DNA from: Dehalococcoidia bacterium
GTDB taxonomy: Bacteria > Chloroflexota > Dehalococcoidia > Lucifugimonadales > JADFKI01
Length of the DNA: 64,000 bases
NCBI GenBank assembly: GCA_965203895.1
Contig: CBDBDI010000003.1
Location: forward strand, 1,699,975 to 1,763,974
Direction of reading: 5' to 3'
Shown here: one piece after another, positions 1 to 64,000 of the stretch
Layout of the letters: each line of letters opens with the position of its first letter
How positions within the stretch are numbered: the stretch's first letter is position 1
Notes under the pieces: generated by a model
The model's database searches: none
What the model saw: the letters and a program-made list of their open reading frames with translations, nothing else
Told to the model about the DNA's origin: nothing
Position numbers and translations under genes: made by a program

Positions 1-121
1 ACCGCGCAGGGTTGGTGGTATTGACGCTGGACCGAAAAATGTCCCGCTTGCCACAATCTCGATTGTTGTAGTGAGTTGCTACTAAGTCAATGTAAGAGTT
101 CGAAGACCTGCTGTGATTATT

Positions 122-344
122 ATGGATTACTCCGTCATAGTTCACGAAGCCGAAGAGGGCGGTTATTGGGTAGAAGCGCCGGCACTGCCGGGCTGTTACC
201 TCTCAGGGCGAAACCCTTGACGATGCGCTTGATAATGTCAAAGAAGCCATTGCGCTCTATTTGGAAGCGCTTATGGATGACGATAGGCGCATTCCTATGG
301 ATTCCGATGTGGTATTCCATGTAACGGTTCCGGTCGAAGCATAA
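122..344 (+). pseudogene. hicB: HicB-family antitoxin, frameshifted
   Basis: ATG 122 reads MDYSVIVHEAEEGGYWVEAPALPGCY, a typical HicB N-terminus, then hits TGA at 218. The rest of the domain (QGETLDDALDNVKEAIALYLEALMDDDRRIP...VEA*) continues in the neighbouring frame from about 204 to stop 342-344. One extra base near 200-203 explains the break. Confidence 0.7.
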
Positions 345-395
345 CGGCGGCGACCGCGCAATTTCGGCGCGCATACTATCGGAAGGGGGTTGAAT

Positions 396-1199
396 ATGGC
401 GGCAACTGACACTACCACTGCTGCGACAACCACGGTTGCATATCCCGACTGGAGCTTCATTGAAGACCCGGAGCCGGTGGAGGACGCTATGCAGCAGGAG
501 CTGGCGATAGAGTACATAGTGAGCGCGCTCCGCAGCCACTACCGCGGCCTTGACGATGTGCTGGTGTCGGGCGCGGCCGGCTACCTGTGCTACGACCGCC
601 GCACGCTCACCGCGCGGGTTGTGCCGGATTGCCTAGTGGCATTCGGGGTTGCCGCCGCCGCTATCCGCGAGCGCAACGCATACCTCATATGGGAAGTGGG
701 CAAGGCGCCGGACTTTGTGGCGGAGGTGGCGTCGGCAAGCACAGCGTCCAACGATCTTGGCAGAAAGCGCGAGTTGTACGCTCGGATTGGCGTGTCGGAA
801 TACTGGCGCTTTGACGCCACGGGCGGCAGTCTGTACGGCAGCCCGCTTGTGGGCGAGCGCCTTATGGGCGACGAGTATCAGCCGTATGAACTTCACACCG
901 ACGCTGACGGCGCAGTCTGGGCGCATAGCGAACTGCTGAACCTCGACTTTCGCTGGGACGGCGAAATGTTTCGAGTACGCGATCCTATAACGGGCGAAGA
1001 CATAAACACATTCAGCGAAGAGCGCGATGCGCGTGAAATGGACAGGGTGGCGTGGCTTGCGGCGGAAGCGCGCGCGGATGCGGAGCGTGATGCGCGCGAA
1101 AGAGAGCGGCAAGCCCGCCTAGATGCCGAAGCGCAAGCCCGCGCGTTGGCAGATGAACTCGAGCGTCTGCGCCGGCAGATGGGTTCGCGCGACGACTGA
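396..1199 (+). CDS. Uma2-family (DUF820) PD-(D/E)xK endonuclease with Arg/Glu/Ala-rich coiled-coil tail
   Basis: The ORF contains VPDCLVAFGV...APDFVAEV...ELYARIGVSEYWRFD, the Uma2 pattern. ATG 396 follows GGAAGGGGG. The C-terminal ~70 aa are low-complexity ERDARERERQARLDAEAQ. Confidence 0.75.
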   Translation: MAATDTTTAATTTVAYPDWSFIEDPEPVEDAMQQELAIEYIVSALRSHYRGLDDVLVSGAAGYLCYDRRTLTARVVPDCLVAFGVAAAAIRERNAYLIWEVGKAPDFVAEVASASTASNDLGRKRELYARIGVSEYWRFDATGGSLYGSPLVGERLMGDEYQPYELHTDADGAVWAHSELLNLDFRWDGEMFRVRDPITGEDINTFSEERDAREMDRVAWLAAEARADAERDARERERQARLDAEAQARALADELERLRRQMGSRDD

Positions 1200-1383
1200 A
1201 CCGCAAAGCGCTGACATAGCATTTGCGTTGCTATCGTCCCCGCAACCCCATTCCGCGATATGCCCGCCATCCCCCGCCGCGCGCCGTTGCGTATTGGTGC
1301 TGCGAGCGCTCAAAACTCGTTAGCCCCCGCCGTCTCTTGGTGTACAATTATTGTCAGATATACCAACACGGCGGGGTGAATAT

Positions 1384-3357
1384 ATGCCTGACTTTCAAAT
1401 TGTTTCCGATTTTGCGCCGACGGGCGATCAGCCTCATGCGATCGACAAGGCCGCCGCCGGCCTCGACGAAGGCTTGCGCCACCAGACATTGCTGGGCGTT
1501 ACGGGCAGCGGCAAGACATTCACTATGGCGTGCATCATCGAGAAGGCGCAGCGTCCCACGCTCGTTATCGCGCACAACAAGACGCTCGCCGCTCAGCTCG
1601 CCACCGAGTTCAAAGAGTTCTTCCCCAACAACGCCGTGGAGTATTTCGTAAGCTACTACGACTACTACCAGCCCGAAGCCTATGTGCCGCGCACCGATAC
1701 CTACATAGAGAAGGACTCCGACATCAACGAAGAGCTGGACAAGCTTCGCCACGCCGCAACAAGGGCGCTGCTCACGCGCCGCGATACGCTCATAGTGGCG
1801 TCCGTGTCCTGCATATTCGGCTTGGGATCGCCCGAAGAGTATCAGAGCTTCGTGGCGTATGTGCGGCGCGGGGAAGAGCGCAGCCGCGCCCACCTGATAC
1901 GCCAGCTGGTGGATATGCAGTATGAGCGCAACGATATGGACTTTGCGCGCGGCAAGTTTCGCATCCGCGGCGATACGATGGAAGTCCTGCCCGCATACGA
2001 AGAACTGGGCATCCGCATCGAGTTCTGGGGCGACGAAGTGGAGCGCATTATGGTGGTGGATCCGCTCACCGGCGAGCTGCTGGGCGAGCGCGAAGACATC
2101 GAGATTTACCCCGCCAAGCACTTCGTTACATCGCAGGAAAAGATGAACCTCGCCGTCAAGGACATAGAGGTGGAACTGGCGCAGTGCGTCGCGGACTTCA
2201 AGGCACAGGGCAAGCTTCTGGAAGCGGAACGGCTGGAGTCGCGCACGCGCTACGACATCGAGATGATGCAAGAGACGGGCTATTGCGCCGGCGTAGAGAA
2301 CTACTCCCGCCACCTAGCGCGCCGCGCCGCCGGCAGCAAGCCCTACACGCTTATGGACTACTTCCCGCAGGACTACCTGCTGTTCGTTGACGAATCGCAT
2401 ATGACGCTGCCGCAGATACGCGGGATGTACCGCGGCGATCAGTCCCGCAAAGAGACGCTTGTGGAGTTCGGCTTTCGGCTGCCGTCGGCGCTGGACAACC
2501 GCCCGCTCAACTTCGGCGAGTTCGAAAACCATGTGAACCAAGCCGTCTATGTGTCCGCCACGCCCGGCACGTATGAACACGAACACAGCCAGCAGGTCAT
2601 AGAGCAGGTCATACGCCCAACCGGGTTGCTCGACCCACTGGTAGAGGTCAAGCCCACCGAGGGGCAGATCGACGACCTGCTCTATCAGATACGCGCGCGC
2701 ATCGCCAAAGGGCAGCGCTGCGTCATCACCACGCTGACCAAGCGAATGGCGGAAGAGCTCTCAGACTATCTGCGCGAAATGGGCGTGAAGGTGCATTACC
2801 TGCATTCGGAGATTGACACGCTGGAGCGCAGCGAAATCCTGCGCGATCTGCGGCTCGGCGTGTACGATGTGGTGGTGGGCATCAACCTGCTGCGCGAGGG
2901 CATAGACCTGCCCGAAGTCAGCCTCGTCGCCATCTTGGACGCCGACAAGGAAGGCTATCTGCGCTCGCTCACCGCGCTTGTGCAGACCATCGGCAGGGCG
3001 GCGCGCCATATCGAGGGCAGCGTCATTATGTACGCCGACCGGGTTACCGACTCTATGAAGAACGCCATTGAAGAGACGGAGCGCCGCCGCCGCATCCAAG
3101 AAGCCTACAACCGCGAGCGCGGCATCACGCCGCAGGGCATCCAAAAGTCGGTGCGCGACATCACCGAGCGCGTCAAGGCGGTAGCCGAAGAGAGCGCCCC
3201 CTACGTTACGCACGGCGACCTGCCCAAAGACGACATCATGCGCCTCATCAAAGACTTGGAATCGCAGATGAAAAGCGCATCGCGCGCGCTGGAGTTCGAA
3301 AAGGCGGCGCTGCTGCGCGACCAGATAGTGGATCTGCGCAAGGCGATGGAGGGGTAG
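1384..3357 (+). CDS. uvrB: excinuclease ABC subunit B
   Basis: Full-length UvrB: [28 protein letters not shown] Walker A, a helicase C domain and a C-terminal UVR motif ([13 protein letters not shown]). ATG 1384 is preferred over TTG 1351 because of the RBS GGGGTGA. Confidence 0.97.
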
Positions 3358-3637
3358 GGGGTGGCGCAAGCGGCAAGCGGCAAAGGCGCATCCAAGAAAA
3401 TCCCTGCCCTAAGTTCGCGATTATCGTCAACTTCAATCAAACATATGTACACATACCATAGGTTTGGTGTGATATAATGCGCCCAACCGACTTGCCATAT
3501 ACCTATATTCGAGGCAACGCCCTATGGCTTGGCTGCAAGCGTATTTGCCGTCGCCAGCCCTGTTTGCCTTCACATCAAGCGTAGAGTGTAATCCACAAAA
3601 GGCGTGTACAGGTCAGACACGCATGGAACCATGATGT

Positions 3638-4366
3638 ATGACTAAGATAACTAAGGTCAAAGCGCTCATAAACCTGCTTGGCGATAACGGCGGCGCGGCA
3701 AGCTGGCAATACATCTATGAAAACATAGAGCGGTACTATCCAAACGCCAAAGCCGCAAAGAGCTGGGACGCCGCCCTCAGAGGCGTGTTGTATCGCGAAT
3801 GGCAGAACGGACGCCACTTCAAGCGCATCGGACTCGGCGTCTATGCTCTTATAGACTATCAAGAACAAGAAGTCGTTGAGCGCATCATGACGGACGAAGT
3901 TCGGATGCACTCATACATAGAGGGGCTGCTTGTAGAGACCGGCAATCATGAGAACTACGATACCTACTGCTCCGACAAGACCGCCGTATTTCAAGGGAAT
4001 GTGCCTATCGGTCAATTGTCGTCCATAGACGACATCCCCGACTTCACTTATCCGGAGATAATACAAATAACCAAGCGAATCGACGTCGTTTGGCTCAACA
4101 AAGATGGCTACAAGTTTCCCAGAAAAGCCATCGAAGTGGTGAACAGCATCGGCACTTTGGAGCAAGCGCTGAACCGCATGTACCAGATTAAAGAGTTCCA
4201 AACGGATTTCTTGATAGTCTCTCCACATAAGTTTGTGAACAGGATAACCCGAAAGCTCAGGCAGGAGCCTTATTCCATTCACAGCGGAAGGTTTGAAATC
4301 AGGAACTACGAGCAAATTATCGCCTACCACCGAAGCCTCCTAGAGGTGGAGCGTTTAAGGTTTTAG
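3638..4366 (+). CDS. hypothetical protein; N-terminal winged-helix-like region plus C-terminal PD-(D/E)xK-like core
   Basis: 242-aa ORF in a visibly AT-richer stretch. The N-terminus (WQYIYENIERYY...HFKRIGLGVYAL) resembles Mrr-N/wHTH modules. The C-terminus has the E...D...E pattern (YIEGLLVETG ... RIDVVWLNK ... KAIEVVNS). No family was recognised with certainty. Confidence 0.45.
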   Translation: MTKITKVKALINLLGDNGGAASWQYIYENIERYYPNAKAAKSWDAALRGVLYREWQNGRHFKRIGLGVYALIDYQEQEVVERIMTDEVRMHSYIEGLLVETGNHENYDTYCSDKTAVFQGNVPIGQLSSIDDIPDFTYPEIIQITKRIDVVWLNKDGYKFPRKAIEVVNSIGTLEQALNRMYQIKEFQTDFLIVSPHKFVNRITRKLRQEPYSIHSGRFEIRNYEQIIAYHRSLLEVERLRF

Positions 4367-4441
4367 GAATGCGCGTAGGCATTGGGCTTTCGCGCATTCC
4401 TAAGAACGGAAGCGGTGAATTAGCAAAGGAGAGCAACTTAT

Positions 4442-4615
4442 ATGAAGGTAACTATTGAAATCGATTCGGAAACCATCGAGGAAGTTCTGGAATTCGCCCA
4501 GCTAAACTTGGACTGCCTTAACGTGGAAGAGTTCAAGGATGTCCAAGAAAGCGTGTGCGCCATTTACAAAGCCTTCTACGCCGCCAAGCGCGAAGCCGTT
4601 AATGCGCCATCCTAG
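4442..4615 (+). CDS. small acidic hypothetical protein (57 aa)
   Basis: Below the ORF-track cutoff. ATG 4442 is preceded by AAGGAGA. Translation is MKVTIEIDSETIEEVLEFAQLNLDCLNVEEFKDVQESVCAIYKAFYAAKREAVNAPS. The stop lies 2 nt before the next ORF. Confidence 0.4.
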   Translation: MKVTIEIDSETIEEVLEFAQLNLDCLNVEEFKDVQESVCAIYKAFYAAKREAVNAPS

Positions 4616-4617
4616 AC

Positions 4618-5122
4618 TTGGACGCATTCCTGGATAACGGCGCTGATGGGATATTCATTGCGGACAAGCGCGCCGTCAAAGCCTCATCCCGAATTCAGTT
4701 TTCCAAATCAGAACCCGACTACCTCATATTCCAAAGAGAAGGTCTGCTAAGGCGGCGCTTTGTGATGGAGCTGAAGGACGGCGACACATTCGACACCAAG
4801 AAATCCCAGCGGCGAGGTCGAAACGCTTAAAGAGTTCACCCGCTCCGTAGGTTCCACACTCACATACTCAACCGAATTCAAGATTTGCTCATTCAATCAA
4901 ACCGACAAACAGGCAATCGTAATCGGCTTCAAACAGACCGTTACCGAAGCGCAAGTTTGGACGGGCAGAGAGTTCTGCGAACTGATGGGTTTCGACTACG
5001 ACGCCATACTCGAAGATCGCAAATCGGACGCGGCAACCAACCGCAGGTTCCTAGTAGAGCAGCTTCTGAACATCCCGGAAATCAGGCAAATCGCCGAGGA
5101 TGTCCTAAATCCCGAAGCATAA
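4618..5122 (+). pseudogene. small PD-(D/E)xK restriction-endonuclease-like gene, frameshifted at about 4800
   Basis: Frame 1 from TTG 4618 gives ...EPDYLIFQREGLLRRRFVMELKDGDTFDTKK, a canonical PD...ExK. The protein-like sequence then continues in the next frame from 4802 (NPSGEVETLKEFTRSVGS...LLNIPEIRQIAEDVLNPEA*, stop 5120-5122). The shift sits at an A-run (AAGAAAT). Confidence 0.5.
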
Positions 5123-5290
5123 TCTCCTAATCCGTCCTAAAAAAACTATCGCACAGAATATAGTGAGTTTGTCCTATTAACAATTGCGGCATTGCCGAAT
5201 GTGCGATGCCGGACGACGGAAATTTCCCGCTCCTGTGGCTATTGCTGCTGTTAATCCCACTTGCGGCGCGGTGCTGCACGGGGACGCTCC

Positions 5291-5325
5291 AAACGCAAAT
5301 ATGCAGAGGCGCAAAGGGTTAGGGC
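5291..5325 (+). repeat. copy of recurrent intergenic GCGCAAAGG motif
   Basis: aaacgcaaatatgcagaggcgcaaagggttaggg. It resembles the copies at 43192, 47236, 51426 and 57265. Confidence 0.55.
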
Positions 5326-5394
5326 AATGGGACATCGACAGAATTTCTCTATGAAGAACCGATGGGGATGTGTTAATGTTTTGTAGGGGATGTT

Positions 5395-6489
5395 GTGATT
5401 TCTTCTGCGAAATTCTGGATAGGCATCGGTTTGAGCGCGGCGCTGATAGCGCTGTTTCTGCTGACCGTCGACGTGCGCCATATGCTGGCGGCGCTGGCGC
5501 AGGCTAACTACGTCTATGTGATCCCCGCGATTGCGCTATACCTGATAGCGGTGGTGTTTCGGACGATGCGCTGGCAGGCGCTGCTGGGGCATATGAAGCA
5601 TGTGGGCGTGCGCCGTCTGTTCCCGGTGGTGGTGGTGGGCTATATGGCGAACAACATTCTGCCGATGCGGTTGGGCGAGCTGGTTCGGAGTTACTATCTG
5701 GGCGAGCGCGAGGGCATAAGCAAGACGGCGTCGCTGACTACGATATTCGTTGAGCGCATGCTGGACGCGCTGACGTTGCTGTTCTTCATAGCGGCGATAG
5801 CGCTGTTCGTGCCGCTGTACGGGCTTGCTGAGGGATTGGGCGAGTGGTCGGGCGTGGCGTGGCCGTTGCTGGCGGCGGCGTTCAGCGTGCCGTTTGTGGC
5901 GGCGTTTGGCGCGCTGGTGGCGTTTGCGGTATTCCCCGATCGCGCGCGCGCCATAGCGCTGACGCTGATCCGGCCGCTGCCTCAGCGCTTCGAGTCGATA
6001 GCGCGCCATCTGATCGACTATTTTCTGCACGGGCTAACATCGCTGCGCAGTCCCAAAACGCTGGCGCTTCTGTTCGTGCTGTCCATTCCCGTATGGCTGT
6101 TCGAGGCGGGGCTGTTCTATATGGTTGGGCTATCGTTCGACCTGGATAGCGCATACGGCAGCCCGATGCAGATGGCGATTGCGATGGTTCTGGTATCGGC
6201 GGTGGCGAATTTGGGCGCCTCGGTGCCGGGTTCGCCGGGCGGCATCGGCTTGTTTGAGTTAATCACGCGCGAGACGCTGCTGCTGCTGCCGCTTGCGGTG
6301 GTGGACAGATCGGCGGCGGCGGGTTTCGCCACGGTTACGCACGCCTTGCTGCTGCTGGTGATGATAATTCCGGGGCTGGCGTATCTTTGGACGGAGAATG
6401 TGTCGCTGCGGCGGTTAGTGCGGACTTCGCGGAGCGCAACGGCCGACGGCTCAGGCGCTTTGAGCGGGCCGCGCGTCGGCGAGGGATAA
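5395..6489 (+). CDS. UPF0104 / lysylphosphatidylglycerol-synthase-TM-like (flippase-like) membrane protein
   Basis: Polytopic membrane ORF with the characteristic N-terminal region ...ALYLIAVVFRTMRWQALL... and MANNILPMRLGELVR. GTG start. Confidence 0.65.
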   Translation: MISSAKFWIGIGLSAALIALFLLTVDVRHMLAALAQANYVYVIPAIALYLIAVVFRTMRWQALLGHMKHVGVRRLFPVVVVGYMANNILPMRLGELVRSYYLGEREGISKTASLTTIFVERMLDALTLLFFIAAIALFVPLYGLAEGLGEWSGVAWPLLAAAFSVPFVAAFGALVAFAVFPDRARAIALTLIRPLPQRFESIARHLIDYFLHGLTSLRSPKTLALLFVLSIPVWLFEAGLFYMVGLSFDLDSAYGSPMQMAIAMVLVSAVANLGASVPGSPGGIGLFELITRETLLLLPLAVVDRSAAAGFATVTHALLLLVMIIPGLAYLWTENVSLRRLVRTSRSATADGSGALSGPRVGEG

Positions 6490-6509
6490 GGCTAGGGAAG
6501 GGATAGGCT

Positions 6510-7832
6510 ATGCGCGTAGGGATAATCGGCGCGGGCGCGGCGGGACTGGCGGCGGCGTATGAGCTGGGACTGCAGGGACATCGCGCGGCGGTGTATGAGC
6601 GCGCTGATTTCCTGGGCGGGCAGGCATCTACCTTCGATGTGGGCGGCGCGCGGCTTGAGAAGGGCTATCACCACTGGTTCACCAGCGATACGGACATTGT
6701 TGACCTTACGCATGAAATTGGGCTTGGGCATCAAGTTCGTTGGATAGACTCCAGCGTCGGCACGCTTTGGGACGGTAGGATTTACCCATTCGTTACGCCG
6801 ATGGATCTGCTGAAGTTCACGCCGCTGAGTCTGCTCGACCGCATGCGCTTGGGCTTGACTACGTTGTACTTGCAGCGTCAGAAAGACTTTCGCAAGTATG
6901 AGGGAATTACGGCGGACGAATGGCTGCGGCGGCATTCGGGCAAGCGCGGGTATGAGGTGTTTTGGGGTCCGATGCTGCGCGGCAAGTTCGGCGACGACTA
7001 TTATAAGGATGTGGGGATGGCGTGGATGTGGGGCAAGGTGCAGACGCGGGTGAAGTCGCGCGGCAAGGGAATGGTGAAAGAGAAGCTGGGCTATCCGATA
7101 GGCAGCTTCGGCGAAGTGTTCGACGTGCTGGCGGACAAGGCGCGCGAGCTGGGCGGCGAGGTTTATCTGTCGGCGGCCGTGGAGCGAGTGGACGCGCGGG
7201 ACGGCAAGTCGGTCGGGATGCGCGTGGCGCTGGACGGCGGTTCGGCGCGAGATGAGCGCTTTGACGCCGTTATCGCCACAACGCCGTCGTATCTTTTTCC
7301 AAGACTGGTGGACGGGCTGCCGGCGGACTACCTGCGGCGGCTTACGGATGTGAACTATATGGCGGCGGTGCTGGTGATTCTGGTGCTGGATCGGCCGCTT
7401 ACGAATGTCTATTGGCTGAATGTCGCCGACCGCTCCATTCCGTTTGTGGCGGCGATAGAGCATACCAACCTGATTGGGCCGGAGCATTACGGCGGCAAGC
7501 ACATCGTCTATCTGTCCAACTATCTGAGCACGGATCACCCGATGTTTCGGATGGGACACGATGAGATTTTGCGGGAATACCTGCCGCATCTGCGAAAGAT
7601 AAACCCGGACTTCAATCCGTCTTGGATAGAGACGAGTTACCATCATCGGGTAGGCGCAGCGCAGCCTATCATCGGGACGAACTACAGCGAGCGCATACCC
7701 GCGCACCGCACGCCGTTTAGGGGGCTGTATCTCGCCAACACCACGCAGGTGTACCCGGAGGATAGAGGGACGAACTACAGCGTGCGAATGGGGCGCGAGG
7801 TGGCGCGGATGGTAATGGGGGATTTGGGGTAA
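6510..7832 (+). CDS. NAD(P)/FAD-dependent oxidoreductase (amine-oxidase / phytoene-desaturase-like fold)
   Basis: N-terminal dinucleotide fold MRVGIIGAGAAGLAAAYEL...VYERADFLGGQ. 440 aa. Confidence 0.75.
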   Translation: MRVGIIGAGAAGLAAAYELGLQGHRAAVYERADFLGGQASTFDVGGARLEKGYHHWFTSDTDIVDLTHEIGLGHQVRWIDSSVGTLWDGRIYPFVTPMDLLKFTPLSLLDRMRLGLTTLYLQRQKDFRKYEGITADEWLRRHSGKRGYEVFWGPMLRGKFGDDYYKDVGMAWMWGKVQTRVKSRGKGMVKEKLGYPIGSFGEVFDVLADKARELGGEVYLSAAVERVDARDGKSVGMRVALDGGSARDERFDAVIATTPSYLFPRLVDGLPADYLRRLTDVNYMAAVLVILVLDRPLTNVYWLNVADRSIPFVAAIEHTNLIGPEHYGGKHIVYLSNYLSTDHPMFRMGHDEILREYLPHLRKINPDFNPSWIETSYHHRVGAAQPIIGTNYSERIPAHRTPFRGLYLANTTQVYPEDRGTNYSVRMGREVARMVMGDLG

Positions 7833-7905
7833 GACTGGGCGGGAGTTGCGGCGCTGCGTAAAATCGGCATTATGATGTATAGCGATTGCGCCGTGCGCGA
7901 ACCGA

Positions 7906-8214
7906 TTGGCAGGGGGCTTGCAGATGGACATAGGCGAGCTGACGCGAATTAATCGCGACGAGATCCTTCGCTTCGCCTATATGCGCGGCGCTTCGAATGT
8001 GCGCGTGTTCGGCTCGGTGGCACGCGGCGACGCCGATGAGCGCAGCGACTTGGATCTGCTAGTGAATATGGACGACGGCAGGAGTCTGATGGATCTTTGC
8101 GGATTCTTGACCGACGTAGAGGAACTCTTGGGGCGCAAAGTGGATGTGGTTGACGAAGGCGGGCTTAGCCCTTATCTGAGAGATCGCATTTTGGCAGAGG
8201 CAAAACCGCTGTGA
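7906..8214 (+). CDS. nucleotidyltransferase-domain protein (MNT/MntA-type antitoxin-like)
   Basis: RVFGSVARGDADERSDLDLLV motif (GS-x10-DxD). About 100 aa. ATG 7924 is an alternative start. Confidence 0.8.
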   Translation: MAGGLQMDIGELTRINRDEILRFAYMRGASNVRVFGSVARGDADERSDLDLLVNMDDGRSLMDLCGFLTDVEELLGRKVDVVDEGGLSPYLRDRILAEAKPL

Positions 8215-8374
8215 GAGACGCCGAAAAGGATAACGCCGTACTCTTGCCCGGCGACGTGAATCCGCATGCTAGAAGCGCGCTAGAAGGTTGCGTTTGCGGG
8301 GCTTGGCAAGTATCCTATTAGGCGGTGAATATCGGGCGTGGGATAGCCTCAGTCAAGCGTAAGGAGCTTGCCCG

Positions 8375-8872
8375 TTGAGTGCGCAGAACGATGCGCTTAG
8401 GGAGCGCGTGAAACTTGCGATTGCATCGCAGACGAAGACGAACGTCAATGTGCTGTCTTCGCTGCATGCGGTGCTGGACGATTTGGGCTACATTCCGGAT
8501 ATGGCGATAGAAGAGGTAGCCGATTATACGCAGACCACGATAAACGAAGTTTGGGGCGTGGCGTCGTTCTACACCAACTTCAGGTTCACGCCGCCGGGCG
8601 ATAATGTGGTCGAGATATGCTGGGGCCCTACCTGCCATCTGCTTGGCGCGCCCGAAATCTTGAGCGCGGTGATGGCTGATCTTGGGCTTGCGGACGAAGG
8701 CGAAACGGCGGACAACGGCGTTAGCCTTAAGTACAACACCTGCCTGGGGGCGTGTTCGCAGGCGCCTGTTATGATGGTGAATCATCGGCTCGCGGGGCGC
8801 ATCAACGTCGATTCGGCGCTGCGTCGCGTGGGCGCGCTTCGGGGCTCGTCGCGAAACGGCGGCGGTCATTAG
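8375..8872 (+). CDS. NuoE-like [2Fe-2S] thioredoxin-fold subunit (NADH dehydrogenase 24 kDa family)
   Basis: CWGPTCHLLG ... CLGACSQAPVMMVN cysteine pattern. TTG start. Confidence 0.85.
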   Translation: MSAQNDALRERVKLAIASQTKTNVNVLSSLHAVLDDLGYIPDMAIEEVADYTQTTINEVWGVASFYTNFRFTPPGDNVVEICWGPTCHLLGAPEILSAVMADLGLADEGETADNGVSLKYNTCLGACSQAPVMMVNHRLAGRINVDSALRRVGALRGSSRNGGGH

Positions 8873-8955
8873 GTTTTCCCTGCGCCTGCCGTGCTCTGAT
8901 TGAACGGGGCGGCGTTTCGGCGGGTATAGGCGATACGGAGATGCTAGGATAGGCT

Positions 8956-10716
8956 ATGCCTCAGTATGAGGAATTGAAGGCGCAGGCGGACAGCCGTTGG
9001 CAGCAGCTGACGGCGGGCAACAAGCCGTGGGCGCGTATCGGCACGGCTATGTGCGGACACGCCGCGGGCGCATTCGAAGTACGCGACGCTCTTAGGGCAG
9101 AGCTGGATAGGCAGGGCGTCGACGCCAACATCGACGAAGTGGGATGCCTAGGCATCTGCTACGCCGAACCGCTGGTGGATATACAGAAGCCGGGCGGTTC
9201 GCGCCTGTTCTTCGGCAATGTCGCGCCGGACGACGTGCCTGGCATTGTCCGGGATGTGTTGGTGAATGATACGCTGCCGAGCGCCAATCTGCTGGGGTAT
9301 CTGGGCGATACGCCGATAGACGGCGCTCCGAACCTCGCCGATCTACCGGGCATCAAGATGCAGCATCGAATTGCGTTGCGAAACGCCGGCGTTGCCGCGC
9401 CCTCCGACATCATGCAGTACATCGCCAACGGCGGCTATTCGGGGCTGCATAGAGCGCTGTTTGAGATGCAGCCGGAAGAGGTAATCAAAGAGGTCACGGA
9501 CTCTGGGCTGCGCGGCAGGGGTGGCGCGGCGTTTCCCACCGGCGTGAAGTGGAGCTTTATGGTGCGCTCCGATCCGCCCAAGTATATCCTGTGCAACTGC
9601 GAAGAGGGCGATCCGGGCGCTTACAACGATAAGGGCATTCTGGAAAGCGATCCGTACACGCTGCTTGAGGGTATGTGCATCGCGGGCTACGCCACGGGCG
9701 CCACAAACGGGTTCGTGTTTATTCGGCACGGACACGATGGGCCGATAAGCCGCACGGAGCGCGCGATAGAGCAGGCGTATGAGTACGGACTGCTTGGGCG
9801 GAACATCCTGAACTCCACATTCAACTTCGATATAGAGGTGGCGCTGACGGGCGAATCGTATGTGGCGGGCGAAGAGACGGCGCTGATGGAGGCGATCGAA
9901 GGGCATCGCTCGCAGCCTCGCTATCGGCCGCCGTTCCCCGCGGCGTTTGGCGTATGGGGAATGCCCAGCACAATCAACAATGTGAAAAGCCTATCGTATG
10001 CGCCCGAAATCATAGCCAAGGGCGCCGAATGGTTTTCGTCCATCGGCGTCAGCCGAAGCGCTGGCACCGCGATTGTGTGTCTCAACGGCAAGGTGAAGTA
10101 TCCGGGCTTGTACGAAGTGCCGATGGGGCTGACGCTTGGGCAGGTCATCAACGACATCGGCGGCGGCGTTCCGGACGGCAAGCGCCTGAAGATGCTGCAG
10201 ACGGGCGGGCCGCTCGGAGGCGTGCTGGGCGCTGACAGCCTAGGCGTTCACATCGACTTCGATGAGATGCGCGAGGCGGGCGCTATATTCGGCTCCGGCG
10301 GCGTTATCGTCATAGACGAAGACACCTGCGCCGTGGACATTACGCGCAACCTGGTGGCGTTCACGCAGTACGAATCGTGCGGCAAGTGCTTCCCCTGCCG
10401 CCTGGGAATGGAGCAGCTTCTAGAGGTGGTCAACCGCGTAGCGCGCTTCGAGAGCCGCCCGTCGGATCTTGACCTTATGCGCAACATAGGCAGGACGATG
10501 GAGTCGAGCTCGCTGTGCGGGCATGGGCAGCTAGGCTTTGGGCCTATACGCTCGGCGTTGCAACACTTTGAGGCGGACTTTATGGCGCATATTCAGCAGA
10601 AGCGCTGCCCCACGGGGAGCTGCCTTCGCCCTGCGGTCTATCCCAAGAACACCCGCCCCTACGCTATGGACGCTGTCAGCGCCCCGATGCCGCAGCCGAT
10701 TGTGAACAGCGCATAA
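8956..10716 (+). CDS. NuoF-like NADH-binding FMN/[4Fe-4S] subunit with extra N-terminal 2Fe-2S-like domain
   Basis: GRGGAAFPTGVKW (FMN site), ESCGKCFPCRLG (N3 cluster) and N-terminal CGHAAGA...VGCLGICYAEP. 586 aa, like FDH/hydrogenase beta subunits. Confidence 0.9.
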   Translation: MPQYEELKAQADSRWQQLTAGNKPWARIGTAMCGHAAGAFEVRDALRAELDRQGVDANIDEVGCLGICYAEPLVDIQKPGGSRLFFGNVAPDDVPGIVRDVLVNDTLPSANLLGYLGDTPIDGAPNLADLPGIKMQHRIALRNAGVAAPSDIMQYIANGGYSGLHRALFEMQPEEVIKEVTDSGLRGRGGAAFPTGVKWSFMVRSDPPKYILCNCEEGDPGAYNDKGILESDPYTLLEGMCIAGYATGATNGFVFIRHGHDGPISRTERAIEQAYEYGLLGRNILNSTFNFDIEVALTGESYVAGEETALMEAIEGHRSQPRYRPPFPAAFGVWGMPSTINNVKSLSYAPEIIAKGAEWFSSIGVSRSAGTAIVCLNGKVKYPGLYEVPMGLTLGQVINDIGGGVPDGKRLKMLQTGGPLGGVLGADSLGVHIDFDEMREAGAIFGSGGVIVIDEDTCAVDITRNLVAFTQYESCGKCFPCRLGMEQLLEVVNRVARFESRPSDLDLMRNIGRTMESSSLCGHGQLGFGPIRSALQHFEADFMAHIQQKRCPTGSCLRPAVYPKNTRPYAMDAVSAPMPQPIVNSA

Positions 10717-10773
10717 GCCGCCAAAAGCCTGTTGCTGCGCGGATGCGCCGACGGGCGTCCCCGCTAAACGGAG

Positions 10774-13578
10774 ATGAGTATGGCAGACCAGATCAGCCTG
10801 ACGATAGACGGCGTTGAGGTAAAGACGGATCCGGGCAAGATGGTAATACAGGCGGCGATGGACGCCGGGATGTACATTCCGTATCTGTGCTACTACCCGG
10901 GGATGAAGCCTTTCGGCGCCTGCCGCATGTGTGTGGTGAAGGCGGAAGCGCCCGGACGCGACGGCGAATATCGACCCCTGCCGGGCAGTCCGGCATCCTG
11001 CACCACGCCCGTTATGGAAGGCATGCGCGTTACCACCAACTCCGACGACATCGTTGAGCTTCGGCGCGGGATTATGGATCTTCTCATATCGGAGCATCCG
11101 CACGGCTGCCTCACCTGCCACCGCATCGAACTCTGCGGACCCTCCGACATCTGCCTGCGCCATGTATCGGTCAACGATAGGTGCGTAACCTGTCCCAAGA
11201 ACGAGCGCTGCGAACTCAAAGACACCGTGCGTTTCCTAGAAATGGATATGGAATCGCCGCTGAGTTACAACAACCGCAATATGCCGCTTGCGGTCAGCGA
11301 TCCGTACTGGGATATGGATATGAACTTGTGCATCGTCTGCGCGCGCTGCGTGCGAGTGTGCGACGAAGTTCGCGGGGACAGCGCGCTGACACTGCTGCAG
11401 CGCTCCGACCGCGTGCTGATTGGCACATCGCAGGGCACGTCGCTGCTGGAGTCGGGGTGCGAATTCTGCGGCGCTTGCATCGACGTGTGTCCCACGGGCG
11501 CGCTTGTGGAGCGCAAGTACAAGTGGGACAAGGCGGTCGACACCGTCAAAAGCGTCTGCCCTCACTGCCCGGTGGGTTGCCAAATGAATATGGAAGTTGA
11601 TAAGCGCAATCGGCTTATCCGCCCCACAACCGATATTCACGCCCCCGCCAATCAGGGGCAGATGTGCTTTAAGGGCAAGTTCGGGCTGGACTTTGTGAAC
11701 AACGCGCGGCAGCGCATTGGCAAGCCGCTTGTGAGGCGGGACGGCGCGCTGACTGAAGCGTCTTGGCCAGATGCGCTGGACGCCGTGGCGCAGCGGCTCG
11801 ATGATTTCAGGGACGACGGCTATGCGCTTGTGGTTTCGCCGCGCGGCACGAATGAAGACAACTACATCGCGCAGAAGTTCGCGCGCGCCGTGATGGGCAG
11901 CAATACGATTGACATATCGTCCAACCTGCGCCCCGAACTGACCAAGCCGCTGGGCGAACTGCTGGGACGTCCCGCCGCCACGAACACTATCTGGGAGCTT
12001 GAGCGCGCGAGCGCAATCCTGGTGGTGTCCTCCAATATGACCGAAGAGCAGAATGTGATGGCGGTGCCAATTAAGAAAGCGGTTAGTGCTGGGGCGGCGC
12101 TCATCGTGATGGATCAGCGCGAAACTGAGCTTGCGCGCGTCGCCAAGATATGGCTGCGCCCGCGCCCAGGCAGCGAAACGCTGCTCATCGGCGGCATGCT
12201 GCGCGTCATAATGGAAGAATCGCTCGACGACCACGAATTCATCGCCAACGAATGCGACAATTTGGACGAATTCAAGAACAGCCTTTGGGCGTTTGACCTG
12301 CTGAGAGTGGAACGGCTCACAGGCTTGCCGCAGACCGACATTCGCGCCGCCGCCAGGGAATTCGCCGCCGCCAAGCCGGGCGCTATCCTATACGCGCTCG
12401 AGACGCTTGCGCCCGATCTGCGCGAAGACTGCGTGCGCGCATTGGTGAACCTCGCGCTGGTGAGCGGAAGCTTGGGCAAGCCTTCATCCGGGCTTTATCC
12501 GTTGTTCCTCGGCGCAAACGAACAGGGTTCCAAGGATGTGGGATGCGCGCCCGACCATCTGCCGGGCTATCGCGATGTTGCGGACGATGCAGCGCGCCGC
12601 CGCTTCGAGCAGGCGTGGGACACCGAACTGCCCTCGCGGCCGGGCGTTGGCATACGCGAGTACGCGGACGCAATCAACAACGGCGCAATCAAGGCGCTGC
12701 ACATCATCGGGGACAGCCCGAACTTCACCAACGGCGAACTGGGCGAGTTTGTAGCCGCCGCCGAGAATCTGGACTTTCTGCTTGTGCAGGATACCTTCCC
12801 CAACGAACTGACTGAAATCGCGGATGTTGTTCTGCCTTCGATGACCTTCGCTGAGAAGGCGGGAAGCTACACCAACATAGAGCGCCGCGTGCAGCTGCTG
12901 AAGCCGGCGATAGGCGCGCGCAACGATGCAGACGCCGATTGGCGCATACTTTGTCAGATTGCCCGCCGAATGGGCGCCGACGGGTTTGAGTTCGCCGACG
13001 CGGAAGACGTGTTCGACGAATTCAACAACCTGTGGCAGCCCTACGGCGGGATTACCTACGATAGGCTGCGCTCCGAAAGCCTGTTGTGGCCCTGCCCGGC
13101 GATTGATATGGTCGACACGCCGCGTCTGTACGCCGAAGGCTTCCGCAATCGCAGCGTGGCACTGACGCCGCTTAAGTTCGCAGAGCCGCCGTCGCATTCC
13201 GACGAAGAGCGCCCGTTCATGCTGGCGAGGGGGCGAGTGCTAAATCAGCCGGAGCGCCCGATTGCGATACACCAGGATAGGGGACGCAACTACATCAGCC
13301 GCGATGATGTGATAGAGGTTCATCCGCAAGACGCCGCGGCGCTAGGCATCGCAGAGGGCGATAGCGTAGAGGTTCACACGGCGGACGGCGTCGCGCGCGG
13401 TACGGCCGCCTTGATCGGCGCGCAGCCTGGGCTGCTGTCGGTTACCACGCTGTTCGGGCAGATGATAACCGACATAGAGCGGTCGCGCGACCCGGATCCG
13501 ATGCTGAAAGTCCCCGCGCTGCCGTTGCTGCCCGCAAGCATCGTCAAAGTCGAGGCGGCAATGGCGGCCGCCGATTAG
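10774..13578 (+). CDS. FdhA/NuoG-like molybdopterin-oxidoreductase-family subunit; catalytic Cys/Sec position not conserved
   Basis: The N-terminal 2Fe-2S, His-ligated 4Fe-4S (HPHGCLTCHR), 2x ferredoxin-type 4Fe-4S and CPHCPVGC cluster motifs are all present. The Mo-bisPGD domain aligns with FdhF, but the active-site block reads NTIDISSNLRPE. ATG 10780 is an alternative start. Confidence 0.85.
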   Translation: MSMADQISLTIDGVEVKTDPGKMVIQAAMDAGMYIPYLCYYPGMKPFGACRMCVVKAEAPGRDGEYRPLPGSPASCTTPVMEGMRVTTNSDDIVELRRGIMDLLISEHPHGCLTCHRIELCGPSDICLRHVSVNDRCVTCPKNERCELKDTVRFLEMDMESPLSYNNRNMPLAVSDPYWDMDMNLCIVCARCVRVCDEVRGDSALTLLQRSDRVLIGTSQGTSLLESGCEFCGACIDVCPTGALVERKYKWDKAVDTVKSVCPHCPVGCQMNMEVDKRNRLIRPTTDIHAPANQGQMCFKGKFGLDFVNNARQRIGKPLVRRDGALTEASWPDALDAVAQRLDDFRDDGYALVVSPRGTNEDNYIAQKFARAVMGSNTIDISSNLRPELTKPLGELLGRPAATNTIWELERASAILVVSSNMTEEQNVMAVPIKKAVSAGAALIVMDQRETELARVAKIWLRPRPGSETLLIGGMLRVIMEESLDDHEFIANECDNLDEFKNSLWAFDLLRVERLTGLPQTDIRAAAREFAAAKPGAILYALETLAPDLREDCVRALVNLALVSGSLGKPSSGLYPLFLGANEQGSKDVGCAPDHLPGYRDVADDAARRRFEQAWDTELPSRPGVGIREYADAINNGAIKALHIIGDSPNFTNGELGEFVAAAENLDFLLVQDTFPNELTEIADVVLPSMTFAEKAGSYTNIERRVQLLKPAIGARNDADADWRILCQIARRMGADGFEFADAEDVFDEFNNLWQPYGGITYDRLRSESLLWPCPAIDMVDTPRLYAEGFRNRSVALTPLKFAEPPSHSDEERPFMLARGRVLNQPERPIAIHQDRGRNYISRDDVIEVHPQDAAALGIAEGDSVEVHTADGVARGTAALIGAQPGLLSVTTLFGQMITDIERSRDPDPMLKVPALPLLPASIVKVEAAMAAAD

Positions 13579-13684
13579 ACGCCGCGCGTCGCATTGCCCA
13601 ACATAACCCCAATAGCCGAACCGCTTACTTCGAAAGCGCGCCTTAATAGCGGATATAAACGCCGATGGAAATGAAAATGAACGA

Positions 13685-14455
13685 ATGGAGAGTGTTACGC
13701 AATTGACCACGATGAGGGGGCGGCGGCTCGCTCCGAAACTAGCCGAAACCACGATTTTGAGACGCGAGGAACTTACATCGGATCTTTGGCTTATGTGGCT
13801 GCAAAAGCCTGAAGGCTTCGCCTTCAAGCCGGGCCAGTATTGCACCATCGGCGTCGACGGCATTGAGCGCGCCTACTCCATCGCATCCGCTCCGCACGAA
13901 GAAGACTTGGAGCTTTTCATTGAGCTTGTGCCATACGAAGAGGGCGGGCATCTCACCCCGCTGCTGTATGCGCTGCAGTACGGCGACAGGGTAACCATAC
14001 GCCCCAGGGCTAAGGGCATCTTCACATTCAATCCCAATTTCAAGAACCATGTGCTGGTAGCCACGGTTACGGGCGTTGTGCCATATGTGAGTTACCTGCG
14101 CGACTACCTGCATCGCGGCGAAAGCGGGCATCGCTTTTATGTGCTTGAGGGTGCAAGCTACATGGACGAATTCGGCTATGACGACGAGTTCATTCGCTTG
14201 GCGTCGCAACGCCCCGATCTGCTGACATTCATTCCCACCGTCAGCCGCCCGCAGGATGCGCGCAACGCCGCCTGGCAGGGCGAAGCCGGGCGCGTCAACA
14301 CTATCGTCGAGGCGCAAGTCGAACGGCTTGGCTTGAAGCGGGAAGACACGCTGATATACGCCTGCGGCCATCCGGGGATGATCGAGGATGTGAAGGCGCG
14401 CATGATCCCGCGCGGCTATTCGGTGGACGAAGAGCGCTTTTGGAAAGAGGACTAG
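13685..14455 (+). CDS. ferredoxin-NADP+ reductase-type FAD/NAD(P)-binding oxidoreductase
   Basis: RAYSIAS (RxYS FAD motif), ATVTGVVP and YACGHPGM motifs. Confidence 0.8.
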   Translation: MESVTQLTTMRGRRLAPKLAETTILRREELTSDLWLMWLQKPEGFAFKPGQYCTIGVDGIERAYSIASAPHEEDLELFIELVPYEEGGHLTPLLYALQYGDRVTIRPRAKGIFTFNPNFKNHVLVATVTGVVPYVSYLRDYLHRGESGHRFYVLEGASYMDEFGYDDEFIRLASQRPDLLTFIPTVSRPQDARNAAWQGEAGRVNTIVEAQVERLGLKREDTLIYACGHPGMIEDVKARMIPRGYSVDEERFWKED

Positions 14456-14456
14456 C

Positions 14457-15632
14457 ATGCCCAATCCGCCTATCATTCGCAGAATAACGCTTACCCAATA
14501 CCGCTTTCCGCTGCAGGATGTAACCGCCGATCTTGCATTCGCCGCCGGCCCGTTCTATTCGCCGGGCAGCAAATCGCAGCGCGCTTGCACCGCGATACGC
14601 ATAGACACCGACGCCGGCGTCAGCGGCGAATACATCAGCGGCACGCCCGCCACGCTTGAGCAGATCCAGATGTTCGCGCCCTTCCTCATCGGCAGAAACG
14701 CGCTTGACCGCGAGCTCTTCTATCGGCAGGCGAAGATGATCCTCCGCAAGCATGACCGAATGGGCATCGGCCCTATCGACATCACGCTGTGGGACTTGGC
14801 GGGCAAACTCTTCGACGCGCCAATATACCAACTGCTGGGCGGCTATCGGCAGAAGTTCCCCTGCTACGCCAGCACTTACCACGCCGACCGCGCCCCCGAC
14901 GGTCTCAGTTCCCCCGAAGCCTACGCCGATTTCGCCGAGCAGTGTCTTGAACTCGGATACAAAGGCTTCAAGATACACGGTTGGGCGGCCGTGCCCATAG
15001 AGCGCGAAATAGAGACGATTCGCGCCGTCGGCAAGCGCGTGGGCGGCAAGATGGCGCTTATGACGGATCCGTGCTGCGTCTATGACACCTACGGCGACAC
15101 GCTTCGCGTGGGTTTGGCGTGCGACGAGCAGAACTTCTTCTGGTATGAGGATCCGCTGAACGACGGCGGCGTATCGCTGCAGGCATACAAACGCCTGCGC
15201 CAGTCCATCAAGACGCCTCTGCTGCAGGGCGAGCATGTACATATGGTAGAAGGTCATACCGATATGGCGGCGGCCGAAGCCACCGACTTTTGGCGCGCCG
15301 ATCCCGAATATGACGGCGGCATAACCGGCGTGATGAAGATAGCGCACGCCGCCGAAGGGTTCGGGATGGATGTCGAGCTTCACATCGCCGGCCCCGCGCA
15401 GCGCCACTGCATGGCGGCGATGCGAAACTCCAACTTCTATGAGATGGGCTTGGTGCATCCGCGCTTGGCGGGCAACGCGCGCATGCCGGTGTACAAAGAC
15501 GGCTACTCCGACGGCCTCGATGCGATAGACGCCGACGGCTGCGTATCCGTGCCGCAAGGTCCCGGCTTGGGCGTGGAGTACGACTGGGCGGGCATAGAGA
15601 AGTACAAGGTCGGCGAAATCGTCATAGATTAG
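14457..15632 (+). CDS. mandelate racemase/muconate lactonizing enzyme family protein (enolase superfamily)
   Basis: ITLWDLAGKLFDAPIYQLLGG, and the KIHGW...MTDP...YEDP...GEH metal/acid-base pattern. Confidence 0.8.
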   Translation: MPNPPIIRRITLTQYRFPLQDVTADLAFAAGPFYSPGSKSQRACTAIRIDTDAGVSGEYISGTPATLEQIQMFAPFLIGRNALDRELFYRQAKMILRKHDRMGIGPIDITLWDLAGKLFDAPIYQLLGGYRQKFPCYASTYHADRAPDGLSSPEAYADFAEQCLELGYKGFKIHGWAAVPIEREIETIRAVGKRVGGKMALMTDPCCVYDTYGDTLRVGLACDEQNFFWYEDPLNDGGVSLQAYKRLRQSIKTPLLQGEHVHMVEGHTDMAAAEATDFWRADPEYDGGITGVMKIAHAAEGFGMDVELHIAGPAQRHCMAAMRNSNFYEMGLVHPRLAGNARMPVYKDGYSDGLDAIDADGCVSVPQGPGLGVEYDWAGIEKYKVGEIVID

Positions 15633-15895
15633 TAGCGCCGCCGGCCGAACAATCGCGCGTGAGGCGCTACCCCGTTCTTTCGTCCGTACATCACATTTGC
15701 CTGCGCTTTCCTATGCTTATGGACAGTAGGCGCAGCGTTATCGACGGCGGCGAATAATTCCACGCAAATGGGCGTTCACGCCCGGTTGACTTTGTGGTTA
15801 TAATGGGGGGGGCTTGGGTAGCGCAATCCCGCGCAGACATCCAAATCCGTTATCCGTTAATCCGCTACACAGCGTTACATAGGGAGGAATGCGAT

Positions 15896-17296
15896 ATGAA
15901 ATCGGACAGGGCGCTTGTGGCGCATCTGATGCGGCGCGCCGGCTTCGGGGCTACGCCCGCTGAACTCGATGCGCTGACCGCTGACAAGACTTACGAAGAG
16001 ATTGTGGATGACCTCGTCAATCCTGACCGCTTCCCGCAGATGGACGACTCGTTCATCGAGCGCTACTACGGCGGCGAGCTCGTGGCGGTGCATGTGGGCA
16101 AGTGGCTCTACCGAATGATAAACACGCCGCGCCCGCTCGAAGAAAAGATGGCGCTCTTCCTGCATCACATATTCCCCGTGGCGTGGGGCAAGAGCGAACA
16201 CGGGCCCTCGCTGTACACCGAAATAGCGATGTTCCGCCGCGTGGGGCTGCAGGATATGAAGACCATCCTGCTTGAGCTTTCGCGCGATCCCGCGATGCTG
16301 TTTTGGCTCGACAACAACGAAAATCACAAAGACGAAATCAACGAAAACTACGGCCGCGAACTGCTGGAGCTGTTCTCAATGGGCGTAGGCAACTACACCG
16401 AGGACGACATCAAAGCGGCGTCGCGCGCCTTCACCGGTTGGACTTTCAGGCAGCCGCTTTCGCTGTATCCCAACGGCCACTATCCCGCCAAGTTCACTTT
16501 CGTCGCCGACGACCACGACTACGCTGAGAAGACATTCCTAGGCGAAACCGGCGCATTCGACGGCGAAGACATCATAGACATCATCGTCAAGCAGCCCGCA
16601 ACCGCGCGCTTCATCTCGCGCCATCTGTACAACTTCTTTGTCGAGGATGAGGTGCAAGTGCCTTCCTGGTCTACCGAACCGCCCAAAAACGAAGCCGCCA
16701 TCCGGCAGCTCAGCAGGGCGTTTATGGACACCGAAGGCGATATGCGCGCCGTGCTCAGCGAACTCTTCAACTCCGACTTCTTCAAGCAGGCGACGGAGTT
16801 CAAGAAGGTGAAAAGCCCCACCGAACTGGTGGCGGGCGTGCTGAAGCAGACGGGCGAGTTCAGCAAGCCCACGCCGGGCATAGCCCAGTTCGCAGTAACC
16901 ACGCTCAACGGCTCGCTGACCGAAGGCCCGCTCGCGATAATGGGGCAGCGCCTAATGAACCCGCCCACCGTGGAAGGCTGGCACACCGGCCACGAATGGA
17001 TCGACTCCGGCACCCTCAGCGAGCGCATCGGCTTCGTGGAGAGCCAGTTCGAAGACGTCACCAAGCCCGGCGTGCGGGATATGGTGGAGCTCGCCGGCGA
17101 TCTGGACGCCGAACCGGCCGCCCTGGTGGATCGCTGCCTCGACATCCTGGGCGGCATCAAGGTCAGCGAACAGACCTACGCCTCGCTGATGGACTACGCC
17201 CGCGAACTCAGAGCCATCAAAGACGAAGGCGCATCGGTGGGCGTCCACAACCTGCTGCAAATGACCGCATCCACCGTTGACTATCAGTTCGCCTAA
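15896..17296 (+). CDS. DUF1800 domain-containing protein
   Basis: LVAHLMRRAGFGATPAELDAL..., HHIFPV, NENYGRELLELFSMGVGNYTEDD. ATG 15896 follows AGGGAGGA. Confidence 0.8.
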   Translation: MKSDRALVAHLMRRAGFGATPAELDALTADKTYEEIVDDLVNPDRFPQMDDSFIERYYGGELVAVHVGKWLYRMINTPRPLEEKMALFLHHIFPVAWGKSEHGPSLYTEIAMFRRVGLQDMKTILLELSRDPAMLFWLDNNENHKDEINENYGRELLELFSMGVGNYTEDDIKAASRAFTGWTFRQPLSLYPNGHYPAKFTFVADDHDYAEKTFLGETGAFDGEDIIDIIVKQPATARFISRHLYNFFVEDEVQVPSWSTEPPKNEAAIRQLSRAFMDTEGDMRAVLSELFNSDFFKQATEFKKVKSPTELVAGVLKQTGEFSKPTPGIAQFAVTTLNGSLTEGPLAIMGQRLMNPPTVEGWHTGHEWIDSGTLSERIGFVESQFEDVTKPGVRDMVELAGDLDAEPAALVDRCLDILGGIKVSEQTYASLMDYARELRAIKDEGASVGVHNLLQMTASTVDYQFA

Positions 17297-17333
17297 CCTA
17301 CTCCGAAACCCGAAAGACAAGATGGGGGATACT

Positions 17334-18470
17334 ATGAGCGCCAAAAGCAAGCGGAAGACTCTGGTAGTCGTGCAGCTCACCGGCGGCAACGACTTTATGA
17401 ACACCATCGTGCCGTACAACAACCCGCATTACTACGACGCCCGCAAGAAGGTCGTGCTGCGCCAAGAGGATGTGCTGCCCATCAACGACGACCTGGCTAT
17501 CAACGCCAACGCAGCGCCCTTCAAACGCCTCTACGACGAAGGCAGGATGGCGATTGTGCAGGGCATCGGCTATCCCAACTCCAACCGCTCCCACTTCCGC
17601 GGGATGGACATCTGGCACACCGCCGAACCCGACCGCGTGGGCAACGAAGGCTGGCTTGGGCAGGCGGTTCGCGAACTTGACCCCAACTCCGAGAATGTGC
17701 TTACCGGCGTCAACATCGGCATGGGACTGCCGCGCGCAATGGTGGTCGCCGGTGTGCCGGTAACCTCCGTTGGCGACCTGGAAGGCTACGGCGTGATGAC
17801 GCGCATGGAGCAGGAAAACCTGCGCGACAGATCGCTTGCGGCGTTCAAGGGGCTGTACGCTCAAGCGATTGGCGCGGGCCCCGTCGCCGAATACATCGGA
17901 CAGACGGGCTTGGATGTGCTGAAAGGCGCGGATATGCTCGCCGACGTCGCGGACAACTACCAATCGCAAGTGGAGTACGCCGACAATCAGATAGCCAAGA
18001 ATATGCGTGATGTGGCGCGCATCCACCTCGCCGACCTCGGAACGCGCATATTCTACACAAGCCACGGCGGCTACGATACGCACGCCAACGAAATGCCCTC
18101 GCACCCCAAGCTGATGAACGAACTCTCCGGCGCAATATCCGACTTCCTAGACGATATGGAAGAGCATGACGCCGCCGAGGATGTAACCGTATTCGTGTTC
18201 ACCGAATTCGGGCGGCGCATGCGCGACAACGGCAGCGGCACCGACCACGGTTCCGGCGGCGGCGCGTACATATTCGGCAAGAACATCAACGGCGGCCTGT
18301 ACAGCGAATACCCATCGCTCGACCCCGCCGATTGGGAACACGGCGAAGACCTCAAGCACACCATAGACTTCAGGGGCATATACGCCACGCTGCTGGAGCA
18401 GGTGCTGGATGTGGACGCCAAGCCCATCGTCAAGGGCGAGTATGAGCAGATCCAACCCTTCGTCAATTAG
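17334..18470 (+). CDS. DUF1501 domain-containing protein (sulfatase-like fold)
   Basis: LVVVQLTGGNDFMNT, SHGGYDTHANE, FGRRMRDNGSGTDHG. Usual partner of DUF1800. Confidence 0.8.
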   Translation: MSAKSKRKTLVVVQLTGGNDFMNTIVPYNNPHYYDARKKVVLRQEDVLPINDDLAINANAAPFKRLYDEGRMAIVQGIGYPNSNRSHFRGMDIWHTAEPDRVGNEGWLGQAVRELDPNSENVLTGVNIGMGLPRAMVVAGVPVTSVGDLEGYGVMTRMEQENLRDRSLAAFKGLYAQAIGAGPVAEYIGQTGLDVLKGADMLADVADNYQSQVEYADNQIAKNMRDVARIHLADLGTRIFYTSHGGYDTHANEMPSHPKLMNELSGAISDFLDDMEEHDAAEDVTVFVFTEFGRRMRDNGSGTDHGSGGGAYIFGKNINGGLYSEYPSLDPADWEHGEDLKHTIDFRGIYATLLEQVLDVDAKPIVKGEYEQIQPFVN

Positions 18471-18526
18471 GCGCATAGCCGATTAGACGGACGGATGGCG
18501 CAAAATCAGACCACAGGAGAGAGACT

Positions 18527-19555
18527 ATGAGTAGGCCATACGGACTGCTGAGGGCGGGCTATCCCTACCTGCGGACGCTGGGAATGCGGCGCGTTTCCAA
18601 CTTCCCGGCGGACATCGCCTTCTCCAACAACGGCGATGCGCTCATACTTATGCGCGCCGAAGGCGCCTCCGGCATACGCGTCTGGCACGTGAACGACGCC
18701 GACGCGCTCACCGACGACCTCAAGAGCATCGGCGGCAACGGCGCCGGCGACGGGCAGTTCGTCTGGCCCGTGCAGATAATCACCGACGCCGAAGGCAACA
18801 TATTCGTCAGCGATGAAGCCACGCACAGGATAACGCGCTTCAGTCCCGACGGCGAATTCGTATCCAAATGGGGTACACACGGCGCTGGCGACGGCGAGTT
18901 CGACGCGCCCAACGGCATCGCGTTCTACGGCGACGGCAACCTACTGGTGGTGGACTCGCGCAATCACAGGGTCCAGCGCTACACCGCCGAAGGCGAATAC
19001 CTAGGCGGCTTCGGCGCGCACGGCGATGCGGCGGGGCAGTTCAACCTGCCCTGGGGCGTCCATGTGGATGAGCTGGGCGATGTCTATGTAGCCGATTGGG
19101 GCAACAACCGCGTGCAGATATTCTCGCCCGACGGCGAAGTGAAGCGCGTCATAGGCGAACAGGGCAGCGGCCCCGGCCAGTTCGACCGCCCGACCGGGGT
19201 TGCGGTGGACGCCCACGGAGACATCTATGTAGCCGATTGGGGCAACAACCGCGTGCAGATGTTCAACGCAGAGGGGCAGTACATCTGGAGTTTCAGCGGC
19301 GACGCCACCCTATCCCGCGTGGCGCGCACTTACATGCTCACCAACGCCGTCCCCAACCGCCTGCGCGAAATGGGCGACTTGGAGCAGGAAAAGCGCTTGC
19401 GCCGCCCGCGCTCCGTCAGAATAGACAGCGAATTCCGCCTGTTCATCCCCGACTACGAATCCTACCGCGTGCAGATATACCAAAAGGAAGCCATCCCGCT
19501 CGACCGCACGCAGTACGCAGAGCCACTGCGGAACGTTACGCTTGAAGTAACCTGA
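18527..19555 (+). CDS. NHL-repeat beta-propeller protein
   Basis: Six repeats of G.GDGQF..P.G[IV]A.D..G..[YF]V[AS]D..N.R[IV]Q.[FY]. Confidence 0.85.
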   Translation: MSRPYGLLRAGYPYLRTLGMRRVSNFPADIAFSNNGDALILMRAEGASGIRVWHVNDADALTDDLKSIGGNGAGDGQFVWPVQIITDAEGNIFVSDEATHRITRFSPDGEFVSKWGTHGAGDGEFDAPNGIAFYGDGNLLVVDSRNHRVQRYTAEGEYLGGFGAHGDAAGQFNLPWGVHVDELGDVYVADWGNNRVQIFSPDGEVKRVIGEQGSGPGQFDRPTGVAVDAHGDIYVADWGNNRVQMFNAEGQYIWSFSGDATLSRVARTYMLTNAVPNRLREMGDLEQEKRLRRPRSVRIDSEFRLFIPDYESYRVQIYQKEAIPLDRTQYAEPLRNVTLEVT

Positions 19556-19764
19556 TCCATCGCAAACGCCTTGCCCTTGCGTAACGGATGCGTCGCAGTC
19601 TGCGAAAGCGCGCTCAATAGACATAACCGACGCGCGCTAATAAACGCTGTTGCGGCAGACGGGTTGCGATACGCCGCGCCCGAACCTGCCGCAATCGCGA
19701 GTATGCTATGCCGTAAGACAGCGCACTGATGCGAGCGCATCGTAGCACAGAAACGGAGCGTAGT

Positions 19765-20814
19765 ATGGCAATGCAAACCGAATCGAGAACAAGCAGCGCT
19801 AGGCGCAAGACGCTTTTCATTGGGCTAGGCGTGGCGTTTGCGGTCATACTTGTGGTTGCCGCTGCGGTGTATCTGCGCCAAAGCGCCACGCCCGAAGAGA
19901 TAGCGGCGGCGTATGTAGAGGACAACATAGACGAAATCAGCGAGGAAATCGCGGGCTTGATGGTGTTCCAAGCGCCTATTCTCAGTTCGGTTGTCGAAGA
20001 ATTGGGCGGCGAGTATCTGGAAAACCTTATCTACGATGTAGTGCAATGGGATTACACAGCCGAACAATCCGCCGCAGACGATGCCATTTATGAGGTAACG
20101 GCTACATCGAGCGTGAGCTTGGATTTGGATATAGCGGGACTTGTGGAAGGCAGCGTTCAAGCGTCGTTGCCGTTCCTGATGATTGTGGATATGGACAGGC
20201 AGGCGGTGAGGCGTTCATCCCCGCAGCTTGCGGACGCGTCCTTCGACGCCGATCTGCCGGGCTTGGGGGCGTTGGCGGCGGTCAACGATGCGCTGTCCGG
20301 CGTTGACGCAGCCGCCTCGGCGGCAAGCAAGGCAACCGACGCGCTGTCCAAGATTACAGACGCAGTTCCCGCGCTGCCCGGCGGCGCTACGGACAAAGCC
20401 GCCGGCAAGCCCGACCAAGCGGCGGCGAATGAGACCGCCGCGCCTGCCGAACAATCCGATTCGATGGAAAGCTGCGTGTTCGCCGCGCTGGAGGAAGAAC
20501 TATCGGGCGTTCTCATCGAGAAGATAGAAGAGGCCGACCCCGATACATTGACCGACAAGCAGCGTTGGGAATGGCTTAAGGTATTGGGGCAGGTATCAGG
20601 CAACTACAATGTAATTAATTCCTGCCAAGTGCTGTGGAGCGAACCGATTACGCCCGAAAACGCAGCCAAGCGCAACGAAGCCTTTTATGACGAATGCGCC
20701 AGCGGCTTCGATAGTATCCTTAATGAAGCAGCAATAACTATCGATACGATGAATATGGCTTTGCATACGCCGCCGATATATTGGAACTTCTGCACCGCCC
20801 GTATCCGTCCCTGA
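19765..20814 (+). CDS. membrane-anchored hypothetical protein (single N-terminal TM, Ala/Asp-rich ectodomain)
   Basis: TM helix LFIGLGVAFAVILVVAAAVYL. No recognisable domain. The start is uncertain (19729 or 19765). Confidence 0.45.
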   Translation: MAMQTESRTSSARRKTLFIGLGVAFAVILVVAAAVYLRQSATPEEIAAAYVEDNIDEISEEIAGLMVFQAPILSSVVEELGGEYLENLIYDVVQWDYTAEQSAADDAIYEVTATSSVSLDLDIAGLVEGSVQASLPFLMIVDMDRQAVRRSSPQLADASFDADLPGLGALAAVNDALSGVDAAASAASKATDALSKITDAVPALPGGATDKAAGKPDQAAANETAAPAEQSDSMESCVFAALEEELSGVLIEKIEEADPDTLTDKQRWEWLKVLGQVSGNYNVINSCQVLWSEPITPENAAKRNEAFYDECASGFDSILNEAAITIDTMNMALHTPPIYWNFCTARIRP

Positions 20815-21207
20815 GTTTAACGGATAGGGTGGTTCTGCGTATGCTCTTTGAAAATAGCGGTTCCTGTGTCCGCTATTACCCGCAGTTGTTCTTAGGCAGA
20901 TGGGTGCCTTTCGGGAGTGGATAGCCGACTTAGGGAAGTCCTAAGTAACAACGCCATCCGTTTGCGCCCCACCACCGCCATCACTGCCACCGCCGCCGAT
21001 TTTGTCGTCGACAAGCATATCGACGCATTCCCCCGCCCCAAAACATAACCCCGCCGCCGCTTTAACATATCCGCATAGAGGCGATACAATGCGCTAAAAT
21101 ATAGAGTGAGCGCGGTTATGTGATGCGGCGGCGCAGTCAGCGATAGCGCTGGCGTCGGGTTGCATCAGCGCTGCCGTTAGCGTATTCGGCGGCGCAGGCA
21201 AAGTGCG

Positions 21208-23787
21208 ATGACTACTCCCGTACGACGGCAATATCTGGGCGTCAAGCGCCAACACCCAAACGCAATTCTGCTGTTCCGAATGGGTGATTTCTATGAGACG
21301 TTTGACGACGACGCCCGTACCATTTCGCGCGAACTCGAGATTGCGCTCACATCGCGCGAATTCGGCAGAGGTCAGCGCGTCCCGCTTGCGGGCATACCCT
21401 ACCATGCGCTGGAATCGTACTTGGCGCGCCTCATCAAGAAGGGCTACAAGGTTGCCATCTGCGAACAGACCAGCGATCCCGCCAAATCTAGGGGTATCGT
21501 CGACCGCGAAGTGGTGCGCGTGGTTACGCCCGGCACCATCGTCGAGGATTCGCTGCTGGAGCAGAAGGCGAACAACTACTTGGCGGCGCTGATTGCAGAA
21601 GGCGATGCGGCTGGACTTGCGTATGTGGACATCACCACCAGCGAGTTCGCCACCAGCCAATTCGCGCTGGCGCAGCTCCCTGTTGAGCTTGCGCGCCTAA
21701 TGCCCTCCGAACTGATCGTCCCCGAATCGCACGCCGATATGACGCTTGAGGAAGGCGTTATGCTGACGCAGGCTGCGGATGACGCCTTTCACCCGGACTG
21801 GGCGCGCGAAACGCTGCTGAATCATTTCGGCGTGGCGTCGCTGGAAGGCTTTGGCTGCGAAAACCTGCCGCTTGCGGCGCGCGCCGCAGGCGCAGTCATC
21901 GACTACCTCACGCAAACGCAGCGCAGCGCAGTCGGACAGATAGCCGCGCTGCACACCTACTCCACATCCGAATATATGGTGCTTGACCAGCAGACGCGCC
22001 GCAACTTGGAACTCTATGAGGGCGGGCGCTGGGGCGCAGTCAACACATCGCTGTTTTCGGTGCTAGATCTGACCAAGACATCCATGGGCGGACGGCGGCT
22101 TCGGCGCTGGCTTGGGCAGCCACTGCTCGATGTGGATAGACTGGTTCTGCGTCAAGACGCCGTGGAGTGGTTTCACCGCAGCGCGCTGAGGCGCGAGCGC
22201 GTGATTATGCTGCTGGACGCCGTCGCCGATATGGAACGATTGGTGAACAAGGTGCGCGGCTTCAGTGCCACGCCGCGCGATCTGGTCAGCCTCGCCAACA
22301 GCATCGACGCAGCGCCGAAAATCCGCGACATCCTGCTCGAAGACGAGGACGCCCCGCAGGTGAGCCGAATTGCGGATCGCATCGGGGACAACGGCGAAAC
22401 TTCGGCGCTCATCAAGCGCGCCATAACAGACGATCCGCCGCTGATTGTGGGCGAAGGCAGGGTCATCCGCGAAGGCTTTTCGCCGGACTTGGACGAAGTT
22501 CGCAACGCAACCCGCAGCGCGCAAGAATACATCGCAAGCCTAGAGCAGCGCGAGCGTCGGCGCACCGGCATCAAGTCCCTGAAGGTCGGCTACAACAAGG
22601 TATTCGGCTATTACATAGAGATTAGCAATCCCAACCTATCGCAGGCGCCCAAAGACTATGTGCGGCGGCAGACGCTCGTCGGCGGCGAGCGCTTCATCAC
22701 GCCGGAGATGAAGGAGTACGAATCGCTGATTTTGAACGCCCAAGACCGAGTGAGCGAGATCGAGAATGCGCTGTTTCGACAGGTGTGCCAGCAGGTTGCC
22801 GCCGCCGCCGATCCCATAATGCAGACCGCAAGCGCCATCGCCGGCGTGGATGTGTTCGCGGCGCTGGCGGAGGTAGCCTCGCGCTACGGCTACGCCCGCC
22901 CCGCGCTGAACGAAGGCGGCGCAATAGACATTCGGCAGGGACGGCATCCGGTTGTAGAGCGAATGCTGCCGGAAGGCGATTTCGTCGCCAACGACACAAC
23001 GCTCTCTTGCAGCGACGAGCAGCTCGTAGTGCTGACCGGCCCCAATATGGCGGGCAAGTCAACCTACATCCGTCAGGTTGCGGTGATAACGCTGATGGCG
23101 CAGATTGGAAGCTTCGTGCCGGCCGATTCGGCGACGATAGGATTGTGCGACCGCATATTCACGCGCGTGGGCTTGCAGGACGATTTGGCGATGGGGCAGT
23201 CCACTTTTATGGTTGAGATGGTGGAAACGGCGTCTATCCTGAACCACGCCACGCCGCGCTCGCTGATTGTGCTGGACGAAATTGGGCGAGGCACAAGCAC
23301 ATATGACGGGCTTGCGATTGCGCGCGCCGTAGCCGAGTATGTGCATAATCATCCGCGCTTGGGCTGCAAGACGCTGTTCGCCACGCACTACCACGAACTC
23401 ACGCAGCTTGCGGACACGCTGCCGCGCGCCTGCAACTACAATGTTGCGGTTTCGGAGAACAAGGGCAGGGTAGCCTTCCTGCGGCGCATCGTGCCGGGCG
23501 GCGCGGACAAGAGCTACGGCGTGCATGTGGCGCGGCTTGCGGGAATGCCGAACGGCGTGGTCAACCGCGCTTGGGAGTTTCTAGGCGAACTCGAGGGCAG
23601 CCGCAATCGCGCAAACGGCGCGGCGCGGCGCGGCAGACGATCCGCTAAGCCGGCGCAGCAGATGCCCCTAATAGACTTCACCCCGCCCGTGGTGGACGAT
23701 ATTCTGAACCTCGAAGTAGCCGCTATGACGCCCCTAGAGGCGATCAATAAGCTTTACGAACTCCAGGAACGCGCGCGCAGCGGATAG
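21208..23787 (+). CDS. mutS: DNA mismatch repair protein MutS
   Basis: TPVRRQYLGVKRQHPNAILLFRMGDFYETF, GPNMAGKSTYIRQ Walker A, DEIGRGTSTYDG. Confidence 0.97.
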   Translation: MTTPVRRQYLGVKRQHPNAILLFRMGDFYETFDDDARTISRELEIALTSREFGRGQRVPLAGIPYHALESYLARLIKKGYKVAICEQTSDPAKSRGIVDREVVRVVTPGTIVEDSLLEQKANNYLAALIAEGDAAGLAYVDITTSEFATSQFALAQLPVELARLMPSELIVPESHADMTLEEGVMLTQAADDAFHPDWARETLLNHFGVASLEGFGCENLPLAARAAGAVIDYLTQTQRSAVGQIAALHTYSTSEYMVLDQQTRRNLELYEGGRWGAVNTSLFSVLDLTKTSMGGRRLRRWLGQPLLDVDRLVLRQDAVEWFHRSALRRERVIMLLDAVADMERLVNKVRGFSATPRDLVSLANSIDAAPKIRDILLEDEDAPQVSRIADRIGDNGETSALIKRAITDDPPLIVGEGRVIREGFSPDLDEVRNATRSAQEYIASLEQRERRRTGIKSLKVGYNKVFGYYIEISNPNLSQAPKDYVRRQTLVGGERFITPEMKEYESLILNAQDRVSEIENALFRQVCQQVAAAADPIMQTASAIAGVDVFAALAEVASRYGYARPALNEGGAIDIRQGRHPVVERMLPEGDFVANDTTLSCSDEQLVVLTGPNMAGKSTYIRQVAVITLMAQIGSFVPADSATIGLCDRIFTRVGLQDDLAMGQSTFMVEMVETASILNHATPRSLIVLDEIGRGTSTYDGLAIARAVAEYVHNHPRLGCKTLFATHYHELTQLADTLPRACNYNVAVSENKGRVAFLRRIVPGGADKSYGVHVARLAGMPNGVVNRAWEFLGELEGSRNRANGAARRGRRSAKPAQQMPLIDFTPPVVDDILNLEVAAMTPLEAINKLYELQERARSG

Positions 23788-24038
23788 TTTCCCGCCGCCG
23801 CCGATGAGGCTCGCTTCGCGGCATATGCTATGGGCGCATTCCCGCATCCCGTCTGTACGGCATTCGCATTCGACGCTATATTGTGAAAATTGATACTATC
23901 TATTGCATTTATAATATAGATAACGGAATTTTTTTGTATTATCTTATCCAAGGTTATGTGAAAATCTAAACAGCGGGCGGGCGATGCGCTCGCCGAAAGT
24001 CGGCGATTTCGACTTGAAGAAAGGATGGAACAAGCAAA

Positions 24039-24230
24039 ATGGTACAGTTCAAGGCATGTCCCCGATGTACCGGCGATCTGAAGCTGACGCGGGACATGTA
24101 CGGCAATTACGCCGAGTGCCTCCAGTGCGGCTACACCAAGGACATCCTGCCCGAGCCTAAGAAGGACTTCGACTGGGCGAAGACGCGAGGCAAGCCCGGA
24201 CGCAGGCGGAAGACGAAGGTAGCCGCTTAG
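24039..24230 (+). CDS. small zinc-ribbon protein with basic tail
   Basis: CPRC...(17)...CLQC, and C-terminal KPGRRRKTK. It is preceded by an AT-rich promoter-like region and the RBS GAAAGGA. Confidence 0.55.
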   Translation: MVQFKACPRCTGDLKLTRDMYGNYAECLQCGYTKDILPEPKKDFDWAKTRGKPGRRRKTKVAA

Positions 24231-24255
24231 CCGCAATCATCTCACACATAGTTCG

Positions 24256-24281
24256 CCGTATGCCCGCGGCAGCGCATACGG
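24256..24281 (+). terminator. stem-loop downstream of the zinc-ribbon gene
   Basis: CCGTATGC-N10-GCATACGG, a perfect 8-bp stem. No clear U-tract. Confidence 0.35.
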
Positions 24282-24530
24282 CATATTCCCACACTTGCCA
24301 ATTCTGCAGTTCGACTCCAACCCATCTTCCTGACGCAGCGCGGGACGTATGCCGACGCTTATACATCGCAAGGCATATGCGCGCCTGCGCCCGTCCCCCG
24401 CTACGCATAGCGTCGGAATGGGTTTATCGGACGCAATCCCCTTTATCGCTGCCCGCGCATCTGCTAGGCTTATCGCGCGGCATCATCCGTCGCCGGCGTT
24501 TGGCGTGCATCAGGGGGAACAGGCTTGCGT

Positions 24531-25430
24531 ATGAAACACTCCGTTGTGGTGAAAGCGCCCGCAACCACCGCGAATATGGGCCCCGGCTTCGACTGCCTCG
24601 GCATGGCGCTGGACATATGGAACACCGTCAGCATAGAGACGGGCGCTTCCGGTTTCGAGATTAGCGGCGAAGGCAGTGACAGCCTGCCCAAAGACGCTAC
24701 CAACCTGCTATACGGAAGTTTCGCGCGGGTGTATGAGGGCATCGGCAAGCCCGTTCCGTCGGTTCGGATTCGCTGCCGCAACGAAATTCCGCTGGGGCGC
24801 GGGCTTGGCAGCAGCGCCGCCGCCGTAGCGAGCGGTCTGCTTGCGGCAAGCGAACTCAGCGGCGCGAACATTCCCGCAAATCGACTGCTGGCGCTGGCGG
24901 CGGACATTGAGGGACATCCCGACAACGCCGCCGCCGCTATATTGGGCGGCTGCCGCATTGTGGTCAGCGACAGCGATGCGCTCATCACTGCGGCGGTGCC
25001 CATACCCGCCGAGCTAAAAGTGGTGCTGTTCGTCCCTGAAGTCCCGATGCCCACGGAGCAGGCTAGGGGGATACTGCCGCAAACGCTTGACAGACGGGAC
25101 GCCGTGTTTAACATAGGAAGAGCGGCGCTTTTGGTGAACGCATTCGCGAGCGGCGACCTGACGCATCTGTCGACCGCCACGCAGGACAAGTTGCATCAGC
25201 CGGCGCGCGAGGCTATCTTTTATCCGATGAAGAACATCTTTCGCGCTGCGATGGCGGCCGGCGCGCTGGGCGTGTTCCTGTCCGGCGCGGGATCCGCCGT
25301 ATTGGCGCTGGCGCGCGACCGCGAATACACGATAGGCTATGAGATGGCGGATGCCGCTATGAAATCGGGCGTGGACGGCGCAATAAAGGTTACGCAGCCC
25401 ACGCCGCTGGGAGCGCATGTGGCGGGCTAG
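24531..25430 (+). CDS. thrB: homoserine kinase
   Basis: GHMP kinase: APATTANMGPGFDCLG, PLGRGLGSSAAA. TTG 24525 is an alternative start. Confidence 0.93.
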   Translation: MKHSVVVKAPATTANMGPGFDCLGMALDIWNTVSIETGASGFEISGEGSDSLPKDATNLLYGSFARVYEGIGKPVPSVRIRCRNEIPLGRGLGSSAAAVASGLLAASELSGANIPANRLLALAADIEGHPDNAAAAILGGCRIVVSDSDALITAAVPIPAELKVVLFVPEVPMPTEQARGILPQTLDRRDAVFNIGRAALLVNAFASGDLTHLSTATQDKLHQPAREAIFYPMKNIFRAAMAAGALGVFLSGAGSAVLALARDREYTIGYEMADAAMKSGVDGAIKVTQPTPLGAHVAG

Positions 25431-25671
25431 TCCGCAGCTCGGTCAACGCAATCGCGTCTTGATTGCGAGTGTCTGTCAGCGCCGCCGCTATATGCAATAA
25501 TGGCGTTGCCTATGTTTGACGGGACCGCATAGAGATTTTCAAGTTCTTTGGCAGCGCGCTAATCGGCTATCAAACCGCCGTTTGGGAAGCGTTGCCATCA
25601 TCCAACCTTCCTTTCCCCCTAAGAAAGGGAAGGCGCAAGTTGACCATCCCACGCGAAACGGGAGGGCGAAT

Positions 25672-26223
25672 ATGGTCTATGCGGAAGCCGCAGTCAAGCT
25701 CACATACGAAGACTATGCGAACATTCCGGGCGATGAGCGCTACGAACTTATTGACGGGGAATTGATACTGGCCGTAACGCCCAATGAGATACACCAAAGA
25801 GTCAGCAAGAAATTGTTGTGGTTGCTCATGCAGATAGAAGAAAGCGGTTTCGGATGGGTCTATCACGCTCCGTTTGATGTAGTTCTGTCCGATACGGATG
25901 TTGTACAGCCGGACCTGATGTTCATATCCAAAGAGCGCGCCGGCATCATCACGCCCGCCAATGTGCAGGGCGCGCCTAATCTAGTGGTGGAAGTCCTATC
26001 GCCTTCTACATCTCAGCGCGATTGGACGCAGAAGCGCGATATGTACGCCAAGTACGGCGTGCGCGAGTTGTGGCTTGTGGCGCCCGATGCAAAGCTTGTA
26101 TGGGTTATGGCGCTAACCGACGGCGAATATGCGATTGCGGGCGTGTACAAAGACGGACAAACGCTGATTTCCCCCACACTTGCGGGGTTGACGATTGACC
26201 TGGGCTATGTCTTTGCTGAATAG
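25672..26223 (+). CDS. Uma2-family (DUF820) endonuclease
   Basis: YELIDGEL...PNEIHQRV...VQPDLMFI...APNLVVEVLSPST...KRDMYAKYGVRELWLV. ATG 25672 follows GGGAGGG. Confidence 0.85.
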   Translation: MVYAEAAVKLTYEDYANIPGDERYELIDGELILAVTPNEIHQRVSKKLLWLLMQIEESGFGWVYHAPFDVVLSDTDVVQPDLMFISKERAGIITPANVQGAPNLVVEVLSPSTSQRDWTQKRDMYAKYGVRELWLVAPDAKLVWVMALTDGEYAIAGVYKDGQTLISPTLAGLTIDLGYVFAE

Positions 26224-26303
26224 CCGAATTTCCCGTGACGGCGCAATCGCTTCACTAACACACCGATAACCAACCACCTACAACTTGCAGCCAACATACC
26301 ACT

Positions 26304-27536
26304 ATGCTAATCGTACAGAAATACGGCGGCAGCTCCCTTGCCGATGCGGACAAGATACGCAATGTGGCGCATCGCATCGCGCGCGCTCACGACGATGGCA
26401 ATCGCGTGGTGGCGGTGCTGTCCGCCATGGGCGATACTACGGATGAGCTCATCGACCTCGCCAACCGCATCGCGGATCGCCCGGACGCCCGCGAAATGGA
26501 TGTGCTGCTCTCCACTGGCGAGCTGGTCTCTTGCACGCTTATGGCTATGGCGCTCCGCACTATGGGCTACCCGTCCATAAGCCTCAGCGGCGCGCAGGCG
26601 GGCATTCGCACCGATACCTCATACGGCAGAGCGCGCATTTCGGGCGTGAATCCTTCGCGCATCATCGCCGAACTTGACGCCGGCAATATCGTCATCGTGG
26701 CGGGCTTTCAGGGCATCACTGAGGATATGGACATCACCACGCTTGGGCGCGGCGGCTCGGACACCACGGCGGTTGCGATAGCCGCGGGCGTGAGCGCCGA
26801 CCGCTGCGAAGTCTATACCGATGTCGACGGCATCTATACCGCCGATCCCCGCCTTGTGCCTAAGGCGCGCAAACTGGACGAAATCGGCTTTGAAGAGATG
26901 CTGGAACTCGCTAGTTACGGCGCTAAAATGAACCCGCGCTCCATTGAGATGGGGATGTACTACAATGTGCCTATACTGGTAGCGTCCAGCTTCGCCGACG
27001 CCCCGGGCACGCTTATTCACGGAGATACGGATATGAATACCAATGTGGGCGAGCTTCGCAACCGCGTCAGAGGCATTGCGACCGACGCTAATGTCGCAAA
27101 GATAACCGTGCTTGGCGTGAAAGACCGCCCCGGCATCGCCGCAAGCCTCTTTGAGCCGCTCGCCGCCGCGGACATAAGCGTCGATGTTATAGTGCAGAAC
27201 GCCGGCGTGGACGGCACAACCGATCTCACCTTCACCGTTGCGCGCACTGACTTGACGCGCTCGCTCGAAGTGGTGGATTCGGTTGCGCGCGAACTTGGCA
27301 GCCGGGGGACGGTGAGCGACGATACGCTCGCCAAACTCAGCATCGTGGGCTCCGGCATGCAGGACTCACCCGGCTACGCATCGCGAATGTTTCGTACACT
27401 GGCGGACAAGCGCATCAACATCGATATGATTACCACATCGGAAATACGCATCACCTGCATCGTGAAAGAAGCGCAGGCGGGCGAGGCGGCAAGCGCGCTT
27501 CACGACGCCTTTCGCCTAGACATACCCCAAGAGTAA
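26304..27536 (+). CDS. lysC: aspartate kinase
   Basis: [23 protein letters not shown], two C-terminal ACT domains. Confidence 0.95.
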
Positions 27537-27610
27537 CCGCCGATTTATCCGATTATCGCCGCCGTTGCGTCGGCTTTCAAGACCGGACGAATGAGGCGCT
27601 GACTTGCGCT

Positions 27611-29110
27611 ATGGCAGTACCCCATCTTTCAGTAATCATTCCGGCGTACAACGAGGCGTCGCGCATTATCCCCACATTAGAGGCGGTGTCGCGCTATCTA
27701 GCCGCGCAGCCCTACGCATGGGAGGTAATCGTAGTAGATGACGGCAGCGTCGACTCCACGGCGTCCGTTGTGTCTGACTGGATGGCGCAACGCGACGGCT
27801 TTCAGCTGGAGCGCATCCCGCACGGCGGCAAAGGCGCGGCTGTGCGGCGCGGCATGCTGACCGCCGCCGGCGAAAACCGCTTTATGTGCGATGCAGACCT
27901 CGCTATGCCCGTAGAGCATATAGCCGACTTCCTGGCGCGTATGGCGCAGGGCTACGACATCGTGATAGGTTCGCGGCGGGCGGCGGGCGCTAACCGCTAC
28001 GACAAATCCGCAACCGGACATCTGCGCACGCGCGTGTTCAACCTTTGGGTTCAATCTTTGGCGCTGCGCGGCTTCCAAGATACGCAGTGCGGTTTCAAGT
28101 GCTTCAGCGCCCACGCCGCACAACTATTCGCGCTTCAGCGCACAAGCGGCTGGGGATTCGATGTAGAAGTCTTGTATCTGGCGTCCAAGCGCGGGATGCG
28201 TATCTTGGAAATGCCGATTGACTGGTATCACACCGATGACAGCAGAGTGAACACCACGGCGCCGCTCACGATGATGCGCGATGTGCTGGCGCTGCGCTGG
28301 CGCGATCTGCGCGGCGAATACGCCGTTGCCCGCCATCCAAGCGCCTCAACCCGTCGGATGGATGCGGCAACGCCTGCTAGGCATGCAACTGTTGCGATTG
28401 TAACCCCCACCTACAACGAAGCGGACAATCTGCCCGCATTGGCGCAGCGCGTCTTCGCGCTTGACATTCCTGACATCACACTTATCATCGTGGACGATAA
28501 TTCGCCGGACGGCACGGGCGAAGTGGCGCGCGGCATCAGCGGTCAGTTCGGCAATCGCTTGCATCTGATAGAGCGCGAAGCCAAGAACGGCTTGGGAACG
28601 GCGTATCTGGACGGATTCGCGTATGCGATAGCGCAGGGCGCGGACTATGTGCTGCAGATGGACGCCGATCTGTCGCACGCCCCGGAGTACATCCCCACAT
28701 TCTTGGACGCGCTGCGGGACGCCGACGTGGTGATAGGCTCCCGCTATACGCAGGGCGGCGCGGTGGCGAAGGACTGGCGGCGCAGTCGGCAGCTGCTCAG
28801 CGCATTCGCCAACATCGTCATACGCATCGTCGCCGGTGTCAAGGTGAAGGACTGCACAACCGGCTTCAAGGCGTTTCGCTCCGATGCGCTGCGCGCGCTC
28901 GATTTGGAGCAGTTTCGCTGCAAAGGCTACGGCTTTCAGGTGGAAGTCGCCTACGCTTGCCAGCGCCGCGGCTATCGCGTCGTGGAATATCCGATTACCT
29001 TCTACGACCGCGCGCGCGGCGAATCCAAACTCTCCCTGGGCATAATTGTGGAAGTGCTTTGGTGGCTTATGACGCTGCCTTTCAGGAAAAAGGCGCACAG
29101 AAGCCTTTAA
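27611..29110 (+). CDS. fusion of two family-2 glycosyltransferase domains (dolichyl-P-glucose-synthase-like plus polyprenol-P-mannose-synthase-like)
   Basis: Domain 1 is SVIIPAYNEASRI...VVDDGSVDST...DADL. Domain 2 is VAIVTPTYNEADNL...IVDDNSPDGT...MDADLSH. The linker is ARHPSASTRRMDAATPARH. Confidence 0.8.
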   Translation: MAVPHLSVIIPAYNEASRIIPTLEAVSRYLAAQPYAWEVIVVDDGSVDSTASVVSDWMAQRDGFQLERIPHGGKGAAVRRGMLTAAGENRFMCDADLAMPVEHIADFLARMAQGYDIVIGSRRAAGANRYDKSATGHLRTRVFNLWVQSLALRGFQDTQCGFKCFSAHAAQLFALQRTSGWGFDVEVLYLASKRGMRILEMPIDWYHTDDSRVNTTAPLTMMRDVLALRWRDLRGEYAVARHPSASTRRMDAATPARHATVAIVTPTYNEADNLPALAQRVFALDIPDITLIIVDDNSPDGTGEVARGISGQFGNRLHLIEREAKNGLGTAYLDGFAYAIAQGADYVLQMDADLSHAPEYIPTFLDALRDADVVIGSRYTQGGAVAKDWRRSRQLLSAFANIVIRIVAGVKVKDCTTGFKAFRSDALRALDLEQFRCKGYGFQVEVAYACQRRGYRVVEYPITFYDRARGESKLSLGIIVEVLWWLMTLPFRKKAHRSL

Positions 29111-29240
29111 CTATTCGGATATGCGCAATCTAATACTTTTACAAGAGAAAACCCTTTGCGGCAACCGCCGTATGTGATACTTTTCACATTCTGAATACAC
29201 TGAACGCCTAGATACACTGGAGCAAGACAGGACAGACGAT

Positions 29241-30092
29241 ATGCAAAAACTCGTTGACAGACAGACCGAAGATGTCAGGCGGGAGCGCGCCCGCAAGGCG
29301 GTTGCGCTTGCTATGAGAAGCCGCTGGGAAGAAGCCGCAATGACCAACCGCGCCATCTTGCGCGACTTCCCCGACGACATGGAGGCGCAGAACAGGCTGG
29401 GCAAAGCGCTCAGCGAACTCGGACACGTCCGGGAAGCGAAGCAGGCGTTCCAGCGAGCGCTCGAAATCGAGCCGCACAACGGCATCGCGCGCAAGAACCT
29501 CGACCGGCTTATGAGCCTCAGCGACCACGATGCGCCGCGCCCCGTCGGCACCGTCAAGGCGGCGGCAAGAGTGTTTATAGAGGACAGCGGCAAGTCCACC
29601 ACCACATCGCTGATAAACCTTGCCGTGCCGCAAACGCTGCTGAAGCTGGCGCCGGGGCATGTGGTCAGCCTTGCGATGGAAAACGGCCGCGTCAAGGTTG
29701 TGGACCCTGAGGGCAACTACATCGGCAGCGTGGAGCCGAAGTTGGCGGCGCGGCTTGCTCGAATGATGCGCGGCGGCAATCGCTACGAAGCCACCGTTAC
29801 CGGCTCAGGCTTCCAGGAGCTGACGATTATCATCCGCGAAACCTTCAAGCACCCCTCGCAGGCGGGCGCTGTGTCCTTCCCCTCGCGCGGGACATCCGAT
29901 TACCGCGCCTATATGCCGGTGGCGGCGCTTAACTACGATGAAGACGAACCGCGCTCAGTTTCACTTCCCGGACATCTCTTCAAAGACTGGTCGGACGACG
30001 ACACCGAGCCGGGCGACGACAGCGCTTTTGCGCCCGTAATTCACCGCATCATAAACGCCACCGGCGAGGATATGACGGCCGACGATTTCTAA
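29241..30092 (+). CDS. TPR-repeat protein with uncharacterised C-terminal domain
   Basis: TPR-like EAQNRLGKALSELGHVREAKQAFQRALEIEPHNGIARKNLDRL. The C-terminal half has no confident assignment. Confidence 0.6.
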   Translation: MQKLVDRQTEDVRRERARKAVALAMRSRWEEAAMTNRAILRDFPDDMEAQNRLGKALSELGHVREAKQAFQRALEIEPHNGIARKNLDRLMSLSDHDAPRPVGTVKAAARVFIEDSGKSTTTSLINLAVPQTLLKLAPGHVVSLAMENGRVKVVDPEGNYIGSVEPKLAARLARMMRGGNRYEATVTGSGFQELTIIIRETFKHPSQAGAVSFPSRGTSDYRAYMPVAALNYDEDEPRSVSLPGHLFKDWSDDDTEPGDDSAFAPVIHRIINATGEDMTADDF

Positions 30093-30184
30093 TCAGCGCG
30101 CTTGGCGATGAGCCGCCTATCTTGCGCTTGCGGCAACGGCACGGCCAAGCCAACAACGCAGTTCGGCAGCGTTTCGCGGGGCAC

Positions 30185-30910
30185 TCACATAGCGGCGATA
30201 GCGTCCCGCTGAATGCGGATAAGCCGCCGAATGCCGCGCTCCGCCGCCGCAAGCGCATGGTCGAGCGCATCCCTAGAAAACGGAGTGCGCTCTGCGCTGC
30301 CCTGCAGCTCCACGAACTCGCCCTCTGCGGTTATAACCACATTGAAATCGGCGTCGGCGCGCGAATCCTCGTCGTAGCAGAGATCCAGCATAACCGCGCC
30401 ATCTACGATGCCCACGCTTGTTGCGGCAAGCGCGGTTCGCAGCGGCATTTCAGCGAGCTTGCCGTCGGCCGCCAACGCCGCGAATGCCTGATGCAGCGCC
30501 ACATATGCGCCGGTGATGGCGGCGGTGCGCGTGCCGCCGTCCGCCTGAAGCACATCGCAGTCCACGGTGAAGGTTCGTTCACCAAGCTTGTCCAGATCCA
30601 CCGCGGCGCGCAGCGATCTGCCGATAAGCCGCTGTATCTCTTGGGAGCGGCCGCGTGGTGTGCGCTCGCGTTGCGCGCGGGTGTGCGTTGCGCGCGGCAG
30701 CATCGCGTACTCGGCGGTAACCCAGCCGCGCCCTGTGCCGCGCAGAAAGCGGGGGACTTTGTCCTCTACGCTGACGGTGCACAGAACGCGCGTCATGCCC
30801 GCCTCTATCAGTGCCGAACCTTCGGCGAAAGACTGCGCGCCCGGCGTTATGCGCGTGGGGCGCAGTTCATCGGCAGTTCTGCCGTCGGCGCGGCGTATTA
30901 TAAGAGACAT
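30185..30910 (-). CDS. rph: ribonuclease PH
   Basis: [12 protein letters not shown]...[16 protein letters not shown]...TAEYAMLP...[19 protein letters not shown]. Confidence 0.96.
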
Positions 30911-30912
30911 CG

Positions 30913-31296
30913 CTAATCAACCCGCCCGTCGGGATCTATCGGAAGCATATAGCCGTCAACCGGTATGAGCCGTTCCGCCACCGGATCTATGCCCAATCGG
31001 AATATCTCTAATGTAACCGCGCCCAATATCGGCTGAGTGTCAGCGCCGCCGAACACCACGGGCGCAATGTATTCCCTTCCCTCAAGCCGAACCCAAGTCT
31101 GCCCCATATCGCGCCGTATCCGCCTGCCGTCGGCGAGTATGAAACTGCCGCTTTCGGTTGGACGCACGCCCAATCGTCTCAGCAGCGGCGCAGGCAGGAT
31201 GTTGTAAGTTGCGCCCGAATCCACCAGCGCTTGCACCGGTTCGTAGCGCAAGCCCTGCGCATCGCCCACTTCCATCGTGATATGAAAATTTCCCAT
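30913..31296 (-). CDS. retropepsin-like (clan AA) aspartic protease, paralog 1
   Basis: [13 protein letters not shown] (DSG active-site motif). About 127 aa. ATG at 31296 ([10 protein letters not shown]). Confidence 0.75.
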
Positions 31297-31297
31297 A

Positions 31298-31684
31298 CTA
31301 ACCCTCAACCTGCCCGTCCGGATCTATCGGCAGCATATAGCCGTCAACGGATACTAGCCGCTCCTTCACCGGATCTATGCCAAGCCCGAATATCTCCAGT
31401 GTTACTGCCCCCACGATTGGCTGCGTATCGCCGCCGCCGAACACCACGGGCGCCATATGCTCTTCACCCTCAAGCCGTATCCAAGTTTCGCCCATTGGGA
31501 GTTCTATCCGTCTGCTGTCCGCAAGCGTGAAGCCCCTGTTTATTTTCGGATATACGCCCAAATCCCTCAGCATCGGCGCGGGCAGGATGTTGTAGGTTGC
31601 GCCCGAATCCACCAGCGCCTGCACCGGTTCGTAGCGCAAGCCCTGCGCGTCGCCCACTTCCATTGCGATATGAAAATTTCCCAT
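31298..31684 (-). CDS. retropepsin-like (clan AA) aspartic protease, paralog 2
   Basis: By eye, roughly three quarters of residues are identical to paralog 1, with the same DSGAT motif. Its stop is adjacent to the downstream paralog's start. Confidence 0.75.
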   Translation of the reverse strand: MGNFHIAMEVGDAQGLRYEPVQALVDSGATYNILPAPMLRDLGVYPKINRGFTLADSRRIELPMGETWIRLEGEEHMAPVVFGGGDTQPIVGAVTLEIFGLGIDPVKERLVSVDGYMLPIDPDGQVEG

Positions 31685-31685
31685 A

Positions 31686-32060
31686 CTAGCCATCCGTCCC
31701 GTCGCCCTGATTTAGGATGCGCGCGTGCCAAACGCGGTAGGCGGCGGTATCTACGCGGACGAAATCAAAACCCGCTTTGTTGGCGAAGTGTTCGTCAACA
31801 TCGGTATCGCCCACGTGGGTATAGGAATCGGCGTCAAAGCGCGCCTTAACTTCGTCTAGGCGGTCTTTCAGCGCGGTGAAGTCCACATCCACATTGAGGC
31901 GCTCCCATATGCGCCGCTGGTGGCTTAGCGGTCTGTCGGAGCAGCTCCCGATGATGCTGCCGTTGCGCTGCGCGGTTCGCACGAACTCGATGGTAACGCT
32001 GCCGCGCGGCTCGCCCACCTCAAGCGTGCCGTCTATGTCGAAACTGATTAGGTCTGCCAA
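31686..32060 (-). CDS. small HAD-superfamily hydrolase-like protein
   Basis: ISFDIDGTL (DxDGT motif I) and GDTDVD (motif IV-like). 124 aa. Confidence 0.55.
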   Translation of the reverse strand: MADLISFDIDGTLEVGEPRGSVTIEFVRTAQRNGSIIGSCSDRPLSHQRRIWERLNVDVDFTALKDRLDEVKARFDADSYTHVGDTDVDEHFANKAGFDFVRVDTAAYRVWHARILNQGDGTDG

Positions 32061-32177
32061 TATCGCCTTGTCCGTATGCCATCCCGTATCCCGTCAGTCC
32101 GCATCCGTCTATACCGCAATTCGTCCGCGCGCCGATGCTAATAGACAGCGGCTATTGCGATTTGCGATGCGGCGGAG

Positions 32178-33350
32178 TCAGGCGCCGCGCTGCGCGTATG
32201 CCTGCTTGGCGCGATCTATGGCGCGCATTCTGCCGCTCACAAGCGTATCCTGCCGCGCTCTTGCCCAGTCTTGGGACGCTTTGGTGGAGGCGGCGCTGCC
32301 TTGGAAGTGGGGCATCACATAGCGCGCCAGCAGTTCGTAGCTTCGCAGCATAGCCTCGCGGGGCGCCCAATCCACGGTTTGCACCATAAAGCCGCCAAAG
32401 CCGCCGCTCTGTTCGTCTAGGCGGTGGATAGCCTCTATGCAGTCGTCGGGCGTGCCGACCACCCATGCGCCGCTGTCCGCCATATGGTCTATAATCTTCT
32501 CTATGGGTCCGTCGAATCCGGACTTGCGCCCGTTGGTCTCTTCGGTGTACTCGCGCAGAAAATAGCCGGCGCCCATTCGCGCTTCGTCGCGCGCCTGCTT
32601 GCGGGTTTCTGCAAGATGTACGGGCAGCACAAGCCGCCAATCGTTGCGGTCGACGGTTTGATTGTGTTCCGCCGCCGACTCTTCGGCGATTGCCCAGAGT
32701 TCGCCGAGGTTGGACTGCGCGTTTGATGACGGATCGCGCGGCACGGTGATGGTAAGGACCGCCGCGCCGTACTTGCCGGCGAGCGCCACGCCCGAAGGCG
32801 ATTGAATGGACGCCACCGCGATGGGCATATGCGGGCGCTGATACGGGCGGATCTGCAGCATCGCTTCGTTGAGTTCGAACCAATCGCTCTTGTATGTGAG
32901 GGGTTCGGTTTCGGTGAACAGGCGCAGCACGATGCCGAATGCTTCGTCCATCTTTTCGCGCTGCGTGGTAGGCTCGATGCCCATCATATAGGCGTCGCCG
33001 GGCAATGCGCCGGGCCCCACGCCGAACATCACGCGCCCGTGGCTCATATGGTCAATCTGCGCCATTCGGTTGGCAACCATAAACGGATGGTGGTAGGGCA
33101 GGCTGACCACGCCCGTGCCGAGCTTGATATGGCGCGTGCGGTCGGCGGCGACCGCGATAAAGATCTCAGGCGATGAGATTATCTCCCAGCCTGAGCTATG
33201 GTGTTCGCCAATCCACGCCTCGTCATAGCCTAGGTAGTCGAGCCATTGGATTAGTTCCAAATCGCGGTCTATCGCGAGCGTAGGGTTCTCTCCGACGCGG
33301 TGGAATGGGCCTAGAAATATGCCGAACTTCATCCTGTCGGGCAGCGCCAT
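32178..33350 (-). CDS. LLM-class (luciferase-like) flavin-dependent oxidoreductase
   Basis: MKFGIFLGPFH..., YDEAWIGEHHS, GTGVVSLPYHHP. ATG at 33350 with RBS AAAGGA. Confidence 0.85.
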   Translation of the reverse strand: MALPDRMKFGIFLGPFHRVGENPTLAIDRDLELIQWLDYLGYDEAWIGEHHSSGWEIISSPEIFIAVAADRTRHIKLGTGVVSLPYHHPFMVANRMAQIDHMSHGRVMFGVGPGALPGDAYMMGIEPTTQREKMDEAFGIVLRLFTETEPLTYKSDWFELNEAMLQIRPYQRPHMPIAVASIQSPSGVALAGKYGAAVLTITVPRDPSSNAQSNLGELWAIAEESAAEHNQTVDRNDWRLVLPVHLAETRKQARDEARMGAGYFLREYTEETNGRKSGFDGPIEKIIDHMADSGAWVVGTPDDCIEAIHRLDEQSGGFGGFMVQTVDWAPREAMLRSYELLARYVMPHFQGSAASTKASQDWARARQDTLVSGRMRAIDRAKQAYAQRGA

Positions 33351-33749
33351 ATCATTGTCCTTTCGTTCATATTCGCAAGCGGTGTTGGCGGCGATGGCAT
33401 TGGGCGCATTATAGACGCCAAGCGCGCAATCGGGCAACCTGAGCGCGGGGGTTGACGCATTGACGCCTAGACTATGTGATATTTGGAACTATGTTGACAA
33501 CGCTGGCATAACCATTGTAATGACACTCCAAGCCTTAATAAAGAAGGAAGTGTCATATGACCTATAAGACCGTCATTCGGGAGAGTCCGGCTTTGAGCAG
33601 CTAGTTGGAGCCGCAGTGAGGGTATTGCATATCGTCGCGATAGGCTCTTTGTACCGAGCTATCTTTGCTATGAGCATGATTTAGGCGTCAATTTCCACTC
33701 AACTACAGCACGTCTGCTCGTGATGAGAATGCCGTTCTGAAAAAGATAG

Positions 33750-33779
33750 TTGACACTCGCGTTCTACCTCTGTTAGACT
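33750..33779 (+). promoter_or_regulatory. candidate sigma-70 promoter of lexA
   Basis: TTGACA (33750-55), 18 nt, TAGACT (33774-79). An imperfect Cheo-like box CGAACATTAGTGCG lies at 33792-33805. Confidence 0.35.
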
Positions 33780-33891
33780 GGTTTTGTCCAGCGAACATTA
33801 GTGCGCGATATATTTAAGGACATATATCATCAAGCGTGCTGTATAAGTATCATTTACGCACAACGCATATACATACAAGGAGGAAAACGCT

Positions 33892-34539
33892 ATGGTCACC
33901 AGACGCAAGCTTTCGGATAGGCAGGAGCGCATTCTGGCGTTCATTAAGAACTTCATGAGCGACCACCAGTTCCCGCCCACCATTCGGGACATTCAGACGG
34001 GGTGCGAGGTCAGCTCCACCTCCGTGGTTGACTACAACCTGCAGATCCTGCAGCGCGAGGGCTACCTGCGCCGCCTGCCTGAGGTCTCGCGCGGCATTGA
34101 GCTGCTCGGCATGCACTCGGCGGCGCGCAACAATGTGGCGCGGCTCCCGATCTACGGCAGCATCGCCGCCGGCGAACCCCTGCACGTGCCGTCCGCCGCA
34201 TCGCGCTACTCCGACGACTTCGAGTCCATGGACGTGCCGGTGGCGCTGCTCAACGGCAAAGACGACGCCTACGGCTTGCGCGTCAAGGGCGATTCCATGA
34301 TAGACGCCTTCATAGCCGACGGCGACCTCGTCATAATGCAGCCTACCGCCAACCCCGACGTCGGCGATATGGTGGCGGCCGAACTGGACGGACGGGACGA
34401 AGTTACGCTGAAGCGCTTCTTCATCGAAGGCGACACCGTGCGCCTGCAGCCGGAGAACGCCACGATGGAGCCCATACGGGTGCCGGCGGACAGCGTTCAG
34501 GTGCGCGGGCGCGTCATAGGCGTCATCAGGTCTTTCTAG
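33892..34539 (+). CDS. lexA: LexA repressor
   Basis: LSDRQERILAFIKNF...PPTIRDI wHTH, an AG cleavage site (SIAAGEP), LRVKGDSMID (Ser) and VTLKRF (Lys). Confidence 0.95.
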   Translation: MVTRRKLSDRQERILAFIKNFMSDHQFPPTIRDIQTGCEVSSTSVVDYNLQILQREGYLRRLPEVSRGIELLGMHSAARNNVARLPIYGSIAAGEPLHVPSAASRYSDDFESMDVPVALLNGKDDAYGLRVKGDSMIDAFIADGDLVIMQPTANPDVGDMVAAELDGRDEVTLKRFFIEGDTVRLQPENATMEPIRVPADSVQVRGRVIGVIRSF

Positions 34540-34572
34540 ATACTGCGCTTTCGCCCCGCAAGGCGCAGGTTT

Positions 34573-34610
34573 GGGCAAGCGCGGCCGCGTTATGCGGCTT
34601 GCGCTTGCCC
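34573..34610 (+). terminator. GC-rich hairpin downstream of lexA
   Basis: GGGCAAGCGC-N18-GCGCTTGCCC, a perfect 10-bp stem. No strong U-tract. Confidence 0.4.
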
Positions 34611-34819
34611 CCTTGCGTATGACCAAAGCGGCATACGGCGAAATCTCGCGCCCGCTTGGTGTCCCTAATTTCATAACGCCTATGGCAAGATATGGCAAGA
34701 CGCGCGCATTGGTGCGATAATCATTGCAGGAATGATTCGCAGCAGTATTAGCCGCAGCCGGCGGCGCTGACCCAAAGCGCCGCGCAACGCCTATTTTGGC
34801 GGCGGCGAAGGGAACGCCA

Positions 34820-37288
34820 ATGCTTGCCCAAACCGAAGAGCGCATCGTAGTGCCGATTACGGGCATGACCTGCGCCGCTTGCGTAACCCACGTATCCCGC
34901 GCGCTTGAGGATGTGCCGGGTGTATCAGATGTGACCGTCAGCCTTACGTCCGAAAAAGCGTCTATAGCATCGAACGCGCAAGGCGTATCCGCGGACACGC
35001 TCGTCGACGCGCTGCAGGATGCGGGCTACGGCGTCGCCACCCAAAAGGTTACGCTTGGGGTTGGCGGGATGACCTGCGCCGCCTGCGTAAGCCACATCCA
35101 AAAGGCGCTTGCGGGCGTGGATGGCGTGGTGAATTGCGGCGTCAACCTCGCCACCGAACGCGCCGCAGTCGAGTACATACCCGGCCTCGCCGCCATAGCC
35201 GATATGCGCCACGCCGTCGAGGACGCCGGCTACACGCTCATCGGCGCGGTAGGCGATAGACACGACGATGCCGCCACTCCGCGCGACCTGTTATTGCTGC
35301 GCCGCAAACTCATCGTCAGCCTTGCGGTTTCCGTCGCGATAATGGCGCTGATGTTCATTCCCGGCGCGCGCGGCGCATTGCCCGTCAGCCTTGACTACAT
35401 CCTGCTTGCGCTCGCCACCCCCGTGCAGTTCTGGGCGGGCAGTCAGTTCTACGGCGGCGCATGGGGCGCGCTCAAGCATCGCACAAGCAACATGAACACG
35501 CTGATAGCGGTCGGCACATCCGTCGCCTACCTCTACAGCGCGGCGGTGGCGCTTTTGGGCGATGCCGCCTTCTTCAGCAACGCAGACGCCGCCACCTTCT
35601 TCGACACATCCACCGCCATTATCGCGCTTGTGCTGCTGGGCAAATACCTAGAAGCAACCGCCAAACGGCGCGCGTCCCGCGCTATCAGGGCGCTGATGGA
35701 CTTGCAGCCCAAAACGGCGCAGGCGCTTCGCGACGGCAAAGAAATGCAGGTTGCCGTGGAAGACCTGCAGGTTGGCGACGAAATCATCGTGCGTCCAGGC
35801 GAGCAGATAGCCGTCGACGGCGAAGTTCTGGATGGCTTTTCGGCAGTCGACGAATCCATGCTGACGGGCGAAAGCGCCCCGGTGGACAAATCGCCCGGCA
35901 GCCTAGTCTATGGCGCAACCCTGAACGCCACCGGCAGTTTCACATTCAGAGCGCTCAAGGTTGGGCGGGACACGATGCTGGCGCAAATCGTGCGCCTAGT
36001 GGAAGACGCCCAAGCGTCAAGAGCGCCCGTGCAGCGGCTTGCGGATGTGGTTTCGGCGTACTTCGTGCCGGCGGTGATTGCGGCAGCGGCACTGACATTC
36101 GCCTTCTGGCTGATATTCGGCCCGCCGCCAAGTTATGTGCATGCCACCCTGACGGCGGTCGCCGTGCTGATTATCGCCTGCCCGTGCGCGCTTGGACTTG
36201 CCACGCCCGCGGCGATAATGGTCGGCACGGGCAAGGGCGCCGAACTGGGCGTACTCATACGAAGCGCAGAGGCGCTTGAGCGGGCGCACAAAATCGACAC
36301 GCTTGTCTTCGACAAGACCGGCACGCTGACACTCGGCAAGCCGTCGGTCGTGGACACGGTGAGCAATCACATATCTCCCGATGAGCTTTTGGCGCTTGCG
36401 GCATCGGTGGAACGGGGATCGGAGCATCCGCTGGGCAAAGCGCTCGCCGCCGCCGCTGACGCCAAGGGGCTTGCCCTGCCGCGCGCCGAAAACTTTGCCG
36501 CGCTGCCCGGCTTCGGCGTATCCGCGAATGTGAACGGCCGCCGATTGCTGCTCGGCAGCCCGGCGCTTATGCGGCGCGAATCGGCGCGCATGAACGACTA
36601 CGATGCGCTCGCCGATACATTAGCGGAACGCGGCAGTACGCCCGTATTCGTTGCCTCGGACGGCGATGCGCTGGGCATAATCGCGCTCGCCGATACGATA
36701 CGCCCCGAAGCGCGAGACGCCGTGCAGCGCCTGAAGAGAGACGGGCTTGAAGTGGCGATGCTGACCGGCGATAACCGGCGCGCGGCGGACGCAATCGCGC
36801 GCCAAATCGGAATAGAGCGCGTGATTGCGGATGTACTGCCGGGCGAAAAGGCGGCGCATATCAGCGAACTGCAGCGCGGCGGCAAGGTGGTGGCGATGGT
36901 GGGGGACGGCATCAACGACACGCCCTCGCTGGCGCAAGCCGATGTGGGCTTCGCAATCGGCGCAGGCGCGGATGTGGCGCTGGAAGCCGCCGACATAACG
37001 CTGGTCAGCGCCAACCTCAACGCCGTATCCGACGCAATCCGCCTCAGCAAGGCGACCATGCGCTCCATCCGCCAAAACCTGTTCTGGGCGTTTGCCTACA
37101 ATGTGGCGCTCATCCCCGTTGCGGCGGGCGCGCTCTACCCGCTGTTCGCAGACGGCGGCGTCCCCGACGCGCTAACGCTCGCGCTCGGCGAATACGGCTT
37201 CCTAAACCCGATCCTAGCCGCCGCCGCAATGGCGATAAGTTCAGTAACCGTGCTTACCAACTCACTCCGACTGCGGCGTTTCAAATAA
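34820..37288 (+). CDS. copA: copper-translocating P1B-type ATPase with two N-terminal HMA domains
   Basis: 2x [39 protein letters not shown] 34820 follows GAAGGGA. Confidence 0.95.
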
Positions 37289-37400
37289 GCCAAGCAAGAA
37301 CGGCCGCTTTGGCTACATGCGGTAAGGCGCTCCCCCAATAATATGAACGGCAATACGGCAATACAACAATAACGATACCAGCGATAGCGAGGGTACTCCG

Positions 37401-37601
37401 ATGCGAATTCGTCTATTCAGCCGCGGTTCGGACACCGCGATAGACCCCGTCTGCGATATGGAAGTGGATATGCGAAAGCCCGGCGGCAGCTCATACGACT
37501 ACAACGGCTCCACCTACTACTTCTGCGGGCAAGGCTGCAACCGCGCCTTCCAAAAAGAGCCGCAGGCATATCTGTCCGGCGAAAAGAAGATCGAGATGTA
37601 A
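37401..37601 (+). CDS. YHS/TRASH-domain metal-binding protein
   Basis: DPVCDMEV...YYFCGQGCNRAFQKEPQAYL. Confidence 0.8.
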   Translation: MRIRLFSRGSDTAIDPVCDMEVDMRKPGGSSYDYNGSTYYFCGQGCNRAFQKEPQAYLSGEKKIEM

Positions 37602-37610
37602 TAGCGAATA

Positions 37611-38027
37611 ATGAACATGAACCAACTGCCTATCGCCCCCCTAACAAAGCGCGCCGCCGATGCAGCGCTGGAGCGCGCCTCCGTTGACGCATCTGACGCC
37701 TCGCTTGAACTGAGAAGCCTTCTTGCCGAAATCGCCGCGGCGCTGGAGCCGTTCCCCAACTTCATGGGCTTGAGCAGCGTGCAGGCGGTTGAGGTGGAGC
37801 CGCCCGGCGGCGCTAATCCGCAGAACGGCTGCGTGGTAGCCTGTCCGGACGGCGAACTGCGCGAACTGGTATTGCGTATGATACCCGCGCCGTTCGATAT
37901 GGGCGGCGTAGAGCAGACCGACGAGATGGCGGAGCTGGACTTGCCGCCCGGCGAGTTCGTGGCATACGCCCACGCCGCGGTATTGGCGCTTCTCAATCTG
38001 CTGGAGGCGCAGCAAGCCGCTCACTGA
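37611..38027 (+). CDS. hypothetical protein
   Basis: 138-aa ORF with coding-like composition and no recognised motif. Its 3' end overlaps the convergent MBL gene by 7 nt. Confidence 0.35.
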   Translation: MNMNQLPIAPLTKRAADAALERASVDASDASLELRSLLAEIAAALEPFPNFMGLSSVQAVEVEPPGGANPQNGCVVACPDGELRELVLRMIPAPFDMGGVEQTDEMAELDLPPGEFVAYAHAAVLALLNLLEAQQAAH

Positions 38028-38779
38028 TCTTCGCCGATTATGCCTCTGCGCGCCGCCAAGCGATGCGGAAGCCGCCTGAACGCGAACTCCCCCCAAGTGG
38101 GCGGGTTCGGCTTGGTTTTCAGCAGCGCCCGCAGCATATCCGATGCGCCGCCTATGAGCGGTGCGCCGTGTCCGCCGCAAAGTATGTCGAACGACATCGC
38201 AGCGAGCCGCTCAAGCGATTGCCGATACTGCGCGGCATCATAGCCAGGGAACGGCAACGAGCGGCTGACGAACCTGCCGTCGCTGAATATCGTATCGCCG
38301 CTGAACAGCAGCGACTTCTCTTGCAGCAGAAAGCAGACGCTTCCCGGCGTATGCCCCGGCGTGTGAATGACGCGTATGCCGCCCGCAACGGGTATAAGAT
38401 CGCCTTCGTCGATTAGGCGCTCGACGGGCGTACGCCGCAAGAACGGCAGCGGCGCATTCAGCGCGCCGAATATGCCTATGCAGTCGAGGCTACGCCCGCC
38501 GCGCCGATGCCGCCGCGTGTCCCGCCGATGCGCGACGACCTGCGCTCCGCTGACGCGGCGTATGCGGGGCGCGCCGCCGGCGTGGTCTGGGTGGCTGTGC
38601 GTCATCAGAATGCGGCTAACCTCGGACGGCCGCCTGCCGATGCGGTCGATGTATCTGAAAACCGGCTTTGCGCTCCAAGGCATGCCGGCGTCTATCAGCG
38701 TAAGATCGGCGTCTTCAATCAGATAGACGCGCGAAGGCCGAATGCCCGGGACAGCGTGAACGCCGCTAACAATCTCCAT
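38021..38779 (-). CDS. MBL-fold metallo-hydrolase
   Basis: THSHPDHAGG (HxHxDH), HTPGHTPGS, GGHG. Confidence 0.85.
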   Translation of the reverse strand: MEIVSGVHAVPGIRPSRVYLIEDADLTLIDAGMPWSAKPVFRYIDRIGRRPSEVSRILMTHSHPDHAGGAPRIRRVSGAQVVAHRRDTRRHRRGGRSLDCIGIFGALNAPLPFLRRTPVERLIDEGDLIPVAGGIRVIHTPGHTPGSVCFLLQEKSLLFSGDTIFSDGRFVSRSLPFPGYDAAQYRQSLERLAAMSFDILCGGHGAPLIGGASDMLRALLKTKPNPPTWGEFAFRRLPHRLAARRGIIGEDQ

Positions 38780-38784
38780 GCCCG

Positions 38785-40287
38785 CTATGGATATTCAGCC
38801 TGGTACGCGTCGTACACCGCCCGCGTGAGCACGCTCAGTTTGTCTTTATGCTCTGCCCACTCGGCTGCGTTCACTAGGAACTGAATCTCCGGCTGCGGGT
38901 CTTCCAACGGATTGTCTTTGCGGTCACGCGGCCAGGTTTGATACCGAATTTCGTTCAGGAGCGGCGCAAACTGCTCGCGGCACAACTCAACGGACGATCG
39001 ATAGAAAACCATCTCCATGCCTCCCGCCATTCCCTCCGGACCTATACGAGCATAGGCGCGCGCGGCATCGCTTCCTGATGCGTGCTTAAGCTCTAACCCT
39101 AGCCGATGATAGGACTCGTTAGGGTTGCGCCAATTTTCGCGGAACATATCGAGCGCCAGCTTGATTACTTCATTTGAGCCGCTGGCTCTAGCCATGTTGA
39201 AAAGTCTTTCCGATGCTTCCGCACTTTGCCGTGTCTGGTATGCGTCGTACACGGCCCGCGCAAGCGCGCTTAGCTTATCTTTATGCGCTGCCCACTCGTC
39301 CGCGTTCACCCGAAACTGAATCTCCGCCGCAGGGTCTTCCAACGGATTGTTTTGGCGGCCTGGCGGCCAGATTCCGTATCGGATTTCGTCCAAAAGAGGC
39401 GCAAACTGCTCGCGGCACAACTCAACGGATCTGCCGTAGAAAATTATTGTAACGCGACCGTCATTCCCGCGTGGATCTATACGTCCATATGCGTGTTTGG
39501 TGCTTCCGCCCGACAGAGTGCGACCCGGGAGACTTATGCCGAATCCCATAGACATAGGCACTTCTCTTAGATCTGTCCAATTTTCGCGGAACATCCCTTG
39601 CACTGACCCTAGCAAGTCACTGACGCCGTTCTCTTTGGCGTAATTGAGTAACCTTTCCCTCTTTTCTGCCGCGCTTAGCCTTCTTTTTGACGGACGAGAA
39701 ACGAGGTCGTCTTCTGGCTCTACGCGCATATGTCGCGCGAGAAACAACTCATCGCCCCGCGCGAAGCCTTGGAATGTCAGCAGCGATATGTCCATGCCGT
39801 TGTCGGCGAGGAAGTTCACCATTCGCTCCGTGCGGTCATCTACGCCCAAGCCAACTAGGAACATCCGCAGAGGCAGCAAAGCTTCTAGGTTATCAGCGTC
39901 GAAATTTTCGGCGTGCCAGTCCGCGAAATCCTCTATCTTCTCGATGCCGCCCGTCCCCGACTGCTCTGCTATGCGCTCCGCCAGCGCGTCTATGCCCATA
40001 GACGCCAGGTCGGAGGCGTAGTCTATTATCTGCGCTACGGCGTCCCGCGACAATCTATCGCGCTTCAGCTCAAACAGAACCAGCCGCCCGTCGCTGTCCA
40101 CGCCCAGCAGGTCGAGCGGGCCGCCATCGGTAGCCGTCTGCCTCCCGACGAGTGTCAGATCGGGTATAAGCATCTCAGGGTTCTTGACCAGAATTTCTTC
40201 CAGTCGCAATTCGGAATCCATCGTGCTTGAAGGCTGCACCCGCGAAGCGCGCTCGCCGTTAAGCGCCCACAACTTGATTTCGTCCAT
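38785..40287 (-). CDS. NucS/DUF91-like PD-(D/E)xK nuclease domain protein with tandemly duplicated C-terminal module
   Basis: The N-terminus is ELRLEEILVKNPEMLIPDLTLVGRQ...GPLDLLGVDSDGRLVLFELKRD...AVAQIIDY. Residues ~205-351 and ~355-497 are paralogous (FRENW...VELCREQFAPLL[DN]EIRY...NPLEDP..EIQF.VNA.EWA.HKDKLS.L.RAVYDAYQ). Confidence 0.65.
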   Translation of the reverse strand: MDEIKLWALNGERASRVQPSSTMDSELRLEEILVKNPEMLIPDLTLVGRQTATDGGPLDLLGVDSDGRLVLFELKRDRLSRDAVAQIIDYASDLASMGIDALAERIAEQSGTGGIEKIEDFADWHAENFDADNLEALLPLRMFLVGLGVDDRTERMVNFLADNGMDISLLTFQGFARGDELFLARHMRVEPEDDLVSRPSKRRLSAAEKRERLLNYAKENGVSDLLGSVQGMFRENWTDLREVPMSMGFGISLPGRTLSGGSTKHAYGRIDPRGNDGRVTIIFYGRSVELCREQFAPLLDEIRYGIWPPGRQNNPLEDPAAEIQFRVNADEWAAHKDKLSALARAVYDAYQTRQSAEASERLFNMARASGSNEVIKLALDMFRENWRNPNESYHRLGLELKHASGSDAARAYARIGPEGMAGGMEMVFYRSSVELCREQFAPLLNEIRYQTWPRDRKDNPLEDPQPEIQFLVNAAEWAEHKDKLSVLTRAVYDAYQAEYP

Positions 40288-40442
40288 TGCTGCCCGCCTT
40301 AGTGGTTGCTTAGTGAATGCTCAGTGTCAGGGTGTTGGATACACTATGAACATCATAGACTTTGAACGCTTAAACGCCGCCTCGCGTAATAGCGCAGGCG
40401 GCGTTTCATTAAAATTTCTATCTTGACGCAACTAGACAGGCT

Positions 40443-40470
40443 TTCTGCGTCAAATGTTTTGCGATATACT
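40443..40470 (+). promoter_or_regulatory. candidate promoter for the tRNA-like gene
   Basis: TATACT at 40465-40470 ends 5 nt before the first acceptor nucleotide. The -35 is weak (TTCTGC, 16-nt spacer). Confidence 0.3.
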
Positions 40471-40475
40471 TGTCT

Positions 40476-40572
40476 GCGGGAGGTAGCCTCCGCATGGCGC
40501 GGAGCCATAGCTGATACCTATGTGGACGCTAGCTGAACCTAGCGTTGCGGTTCGATTCCGCTGCCTCCCGCT
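40476..40572 (+). tRNA. non-canonical long-variable-arm tRNA-like gene, anticodon loop CUGAUAC (GAU)
   Basis: Canonical GGTTCGATTCC T-loop. The hand fold gives a 9-10-bp acceptor helix, 6-bp D stem, 5-bp anticodon stem with a 7-nt loop, 7-8-bp variable arm and only a 4-bp T stem. CCA is not encoded. Confidence 0.6.
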
Positions 40573-40777
40573 GTACCACAACCTTGCTTAAAACCCTTAC
40601 GCAGTGAAAGGTTCAACGCGGTAAAAGGTTCATAAGCATTTTAGTTACGCCCCCTAACGCCTGTCAAGGGGGTTGTTCGATAACTTATGGAATACGCCAA
40701 CAAGCCCCTGTGCTATAATTTCGCGGGGCAGTTGGCGGCAGTGAACGGCGGTTGAACGCAGCATACGGAGGCGTTGG

Positions 40778-41491
40778 ATGGCGGACGCGGGACGCAGGCA
40801 GATTGTGAAGTACACATTCTTTAAGGCGGCGGCGGAGTGGCGGCGGCTCGATCCGGTCGAGCGCGATATGCACAGGCGGGAGTTCGCGGCGGCGGTCTGG
40901 GACATATCGGAGCGAATGTTCACGCGTTGCTTCAGCCTGATAGGGCTGCGCGGCGACGCCGATTTCCTGCTGTGGCAGGCGGCGGACACGCCGGAAGAGA
41001 TACAAGACGCGGCGGCGCAGCTTTGGTCGACGCGGCTGGGCGGCTATCTGACCACGCCGCATTCGTATCTTGCGATGACGCGGCGGTCGCAGTATGTCGG
41101 CGCTCACACGCACGCTGGGCAGGAAGGCACGGGGACGCGCCTGAAGCCGGGCAAGGCGGAATACTTCATCGTGTATCCGTTTCTGAAGACGCGCGAATGG
41201 TATCTGCTGCCCCAAGAAGAGCGCCAACGGATGATGAACGCCCACTTCGCGGTCGGGCATAAGTATCCGTCGGTGAAGATCAACACCACCTACTCATTCG
41301 GGTTGGACGACCAGGAGTTCGTGGTGGGGTTTGAGACGGACAGCCCGTCGGATTTCGTGGATTTGGTGATGGACTTGCGCGGCGTTGAGGGCAGCCTGTA
41401 CACGCTGCGGGACACGCCGATATTCACGGGCATTCACCGCAGCATCGAGGATACGCTCGCCGCGCTCGGCGGGTATGATGGGCAGCGATAG
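40778..41491 (+). CDS. hemQ: chlorite-dismutase-family protein, coproheme decarboxylase-like (HemQ/ChdC)
   Basis: YTFFK...FIVYPFLKTREWYLLPQEERQRMMNAHFAVGHKY...SFGLDDQEFVVGFETD. Confidence 0.8.
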   Translation: MADAGRRQIVKYTFFKAAAEWRRLDPVERDMHRREFAAAVWDISERMFTRCFSLIGLRGDADFLLWQAADTPEEIQDAAAQLWSTRLGGYLTTPHSYLAMTRRSQYVGAHTHAGQEGTGTRLKPGKAEYFIVYPFLKTREWYLLPQEERQRMMNAHFAVGHKYPSVKINTTYSFGLDDQEFVVGFETDSPSDFVDLVMDLRGVEGSLYTLRDTPIFTGIHRSIEDTLAALGGYDGQR

Positions 41492-41581
41492 CGGCGGCTC
41501 GATCCGATATAGGCATAGACGGATATAGCGCCGTATCAGCCTTAAAGGCATAGGCGGGCATAGACGCCGCAGCGGATAAGC

Positions 41582-41612
41582 GCCCCCCGCTTTCGGCCGG
41601 ATAGCGGGGGGC
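41582..41612. terminator. bidirectional hairpin between convergent hemQ and the aminotransferase
   Basis: GCCCCCCGCT-N11-AGCGGGGGGC, a perfect 10-bp stem. Confidence 0.5.
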
Positions 41613-41708
41613 TTGCCGTTAGCGGCATATCTTATGCGCGGGGCTTAGCGCGTGGTGCGTTGTATGCAAGCGCATTAGCATATCGGCGCATCATACGCGC
41701 GCCGTGCG

Positions 41709-43073
41709 TTAGAGTTGCGCTTCCAGCTTGGTTATGACGCTGTCGACCTGCGCTACCACATGGTCGACTTCGTCTTTCGTGATGCAGAGCGGCGGCGAAA
41801 GGTAGATGCTGTTGCCGGGTCTGCCCAAGAGGCGATGCTCGTTCATCAGCGGCGCTATCTTGTCCGAAAGCTTGGCTTCCGCGGGGAACGATTCCTTAGT
41901 ATCGCGGTCTTTCACCAGTTCCACGGCGCAGAGCAAGCCCATGCCGCCGCGCACATCGCCCACGATGGGATGCTCGTAGAGCGTTTGGAGTTGGTCGTGC
42001 ATGTACGCGCCCATTTCGGCGGAGTTGTCCACCATGCCTTCGCCTTCCATAATGTCCAGGTTGGCGATGGCGGCGGCGCAGGCGACGGGGTTGCCGCCGA
42101 AGGTGATGAGATGGCGGAATGTGGCGTCTTCGCCGATGAATGCGTCTGACACCTTCTTGCTGGCGATAGCGGCGCCGATGGGAATGTAGCCGCTGGTGAG
42201 CGCCTTGGCGACGGTGAAGATGTCGGGCTTAATGCCCCAGTGTTCGGTGGCGAACATCTTGCCGGTGCGCCCGAAGCCGGTTATGACTTCGTCGCATATC
42301 ATAATCACGCCGTACTTGTCGCATATTTCGCGGATGGTGGGCCAGTATTCGGGATGCGGTATGTGAATGCCGGCCGCGGCGGATATGGGCTCGCCGATGA
42401 ACGCCGCCACAGTGGAAGGGCCTTCGTGCTTTACTGCGATTTCCAGATCGCGGGCGCACTGCAGGTTGCAGCCGCCGTTGTCGCTGCAGTATGCGCAGCG
42501 ATACGCGTCCGGCTGCGCGATGTGGATGTTGCCGGGCATTAGCGGGCCGAAGTGGATGGGCGCGCCCACGCCTCCGCCGCCGAGGCTCATGCAGGCGTGC
42601 GTTGCGCCGTGATACGAGCCGCGCCTGCTGATGACCTTGTAGCGCGTGGGTTCGCCGTTGTTCTTGTGATACTGCTTCGCCATCTTGATAGCCGTCTCTA
42701 CGGCTTCGGAGCCGCCGCTGACGAAGTAGGTTCGCGCCTCTTTGTCCGGCGCTAGGCTTGCGATTTTGGCGGATATGCGCGCGGTAACGGGACTGACGGT
42801 GCCGCCGGGCGTGTAGCTAATGTCTTGCATTTGGGCGTACACGGCGTCCGCGACCTCCGTGCGCCCGTGCCCGATGTTCTTGAGCCACATGCCCGCCATA
42901 GTGTCGAACCACTGCTCGCCGTCCACGTCCTCGACCCAAACGCCCTTGCCGCTCTGTACAAGCTTAACGCCCTCGTCGCCGATATTGCCGGCGGCGTTGT
43001 TGTGCGGCCAAAAGTGGTCTGACGCCTGCTGCTTCAGTTCTTCGATCTGCTCGCCGGTCAGTCTAGTAGCCAT
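41709..43073 (-). CDS. class-III (omega) pyridoxal-phosphate aminotransferase
   Basis: FVSGGSEAVETAIKMA, DEVITGFGRTGKMF, TVAKALTSGY (PLP Lys). ATG 43073 follows GGGAGGG. Confidence 0.9.
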   Translation of the reverse strand: MATRLTGEQIEELKQQASDHFWPHNNAAGNIGDEGVKLVQSGKGVWVEDVDGEQWFDTMAGMWLKNIGHGRTEVADAVYAQMQDISYTPGGTVSPVTARISAKIASLAPDKEARTYFVSGGSEAVETAIKMAKQYHKNNGEPTRYKVISRRGSYHGATHACMSLGGGGVGAPIHFGPLMPGNIHIAQPDAYRCAYCSDNGGCNLQCARDLEIAVKHEGPSTVAAFIGEPISAAAGIHIPHPEYWPTIREICDKYGVIMICDEVITGFGRTGKMFATEHWGIKPDIFTVAKALTSGYIPIGAAIASKKVSDAFIGEDATFRHLITFGGNPVACAAAIANLDIMEGEGMVDNSAEMGAYMHDQLQTLYEHPIVGDVRGGMGLLCAVELVKDRDTKESFPAEAKLSDKIAPLMNEHRLLGRPGNSIYLSPPLCITKDEVDHVVAQVDSVITKLEAQL

Positions 43074-43160
43074 ATCGGTATCCCTCCCGTGATGCTGCGG
43101 CAAGACGCCGCGCTATGCCAATGTCAGGTTCGCTAACGCATAGTATCATCAATATGGTTT

Positions 43161-43226
43161 TTAGCGCAAAGGCGTGTTTGGCGGGAGGATTTTAGCGCAA
43201 AGGCGCAGGGGGCGCAATGAGGGTAA
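43161..43226 (+). repeat. two adjacent copies (one partial) of the GCGCAAAGG intergenic motif
   Basis: ttagcgcaaaggcg at 43161-74 and ttagcgcaaaggcgcagggggcgcaatgagggtaag at 43192-43226. Confidence 0.6.
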
Positions 43227-43297
43227 GATTTAATAGGGATAAGTGATGTGGATAACCGTTTTATGCCTGACAGTGGTGTGGGCATGGGTTATACTCA

Positions 43298-44707
43298 ATG
43301 GCGATGGTCAAGTCTTTACGCCCACCGCGCCGTTTTCCGCGTCCGCGCATATATGCCGGCTGGTGGGTTATTTCTGCGCCGTTTCTGGCGGCGATGCTGA
43401 CGGTTGGGGCGGGTCAGTACGCTTTCGGGCAGTTTGTAGCGCCGTTGGAGGATTCATTCGGTTGGAGTAGGACGCAGATAAATTTGTCGCTGTCGTTCAC
43501 GGCGGTGGGGAGCATGATCGCGCCGCTGCTTGGGTGGATAATGGACAGGCGGGGCGTGCGCGGGATAATGACGGCGTCTATGCTGCTGATTGCGGTGAGT
43601 TATCTGCTGCGTCCGCTTATGAGCGAGCTTTGGCATTGGTATGCGCTGAGTTTGCTTCAGTACGCCGGTTATGCGGGGGCGTCGATATTGCCGGCGGGTC
43701 GGCTGGTGGGGATATGGTTTCAGGAAAAGCGCGGGCGGGTGATGGGCATAACGCTGATGGGGAACAACGCCGGCGGGTTCGCTTTTCCACTGCTGACAAC
43801 GGCGGCGCTTGGGGCAGCATGGAATTGGGGCGGCGTTAGTCTTGCGCCGTGGGCGGGCGGTTATCTGATATTCGGGGCGATAGGGCTTGCGCTGACGGTG
43901 TACACGCTGGCGGTGGTGCGCGAGTTTCCGACGGCCCAGGGCGGGGGCGGATCGGCGGACGCGCGGGGGCCGGCGCTGACGGGATGGTCGCTTGGGGAGG
44001 CGCTGCGGGCAAAGGCGTTCTACGCGACTACGGCGGCGGTGGTGATGGGGACATTCACATACAGCGCGGTGCTGCCGCAGATATTCAATCATTTGGACGC
44101 AGAGGGGGTGTCGGTCGCCACGGCGGGGTATGCGTTGAGTTCGGTGGCGATATGCGGGATGAGCGGCAAGTTCGTGATGGGGCTGCTGGCGGAGCGGATA
44201 ACGGCGCGTTATGCGCTGATGATCGACTTGGCGGGGCAGGCGACGTTTTTGCTGCTGCTGACGCATTTCGCGGGGTCGTCGGCGTTCTTTTTGTGGTTGT
44301 TCGTGCCGCTGTTCGGCTTCTTTTTGGGGGCATTCGGGGCGCTGTTTCCGTTGATGGTGCAGGATGCCTTCGGGATACGGCGGTACGGCAGCATAATGGG
44401 GGTGGTGAATATGGCGACGGCGGTTTCGTTTTTTGGCGGGCCGTTGCTGGCGGGGTTGTCGTTTGACTTGACGGGGAGCTACCGCATCGCTTTCGTGGCA
44501 GTGGCGGCGCTGTTTTATACGGCGGCGCTGACGCTGACGCAGGCGGGGGAGGGTAGGGACGGCGTGGGTGTTCGCGATGTGGCGGGGAGGGTTCTTCGGG
44601 TATTTTTCGAGGCAACACGGGACGTTCTAATAGTAGTGGGGCGCATTCTCCGGGGCATTTTGAGAGCAACGCGGCGCATTCTCAAAATTGGGCGCATAAT
44701 TCGCTGA
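43298..44707 (+). CDS. MFS transporter (oxalate/formate-antiporter-like)
   Basis: 12-TM-like profile, e.g. GWIMDRRGVRG between TM2 and TM3. The last ~45 codons (Arg-rich ...RILRGILRATRRILKIGRIIR) are encoded by repeat DNA, so the true C-terminus is uncertain. Confidence 0.8.
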   Translation: MAMVKSLRPPRRFPRPRIYAGWWVISAPFLAAMLTVGAGQYAFGQFVAPLEDSFGWSRTQINLSLSFTAVGSMIAPLLGWIMDRRGVRGIMTASMLLIAVSYLLRPLMSELWHWYALSLLQYAGYAGASILPAGRLVGIWFQEKRGRVMGITLMGNNAGGFAFPLLTTAALGAAWNWGGVSLAPWAGGYLIFGAIGLALTVYTLAVVREFPTAQGGGGSADARGPALTGWSLGEALRAKAFYATTAAVVMGTFTYSAVLPQIFNHLDAEGVSVATAGYALSSVAICGMSGKFVMGLLAERITARYALMIDLAGQATFLLLLTHFAGSSAFFLWLFVPLFGFFLGAFGALFPLMVQDAFGIRRYGSIMGVVNMATAVSFFGGPLLAGLSFDLTGSYRIAFVAVAALFYTAALTLTQAGEGRDGVGVRDVAGRVLRVFFEATRDVLIVVGRILRGILRATRRILKIGRIIR

Positions 44708-45080
44708 GTGTCCGCGGGCGCAAGGGGTTCGTTATGGTTTTAGATTGATAAGCGGCGCAAGGTTAGGATGCCGGGCGTGGGGCGGTCTTAAAATTGGGCG
44801 CTTAACCCGCTGAGTAGCCGTGTTGGGCGCAAGGGGTTCGTGATGGTTTCGGTTTGATAAGCGGCGCAAGGTTAGGATGCGCGGTGTGGGGCGTCTTAAA
44901 ATTGGGCGCATGACACGCTGAGTAGCCGTGTTGGGCGCATGATTCGTTAAATGGCCGTTGGCGCAAGGGGTTCGTGATGGTTTTAGATGGATGGGCGCTG
45001 CGGGGCCTGGGATGATTAGCGCGTCTTTTAATTGACCTGGCAGGGCGATAAGGGTAAAATTGTGGGGCGCATATGAAGGC
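44681..45080 (+). repeat. tandem array, 3 to 4 units of ~106-130 bp
   Basis: Units start at 44681, 44787, 44895 and (degenerate) 45025. Each is CT[CT]AAAATTGGGCGC...CTGAGT.GCCG...GGGCGCAAGGGGTTCGT.ATGGTTT...GATAAGCGGCGCAAGGTTAGGATGC...GTGGGGCG. Confidence 0.85.
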
Positions 45081-45179
45081 TGCGGCGGGCTAGGCATACG
45101 GGGCGGTTCGCCGAAAGCAGCGTTGCCACATATCATTGAATATCCGCTAATCGGACGCCGTTTCAAAGGAGGGGAGTGA

Positions 45180-45434
45180 ATGGACTCAAGCTTCTTTAGG
45201 AAGATAGAGAAGGCGAAGGACTACTCGGTGCAAGAGGGGCGGGTTGTCCTGATGCAGTGTCAGGCTACTTTTCGGGGGGATAATTCCGATCACGAGATTT
45301 CCTATGAGGGGGGCAAGTGGAGCTGCAACTGCCATTACTTTGCGAAGTACGGCACATGCAGCCATACGATGGCGATGGAGATGATGCTGCGGAGCATGGT
45401 GGGGGAGACGGCGGGGGTTGGGGAGCGGGTGTAG
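45180..45434 (+). CDS. small SWIM-type zinc-finger protein
   Basis: WSCNCHYFAKYGTCSHTMAM matches CxCx(n)CxH. 84 aa. RBS AAGGAGGGGAG. Confidence 0.55.
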   Translation: MDSSFFRKIEKAKDYSVQEGRVVLMQCQATFRGDNSDHEISYEGGKWSCNCHYFAKYGTCSHTMAMEMMLRSMVGETAGVGERV

Positions 45435-45612
45435 GCTTCTGTTCGGCATAAGCGGCGGGACAATCTTGGATAAAACGGCGTGCGCGTGCGCGCCCGGCAT
45501 AGCGATAGCGCGGCATTGGCGGCGGGCGGGTTTGCGCTTGCGGCAGGGCGATGGCGTATAGCGCGGCGCAGTCAACATAGATATTGCAATCATATTGCAT
45601 AACGCAATCAGA

Positions 45613-45653
45613 AAGCCCTCCGTCGAATGGCGCCGGCGGGGGCTTGTTTTGTT
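45613..45653 (+). terminator. intrinsic-terminator-like hairpin plus T-run
   Basis: AAGCCCTC-N17-GGGGGCTT followed by GTTTTGTT. Confidence 0.5.
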
Positions 45654-45735
45654 CGAGTTGGGGATGCCCGACGTCCATGAATAAGGCATGGGCTAAAATT
45701 GCGTAAAGGCGCTTTGTTATCGTATCTTTGAGTGT

Positions 45736-47214
45736 ATGGACAATGACTTTTCGCTGCTGCTGCCTGAGTTTATGGTTACGGGACTGGCGTTTGTAGTTCT
45801 GACGCTGGATCTGTTTCTGGCGGAGCGCCGCAAGTGGTTGCTGCCGTATGTGGCGCTGGCGGGGTTGGCGGTGGCATTCTCGTTTTCGCTGGCGTTTTTG
45901 TGGGACACGGACGCAACGCTGTACGACGGCGTTATACGCATAGACGGGTATGCGCTGTTCTTCAAGGCGTTCTTCATAGCGCTGGGCGGCGCTGTGATAC
46001 TGGCGTCGATAGATTTTGTACGGCGCAACCTGGATCATCCGGGCGAATACTACGGCATCCTGCTGTTCACGGTGGCGGCGATGATGCTGATGGCGGCGTC
46101 GGGCGAGTTGCTGACGGCGTACATATCGCTGGAGTTGCTGAGTTTCGGTCTTTATGTGCTGGTGGGATATGACCGCTACAACGCCAAGTCCAATGAGGGC
46201 GCTACCAAGTACATCTTGCTGGGGGCGTTCTCATCGGCGCTGCTTCTGTACGGGATAAGCCAAGTGTATGGACTGCTGGGGACTACGCGCTTCGATGAGA
46301 TTAACGCGGCGCTGGCGGCCGGGGACGGGCTCAGCGCGGGGCTGATACTGGGCATTGCGCTGATAGTGGCGGGCTTAGGGTTCAAGGTGGCGGCGGTTCC
46401 GTTTCATATGTGGGCGCCGGACGCTTATGAGGGCGCGCCAATACCGATTACGGCCCATCTTGCGGTGAGCTCCAAGGCGGCGGCGTTTGCGCTTGCGCTG
46501 CGGCTGTTCACAGAGGCGTTTATGCCGATAGCGGAGCAATGGCAGACGCTGCTGATAGCGCTGGCGGTGATTACGATGCTGCTGGGCAATCTGGTGGCGT
46601 TGGCGCAGCGCAACCTAAAGCGGCTGCTGGCGTACTCGAGCGTGGGGCAGGTGGGCTTTCTGCTGATGGGCGTTGCGGCACTTACGGCGCGCGGCGGCGA
46701 ATCGGCGGGGCTTTCGCACTTGGCGTCCAACGGCGTGATGCTGCATCTGGTCTCATACGCCGTAACGAATATGGCGGCTTTCCTCTGCATCGCGGCTATC
46801 TACAATATGACGGGGCGGGACGATATAGCGGGAATGGCGGGCGTCGCCCGTCGCGCGCCGCTAGTGGGGTTGGCATTCGCGGCGTCGCTGTTTTCGCTTG
46901 CGGGACTGCCGGTATTCGCGGGGTTCACCAGCAAGTTCTACCTGTTCAACGCGGCGGCGGCGCAAGGCTTTCTGTGGGCTGCGGGCGTCGCGATATTCGC
47001 CAGCCTGATTTCGCTGTACTACTATCTTATGGTGGTGCGGCAGCTCTACATAGAGCCGGCGTCAGACGCCGCGCCGATAGCATCGCCGCGCCTGACGGTG
47101 GGGACGCTTGCGGCGCTGCTGGCGGGAATGGTGGCGCTGGGGGTGTATCCCGCGCCGCTGATGTGGGCGATACAGCACGCAAGCGATGCGCTGCTGGCGG
47201 GCGTGGGCAGTTAG
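45736..47214 (+). CDS. nuoN: NADH-quinone oxidoreductase subunit N-like antiporter-type subunit (stand-alone here)
   Basis: 14-TM profile with NuoN-type blocks (ISLELLSFGLYVLVG, KYILLGAFSSALLLYG, VPFHMWAPDAYEGAP, LLAYSSVGQVGF). Confidence 0.85.
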   Translation: MDNDFSLLLPEFMVTGLAFVVLTLDLFLAERRKWLLPYVALAGLAVAFSFSLAFLWDTDATLYDGVIRIDGYALFFKAFFIALGGAVILASIDFVRRNLDHPGEYYGILLFTVAAMMLMAASGELLTAYISLELLSFGLYVLVGYDRYNAKSNEGATKYILLGAFSSALLLYGISQVYGLLGTTRFDEINAALAAGDGLSAGLILGIALIVAGLGFKVAAVPFHMWAPDAYEGAPIPITAHLAVSSKAAAFALALRLFTEAFMPIAEQWQTLLIALAVITMLLGNLVALAQRNLKRLLAYSSVGQVGFLLMGVAALTARGGESAGLSHLASNGVMLHLVSYAVTNMAAFLCIAAIYNMTGRDDIAGMAGVARRAPLVGLAFAASLFSLAGLPVFAGFTSKFYLFNAAAAQGFLWAAGVAIFASLISLYYYLMVVRQLYIEPASDAAPIASPRLTVGTLAALLAGMVALGVYPAPLMWAIQHASDALLAGVGS

Positions 47215-47235
47215 GGCTTGCGCCTAATCGCTTTC

Positions 47236-47274
47236 TAAACGCAAAGGCGCAGGGACGCAAAGAGGTAGGGTAGG
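47236..47274 (+). repeat. copy of the GCGCAAAGG intergenic motif
   Basis: taaacgcaaaggcgcagggacgcaaagaggtagggtagg, 22 nt after the nuoN stop. Confidence 0.6.
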
Positions 47275-47281
47275 ATAGCGG

Positions 47282-47488
47282 CTATCCGTTTCGCGCGGTC
47301 AGCGAATCTAGCAGCATGCGCGACGCGGCGGCGATGTCATCTACCGCGCGGTTGAACGCCTGCTCGTTGGCGCGCGATGGTTTGCGGTAGCCGCTTATCT
47401 TGCGGACGTACTGGAGCGCGGCGGCGCGCACATCCTCATCGGCGGTGGACGCGTCGGGCTGCCTCAGCGTTTTGATGCTTCTGCACAT
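47282..47488 (-). CDS. DUF2277 domain-containing protein
   Basis: MCRSIKTLRQPD...DEDVRAAALQYVRKISGYRKPSRANEQAFNRAVDDIAAASRMLLDSL. AGGAG lies 9 nt upstream of ATG 47488. Confidence 0.75.
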   Translation of the reverse strand: MCRSIKTLRQPDASTADEDVRAAALQYVRKISGYRKPSRANEQAFNRAVDDIAAASRMLLDSLTARNG

Positions 47489-47763
47489 TGGGGGCATCTC
47501 CTATGGTGGCTTGGCATTGGCGCATTGCCGGGCGGTTGTCTGCATATCGGCATTGCGTTTGTGATGGCTGCCTTGCGTCGATTAAAGGCGTATCCGTGAT
47601 TGCTTGACACATTAGACACATTAGCATACATAGAGGCGGCGCGCAGGCGTGGAATGCGCTATAATCACGCCGTCGGCAGCGCGCGGCTATTGGGCGACGC
47701 ATTGCCCAACCGACGCGCAATATACACAAGCGGCATACAAGCATATGCGGGAGGTTCAGCATT

Positions 47764-48693
47764 ATGACTACTGCCACTCGAAGCGTTCCCACCAAATCCG
47801 AGGTGATGGCGTATCTGAGCGAGCGGCGCAACTGGGGGCGCTGGGGTGATAAGGGATCCGCGGGCGCTATGAACCTGATTGACGACGCAAAGCGGTTGAG
47901 CGCCGTGGGGCTTGTGGAGAAGGGGCGCATGGTTTCGCTTAGCCGCCCGTTTCCGGTTACGCCCACGGCTGAGAATCCGCGCCCGGCGCAGCACTATATG
48001 CAGGTATGGGAACGGCCGGGCAACTCCGGCGCGGCGGTTGACTACTACGGGCTGATATATCACGGCACGGCGACTACGCACATAGACGCGCTGTGCCATG
48101 TGTGGGACGAAAACGGGATGTGGGACGGGCGCAAGCCGTCGGATACGCTGACTTTCGCGGGCGCTAACTACGGCAGCGTGGACGCATGGAGCGAGGGCAT
48201 TCTGACGCGCGGCGTATTGCTGGATGTGCCGCAGCACAGGGGCAAGCCGTATGTTACGGTGGATGAGCCGGTACACGGCTGGGAGCTTGAGGATATAGCG
48301 CGGGCGCAGGGCGTAACGCTGGAGCCGGGCGATGCGGTGATGGTGTACAGCGGGCGCGAGGCGTATGCGGCGGAACACGACGTCTGGGCGAATTCGGTAT
48401 CGGGCGAGCCGCGGCCGGGGCTGCACGCATCCTGCCTGCCGTTTGTGCGCGACTGCGATATGGCGATGCTGGGCTGGGATATGATGGACGCATCGCCGAA
48501 TGAGTACGACATAGGCTGGAGCGTTCACGGCGTCATATTCGCCTACGGCGTGGCGCTGCTGGACAATGCGCTGCTGGAGCCGCTGGCGGCGGCGTGCGCC
48601 GAAGAGGGGCGCTACGAATTCATGCTGAGCGTCAACCCGCTAAACGTGATAGGCGGGACGGGCTCGCCGGTGAACCCGATAGCGGTGTTCTGA
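47764..48693 (+). CDS. cyclase-family protein (kynurenine-formamidase-like fold)
   Basis: YHGTATTHIDALCHV (HxGTHxDxxxH-like metal site). 309 aa. Confidence 0.75.
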   Translation: MTTATRSVPTKSEVMAYLSERRNWGRWGDKGSAGAMNLIDDAKRLSAVGLVEKGRMVSLSRPFPVTPTAENPRPAQHYMQVWERPGNSGAAVDYYGLIYHGTATTHIDALCHVWDENGMWDGRKPSDTLTFAGANYGSVDAWSEGILTRGVLLDVPQHRGKPYVTVDEPVHGWELEDIARAQGVTLEPGDAVMVYSGREAYAAEHDVWANSVSGEPRPGLHASCLPFVRDCDMAMLGWDMMDASPNEYDIGWSVHGVIFAYGVALLDNALLEPLAAACAEEGRYEFMLSVNPLNVIGGTGSPVNPIAVF

Positions 48694-48851
48694 TGCGGGC
48701 GGATTGGCAGGCGGCGGGTGGTTCCCTTATCGGTGTTCTGATGCGAACATTTTGACAATGGCGCAGAAATGCGCTAGGCTAGGCGCACAGATAAAGGTTC
48801 CAATATCCGAATTCATGGAGGGAGATCTTCCCTTAATAGAGGGGGGAGAAC

Positions 48852-49385
48852 ATGAAAGACACAACAAAATTTCGGGAAGCCATAGTTCACATTGCGAACA
48901 GATGCAGTGAGGACAAAAAGTTCGGAGCGGTTAAGATAAACAAGATACTCTACTACTCCGACTTTTACGCCTACCGCGCGCTGGGGCGTTCCATAACCGG
49001 AGCGGAGTATCAGCATCTGAGCGAAGGGCCTGCGCCGCGCGAATTGCTTGAGGTTAGGGCGGGGCTCATAAAGGACGGCTCAATCGAGTTGCAGAAACGC
49101 CCATACCTCAACTCCATTCAGCACAGAATAGTCGCAATGCGCGAGGCGGATGCCGATGTGTTCAATAATGACGAACTCGCCATTATGGACGAAGTAATCG
49201 AAAGCCTGTGGGATATGAACGGGACGCAAGTCAGCGATATGTCTCACAATGAGATCGGATGGCAGGTTACCGACGAATACGAAACTATTCCGTATCGCAC
49301 CGCTTGGCTATCGCCGCAGCCGCTGACGCCCGAACAGATTGAACAGGGCAAGGAGGTTGCCGAGCGCAATGGACTTCTTGGATAA
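48852..49385 (+). CDS. Panacea (DUF4065, SocA-like) antitoxin-domain protein
   Basis: FGAVKINKILYYSDFYAYRALGRSITGAEYQHLSEGPAP fits the DUF4065 pattern KLqKLLYy.d......g.pit...y.a...GPv. Confidence 0.7.
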   Translation: MKDTTKFREAIVHIANRCSEDKKFGAVKINKILYYSDFYAYRALGRSITGAEYQHLSEGPAPRELLEVRAGLIKDGSIELQKRPYLNSIQHRIVAMREADADVFNNDELAIMDEVIESLWDMNGTQVSDMSHNEIGWQVTDEYETIPYRTAWLSPQPLTPEQIEQGKEVAERNGLLG

Positions 49386-49647
49386 CCCTCATATCGTCCC
49401 GTACACCGTCAAAGAGACGCATTACTTTCTAGAACAGATGGGACTGCTGGTCAGCAGAATCGAAAGATGGGACGAAATCAAAGAGACCATAGACCTCGAT
49501 CTAGCCCGCAATCCGAGAGCCGGCATGCGTATCCCTGAGACTCAGTTGTATGCAGTTACCGTTCTGTCAGAACCTCCGCTAACTGTGTACTACACCATTG
49601 ACGACCAAGCCCAAATACTTACCCTTGTGGAGGTTCACCTGTTCTGA
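49369..49647 (+). CDS. putative cognate toxin, RelE/ParE-superfamily-like (92 aa)
   Basis: ATG 49369 overlaps the upstream stop by 17 nt. The C-terminus NPRAGMRIPETQLYAVTVLSEPPLTVYYTIDDQAQILTLVEVHLF follows the RelE/ParE pattern P..G.......y......p..v.Y.id.....v.ll.v. Confidence 0.5.
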   Translation: MDFLDNPHIVPYTVKETHYFLEQMGLLVSRIERWDEIKETIDLDLARNPRAGMRIPETQLYAVTVLSEPPLTVYYTIDDQAQILTLVEVHLF

Positions 49648-49689
49648 CGACGGGCGCGGCTAGGTATATTCGGCTATGGGAGGTTCGCT

Positions 49690-50448
49690 ATGACCGAAGA
49701 GCAAGGCTATCCGTTGAACATTCGGGGAGATTTCCCGGATGGGGACATAAGCCGCTGGCTGTGGCTGGTGAAGTGGTTTCTCGCGATACCGCACATATTT
49801 GTGCTGATATTCCTGGGAATTGCGATGTTCGTGGTGTGGATTATCGCGTTCTGGGCGGTGCTGATTACTGCGCGCTACCCGCGTGGGCTGTTCGACTTCA
49901 CGGTGGGCGTGATGCGCTGGGGTTGGCGTGTAGGGTTCTACGCCTTCGGACCCCTCGCCACCGACCGCTATCCGCCGTTCAGCCTGCGCTCCAACGACGA
50001 CTATCCCGCCGACTTGTATGTGGAGTATCCGGAACGCCTGTCGCGTGCGAAGGTTCTGTTCAAGTGGTGGCTGCTGGCAATCCCGCACTACCTAGCGCTT
50101 GCGGCGTTGGTGGGAACGAGTGGCGTGCTTTTCCAAAACTCGATAGGAACTATAACAATCGGGTCAGACGTCCTGGAGTTTGGCCGCGAAACCGCCGACG
50201 TAGGCGCAGTCGTTCTTGGCGAGCGTCTGATTTCTATCGGCATAAGCGGCATCGTGCCCGCTATGATTTCAACCGGCGGGTTGGCGGGAATGATTGTGAT
50301 TATCACGATGATAACGCTGCTGTTCAGGGGACGCTACCCGTCGGACAACTTCAATCTGCTGATGGGAATATCCCGCTGGTCCAACCGCGTGGGCGGCTAT
50401 GCGCTGCTGCTGTACGACAAGTATCCGCCGTTCCGCTTCAAGCCGTGA
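49690..50448 (+). CDS. DUF4389 domain-containing membrane protein (two repeats)
   Basis: SRWLWLVKWFLAIPHIFVL...WAVLITARYPRGLFDF...RWGWRV..Y......DRYPPF, repeated once (KWWLLAIPHY...GRYPSDNFNL...RWSNRV..Y...YDKYPPF). Confidence 0.7.
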   Translation: MTEEQGYPLNIRGDFPDGDISRWLWLVKWFLAIPHIFVLIFLGIAMFVVWIIAFWAVLITARYPRGLFDFTVGVMRWGWRVGFYAFGPLATDRYPPFSLRSNDDYPADLYVEYPERLSRAKVLFKWWLLAIPHYLALAALVGTSGVLFQNSIGTITIGSDVLEFGRETADVGAVVLGERLISIGISGIVPAMISTGGLAGMIVIITMITLLFRGRYPSDNFNLLMGISRWSNRVGGYALLLYDKYPPFRFKP

Positions 50449-51386
50449 AGCGCCTGCGCTTTGAGATAGCGCCCACGCCGCCGTATGACTTCGCGCTTAC
50501 GGCGGACTGCATGACATACTTCCAAAGCCGGCACGCCGCCGATGTGTTCGAGGACGGCGTTCTGCGCCGCGTTCTGACGCTGAGCAGCGGCAGGCCGGCG
50601 CTGGCGTCCGTGCGCTCAGTCGGCAGCGTGGACGCGCCACTGATTGCCGTGGATGCGGCGGGCGACGACCTGACGCCGCAGGACGCCGCCGAAACGCAGC
50701 GGCTAGTGCGCCGAATGCTGAACGCCGATATAGACATCGCGCCGTTCTACGCTATGGCGCTGGCGGACGAACATCTTGCGCCGCTCGCGCGCAACCTGCA
50801 CGGCTTGCGCCTCACGCTGACGCCCACGCCGTATGAAGCGCTGATATTGGCGATTTTGGGGCAGCAGATAAGCAATCACGTCGCGCGGATGCTGCGCGAG
50901 CTGCTGATACAGACCTACGGCGAGCGCTTCACGCTTTCGGGCGAAACGCATTGCGCCTTCCCGCAGCCGCGCGCAATCGCAGAGGCGGGCGTAGAGGGTT
51001 TGCGCGCCATCAAGTTCAGTCGGCGCAAGGCGGAGTACATCACGGACATATCGCGGCTTGCGGCGTCGGGCGAGCTGGCGCTGGACGATCTGCGCGGCTT
51101 GGCGGTCGACGATGTTGAGCGGCGGCTGACGGCGTTGCGCGGGGTGGGCCCGTGGACGGCGCACTGGATGCTGATGCGCGCGCTTGGGCATACGGACGGC
51201 TTCCCCTACGGCGATCTTGCGTTGCAGCGGATGATGGGCGCGCTGGTAGGCGACGGCAGCCCGATGCCGCCCGCCGATGCGCTGGCGTACTCGGAGCGCT
51301 GGTCGCCGTGGCGCAGTTATGTAACCACATACCTGTTCGCCGCAAACAGAGCGGGGCGGTTCGGCGAGCTGACGGGACGGGTATAG
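50445..51386 (+). CDS. AlkA-like DNA-3-methyladenine glycosylase II (HhH-GPD family)
   Basis: PYEALILAILGQQIS...LRGVGPWTAHWMLMRALGHTDGFPYGDLAL. The GTG start overlaps the preceding stop (GTGA). Confidence 0.8.
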   Translation: MKRLRFEIAPTPPYDFALTADCMTYFQSRHAADVFEDGVLRRVLTLSSGRPALASVRSVGSVDAPLIAVDAAGDDLTPQDAAETQRLVRRMLNADIDIAPFYAMALADEHLAPLARNLHGLRLTLTPTPYEALILAILGQQISNHVARMLRELLIQTYGERFTLSGETHCAFPQPRAIAEAGVEGLRAIKFSRRKAEYITDISRLAASGELALDDLRGLAVDDVERRLTALRGVGPWTAHWMLMRALGHTDGFPYGDLALQRMMGALVGDGSPMPPADALAYSERWSPWRSYVTTYLFAANRAGRFGELTGRV

Positions 51387-51425
51387 GCGGCGAAGGTTCG
51401 GGATTGTCGCCTAGCCCGTTATCTA

Positions 51426-51463
51426 TTAGCGCAAAGGCACTAGGCGCACGCAAAGAGTATAAG
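51426..51463 (+). repeat. copy of the GCGCAAAGG intergenic motif
   Basis: ttagcgcaaaggcactaggcgcacgcaaagagtataag, 40 nt after the glycosylase stop. Confidence 0.55.
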
Positions 51464-51668
51464 ACTTCGATGTAGTTGTTGTAATTATAATAGGGTGGCT
51501 ATCAACTATCGTTGCGTATTTGGAATGCTAGAGTGGCGTTTTGCCCTGCCGATAGAGCGAATTTGTGTGTTATACTGGATGCGGCGATTAGATGTTGCGG
51601 CGCGCGGCGGGCACTGATATGGCGACGGCAGGTAAGGGCAAGCGGAGGCAGGCGTTATTTCGTTGAAT

Positions 51669-52751
51669 ATGACGGCACAGCGGGCGGTTATCCGTCGGCG
51701 GTTGGAAGAGCGCGAGGAAGGTCTCTCGCCGTATGCCGCTAGGTCGGGGCGCAGCGTCGGGCGCGCAGTCCCGGAGCGGCCGTCCGATGTTCGCACGGAG
51801 TATCAGCGCGACCGCGACCGCGTTATCCACAGCAAGGCGTTTCGTCGGCTGAAGCATAAGACGCAGGTGTTTATCGCGCCGCTTGGGGATCATTATGTTA
51901 CGCGCCTTACGCATACGCTTGAGGTGGCGCAGATAGCGCGCACTATCGCGCGGGCGCTGAACTTGAATGAAGACCTCGCGGAAGCCATCGCTATGGCGCA
52001 CGATTTGGGGCATACGCCATTCGGGCATATCGGCGAGGATGAGCTGGACAAGCTTCACCCCGACGGGTTTCGGCACAGCCGCCAAAGCCTGCGTATCGTG
52101 GAGCGCGTGGAGAAGGACGGCAGGGGGCTTAATCTCACATGGGAGGTGCGGCAGGGGATACTGCGGCACTCCAAGCCGCGCGGCGATTTCCTGGCCGGGG
52201 TCGACAACGACGGCCTTTCGCTCGAAGCGCAGGTGGTGCGCGTATCGGACGCGGTAGCCTATATTAACCACGACCTTGCCGACGCATTTCGCGCCGGCGT
52301 TCTTTCGCCCGCGGATCTGCCGTCGGGGACGCTGAATGCGCTGGGCGGGCGGCATGCTGAGCGCATTGACACTATTGTGTGCGACATTATAGAGAATTCG
52401 TATGCGGCGAGCGGGTTGAACGGGGCGCATCCCGACGTTTTGCCTACAATCGGGATGGGGGATGCGGTGCGGCAGGCGTTTATGGAGCTGCGGGAGTATA
52501 TGTTCAGGAATGTGTATCTGCCGCAGGATGCGCGCGCGGAGGGCGAGGCGGCGCGGCGCATTGTGCGGCTGCTGTATCGCCATTTCAACGAACATCGCGA
52601 CGAAATCCCGTCGGACTACGCGCGGCGCAGTCGAAGCGAATCGGAAGCGGTGGTGGACTATGTGTCGGGGATGACGGATTGGTATGCGATGCGCGTGGCT
52701 GAGAAGATTCAGCCGGGGATCGCTAAGATTTTCATAGAAAGACTGCTATAA
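51669..52751 (+). CDS. dgt: dGTP triphosphohydrolase-like HD-domain protein
   Basis: YQRDRDRVIHSKAFRRLKHKTQVF, RLTHTLEVAQIAR, AHDLGHTPFGH. Confidence 0.9.
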   Translation: MTAQRAVIRRRLEEREEGLSPYAARSGRSVGRAVPERPSDVRTEYQRDRDRVIHSKAFRRLKHKTQVFIAPLGDHYVTRLTHTLEVAQIARTIARALNLNEDLAEAIAMAHDLGHTPFGHIGEDELDKLHPDGFRHSRQSLRIVERVEKDGRGLNLTWEVRQGILRHSKPRGDFLAGVDNDGLSLEAQVVRVSDAVAYINHDLADAFRAGVLSPADLPSGTLNALGGRHAERIDTIVCDIIENSYAASGLNGAHPDVLPTIGMGDAVRQAFMELREYMFRNVYLPQDARAEGEAARRIVRLLYRHFNEHRDEIPSDYARRSRSESEAVVDYVSGMTDWYAMRVAEKIQPGIAKIFIERLL

Positions 52752-53017
52752 TGGCTGATATGACGCCCAACGATAGGATACTGATGCGCAGCGTTTCGCA
52801 TCAGATAAAGCGGGTGCGCGAGCATCTGGAGGCGATGCAGCGGGACGCTCACGGGCTTGAGTATGAGCCTTGGAAGAGCGAAGTCGACCATATTTGGAAG
52901 ACTACCTTCGAGCAGATAAACGATATGAGCCCCGATCCGCAGCAGTCCGCGCTTGAGATGATACGCGAACCGTGGATGATGTATCTGTCGCATTATGCGG
53001 TTTTGGGAAGGCAGTAG
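52751..53017 (+). CDS. hypothetical protein (88 aa)
   Basis: The ATG overlaps the dgt stop by 1 nt (TAATG). No recognised motif. Confidence 0.4.
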   Translation: MADMTPNDRILMRSVSHQIKRVREHLEAMQRDAHGLEYEPWKSEVDHIWKTTFEQINDMSPDPQQSALEMIREPWMMYLSHYAVLGRQ

Positions 53018-53132
53018 GCGGCGGCGCTAAGGCGTTTCCAAAATAGGGAATGTTCCCTCTCTCTACTATTAGCGGTTCAGAGCAATTCAGCAATCAGTCC
53101 GTAGGGTATGCGAGCGGCGGAAAGGATCGGCG

Positions 53133-53543
53133 TTGACAGCTAACAGCGAACAGACAGCGGGCGTAGAGATGGAGGCCGATCTTAATCATGCGCGGCGCAC
53201 GGCGGTTATGGCGCACAGCGTCGTTGTTCTGCTGCGCGAGATGGGGCTGCCGAATACGCTTGACGCCGAATTGGCAAGCGTCGGCACGGATCTGGGCGAT
53301 CTGTGGGGAGCTCAGAAAGAGTTCACGGATCGTTTGAACAATATGCTCAAGACGTCGGAAGACTGGGACGCCATAGGCGATTCGCTGGTGGATATGCGCG
53401 CGTCCATAGATCATATCGCTTGGCACTTGGAGAGCGTGCGCGAGCCGCTGACTAAAATCGCGGAGTACGCCTACGCGCAAGCTCAAGACGGAGCGCCGCC
53501 TATGCGCGCCCGAAATTCCGCAATCGACGATTGCTGCCGATAA
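53133..53543 (+). CDS. hypothetical protein (136 aa, helical/acidic)
   Basis: ORF between dgt and dnaG. TTG 53133 follows AAAGGA, or ATG 53169. No recognised motif. Confidence 0.4.
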   Translation: MTANSEQTAGVEMEADLNHARRTAVMAHSVVVLLREMGLPNTLDAELASVGTDLGDLWGAQKEFTDRLNNMLKTSEDWDAIGDSLVDMRASIDHIAWHLESVREPLTKIAEYAYAQAQDGAPPMRARNSAIDDCCR

Positions 53544-53570
53544 GCATTCGGACGGACAACCGATAGAACT

Positions 53571-55403
53571 ATGAGCGTTGCTGACGACATAAGAGCGCGT
53601 CTTGACATCGTGGATGTGGTGTCGGGCTATGTTCCGCTGCAGAAAGCGGGGCGCAGCTTCAAGGCGCCTTGTCCTTTTCACACCGAAAAGACGCCTTCGT
53701 TCATCGTGAACCCGGAGCGTCAGAGCTGGCGCTGCTTCGGCGCATGCTCCACCGGGGGGGACGCCTTCTCTTTCGTGATGCGCCATCAGAACTTGGAGTT
53801 CGGGGACGCGCTGCGATTGCTGGCGCAGAAGGCGGGCGTTCCGCTGTCGCCGACTGCCAAGCAGGATAGCGATAAGCGCAGTCGGTTGCACGCCGTCAAC
53901 CGTCTTGCCGCAACCTTCTATCAGGATAGGCTGAAATCGGCGCAGGGCGCGGCGGCGATGCAGTATCTAGGGCGGCGCGGCGTCAACGGTGAGGCTATCG
54001 ACGCATTCCAACTTGGGGTAGCGCCCGACGGCTGGGACGGGCTGAAGACCTACCTGTCCAATATGGGCGTGAACGAAGATGAAGCGGTGGCAAGCGGGCT
54101 AATCTATCGCAATGACGCCGGCAGAACATGGGATTTCTTCCGCGGCAGGCTGATGTTTCCCATACACAACAGGCAGGGCGATGCGATAGGTTTCGGCGGC
54201 CGCGATATGGGCAATGCCGCGCCTGCATCGCAGGGCTACAACCCTAAGTATATCAACACCGCAAGCACCCCCATCTTCGACAAGCGTAGCACCCTCTACG
54301 GACTCCACCTCGCTCACTCCCACATTCGCAGCGCCAACACGGGTATCGTCGTTGAAGGCTATATGGATGTCATCGCGGCGCATCAGCATGGCTATCGCAA
54401 TGTGGTTGCGTCAATGGGAACGGCGCTCACCGAAAATCAGGTGGCGCAACTGAAGTCTTTGGCGAACAAGTTCGTGCTTGCGCTGGACCCGGACGCCGCG
54501 GGGCAAGAGGCGACGCTTCGCAGCCTAGAGGCGTCTTGGAAGATAATCGGTGAGCAGTCGGCGGCGCGCGGCGGATCGCAGGGCGTCCTGCAGCGGCGCG
54601 ATCCGATAACGCTGAACATAGCGGCGCTGCCCGACGGCAAAGATCCGGACGAACTCATACGCCACGATGCGGCGGAGTGGGAGCGGCTTACTCAGAACGC
54701 TTTGCCGCTTATGAGTTATCTTATACCGGCAATCACATCGCGCTTCGACATCAGCAGTGGACACGGCAAATCGCAGGTGGTCGAAGCCGTCTTTCCTCTC
54801 ATAGCGGCAACGCAGAACATCTTCGATCAGCAGCGCTATCTGCAGAACCTAGCGGACGCGCTGGGCATTACGATGGATGCGCTCAAAGCGGGCTTGCCGC
54901 GCCGCCCGGCATATACTTCGCGGCGGCGCGCATCGCGGCAACCGCAGCCGCAGCCGAACAGCAGAGAGCAGGTCGCCGCATCGGCGCTGACGGCGAGCCG
55001 CGAGGATGTGTTGGAAGATTTTACGCTTTCGCTGCTGCTGAGCCGCCCGCAGCTGCGCGAGCGCGTTCACGAACTATCGCCCGAATACTTTCGCAAGAGC
55101 GCGGATAGAGAGGTGTTCAAGCGCTGGATGGGCTGCGCGGCGACGGATGAACTTGAGGCGCTGCTCGACGAACCGCTGCTGGCGCATATGCAGTCGCTGA
55201 CGCAGGCTGACATAGCGCCCACGGACAGCGTCGAGAGCGAGCGGGCGCTGGATCAGTGCATCCAACGGCTGAAGCGCCGCCATCTGCTGGAGCTGCAGGA
55301 AGAGCTGCTCGAGACGGCAGATGACGCCACGCCGCCATCGCGCGAGCTGACGGCGCAAATCGCCAATCTCAACGCAGACATAAAGACGACGGAAACGGCG
55401 TAG
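53571..55403 (+). CDS. dnaG: DNA primase
   Basis: Zinc finger [11 protein letters not shown]...CFGC, RLMFPI, TOPRIM EGYMDVI...LDPDAAG. Confidence 0.96.
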
Positions 55404-55498
55404 GCGCGGCGGCGCACGCATCGCCTACGCATGCGCGCATACGGCAAGCGCGCGCTAATATACGAAACGGGCTTATTGCTTATCTACACACAAATCGG

Positions 55499-57232
55499 AT
55501 GGGGGTTAAGCGGATGGACACATATATGAACGGGGACGGCACGGACAATTTGGCGATAACCGATATATCGCACGGCGCGCCCGTGGGCGATCTGATACTT
55601 ACCCGCAAATCCAAGGAAGACGGCTACAGCCTCGGCGAACCTGAGGTGATGGTGCCGGGACGTAACGGGGATTCGGACTACCGCGCGAACGGCCACTACG
55701 ATGAGGATGAGGAAGACGACGAAGAGCAAGAATCGGAAGAGCCGGACATAGACAGCGAATGGGTCAAGAAGCTGGAGAATGTGGACATTATCGACGACCC
55801 TGTGCGGATGTATCTGCGCGAAATCGGCAGGGTCGGGCTGCTGAAGGCGGCGGATGAGCGCAAACTGGCGCGCGAAATGGAAGAGTGGAAGCACATCGAG
55901 CGCGTGGAGAAATCCATCGAATTCAACCGCATCCTCGCCAAGCGCCCCCATCTGAAAGACGTCCGCGCGCGGGTGCAAGAGAAAGCCAAATCCAAAATCG
56001 AATCCGTTGACGATCTGCTGGAAGAGATTCAGAAGAACGCCAACTGGAACGCCAAATTCAAAGACTTGACTATCCCGCGCGATGTCAATGTCCGCGCATG
56101 GGAATGCGTTCACCACTTCCTCGTTGGAATCCACGCCCACGCCCTCCTCATCGACGCCTTCTGCCGCTACCACGCCGTCCCCAAGCCCGAAACCCTCGCC
56201 GATTTCCTATCCGATGATGCGCTCGCCGAACTGCTGGACGGCGAACTGCCCGAAGAGATGCTCAACTTCGTCGCCGAACTGCTGAACACCGAGCCGGACT
56301 TGGTGAAAGCGGCCATTCAGGAACTTTCGCTCAACCGACGGCTGCTTCCCAAAGAGACTATGGAGTTGTTCAAGAATCCGCCCGCTCTCAGCGAGCTCAA
56401 CACCCTGAAGGACAAGCCGGACTTCATCAATGCGATCGAGTCGTATGAGCTGAGCTACGGCCGCCGCTTTGGGCGCGTCAAGACGGCGGGACGGCGGGCT
56501 CAGCGGCATCTGGCGGAAGCCAACCTGCGGCTGGTGGTGAGCGTCGCCAAGAAGTACATCGGGCGGGGGATGTCGCTGCTTGACCTGATACAGGAAGGCA
56601 ACATCGGGCTGATACGCGCGGTGGAAAAGTTCGACTATCGCAAGGGCTACAAGTTCAGCACCTATGCGACCTGGTGGATTCGGCAGGCGATCACGCGCGC
56701 AATCGCCGACCAGGCGCGCACGATACGCATTCCGGTGCATATGGTAGAGACCATCAACAAACTGCTGCGGGTGAGCCGCCGCCTTGTGCAGGAAAACGGG
56801 CGGGAGCCTACCAGCGAAGAGATAGGCGCGGGGATGAGCACCGGCGAAGTTACGATTACGCCGGAGCGGGTGCGCGAAATCCTGAAGATTTCGCAGGAGC
56901 CGGTGTCTTTGGAGACGCCGATAGGGGAGGAAGAGGACAGCCACTTGGGGGACTTCATAGAGGATAGGAGCGCGCTTGCGCCGGCGGAGGCGGCGTCCTA
57001 TCAGCTTCTCAAAGAGCAGGTGGAGGATGTGCTGAACACGCTGAACGAGCGCGAGGCGCGGGTGCTTCAGCTGCGGTTTGGGCTTGAAGACGGACGCAGC
57101 CGCACGCTGGAAGAGGTGGGGCGCGACTTCGGGGTAACGCGGGAGCGCATCCGCCAGATCGAGGCAAAGGCGCTGCGAAAGCTGAGGCAACCGACGAGGT
57201 CTAAGAAGCTGCGGGATTTTTTGGATACTTAG
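55499..57232 (+). CDS. rpoD: RNA polymerase primary sigma factor
   Basis: Acidic region 1, [51 protein letters not shown], region 4 [20 protein letters not shown]. The start is ambiguous (55499, 55514 or 55526). Confidence 0.96.
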
Positions 57233-57264
57233 GGGCGGCTTTGGCGCTTTTCAAGCGAGGGTGA

Positions 57265-57294
57265 TTAACGCAAAGGCGCGGGGGCGCAAAGTCC
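57265..57294 (+). repeat. copy of the GCGCAAAGG intergenic motif
   Basis: ttaacgcaaaggcgcgggggcgcaaagtcc, 33 nt after the rpoD stop. Confidence 0.6.
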
Positions 57295-57340
57295 ATTGCG
57301 AAATCCGATAATCTACTAAATAAAAGGTGAACGCTGCTAT

Positions 57341-58468
57341 ATGACAACCCTAACGCAAACAACCCCCACTACTGCCCACGAACAGCGCCGCCGCCCCACT
57401 ACGGCGAAGGTGGCGGTGGTTAGAACATCGCCGGACAGCGTTCTTGACGATATTGCGGCGGCTATGCGGATGGCGGGCTATGAGCGGGCGCTGCCGCAGG
57501 GCGTTCCCACGCTGCTGAAGGTCAACACCTCTTGGCAGCACTACTATCCCGCCTGCTCTACATCGCCTTGGCAGCTTGACGGCGCAATTAGGGCGCTGAA
57601 GGCGGACGGCTATCGGGACATCATCCCGGCGCACAACGGCACGGTGGTGGTGGACGCCAAGGTTGGCGTGGTCAACAACAAGCATAAGCCGGTTGAGGAT
57701 ATGCACGGGCTTGAGGCGCTGCATCTTGAGGATGCGGAGTGGGTGGACTTTCGGCCGGAGGCGCGGATGTTGGCGCTCGACGGCGTGTATCCCGACGGGT
57801 TTCGCATTCCCAAGGCGTTTATCGGCAAGAATGTGCTGCATCTGCCCACGATGAAGACGCATGTGTTCACCACGATTACGGGCGCTATGAAGAACGCATT
57901 CGGCGGGCTGCTGAACCACAACCGCCATTGGACGCACGCCGCCATTCATGAAACGCTGGTGGATCTTTTGCAGATACAGCAGCAGATCCATCCGGGCATA
58001 TTCGCGGTAACGGACGGCACATTCGCAGGGGACGGGCCGGGGCCGCGCGCGATGCGCTGGCACGCCAAGAACGTCATCCTCGCAAGCGCGGATCAGGTAG
58101 CCATAGACGCCGTGTCCGCCAAGATGATGGGCTTTGACCCGATGAGCGTCAAGTTCATATGGATGGCGCACGAATTGGGGCTGGGCTGTGGCGATATGCG
58201 GGACATAGAGGTTGTGGGGGAAGACATATCGGGCGTGAACTGGCGCTTCAGCGGCGGCGAAAACACGCTGTTCAGCCGCGGACAAAAGTCGGTGTACTGG
58301 GGCCCGTTCAAGCCGCTTGAGACGGCGATAGCGCGCTCGCCGCTGGTGAACTTGGCGATAGCGGCGTCCAACATCTACCACAACGGCTACTGGCTGCCGC
58401 TGAAGGGGCGCAAGCGCGTGCAGGAAGCGATGCAAACGGACTGGGGCAGGCTGTTTCAGAGCTACTGA
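57341..58468 (+). CDS. DUF362 domain-containing protein
   Basis: KVAVVRTSPDSVLDDI...LLKVNTSW...TSPWQLDGAIRALKADGY...TMKTHVFTTITGAMKN. 375 aa. Confidence 0.6.
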   Translation: MTTLTQTTPTTAHEQRRRPTTAKVAVVRTSPDSVLDDIAAAMRMAGYERALPQGVPTLLKVNTSWQHYYPACSTSPWQLDGAIRALKADGYRDIIPAHNGTVVVDAKVGVVNNKHKPVEDMHGLEALHLEDAEWVDFRPEARMLALDGVYPDGFRIPKAFIGKNVLHLPTMKTHVFTTITGAMKNAFGGLLNHNRHWTHAAIHETLVDLLQIQQQIHPGIFAVTDGTFAGDGPGPRAMRWHAKNVILASADQVAIDAVSAKMMGFDPMSVKFIWMAHELGLGCGDMRDIEVVGEDISGVNWRFSGGENTLFSRGQKSVYWGPFKPLETAIARSPLVNLAIAASNIYHNGYWLPLKGRKRVQEAMQTDWGRLFQSY

Positions 58469-58636
58469 CGCGCATATTCGGCATAACCGCGCTTGCGTCC
58501 ACCGCCGTTTGGCGCGATAATCGCGCGCGTTGTGAGCGCGTCCGAACATAGCCAACCTTCCGCCGATAGCGGTCGCGCGTCCAAATCCCGCGCATCCGAG
58601 CCTGCGTCCGAGCAGACCGATGTGAACGCAAGCGGT

Positions 58637-58658
58637 GTCCCTCGCGCGCGCGAGGGAC
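58637..58658. repeat. perfect 22-nt GC palindrome
   Basis: GTCCCTCGCGCGCGCGAGGGAC is its own reverse complement. It lies 8 nt upstream of the C tract. Confidence 0.95.
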
Positions 58659-58666
58659 TGGAAAAT

Positions 58667-58690
58667 CCCCCCCCCCCCCCCCCCCCCCCC
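58667..58690 (+). repeat. homopolymeric tract, 24 consecutive C
   Basis: Counted directly: gaaaat-C24-gacttgaag. Confidence 0.95.
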
Positions 58691-58887
58691 GACTTGAAGC
58701 CAGGGCGAATTCCCAAAATTCGCAGACAAGCTCATTCGGCTCGCCGGGCAGGCGCGGCCACGATGCAACCCGCTTCTACGCAAGCCGTCTCTACGAAGGG
58801 CTGCCGTCCGAGCGCAATGCGCCGTATGTAGAAAATCCGCTGCCGCCCGGCGTCGCCAACACCATATTCGCCGAGTCCGCCGAGCAG

Positions 58888-59682
58888 ATGAGCGCGCTGC
58901 CCGATTGCAGCGTCCACCTGATGGTAACCTCGCCGCCCTACAATGTGGGCAAGGACTACGACGACGACCTGACGCTTGGCGAGTACCGCGATTTTCTGAT
59001 CCGCGTGATGCGCGAGGTATATCGCGTACTGACGCCGGGCGGCCGCGTGTGCTTCAACATCGCCAATCTCGGACGCCGCCCGTATTTGCCGCTGCACCGC
59101 TATATCATCGAAGACCTGATGGCGTTAGGCTTTCTGATGCGCGGCGAAATCATCTGGGACAAGAGCGCAAGTTCGGCGTCATCTACGGCGTGGGGAAGCT
59201 GGCGCTCGGCGGCGAATCCCGTGCTGCGCGACGAACACGAATACATCCTGGTGTGCTGCAAAGACACCTACAAGCGCCCAAAGGTGGCGGGCAAGGCGTC
59301 CACCATTGAGCGCGACGACTTCTTGGAATGGACGCGCAGCGTTTGGCGCTTCCCGGCGGTGTCCGCGCGGCGGATTGGGCATCCGGCGCCGTTCCCCACT
59401 GAGCTGCCGCGCCGCTGCATCCAACTCTACACCTACGCCGATGAGGTTGTGCTGGATCCGTTCATGGGCAGCGGCACCACTGCGATAGCGGCGCTGGAGG
59501 CGGGCAGGCGCTTCGTGGGCTATGAGATTTCCGACGAGTACCGCGAACTGGCGCAAAAGCGGCTTGCGGCCGCGCCCAAGCTTTTCGCGCATACGGACGC
59601 CGGCGGTCGAGTGATTGCGGAGGGGCGCGATGCCGACTACTCTGTAAATGCGCCCGGCGATGCGGGAGGTGTGTCGAGATGA
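58888..59682 (+). CDS. beta-class N4-cytosine/N6-adenine DNA methyltransferase (minimum extent; the conserved sequence continues upstream without a start codon)
   Basis: SVHLMVTSPPY (motif IV) near the N-terminus and VLDPFMGSGTTAIAA (motif I) near the C-terminus. The frame stays open back to 58570. Confidence 0.85.
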   Translation: MSALPDCSVHLMVTSPPYNVGKDYDDDLTLGEYRDFLIRVMREVYRVLTPGGRVCFNIANLGRRPYLPLHRYIIEDLMALGFLMRGEIIWDKSASSASSTAWGSWRSAANPVLRDEHEYILVCCKDTYKRPKVAGKASTIERDDFLEWTRSVWRFPAVSARRIGHPAPFPTELPRRCIQLYTYADEVVLDPFMGSGTTAIAALEAGRRFVGYEISDEYRELAQKRLAAAPKLFAHTDAGGRVIAEGRDADYSVNAPGDAGGVSR

Positions 59683-60356
59683 ACGATGCACTCGTGCGCC
59701 TGTTGAAAGATGATAACTATGTGAAACTGCTGCAAAACAGCTTGCCGCGCGCGTTTGAGGTTGCGGACGCAGAAAGCCGCCGCATACAGCAGCGAAAGGG
59801 CGGCGCTACATACGAAGCCGTTGGGCAAGAAGTCGGGGTAGTCAGAGAAAAGATTATCGTTGCGTTTCTGCGATACAGCCTAGGCGATATGAACGTTGAG
59901 TTGCCCAGGTCGAATACTGCGATGCGCGATGTGCTTATATTCGGCGAACCGCTTGAGATTAAGACTGCCACGGGCAGCGGCGCCGTAAAAGTTAAGTGGA
60001 CTGCCGATGCAGAATCGGCTCAGCGGGACATAGAAAACTTTCGGTTCACTTCGGACTTGCTGCTGATACGAATATGGTGGGACAAGAATGCCGACAGCGT
60101 ATTCTACATTCCGAAAGATGTCTTGAACGGACTTGCCGACGTCTATTCTAGCGCCGCAGGTTTTTTGCAGAGCAGCAGAGGGACAAACAATCGCGGCATA
60201 AATATCAGGCAAGCGTTTATCAGCAAGGCAGAGAACCACAGTAAAACCTTCCGAATTCGGATTCACTGGAAACGGATTGGGATACGGATTGACCCAATGG
60301 CTCGCTGGATGGCTTATTGGGCAGACCGCCGCGACAGGGATCCGCTGTACGGGTAG
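59679..60356 (+). CDS. putative type II restriction endonuclease partner (PD-ExK-like)
   Basis: The ATG overlaps the MTase stop (ATGA). RDVLIFGEPLEIKT gives a D...ExK arrangement. AT-richer than its surroundings. The family was not recognised. Confidence 0.5.
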   Translation: MNDALVRLLKDDNYVKLLQNSLPRAFEVADAESRRIQQRKGGATYEAVGQEVGVVREKIIVAFLRYSLGDMNVELPRSNTAMRDVLIFGEPLEIKTATGSGAVKVKWTADAESAQRDIENFRFTSDLLLIRIWWDKNADSVFYIPKDVLNGLADVYSSAAGFLQSSRGTNNRGINIRQAFISKAENHSKTFRIRIHWKRIGIRIDPMARWMAYWADRRDRDPLYG

Positions 60357-60456
60357 CCTTACTCCGTATGCTATAATCCACCGCACATGTATATCGCTGT
60401 GTATCGGCCAACGATTGCGGCGGGATTTCGGACGGAGGCGCGCTGTGCGAAAGTAG

Positions 60457-60675
60457 GTTGTTGAGCATACATCGCCGCTTGATGCGCTGATTGGCTTGGC
60501 GAAGCGGCTTGCCGAGTATGAGATTCGGCACGGCTTGGAGTCTGAAGACTTCTTCAATCGCTACACGCGGGGCAAGCTTGGGGATGACGCGCCGTATGTG
60601 GAGTGGGCGAATGACTATCGGCACTGCCTTGACATTCGCTGCGATTTGGAAGAGCGCCTGAGAGACGCGGCATAG
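60457..60675 (+). pseudogene. N-terminally truncated small antitoxin-like ORF
   Basis: ...LAKRLAEYEIRHGLESEDFFNRYTRGKLGDDAPYVEWANDYRH... From memory, it resembles the C-terminal half of small TA-associated proteins with the (G)MSSEEFY..(F)..GELGDD.D...W motif. There is no ATG or GTG, and the only in-frame start is TTG 60496. Confidence 0.3.
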
Positions 60676-60879
60676 CGTCTTGTCCTAGTATCTTGTGAAT
60701 GCGGCGTAGCAGTCGAGAACGCCGCGCGCCGCTTTTGCGATACGCCCAGTTTGGCTTATCGCTTATGTCCATGAGATAGGCGGGAGCGGCGCAGCTACTC
60801 ATCGATTCTCACAAGCGGGCGGGGACTATTGCTTTCGACAACGCGTCGGATCTACCCAAAGCAATAGGAAGGTGGTATC

Positions 60880-61395
60880 TTGACTGCAAAGAAAAGTAGA
60901 GGATTTCTTGCCCTTGAGAATTACCTGGCGGCCGATCACATCTGGGCTTACATCATTCAGATGGCTGCATGGACGTATGTAATGTTCCAGACGATAGACG
61001 CGCCGTTCATAAGCGTTCAGTGGGTTGTCGCTTATGTGCGTGAGACAAATGGGGCGGCGCAGCTGTTCGTCTTGACGACCATAATCGGCGTGAACATATG
61101 GAGGATTGCCGTGAAGTTCTGGCAGGAGAGGGTTAAGAGCGTAAAGGAACAGGTGGATGAGGGCAAGGCGGAAGGCAGAAACGAAGTGATAACGGCGCTT
61201 CGGAAGGGCGGCATGAGTAGGGATCAGATCAACGCCGTTCTTATTCGGTCAGGCGACAAAGATCTCATCTCTGAGATCACACTCGAAGATGCTTCTGACG
61301 CATTCATGGAAGCGTTTCTTGAGGCGGCGAATCGTATAAACGCCGCTTCGGAAAAGACCGACCACAAAGCCGAAAAATCTGAATCAGAGCTTTAG
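60880..61395 (+). CDS. hypothetical membrane protein (2 TM plus charged helical tail)
   Basis: TTG start after GGAAGGTGG. TM segments are IWAYIIQMAAWTYVMF and AAQLFVLTTIIGVNIWRIAV. Confidence 0.45.
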   Translation: MTAKKSRGFLALENYLAADHIWAYIIQMAAWTYVMFQTIDAPFISVQWVVAYVRETNGAAQLFVLTTIIGVNIWRIAVKFWQERVKSVKEQVDEGKAEGRNEVITALRKGGMSRDQINAVLIRSGDKDLISEITLEDASDAFMEAFLEAANRINAASEKTDHKAEKSESEL

Positions 61396-61617
61396 GCGCT
61401 AACGACGCAGCCTAAGTAAAAGTCCCTGACTTGCTGCAATACGCTCGTTGGGGACTTTTCGCTTTGTGCGATATTCTTGACAAACGCCGTATTAGCGCCG
61501 CCCCACCAAGCGGCGCTATACGCCGCCGCAATGCGTGTGCTATAATCCGTTGGCTAATTTGATGCGCCACGCGGCGCTCAATGGCGGGCATTTTGGGGAA
61601 TTAGGAGCAAGCGGGTT

Positions 61618-62838
61618 ATGGTTGCAATGGTTGAACTGATTAACGACGGCAGCGTTACATCCGCCAAAGGTTTCACGGCGGGCGGGACTTACGCAGGGCT
61701 CAAGACGCAGGGTGAAGGCGTCCTGGATCTGGGCATCCTGCTGTCCGATACGCCGGCGAACCTCGCCGCTACCTTTTCCACGAACAAGGTGCTGTCCCCG
61801 TCCGTTGTGCTGAGCCGTCAGCGCGCTCAGCGCGGCATGGCGCGCGGCGTGGTTGCCAACAGCGGCTGCGCCAACTGCTGCGTGGGCGATCAAGGGCTGA
61901 CCGACGCCGCCGAACTGACCGAACTCGCGGCGGCGCACACCGGCGTTGCGGCGGACGATATGCTGGTGTGCAGCACGGGCATGATAGGCGTGGAACTGCC
62001 GATGGCGTTGCTTCGCCAGAATGTAGGGAATGTGAGGCTGACCGCAGACGGCGGCCACGATTTCGCGCGCTCCATTATGACCACGGACACGCGCCACAAA
62101 GACATCGCGGTGTCCGTGAACTTGGACGGGCGCAAGGCGATTATCGGGGGCGCCGCCAAGGGCGTGGGGATGATTCATCCGAATATGGCCACTATGCTGG
62201 CGTTTGTGGCGACGGACGCCCCGGTGGAACAGGGCTTTCTGCAAGCCGCGCTTAGCCGCGCGGTGGACGCATCGTTCAATATGTGCAGCGTAGATGGCGA
62301 CCAAAGCACAAACGATACGGCGCTTGCATTCGCCAACGGACAGGCGGGCGGCGCAGAGGTGGCCGCGGGGACGCCGGCCGCGGACGCATTCGAGGATGCG
62401 CTCACCTATGTGTGCCAATCGCTCGCCAAAGAGATGGTGCGCGACGGCGAAGGCGCTAAGAAGCTCATCGAGGTAACCGTGGGCGGCGCAAACTCGCTCG
62501 CCGACGCGCGCAAGGCGGCAAGAGATATTTCCACATCATCGCTGGTGAAGGCGATGGTTCACGGCAACGATCCCAACTGGGGGCGCATTATGATGGCGCT
62601 GGGCAAGAGCGGCGCCGATATGGTGGAATCGCGGATAGACATTTTCGTGGACGATATACAAATCGTGCAAGACGGCATCGCCATTCCGTTCTATCGCGAT
62701 GCGGTGGTCAGCGCAATGGCGAGCTCGCCGGATGTGCGCTTCCGCGTGAACCTCAATATGGGCGCGCACGACGCAACCGCTTGGGGATGCGATCTTACCG
62801 AAGAGTATGTAACCTTCAACTCGGCGTACAGCACCTAA
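61618..62838 (+). CDS. argJ: bifunctional glutamate N-acetyltransferase / amino-acid acetyltransferase
   Basis: KGFTAGG...ANSGCANCCVG..., autoprocessing site ATMLAFVATDA, EEYVTFNSAYST C-terminus. Confidence 0.95.
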   Translation: MVAMVELINDGSVTSAKGFTAGGTYAGLKTQGEGVLDLGILLSDTPANLAATFSTNKVLSPSVVLSRQRAQRGMARGVVANSGCANCCVGDQGLTDAAELTELAAAHTGVAADDMLVCSTGMIGVELPMALLRQNVGNVRLTADGGHDFARSIMTTDTRHKDIAVSVNLDGRKAIIGGAAKGVGMIHPNMATMLAFVATDAPVEQGFLQAALSRAVDASFNMCSVDGDQSTNDTALAFANGQAGGAEVAAGTPAADAFEDALTYVCQSLAKEMVRDGEGAKKLIEVTVGGANSLADARKAARDISTSSLVKAMVHGNDPNWGRIMMALGKSGADMVESRIDIFVDDIQIVQDGIAIPFYRDAVVSAMASSPDVRFRVNLNMGAHDATAWGCDLTEEYVTFNSAYST

Positions 62839-62844
62839 TCGGTT

Positions 62845-63744
62845 ATGTCGACGTCCAACGCAATGCAGTTGCCCGCGCCGCAATGGCCTCAGCCCGTCCC
62901 CAATGCGGGCGGACTCGGAGGCGGCGCAGCGGACACGCCCAACACCAAGCCTAAGGAGCCATATGCCAATGGGACGATTGTAGTCAAGATTGGCGGCAGC
63001 ACGCTCGGCAGCCACGATACCACGCTCCAAGACCTTGCAGCGCTGCAGCGGCGGGGTGTCAGCGCAGTCGTGGTGCATGGGGGCGGCAAAATCATCAGCG
63101 ATTGGATGGCTAAGCAGGGCGTCCGACCGCGCTTCGAGCGGGGATTGCGCGTAACCGACGAGCCTAGCCTCGACATAGTGGTGGCAGTGCTGACGGGGCT
63201 GATTAACAAGAACCTGGTGGCGTCAATGGTGGAACTGGGCGCAAGCGCGATGGGCATCAGCGGTGCTGACGACGGCATGCTGCGCGCCGAAATCCGCAAT
63301 CCCGCGCTTGGGCTTGTGGGCAGCGTGGCATCGGTCAACACAACGCCGATAGACGCCGTGCTGAGAGCCGGCTGCATCCCCGTGATAGCGCCCGTCGCGC
63401 TCAAAACATCCGACGGCGAAGGCGCTTCGCATACATTGCTGAACATCAATGCAGATACGGCCGCGGGCGAAATCGCAGCGGCGCTTGGGGCAAGCAGGCT
63501 TGTGTTTCTGACGGATGTGCAGGGCGTGCTTGACACATCCCGCCGCCTAATCCCGCGCCTCACGGAGCGGCAGGCGCAGGGGCTAATCAACTCCAATGTG
63601 GCGGCGGGCGGAATGATCCCCAAACTGGAAGCGTGCCTCACCGCGCTGCGGGCGGGCGGCGTATCGCATATCGTCGACGGCCGCAAGCCGTCCGCGCTGA
63701 TGGACGCCGTATCGGGCGAAACGCTTGGCACGCGCGTAGGGTGA
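62845..63744 (+). CDS. argB: acetylglutamate kinase (with ~45-aa Pro/Gly-rich N-terminal extension if ATG 62845 is used)
   Basis: IVVKIGGS, VVVHGGG, NINADTAAGEIAAAL, GGMIPKL. Confidence 0.93.
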   Translation: MSTSNAMQLPAPQWPQPVPNAGGLGGGAADTPNTKPKEPYANGTIVVKIGGSTLGSHDTTLQDLAALQRRGVSAVVVHGGGKIISDWMAKQGVRPRFERGLRVTDEPSLDIVVAVLTGLINKNLVASMVELGASAMGISGADDGMLRAEIRNPALGLVGSVASVNTTPIDAVLRAGCIPVIAPVALKTSDGEGASHTLLNINADTAAGEIAAALGASRLVFLTDVQGVLDTSRRLIPRLTERQAQGLINSNVAAGGMIPKLEACLTALRAGGVSHIVDGRKPSALMDAVSGETLGTRVG

Positions 63745-63816
63745 GGCGGCGATTGCGCGATTGCCCAAGGCGCTTGAGGCGCTTTCGGGCGTAGATAAGA
63801 CAGGAAGGTTTGCTTT

Positions 63817-64000
63817 ATGGCGGGCGATTATCAGAACGGCAGTAACGGCGACGGCGATTCAATCGATGAGCTTTACCGCTTCTTCGATCAGATAGGAACG
63901 CTCGCCAAATGGATAGCGATAGCCGTCGGGGCGGTGGCGATATTTTCGCTGTTTGTGTTCGGGCGCGGCGTCTATACGGACTGGCTGTGGTTCGATAATC
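63817..64000 (+). CDS. UPF0182-family membrane protein, 5' fragment (runs off the window)
   Basis: ATG 63817 follows CAGGAAGG. ...WIAIAVGAVAIFSLFVFGRGVYTDWLWFDN matches the typical UPF0182 N-terminus (YTDWLWF). Confidence 0.5.
   Translation, partial: MAGDYQNGSNGDGDSIDELYRFFDQIGTLAKWIAIAVGAVAIFSLFVFGRGVYTDWLWFDN

Follow-up and report, generated by a model that had tools for sequence, protein, structure and literature searches.

A poly-C tract as a candidate ON/OFF switch in the methyltransferase gene of a ThaI-like Type II restriction-modification operon of an uncultured Chloroflexota bacterium

Introduction

Repeat slippage as a means of phase variation is associated mostly with host-adapted pathogens, and among phase-variable methylases it is the Type I and Type III systems on which surveys have concentrated. 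The NlaIV Type II restriction-modification (R-M) system of Neisseria gonorrhoeae and N. meningitidis is encoded by separate methyltransferase (M) and restriction endonuclease (R) genes, with homopolymers in the 5' coding region (nlaIV_E, nlaIV_M) that give rise to frameshifted ON and OFF alleles across the population (bioRxiv 10.64898/2026.01.10.698759). In phasevarions of the Type III mod genes (modA, modH and others), repeat slippage in a DNA methyltransferase gene toggles genome-wide methylation (PMC5909438, PMC3711429). Campylobacter jejuni and Helicobacter pylori each have numerous G/C homopolymers at the 5' ends of genes for surface structures, glycosyltransferases and R-M systems, known as poly-G/C contingency loci (PMC8355987, PMC4209511, PMC7494987).

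The locus described here lies in a stretch of 64,000 nucleotides (the window) from an uncultured bacterium of the class Dehalococcoidia (Chloroflexota). It shares the separate M and R genes and the 5' coding homopolymer with NlaIV, the predicted toggling of genome-wide methylation with phasevarions, and the G/C homopolymers at gene starts with the contingency loci. Moreover, it resembles R-M systems of the ThaI/FnuDII/BstUI type, directed against CGCG, in that its R protein matches PF15514 over the full length and adjoins a Type II methyltransferase (MTase). It is unusual for a Type II methylase gene with a pure C run (12-32 nt) to be kept through speciation in uncultured Chloroflexota, for ON and OFF alleles to circulate in one species, and for the same genome also to contain C runs at the starts of several surface-protein families and about 50 matches to the methyltransferase domain PF01555.

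The C tract and its reading frames

A preliminary description of the window had reported 24 consecutive C, preceded at a distance of 8 nt by a perfect 22-nt palindrome. Both were found again, the palindrome reading GTCCCTCGCGCGCGCGAGGGAC and the spacer TGGAAAAT (Table 1). The tract is not a chance run; with simple base composition (about 0.3 C), around 1e-6 such runs are expected in 3.28 Mb. The frame geometry described at that time was likewise reproduced: the MTase frame, open from 58570, contains no ATG, GTG or TTG until ATG 58888, the frame of GTG 58622 crosses the tract as 8 Pro and ends at the TAG, and that of GTG 58635 terminates at TGA 58695-97. With 24 C, the native start frame misses the MTase frame, whereas 22 or 25 C join the two. 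This arithmetic, already proposed for GTG 58622, is matched by the related locus L103, which combines the same flank (..GGAAAAT) with C22 and is in frame. As in contingency loci, a long unbroken repeat separates the native start (58532 or 58622) from an intact MTase core, and a change in repeat number shifts the frame, both by calculation and in the comparison of this real ON allele with the OFF allele (C24) of the window. The length of 24 is an assembly call and possibly off by one, in which case 25 would be ON. GTG 58635, formerly considered a second usable start at 23 or 26 C, was rejected as native, since most relatives lack the codon; it rests on a non-conserved synonymous GGT/GGC difference.

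Table 1. Position of the features of the locus within the window.
Feature	Position	Strand	Remark
Block 100% identical in nine conspecific loci, more conserved than adjacent coding DNA	58486-58557	+	Alignment
Sigma-70-like promoter candidate	TTGCGT 58493-58498, 17-nt spacer, GATAAT 58516-58521	+	Hexamers read from the sequence
15-nt palindrome GCGCGATAATCGCGC	58512-58526		-10-like box between CGCG sites
GTG, most likely native start codon	58532-58534	+	Same frame as TTG 58493 and GTG 58622
GTG, alternative start chosen by gene callers in relatives	58622-58624	+	MNASGVPR...
Perfect 22-nt GC palindrome in coding region	58637-58658		Codons VPRAREG, three overlapping CGCG sites
C24 homopolymer, putatively hypermutable tract	58667-58690	+	CCC (Pro) codons in native start frame
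MTase core frame, 330 codons	58690-59682	+	CGA 58690 to TGA 59680-59682
TAG closing the native start frame at the present (OFF) tract length	58829-58831	+	
ATG, internal invariant Met of the family	58888-58890	+	M64 counted from 58699
GGGAGG, Shine-Dalgarno of the restriction gene	59664-59669	+	Within the MTase coding region, at its 3' end
ThaI-like Type II restriction endonuclease gene, 225 aa	59679-60356	+	

The native start is probably GTG 58532, which does not vary within the species and whose counterpart in other species is the homologous TTG in CGCGCGTTTTG. Across 58532-58621, pN/pS amounts to 0.39 in the frame of this codon versus 0.80 and 4.5 in the other two. The TTGCGT-17 nt-GATAAT arrangement inside the identical block upstream represents a candidate promoter; a promoter and terminator consensus scan of 58380-58920 reported nothing, with the candidate -35 matching at 3/6 positions and falling below the threshold. 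The palindrome GCGCGATAATCGCGC may serve as an operator or methylation-sensitive promoter element, and the CGCG sites flanking its -10-like box are presumed targets of the system itself. Other species have this motif directly before the start as well, and its full 19-nt version has one exact copy in the genome besides two looser ones with 2 mismatched positions. The 22-nt palindrome occurs once in the genome, and its window copy folds as RNA with z = -2.55. Its stem is enlarged in L001, altered in L104 and broken in L105; given this inconsistent conservation, no role as a functional hairpin was assigned. A search for RNA families in 57300-61000 (Rfam, E <= 1) found none.

Methyltransferase and restriction endonuclease genes

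The MTase core matches Pfam PF01555 at positions 1-221 of 221 (4.9e-45) and the PADLOC model MTase_II PDLC03350 over residues 6-290 (1.7e-125), and features motif IV SPPY and a C-terminal motif I FMGSG, both invariant, as known from Type II MTases. It is a beta-class N4/N6 DNA methyltransferase; its relatives in the PDB include N4-cytosine MTases, which together with SPPY make m4C the probable product.

ATG 58888 looks like a start codon solely because the gene is frameshifted. The preliminary description had taken the translation upstream of it for a genuine MTase N-terminus, which agrees with the 60 residues before M64 being invariant or nearly so in 34 homologues. In an AF2 model, residues 41-63 reach a pLDDT of about 95 and include a beta-strand at 55-57. 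The suggested look at the starts of homologous MTases gave the same picture, in that they do not begin at the equivalent of ATG 58888 and extend upstream through an invariant block (FGSPGRRGHD..FY..RLY..YVENP). A short active enzyme starting at this ATG is unlikely in view of the invariant upstream residues, which are covered by the family model and, at 41-63, confidently folded. The 253/264-aa gene calls in relatives are OFF-state artefacts, and such switches are systematically hidden in annotations of metagenome-assembled genomes (MAGs) because gene callers report these truncated proteins.

The ATG of the restriction gene overlaps the MTase stop codon (ATGA). The gene is intact and free of homopolymers of 7 nt or more, and its product matches Pfam PF15514 (ThaI) at positions 1-202 of 203 (2.7e-32) as well as PADLOC REase_II (7.9e-31). 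A stand-alone restriction endonuclease gene next to the MTase gene is characteristic of Type II systems, and by gene content and order this is a two-gene, ThaI-like Type II R-M operon, M followed by R. As the ThaI family name suggests, the recognition site is probably CGCG, of which the chromosome contains 44,678 copies, a mild depletion to 0.68 of the Markov expectation. Members of this MTase clade in further strains and species adjoin two different R-slot genes that are unrelated to it, and the encoded proteins (about 231 and 320 aa) have no match in Pfam, PADLOC or PDB.

Tract alleles among conspecific loci and other species

In ten conspecific assemblies, tract lengths range from C13 to C27 (listed as C13, C14, C14, C16+7, C22, C23, C23, C24 and C27) with flanks of about 89% identity, and in the alignment tract length is the main source of length difference between the loci. 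Five of these loci are ON by frame and five OFF. A tract of invariant length across related strains had been named as evidence against switching; the opposite was observed, with ON and OFF alleles, intact cores and a repeat number that is polymorphic among close strains within conserved flanks, as is usual for contingency loci. All OFF loci retain an MTase core of 295-329 codons, and dN/dS of the core is 0.07-0.18, OFF-OFF pairs included, at a dS of 0.10-0.26 (L109, which was thrown out of register by its interrupted tract, was excluded from this comparison). This purifying selection on the gene despite OFF alleles implies reversibility, a further mark of contingency loci. OFF alleles include C14 in a circular contig at 90x (L105) and the C14 that both the ENA and the Logan assembly (L106 and L107) of one strain show, possibly from the same reads. 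Altogether, 8 of the 17 scorable loci are ON, a share not clearly distinct from random (1/3) or mixed selection. The order rpoD, DUF362, M, R, argJ and the tract position are shared by the 10 conspecific contigs, which come from several samples and assemblers. Some record names suggest marine-sponge metagenomes, a possible pointer to the habitat.

Close relatives (96% identity) encode proteins of 343-395 aa that read MNASGVPR..(P)4-8..RLEARANS into the MTase core, and in the closest clade the homologues carry poly-Pro encoded by a C run upstream of the invariant block. Eight other species have C12-C32 at the same codon position, with the PPYNVGK codons following at a distance of 230-233 nt (330 nt in L004), the C12 originating from an Illumina SPAdes MAG (L003). 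Tract-bearing MTase genes form one clade with one loss (L007), spanning at least 9 species. Relatives without a tract begin about 10 residues ahead of the conserved block, and the poly-Pro is therefore dispensable for the enzyme.

Genome-wide occurrence of G/C runs

The initial remark that such a long C tract is unusual in a high-GC genome has to be withdrawn, as the same genome contains 33 G/C runs of at least 9 nt, up to G26. Most of them are located 5' in genes whose products are secreted or membrane-anchored: as poly-C of the coding strand, they follow the start codon and precede the stretch for the signal peptide or membrane anchor in families of paralogous surface-protein genes. One is found at a GT2 glycosyltransferase gene. 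Surface-protein, glycosyltransferase and R-M genes are the usual make-up of a phase-variable gene set. Sister species have kept the same leaders with differing lengths (C25, C23 and C16). The genome encodes MutS and MutL, so that slippage is not raised by missing mismatch repair. No account of phase variation by homopolymers in Chloroflexi or Dehalococcoidia came up in the literature searched.

Proposed mechanism and rival explanations

The C tract is best read as a hypermutable homopolymer in the 5' coding region of the MTase gene which acts as a slipped-strand ON/OFF switch, a reading to which we assign a probability of about 70%. The preliminary description had already proposed such switching, and the comparison with relatives supports it through ON and OFF alleles among conspecifics, conserved flanks and selected cores. 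Translation would begin upstream at GTG 58532 or 58622 and read the tract as poly-proline in a tail tolerant of length change, with the conserved MTase core entered 8 codons on. Slipped-strand mispairing during replication would alter the C count, lengths of 3k+1 (22, 25) giving the full-length MTase (ON) and all others, including 24, leading to the stop at TAG 58829 (OFF). We infer that switching may be frequent and reversible within a population, with phage or foreign DNA as the putative selective agent.

All 'OFF' genomes have an intact R gene, that of the window having a strong Shine-Dalgarno sequence of its own and no tract. This poses the puzzle of how a cell with so many CGCG sites can do without the methylase that protects them. 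A cell truly M-OFF and R-ON would be expected to die, and something else must therefore protect OFF cells. The OFF state might also lower R expression, with translation lost over about 850 nt and Rho-dependent polarity following; alternatively, the sites might be covered by other MTases, allowing OFF cells to survive.

An intact R gene would also be expected beside an always-expressed M gene, in which the C run would be a variable poly-Pro linker that is always in frame, and out-of-frame lengths such as 24 would be sequencing or assembly errors. Every sequencing platform makes errors at long homopolymers, a change of +1 would suffice to bring the window in frame, and dN/dS is low everywhere. 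Nevertheless, OFF alleles also occur at short, easier-to-call tracts (the C14 alleles of the 90x circular contig and of the ENA and Logan assemblies), and about half of the 17 loci, across different projects, are out of frame. Moreover, CCC accounts for only about 39% of the Pro codons, so that all-CCC runs are unexpected from protein constraint alone; such constraint would not hold 4-10 consecutive CCC codons, and the tract-less relatives manage without the prolines. Taken together, this explanation is considered unlikely.

Somewhat less probable still is a rheostat, in which some in-frame MTase is made whatever the DNA length, by slippage of RNA polymerase or by ribosomal frameshifting along the C run. 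The genome would then be protected even by 'OFF' alleles, the effect of tract length would be limited to tuning the M:R ratio, and EF-P-dependent stalling on poly-Pro could add to this tuning. A rheostat would account for the intact R gene beside an out-of-frame M gene, and EF-P is encoded in the genome. Transcriptional slippage on long homopolymers is established, mainly for A/T runs (PMC3711429); it is less documented on C/G runs. Such a rheostat is compatible with DNA-level switching and would modify its consequences.

A control of transcription of the MTase from ATG 58888 by the tract as a DNA or RNA structure (promoter spacing, G-quadruplex or i-motif) is very improbable. A quadruplex is conceivable for the G24 of the template strand, the tract is preceded at 8 nt by a GC hairpin, and the 264-aa product holds the complete Pfam domain. 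However, the hairpin is not conserved, and the near-invariant residues before M64 are part of the PADLOC model and fold confidently. The promoter-spacing alternative raised in the preliminary description is contradicted by the ON relatives, in which the tract is translated, downstream of a conserved start and promoter-like block. Finally, nothing beyond the general homopolymer risk speaks for a chimera or mis-join made where reads end in poly-C, or for the remnant of a dead gene. Comparison with the relatives refutes this, as the same tract, position and synteny recur in 10 conspecific and 8 other-species assemblies from different assemblers, with an intact core under purifying selection.

Comparison with known systems

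Beyond the tract as such, the slipped-strand reading can be extended to a clade-wide maintained poly-C switch in M, not R, of a Type II R-M system of the classical two-gene kind, with the R slot filled by three unrelated nucleases, embedded in a genus-wide set of at least 20 poly-C contingency loci (surface-protein families and a glycosyltransferase) of uncultured Dehalococcoidia. For this wider reading, which would be the first phase-variable gene set described in Chloroflexota, we see the odds as even. It would imply an otherwise unexplained survival of M-OFF cells with an intact R gene, e.g., by obligatory polarity, transcriptional slippage or back-up MTases among the PF01555 proteins. If switching is real, contingency-locus biology would be extended to a new phylum and lifestyle, and phage pressure would appear to drive combinatorial variation of surface and defence.

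In NlaIV, it is the endonuclease that switches, by a poly-T of about 9 nt, and M is on in nearly all isolates, whereas here the tract, a poly-C of 12-32 nt, is confined to M and the intact R has none; in addition, the host is not a human pathogen. Phasevarions rely on Type III (mod) or Type I (hsdM/hsdS) genes, in contrast to the PF01555 Type II MTase beside a stand-alone ThaI-like endonuclease found here. Type III Res needs Mod, so that Mod-OFF is harmless, whereas R is here an independent Type II enzyme; furthermore, the MTase is a beta-class SPPY enzyme (probably m4C) rather than an m6A Mod. The tracts of C. jejuni and H. pylori mostly measure 8-13 nt and occur in AT-rich genomes without MutSL. 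The genome studied here, at 60% GC, encodes MutS and MutL, and its runs reach 26 nt (32 nt in relatives) and are almost always coding-strand poly-C leading to N-terminal poly-Pro. As opposed to the ThaI/FnuDII/BstUI-type systems, with which the locus shares a predicted CGCG specificity, the MTase clade described here is also paired with two unrelated R-slot genes.

Tract and Reading Frames

The window carries a run of 24 C (C24), found by inspection and directly preceded by TGGAAAAT, in front of a methyltransferase (MTase, M) gene whose frame, according to the translation of the window, contains no ATG, GTG or TTG before ATG 58888. The tract, palindrome, open frame and GTG stops given in the preliminary description were re-derived from the window and proved correct throughout. 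TTG 58493, GTG 58532 and GTG 58622 lie in one common frame, and the frame logic is thus independent of the start choice. By frame arithmetic for this native start frame, 22 or 25 C join it to the MTase frame (ON), and 24 C leave it out of frame (OFF). The 22-nt palindrome within coding DNA is strong in the window and not conserved among relatives; no functional role was assigned to it.

Features of the methyltransferase locus and further positions in the genome (window coordinates unless a locus or the chromosome contig C3 is named)
Feature	Position	Remark
Upstream block	58486-58557	TTGCGT, 17-nt spacer, GATAAT
TTG	58493	
GTG	58532	
GTG	58622	Tract read as eight CCC codons; stop TAG 58829
GTG	58635	Stop TGA 58695
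Perfect palindrome GTCCCTCGCGCGCGCGAGGGAC	58637-58658	
C24 tract	58667-58690	
MTase core frame	58690-59682	Open from 58570; PF01555 N6/N4 DNA methyltransferase downstream of tract, 4.9e-45, full domain
Restriction endonuclease gene (R)	59679-60356	ThaI-family (~225 aa), PF15514, 2.7e-32, full length
R slot, conspecific locus L103	L103:2636-3331	
R slot, conspecific locus L102	L102:2513-3475	
mutS	21214-23766	Intact
mutL	C3:1674403-1675938	
Mid-gene G runs	C3:89563-89579, 1433269-1433278	
Other G/C runs (examples)	C3:373049, 744440, 1190059, 1587558, 2073365, 2532774, 2643940, 3012357, 3079951, 3162886	

Start of the Protein

A search of a large protein collection revealed a cluster of 44 sequences with at least 90% identity and called lengths of 253, 264, 343, 345, 381, 384, and 395 aa. 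The long homologues read ..VNASGVPRAREG.EN-(P)4-8-RLEARANSQ.., i.e., the GTG 58622 frame, the C run as prolines and then the MTase frame, and the short forms, which start at the Met of ATG 58888, are simply gene calls on frameshifted alleles. The homologous MTases hence extend upstream of this ATG, as the preliminary description had supposed. Among 34 homologues, its Met is an invariant internal residue, and F, G, R, H, F, Y, Y, and E of the upstream block FGSPGRRGHD..FYA.RLY..YVENP are invariant as well. The alignment to the best PADLOC MTase model (1.7e-125) begins as early as residue 6 past the tract, which lies ~58 residues upstream of ATG 58888, and the AlphaFold2 model features a pLDDT of ~95 for residues 41-63 just before this Met, including a beta-strand (55-57).

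Judged from the sequences, the native start within the species is most likely GTG 58532, which is invariant there and the counterpart of the TTG in the motif CGCGCGTTTTG of other species. For the 30 codons following it, pN/pS amounts to 0.39 in its frame, compared with 0.80 and 4.5 in the two remaining frames. In relatives that fall outside the clade with the tract, the protein begins ~10 residues ahead of the conserved block and lacks the prolines; thus, the tract is an insertion within an N-terminal tail that the protein can dispense with.

Tract Length Within and Beyond the Species

The window was compared with nine further conspecific loci, whose flanks are 89% identical and whose 72-nt upstream block is 100% identical. 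As the flank of L103 is identical to that of the window, this locus shows by natural example how C22 brings the gene back into frame. Every OFF locus retains an intact core of 295-329 codons, and dN/dS between conspecific loci amounts to 0.07-0.18 at a dS of 0.10-0.26, with OFF-OFF pairs behaving alike. The MTase gene is, by these measures, not a decaying pseudogene.

Length and state of the C tract in the methyltransferase loci
Locus	Tract	State	Remark
Conspecific			
L104	C13	ON	
L105	C14	OFF	3.279-Mb circular contig, 90x
L106 = L107	C14	OFF	ENA and Logan assemblies, possibly of the same reads
L109	C16-A-C7	ON	
L103	C22	ON	
L001	C23	ON	Different flank
L108	C23	OFF	
Window	C24	OFF	
L102	C27	ON	
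Other species			
L003	C12	Not scorable	Illumina SPAdes MAG, cut at 5' end
L002	C15		
L006	C15		
L008	C21		
L005	C23		
L013	C24		
L004	C29		
L009	C32		Record labelled Limisphaerales

For each species, one genome was scanned, and eight genomes besides that of the window showed a C run in the corresponding position, 230-233 nt ahead of the PPYNVGK codons (330 nt in L004), with three loci ON and four OFF among the seven scored (L003 left out). For the family tree, 88 loci were entered and 79 members kept after partial sequences had been dropped; therein, all loci with a tract group into one clade, within which the tract was lost once (L007). The pure C run is kept across 25-35% protein divergence while CCC accounts for only ~39% of the proline codons in the genome, a pattern indicative of selection acting on the repeat as such, or of its continual regeneration, rather than of selection for prolines.

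The closest relative of the MTase of L008, a locus from Dehalococcoidia, is L009 on a 4.2-Mb chromosome labelled Verrucomicrobiota (OZ241891.1), with its tract at the same position. This suggests a recent cross-phylum transfer of the MTase gene together with the tract.

Gene Pair and Upstream Region

The R gene overlaps the MTase stop by ATGA, and PADLOC labelled the two genes REase_II and MTase_II. Nearest solved structures to the MTase are a Thermus modification methylase and N4-cytosine methyltransferases, which together with the SPPY motif suggests m4C as the putative product. The pair is flanked by dnaG, rpoD, and a DUF362 gene upstream and by argJ and argB downstream, and was thus assigned to a stable chromosomal context; the same neighbourhood occurs in all conspecific contigs.

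Behind the ~96% identical MTase, the R slot holds three unrelated proteins, whether strains of a single species or members of the whole clade are compared. Besides the ThaI-like form, these are proteins of ~231 and ~320 aa without a match in Pfam, PADLOC or PDB. This looks like a restriction-gene cassette swapped behind one methylase.

The upstream block is 100% conserved, and its -10-like box forms the centre of the palindrome GCGCGATAATCGCGC, being thereby flanked by presumed target sites of the restriction-modification (R-M) system. In the other species, the start is preceded by the same motif. This arrangement suggests a candidate promoter whose activity may depend on CGCG methylation or a bound regulator. 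A consensus promoter scan did not call the TTGCGT/GATAAT site in the block, and an Rfam search of the locus gave no family match.

Proposed Switch Mechanism

Slipped-strand mispairing would change the number of C and thereby set the M gene to ON or OFF, as the preliminary description had proposed. The geometry and the comparative data (tract lengths, conserved cores, cross-species tracts) fit this reading, and a true DNA-level switch is assigned a probability of roughly 0.7. That the gene is always on and the out-of-frame length calls are wrong seems unlikely; the OFF tract of L105 lies on a circular contig, and the lengths in L106 and L107 agree. A slippage rheostat, in which RNA polymerase or ribosome slippage would supply some MTase at any tract length, is more doubtful still.

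Against switching of M stands the R gene, which is intact, free of repeats and equipped with its own GGGAGG ribosome-binding site, in the presence of 44,678 CGCG sites on the chromosome; the R-slot gene is likewise intact in all eight M-OFF genomes. The DNA-level switch could be reconciled with this if OFF also silenced R, given that translation stops ~850 nt short of R in a genome that encodes Rho, and that M and R overlap. Alternatively, one of the other MTases might cover the sites in OFF cells, given 52 PF01555 (N6/N4 DNA methylase) and six PF00145 (m5C methylase) matches in 3.28 Mb.

Many of these matches lie in open frames of 450-630 aa, and the genome is exceptionally methylase-rich. 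GGCC is strongly depleted on the chromosome, where it reaches 0.28 of the Markov expectation compared with ~0.68 for both CGCG and CCGG; this suggests long-standing HaeIII-type restriction pressure.

Other Homopolymers in the Genome

The genome (60% GC) contains 33 G/C runs of at least 9 nt, 20 of them of at least 12 nt and the longest being G26, so that the long C tract is not the anomaly it was initially taken for; the longest A/T run comprises 9 nt. Most G/C runs are coding-strand poly-C between an SD-ATG leader such as ATGTCGAAGAATATACGTTTTA and a signal-peptide or membrane-anchor part. They occur in seven paralogous secreted DYDSDNDG proteins (GLUG motif match in one tested member), five secreted RCC1-repeat proteins (subtilase domain also in two of three tested), six N-terminally anchored proteins of no known family, a family of small ORFs, and a GT2 glycosyltransferase. 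Altogether, the runs resemble a set of contingency loci spread over the genome. In the two large families, nearly all copies appear to be out of frame in this assembly by obvious start codons, although the lengths of C19-C26 may be miscalled. In sister species, these leaders recur with tracts of C25, C23, and C16, of which C25 and C16 are in frame. Of 21 further genomes in the genus, 11 contain runs of at least 14 C, and such runs also occur in several other families within the order; absence in fragmented assemblies may be technical.

The two mid-gene G runs interrupt long ORFs, and removal of one base would restore a 931-aa frame in one case and a 610-aa arylsulfotransferase-like frame in the other. 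The DYDSDNDG/GLUG secreted family reaches 39 and 56 matches in the sister-species genomes G007 and G011 (e.g., L110-L124), some in open frames of 1200-1600 aa and several with internal stops.

As both mutS and mutL were found, mismatch repair is present despite the many long homopolymers. An EF-P gene is also present.

Comparison With Known Systems

Switching of R-M genes by homopolymers is well established in Neisseria, Haemophilus, Helicobacter, and Campylobacter (PMC5909438, PMC8355987, PMC4209511, PMC7494987), and a literature search found no report of such switches in Chloroflexi or Dehalococcoidia. In the Type II system NlaIV, both genes carry tracts and the endonuclease is the switching gene (bioRxiv 10.64898/2026.01.10.698759), whereas here it is the M gene that carries the putative switch. 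The locus departs from the known cases in further respects: the gene that would switch is the M of a stand-alone Type II pair, its tract has a much greater length and is conserved across a whole gene clade, and the host, from another phylum, features intact mismatch repair.
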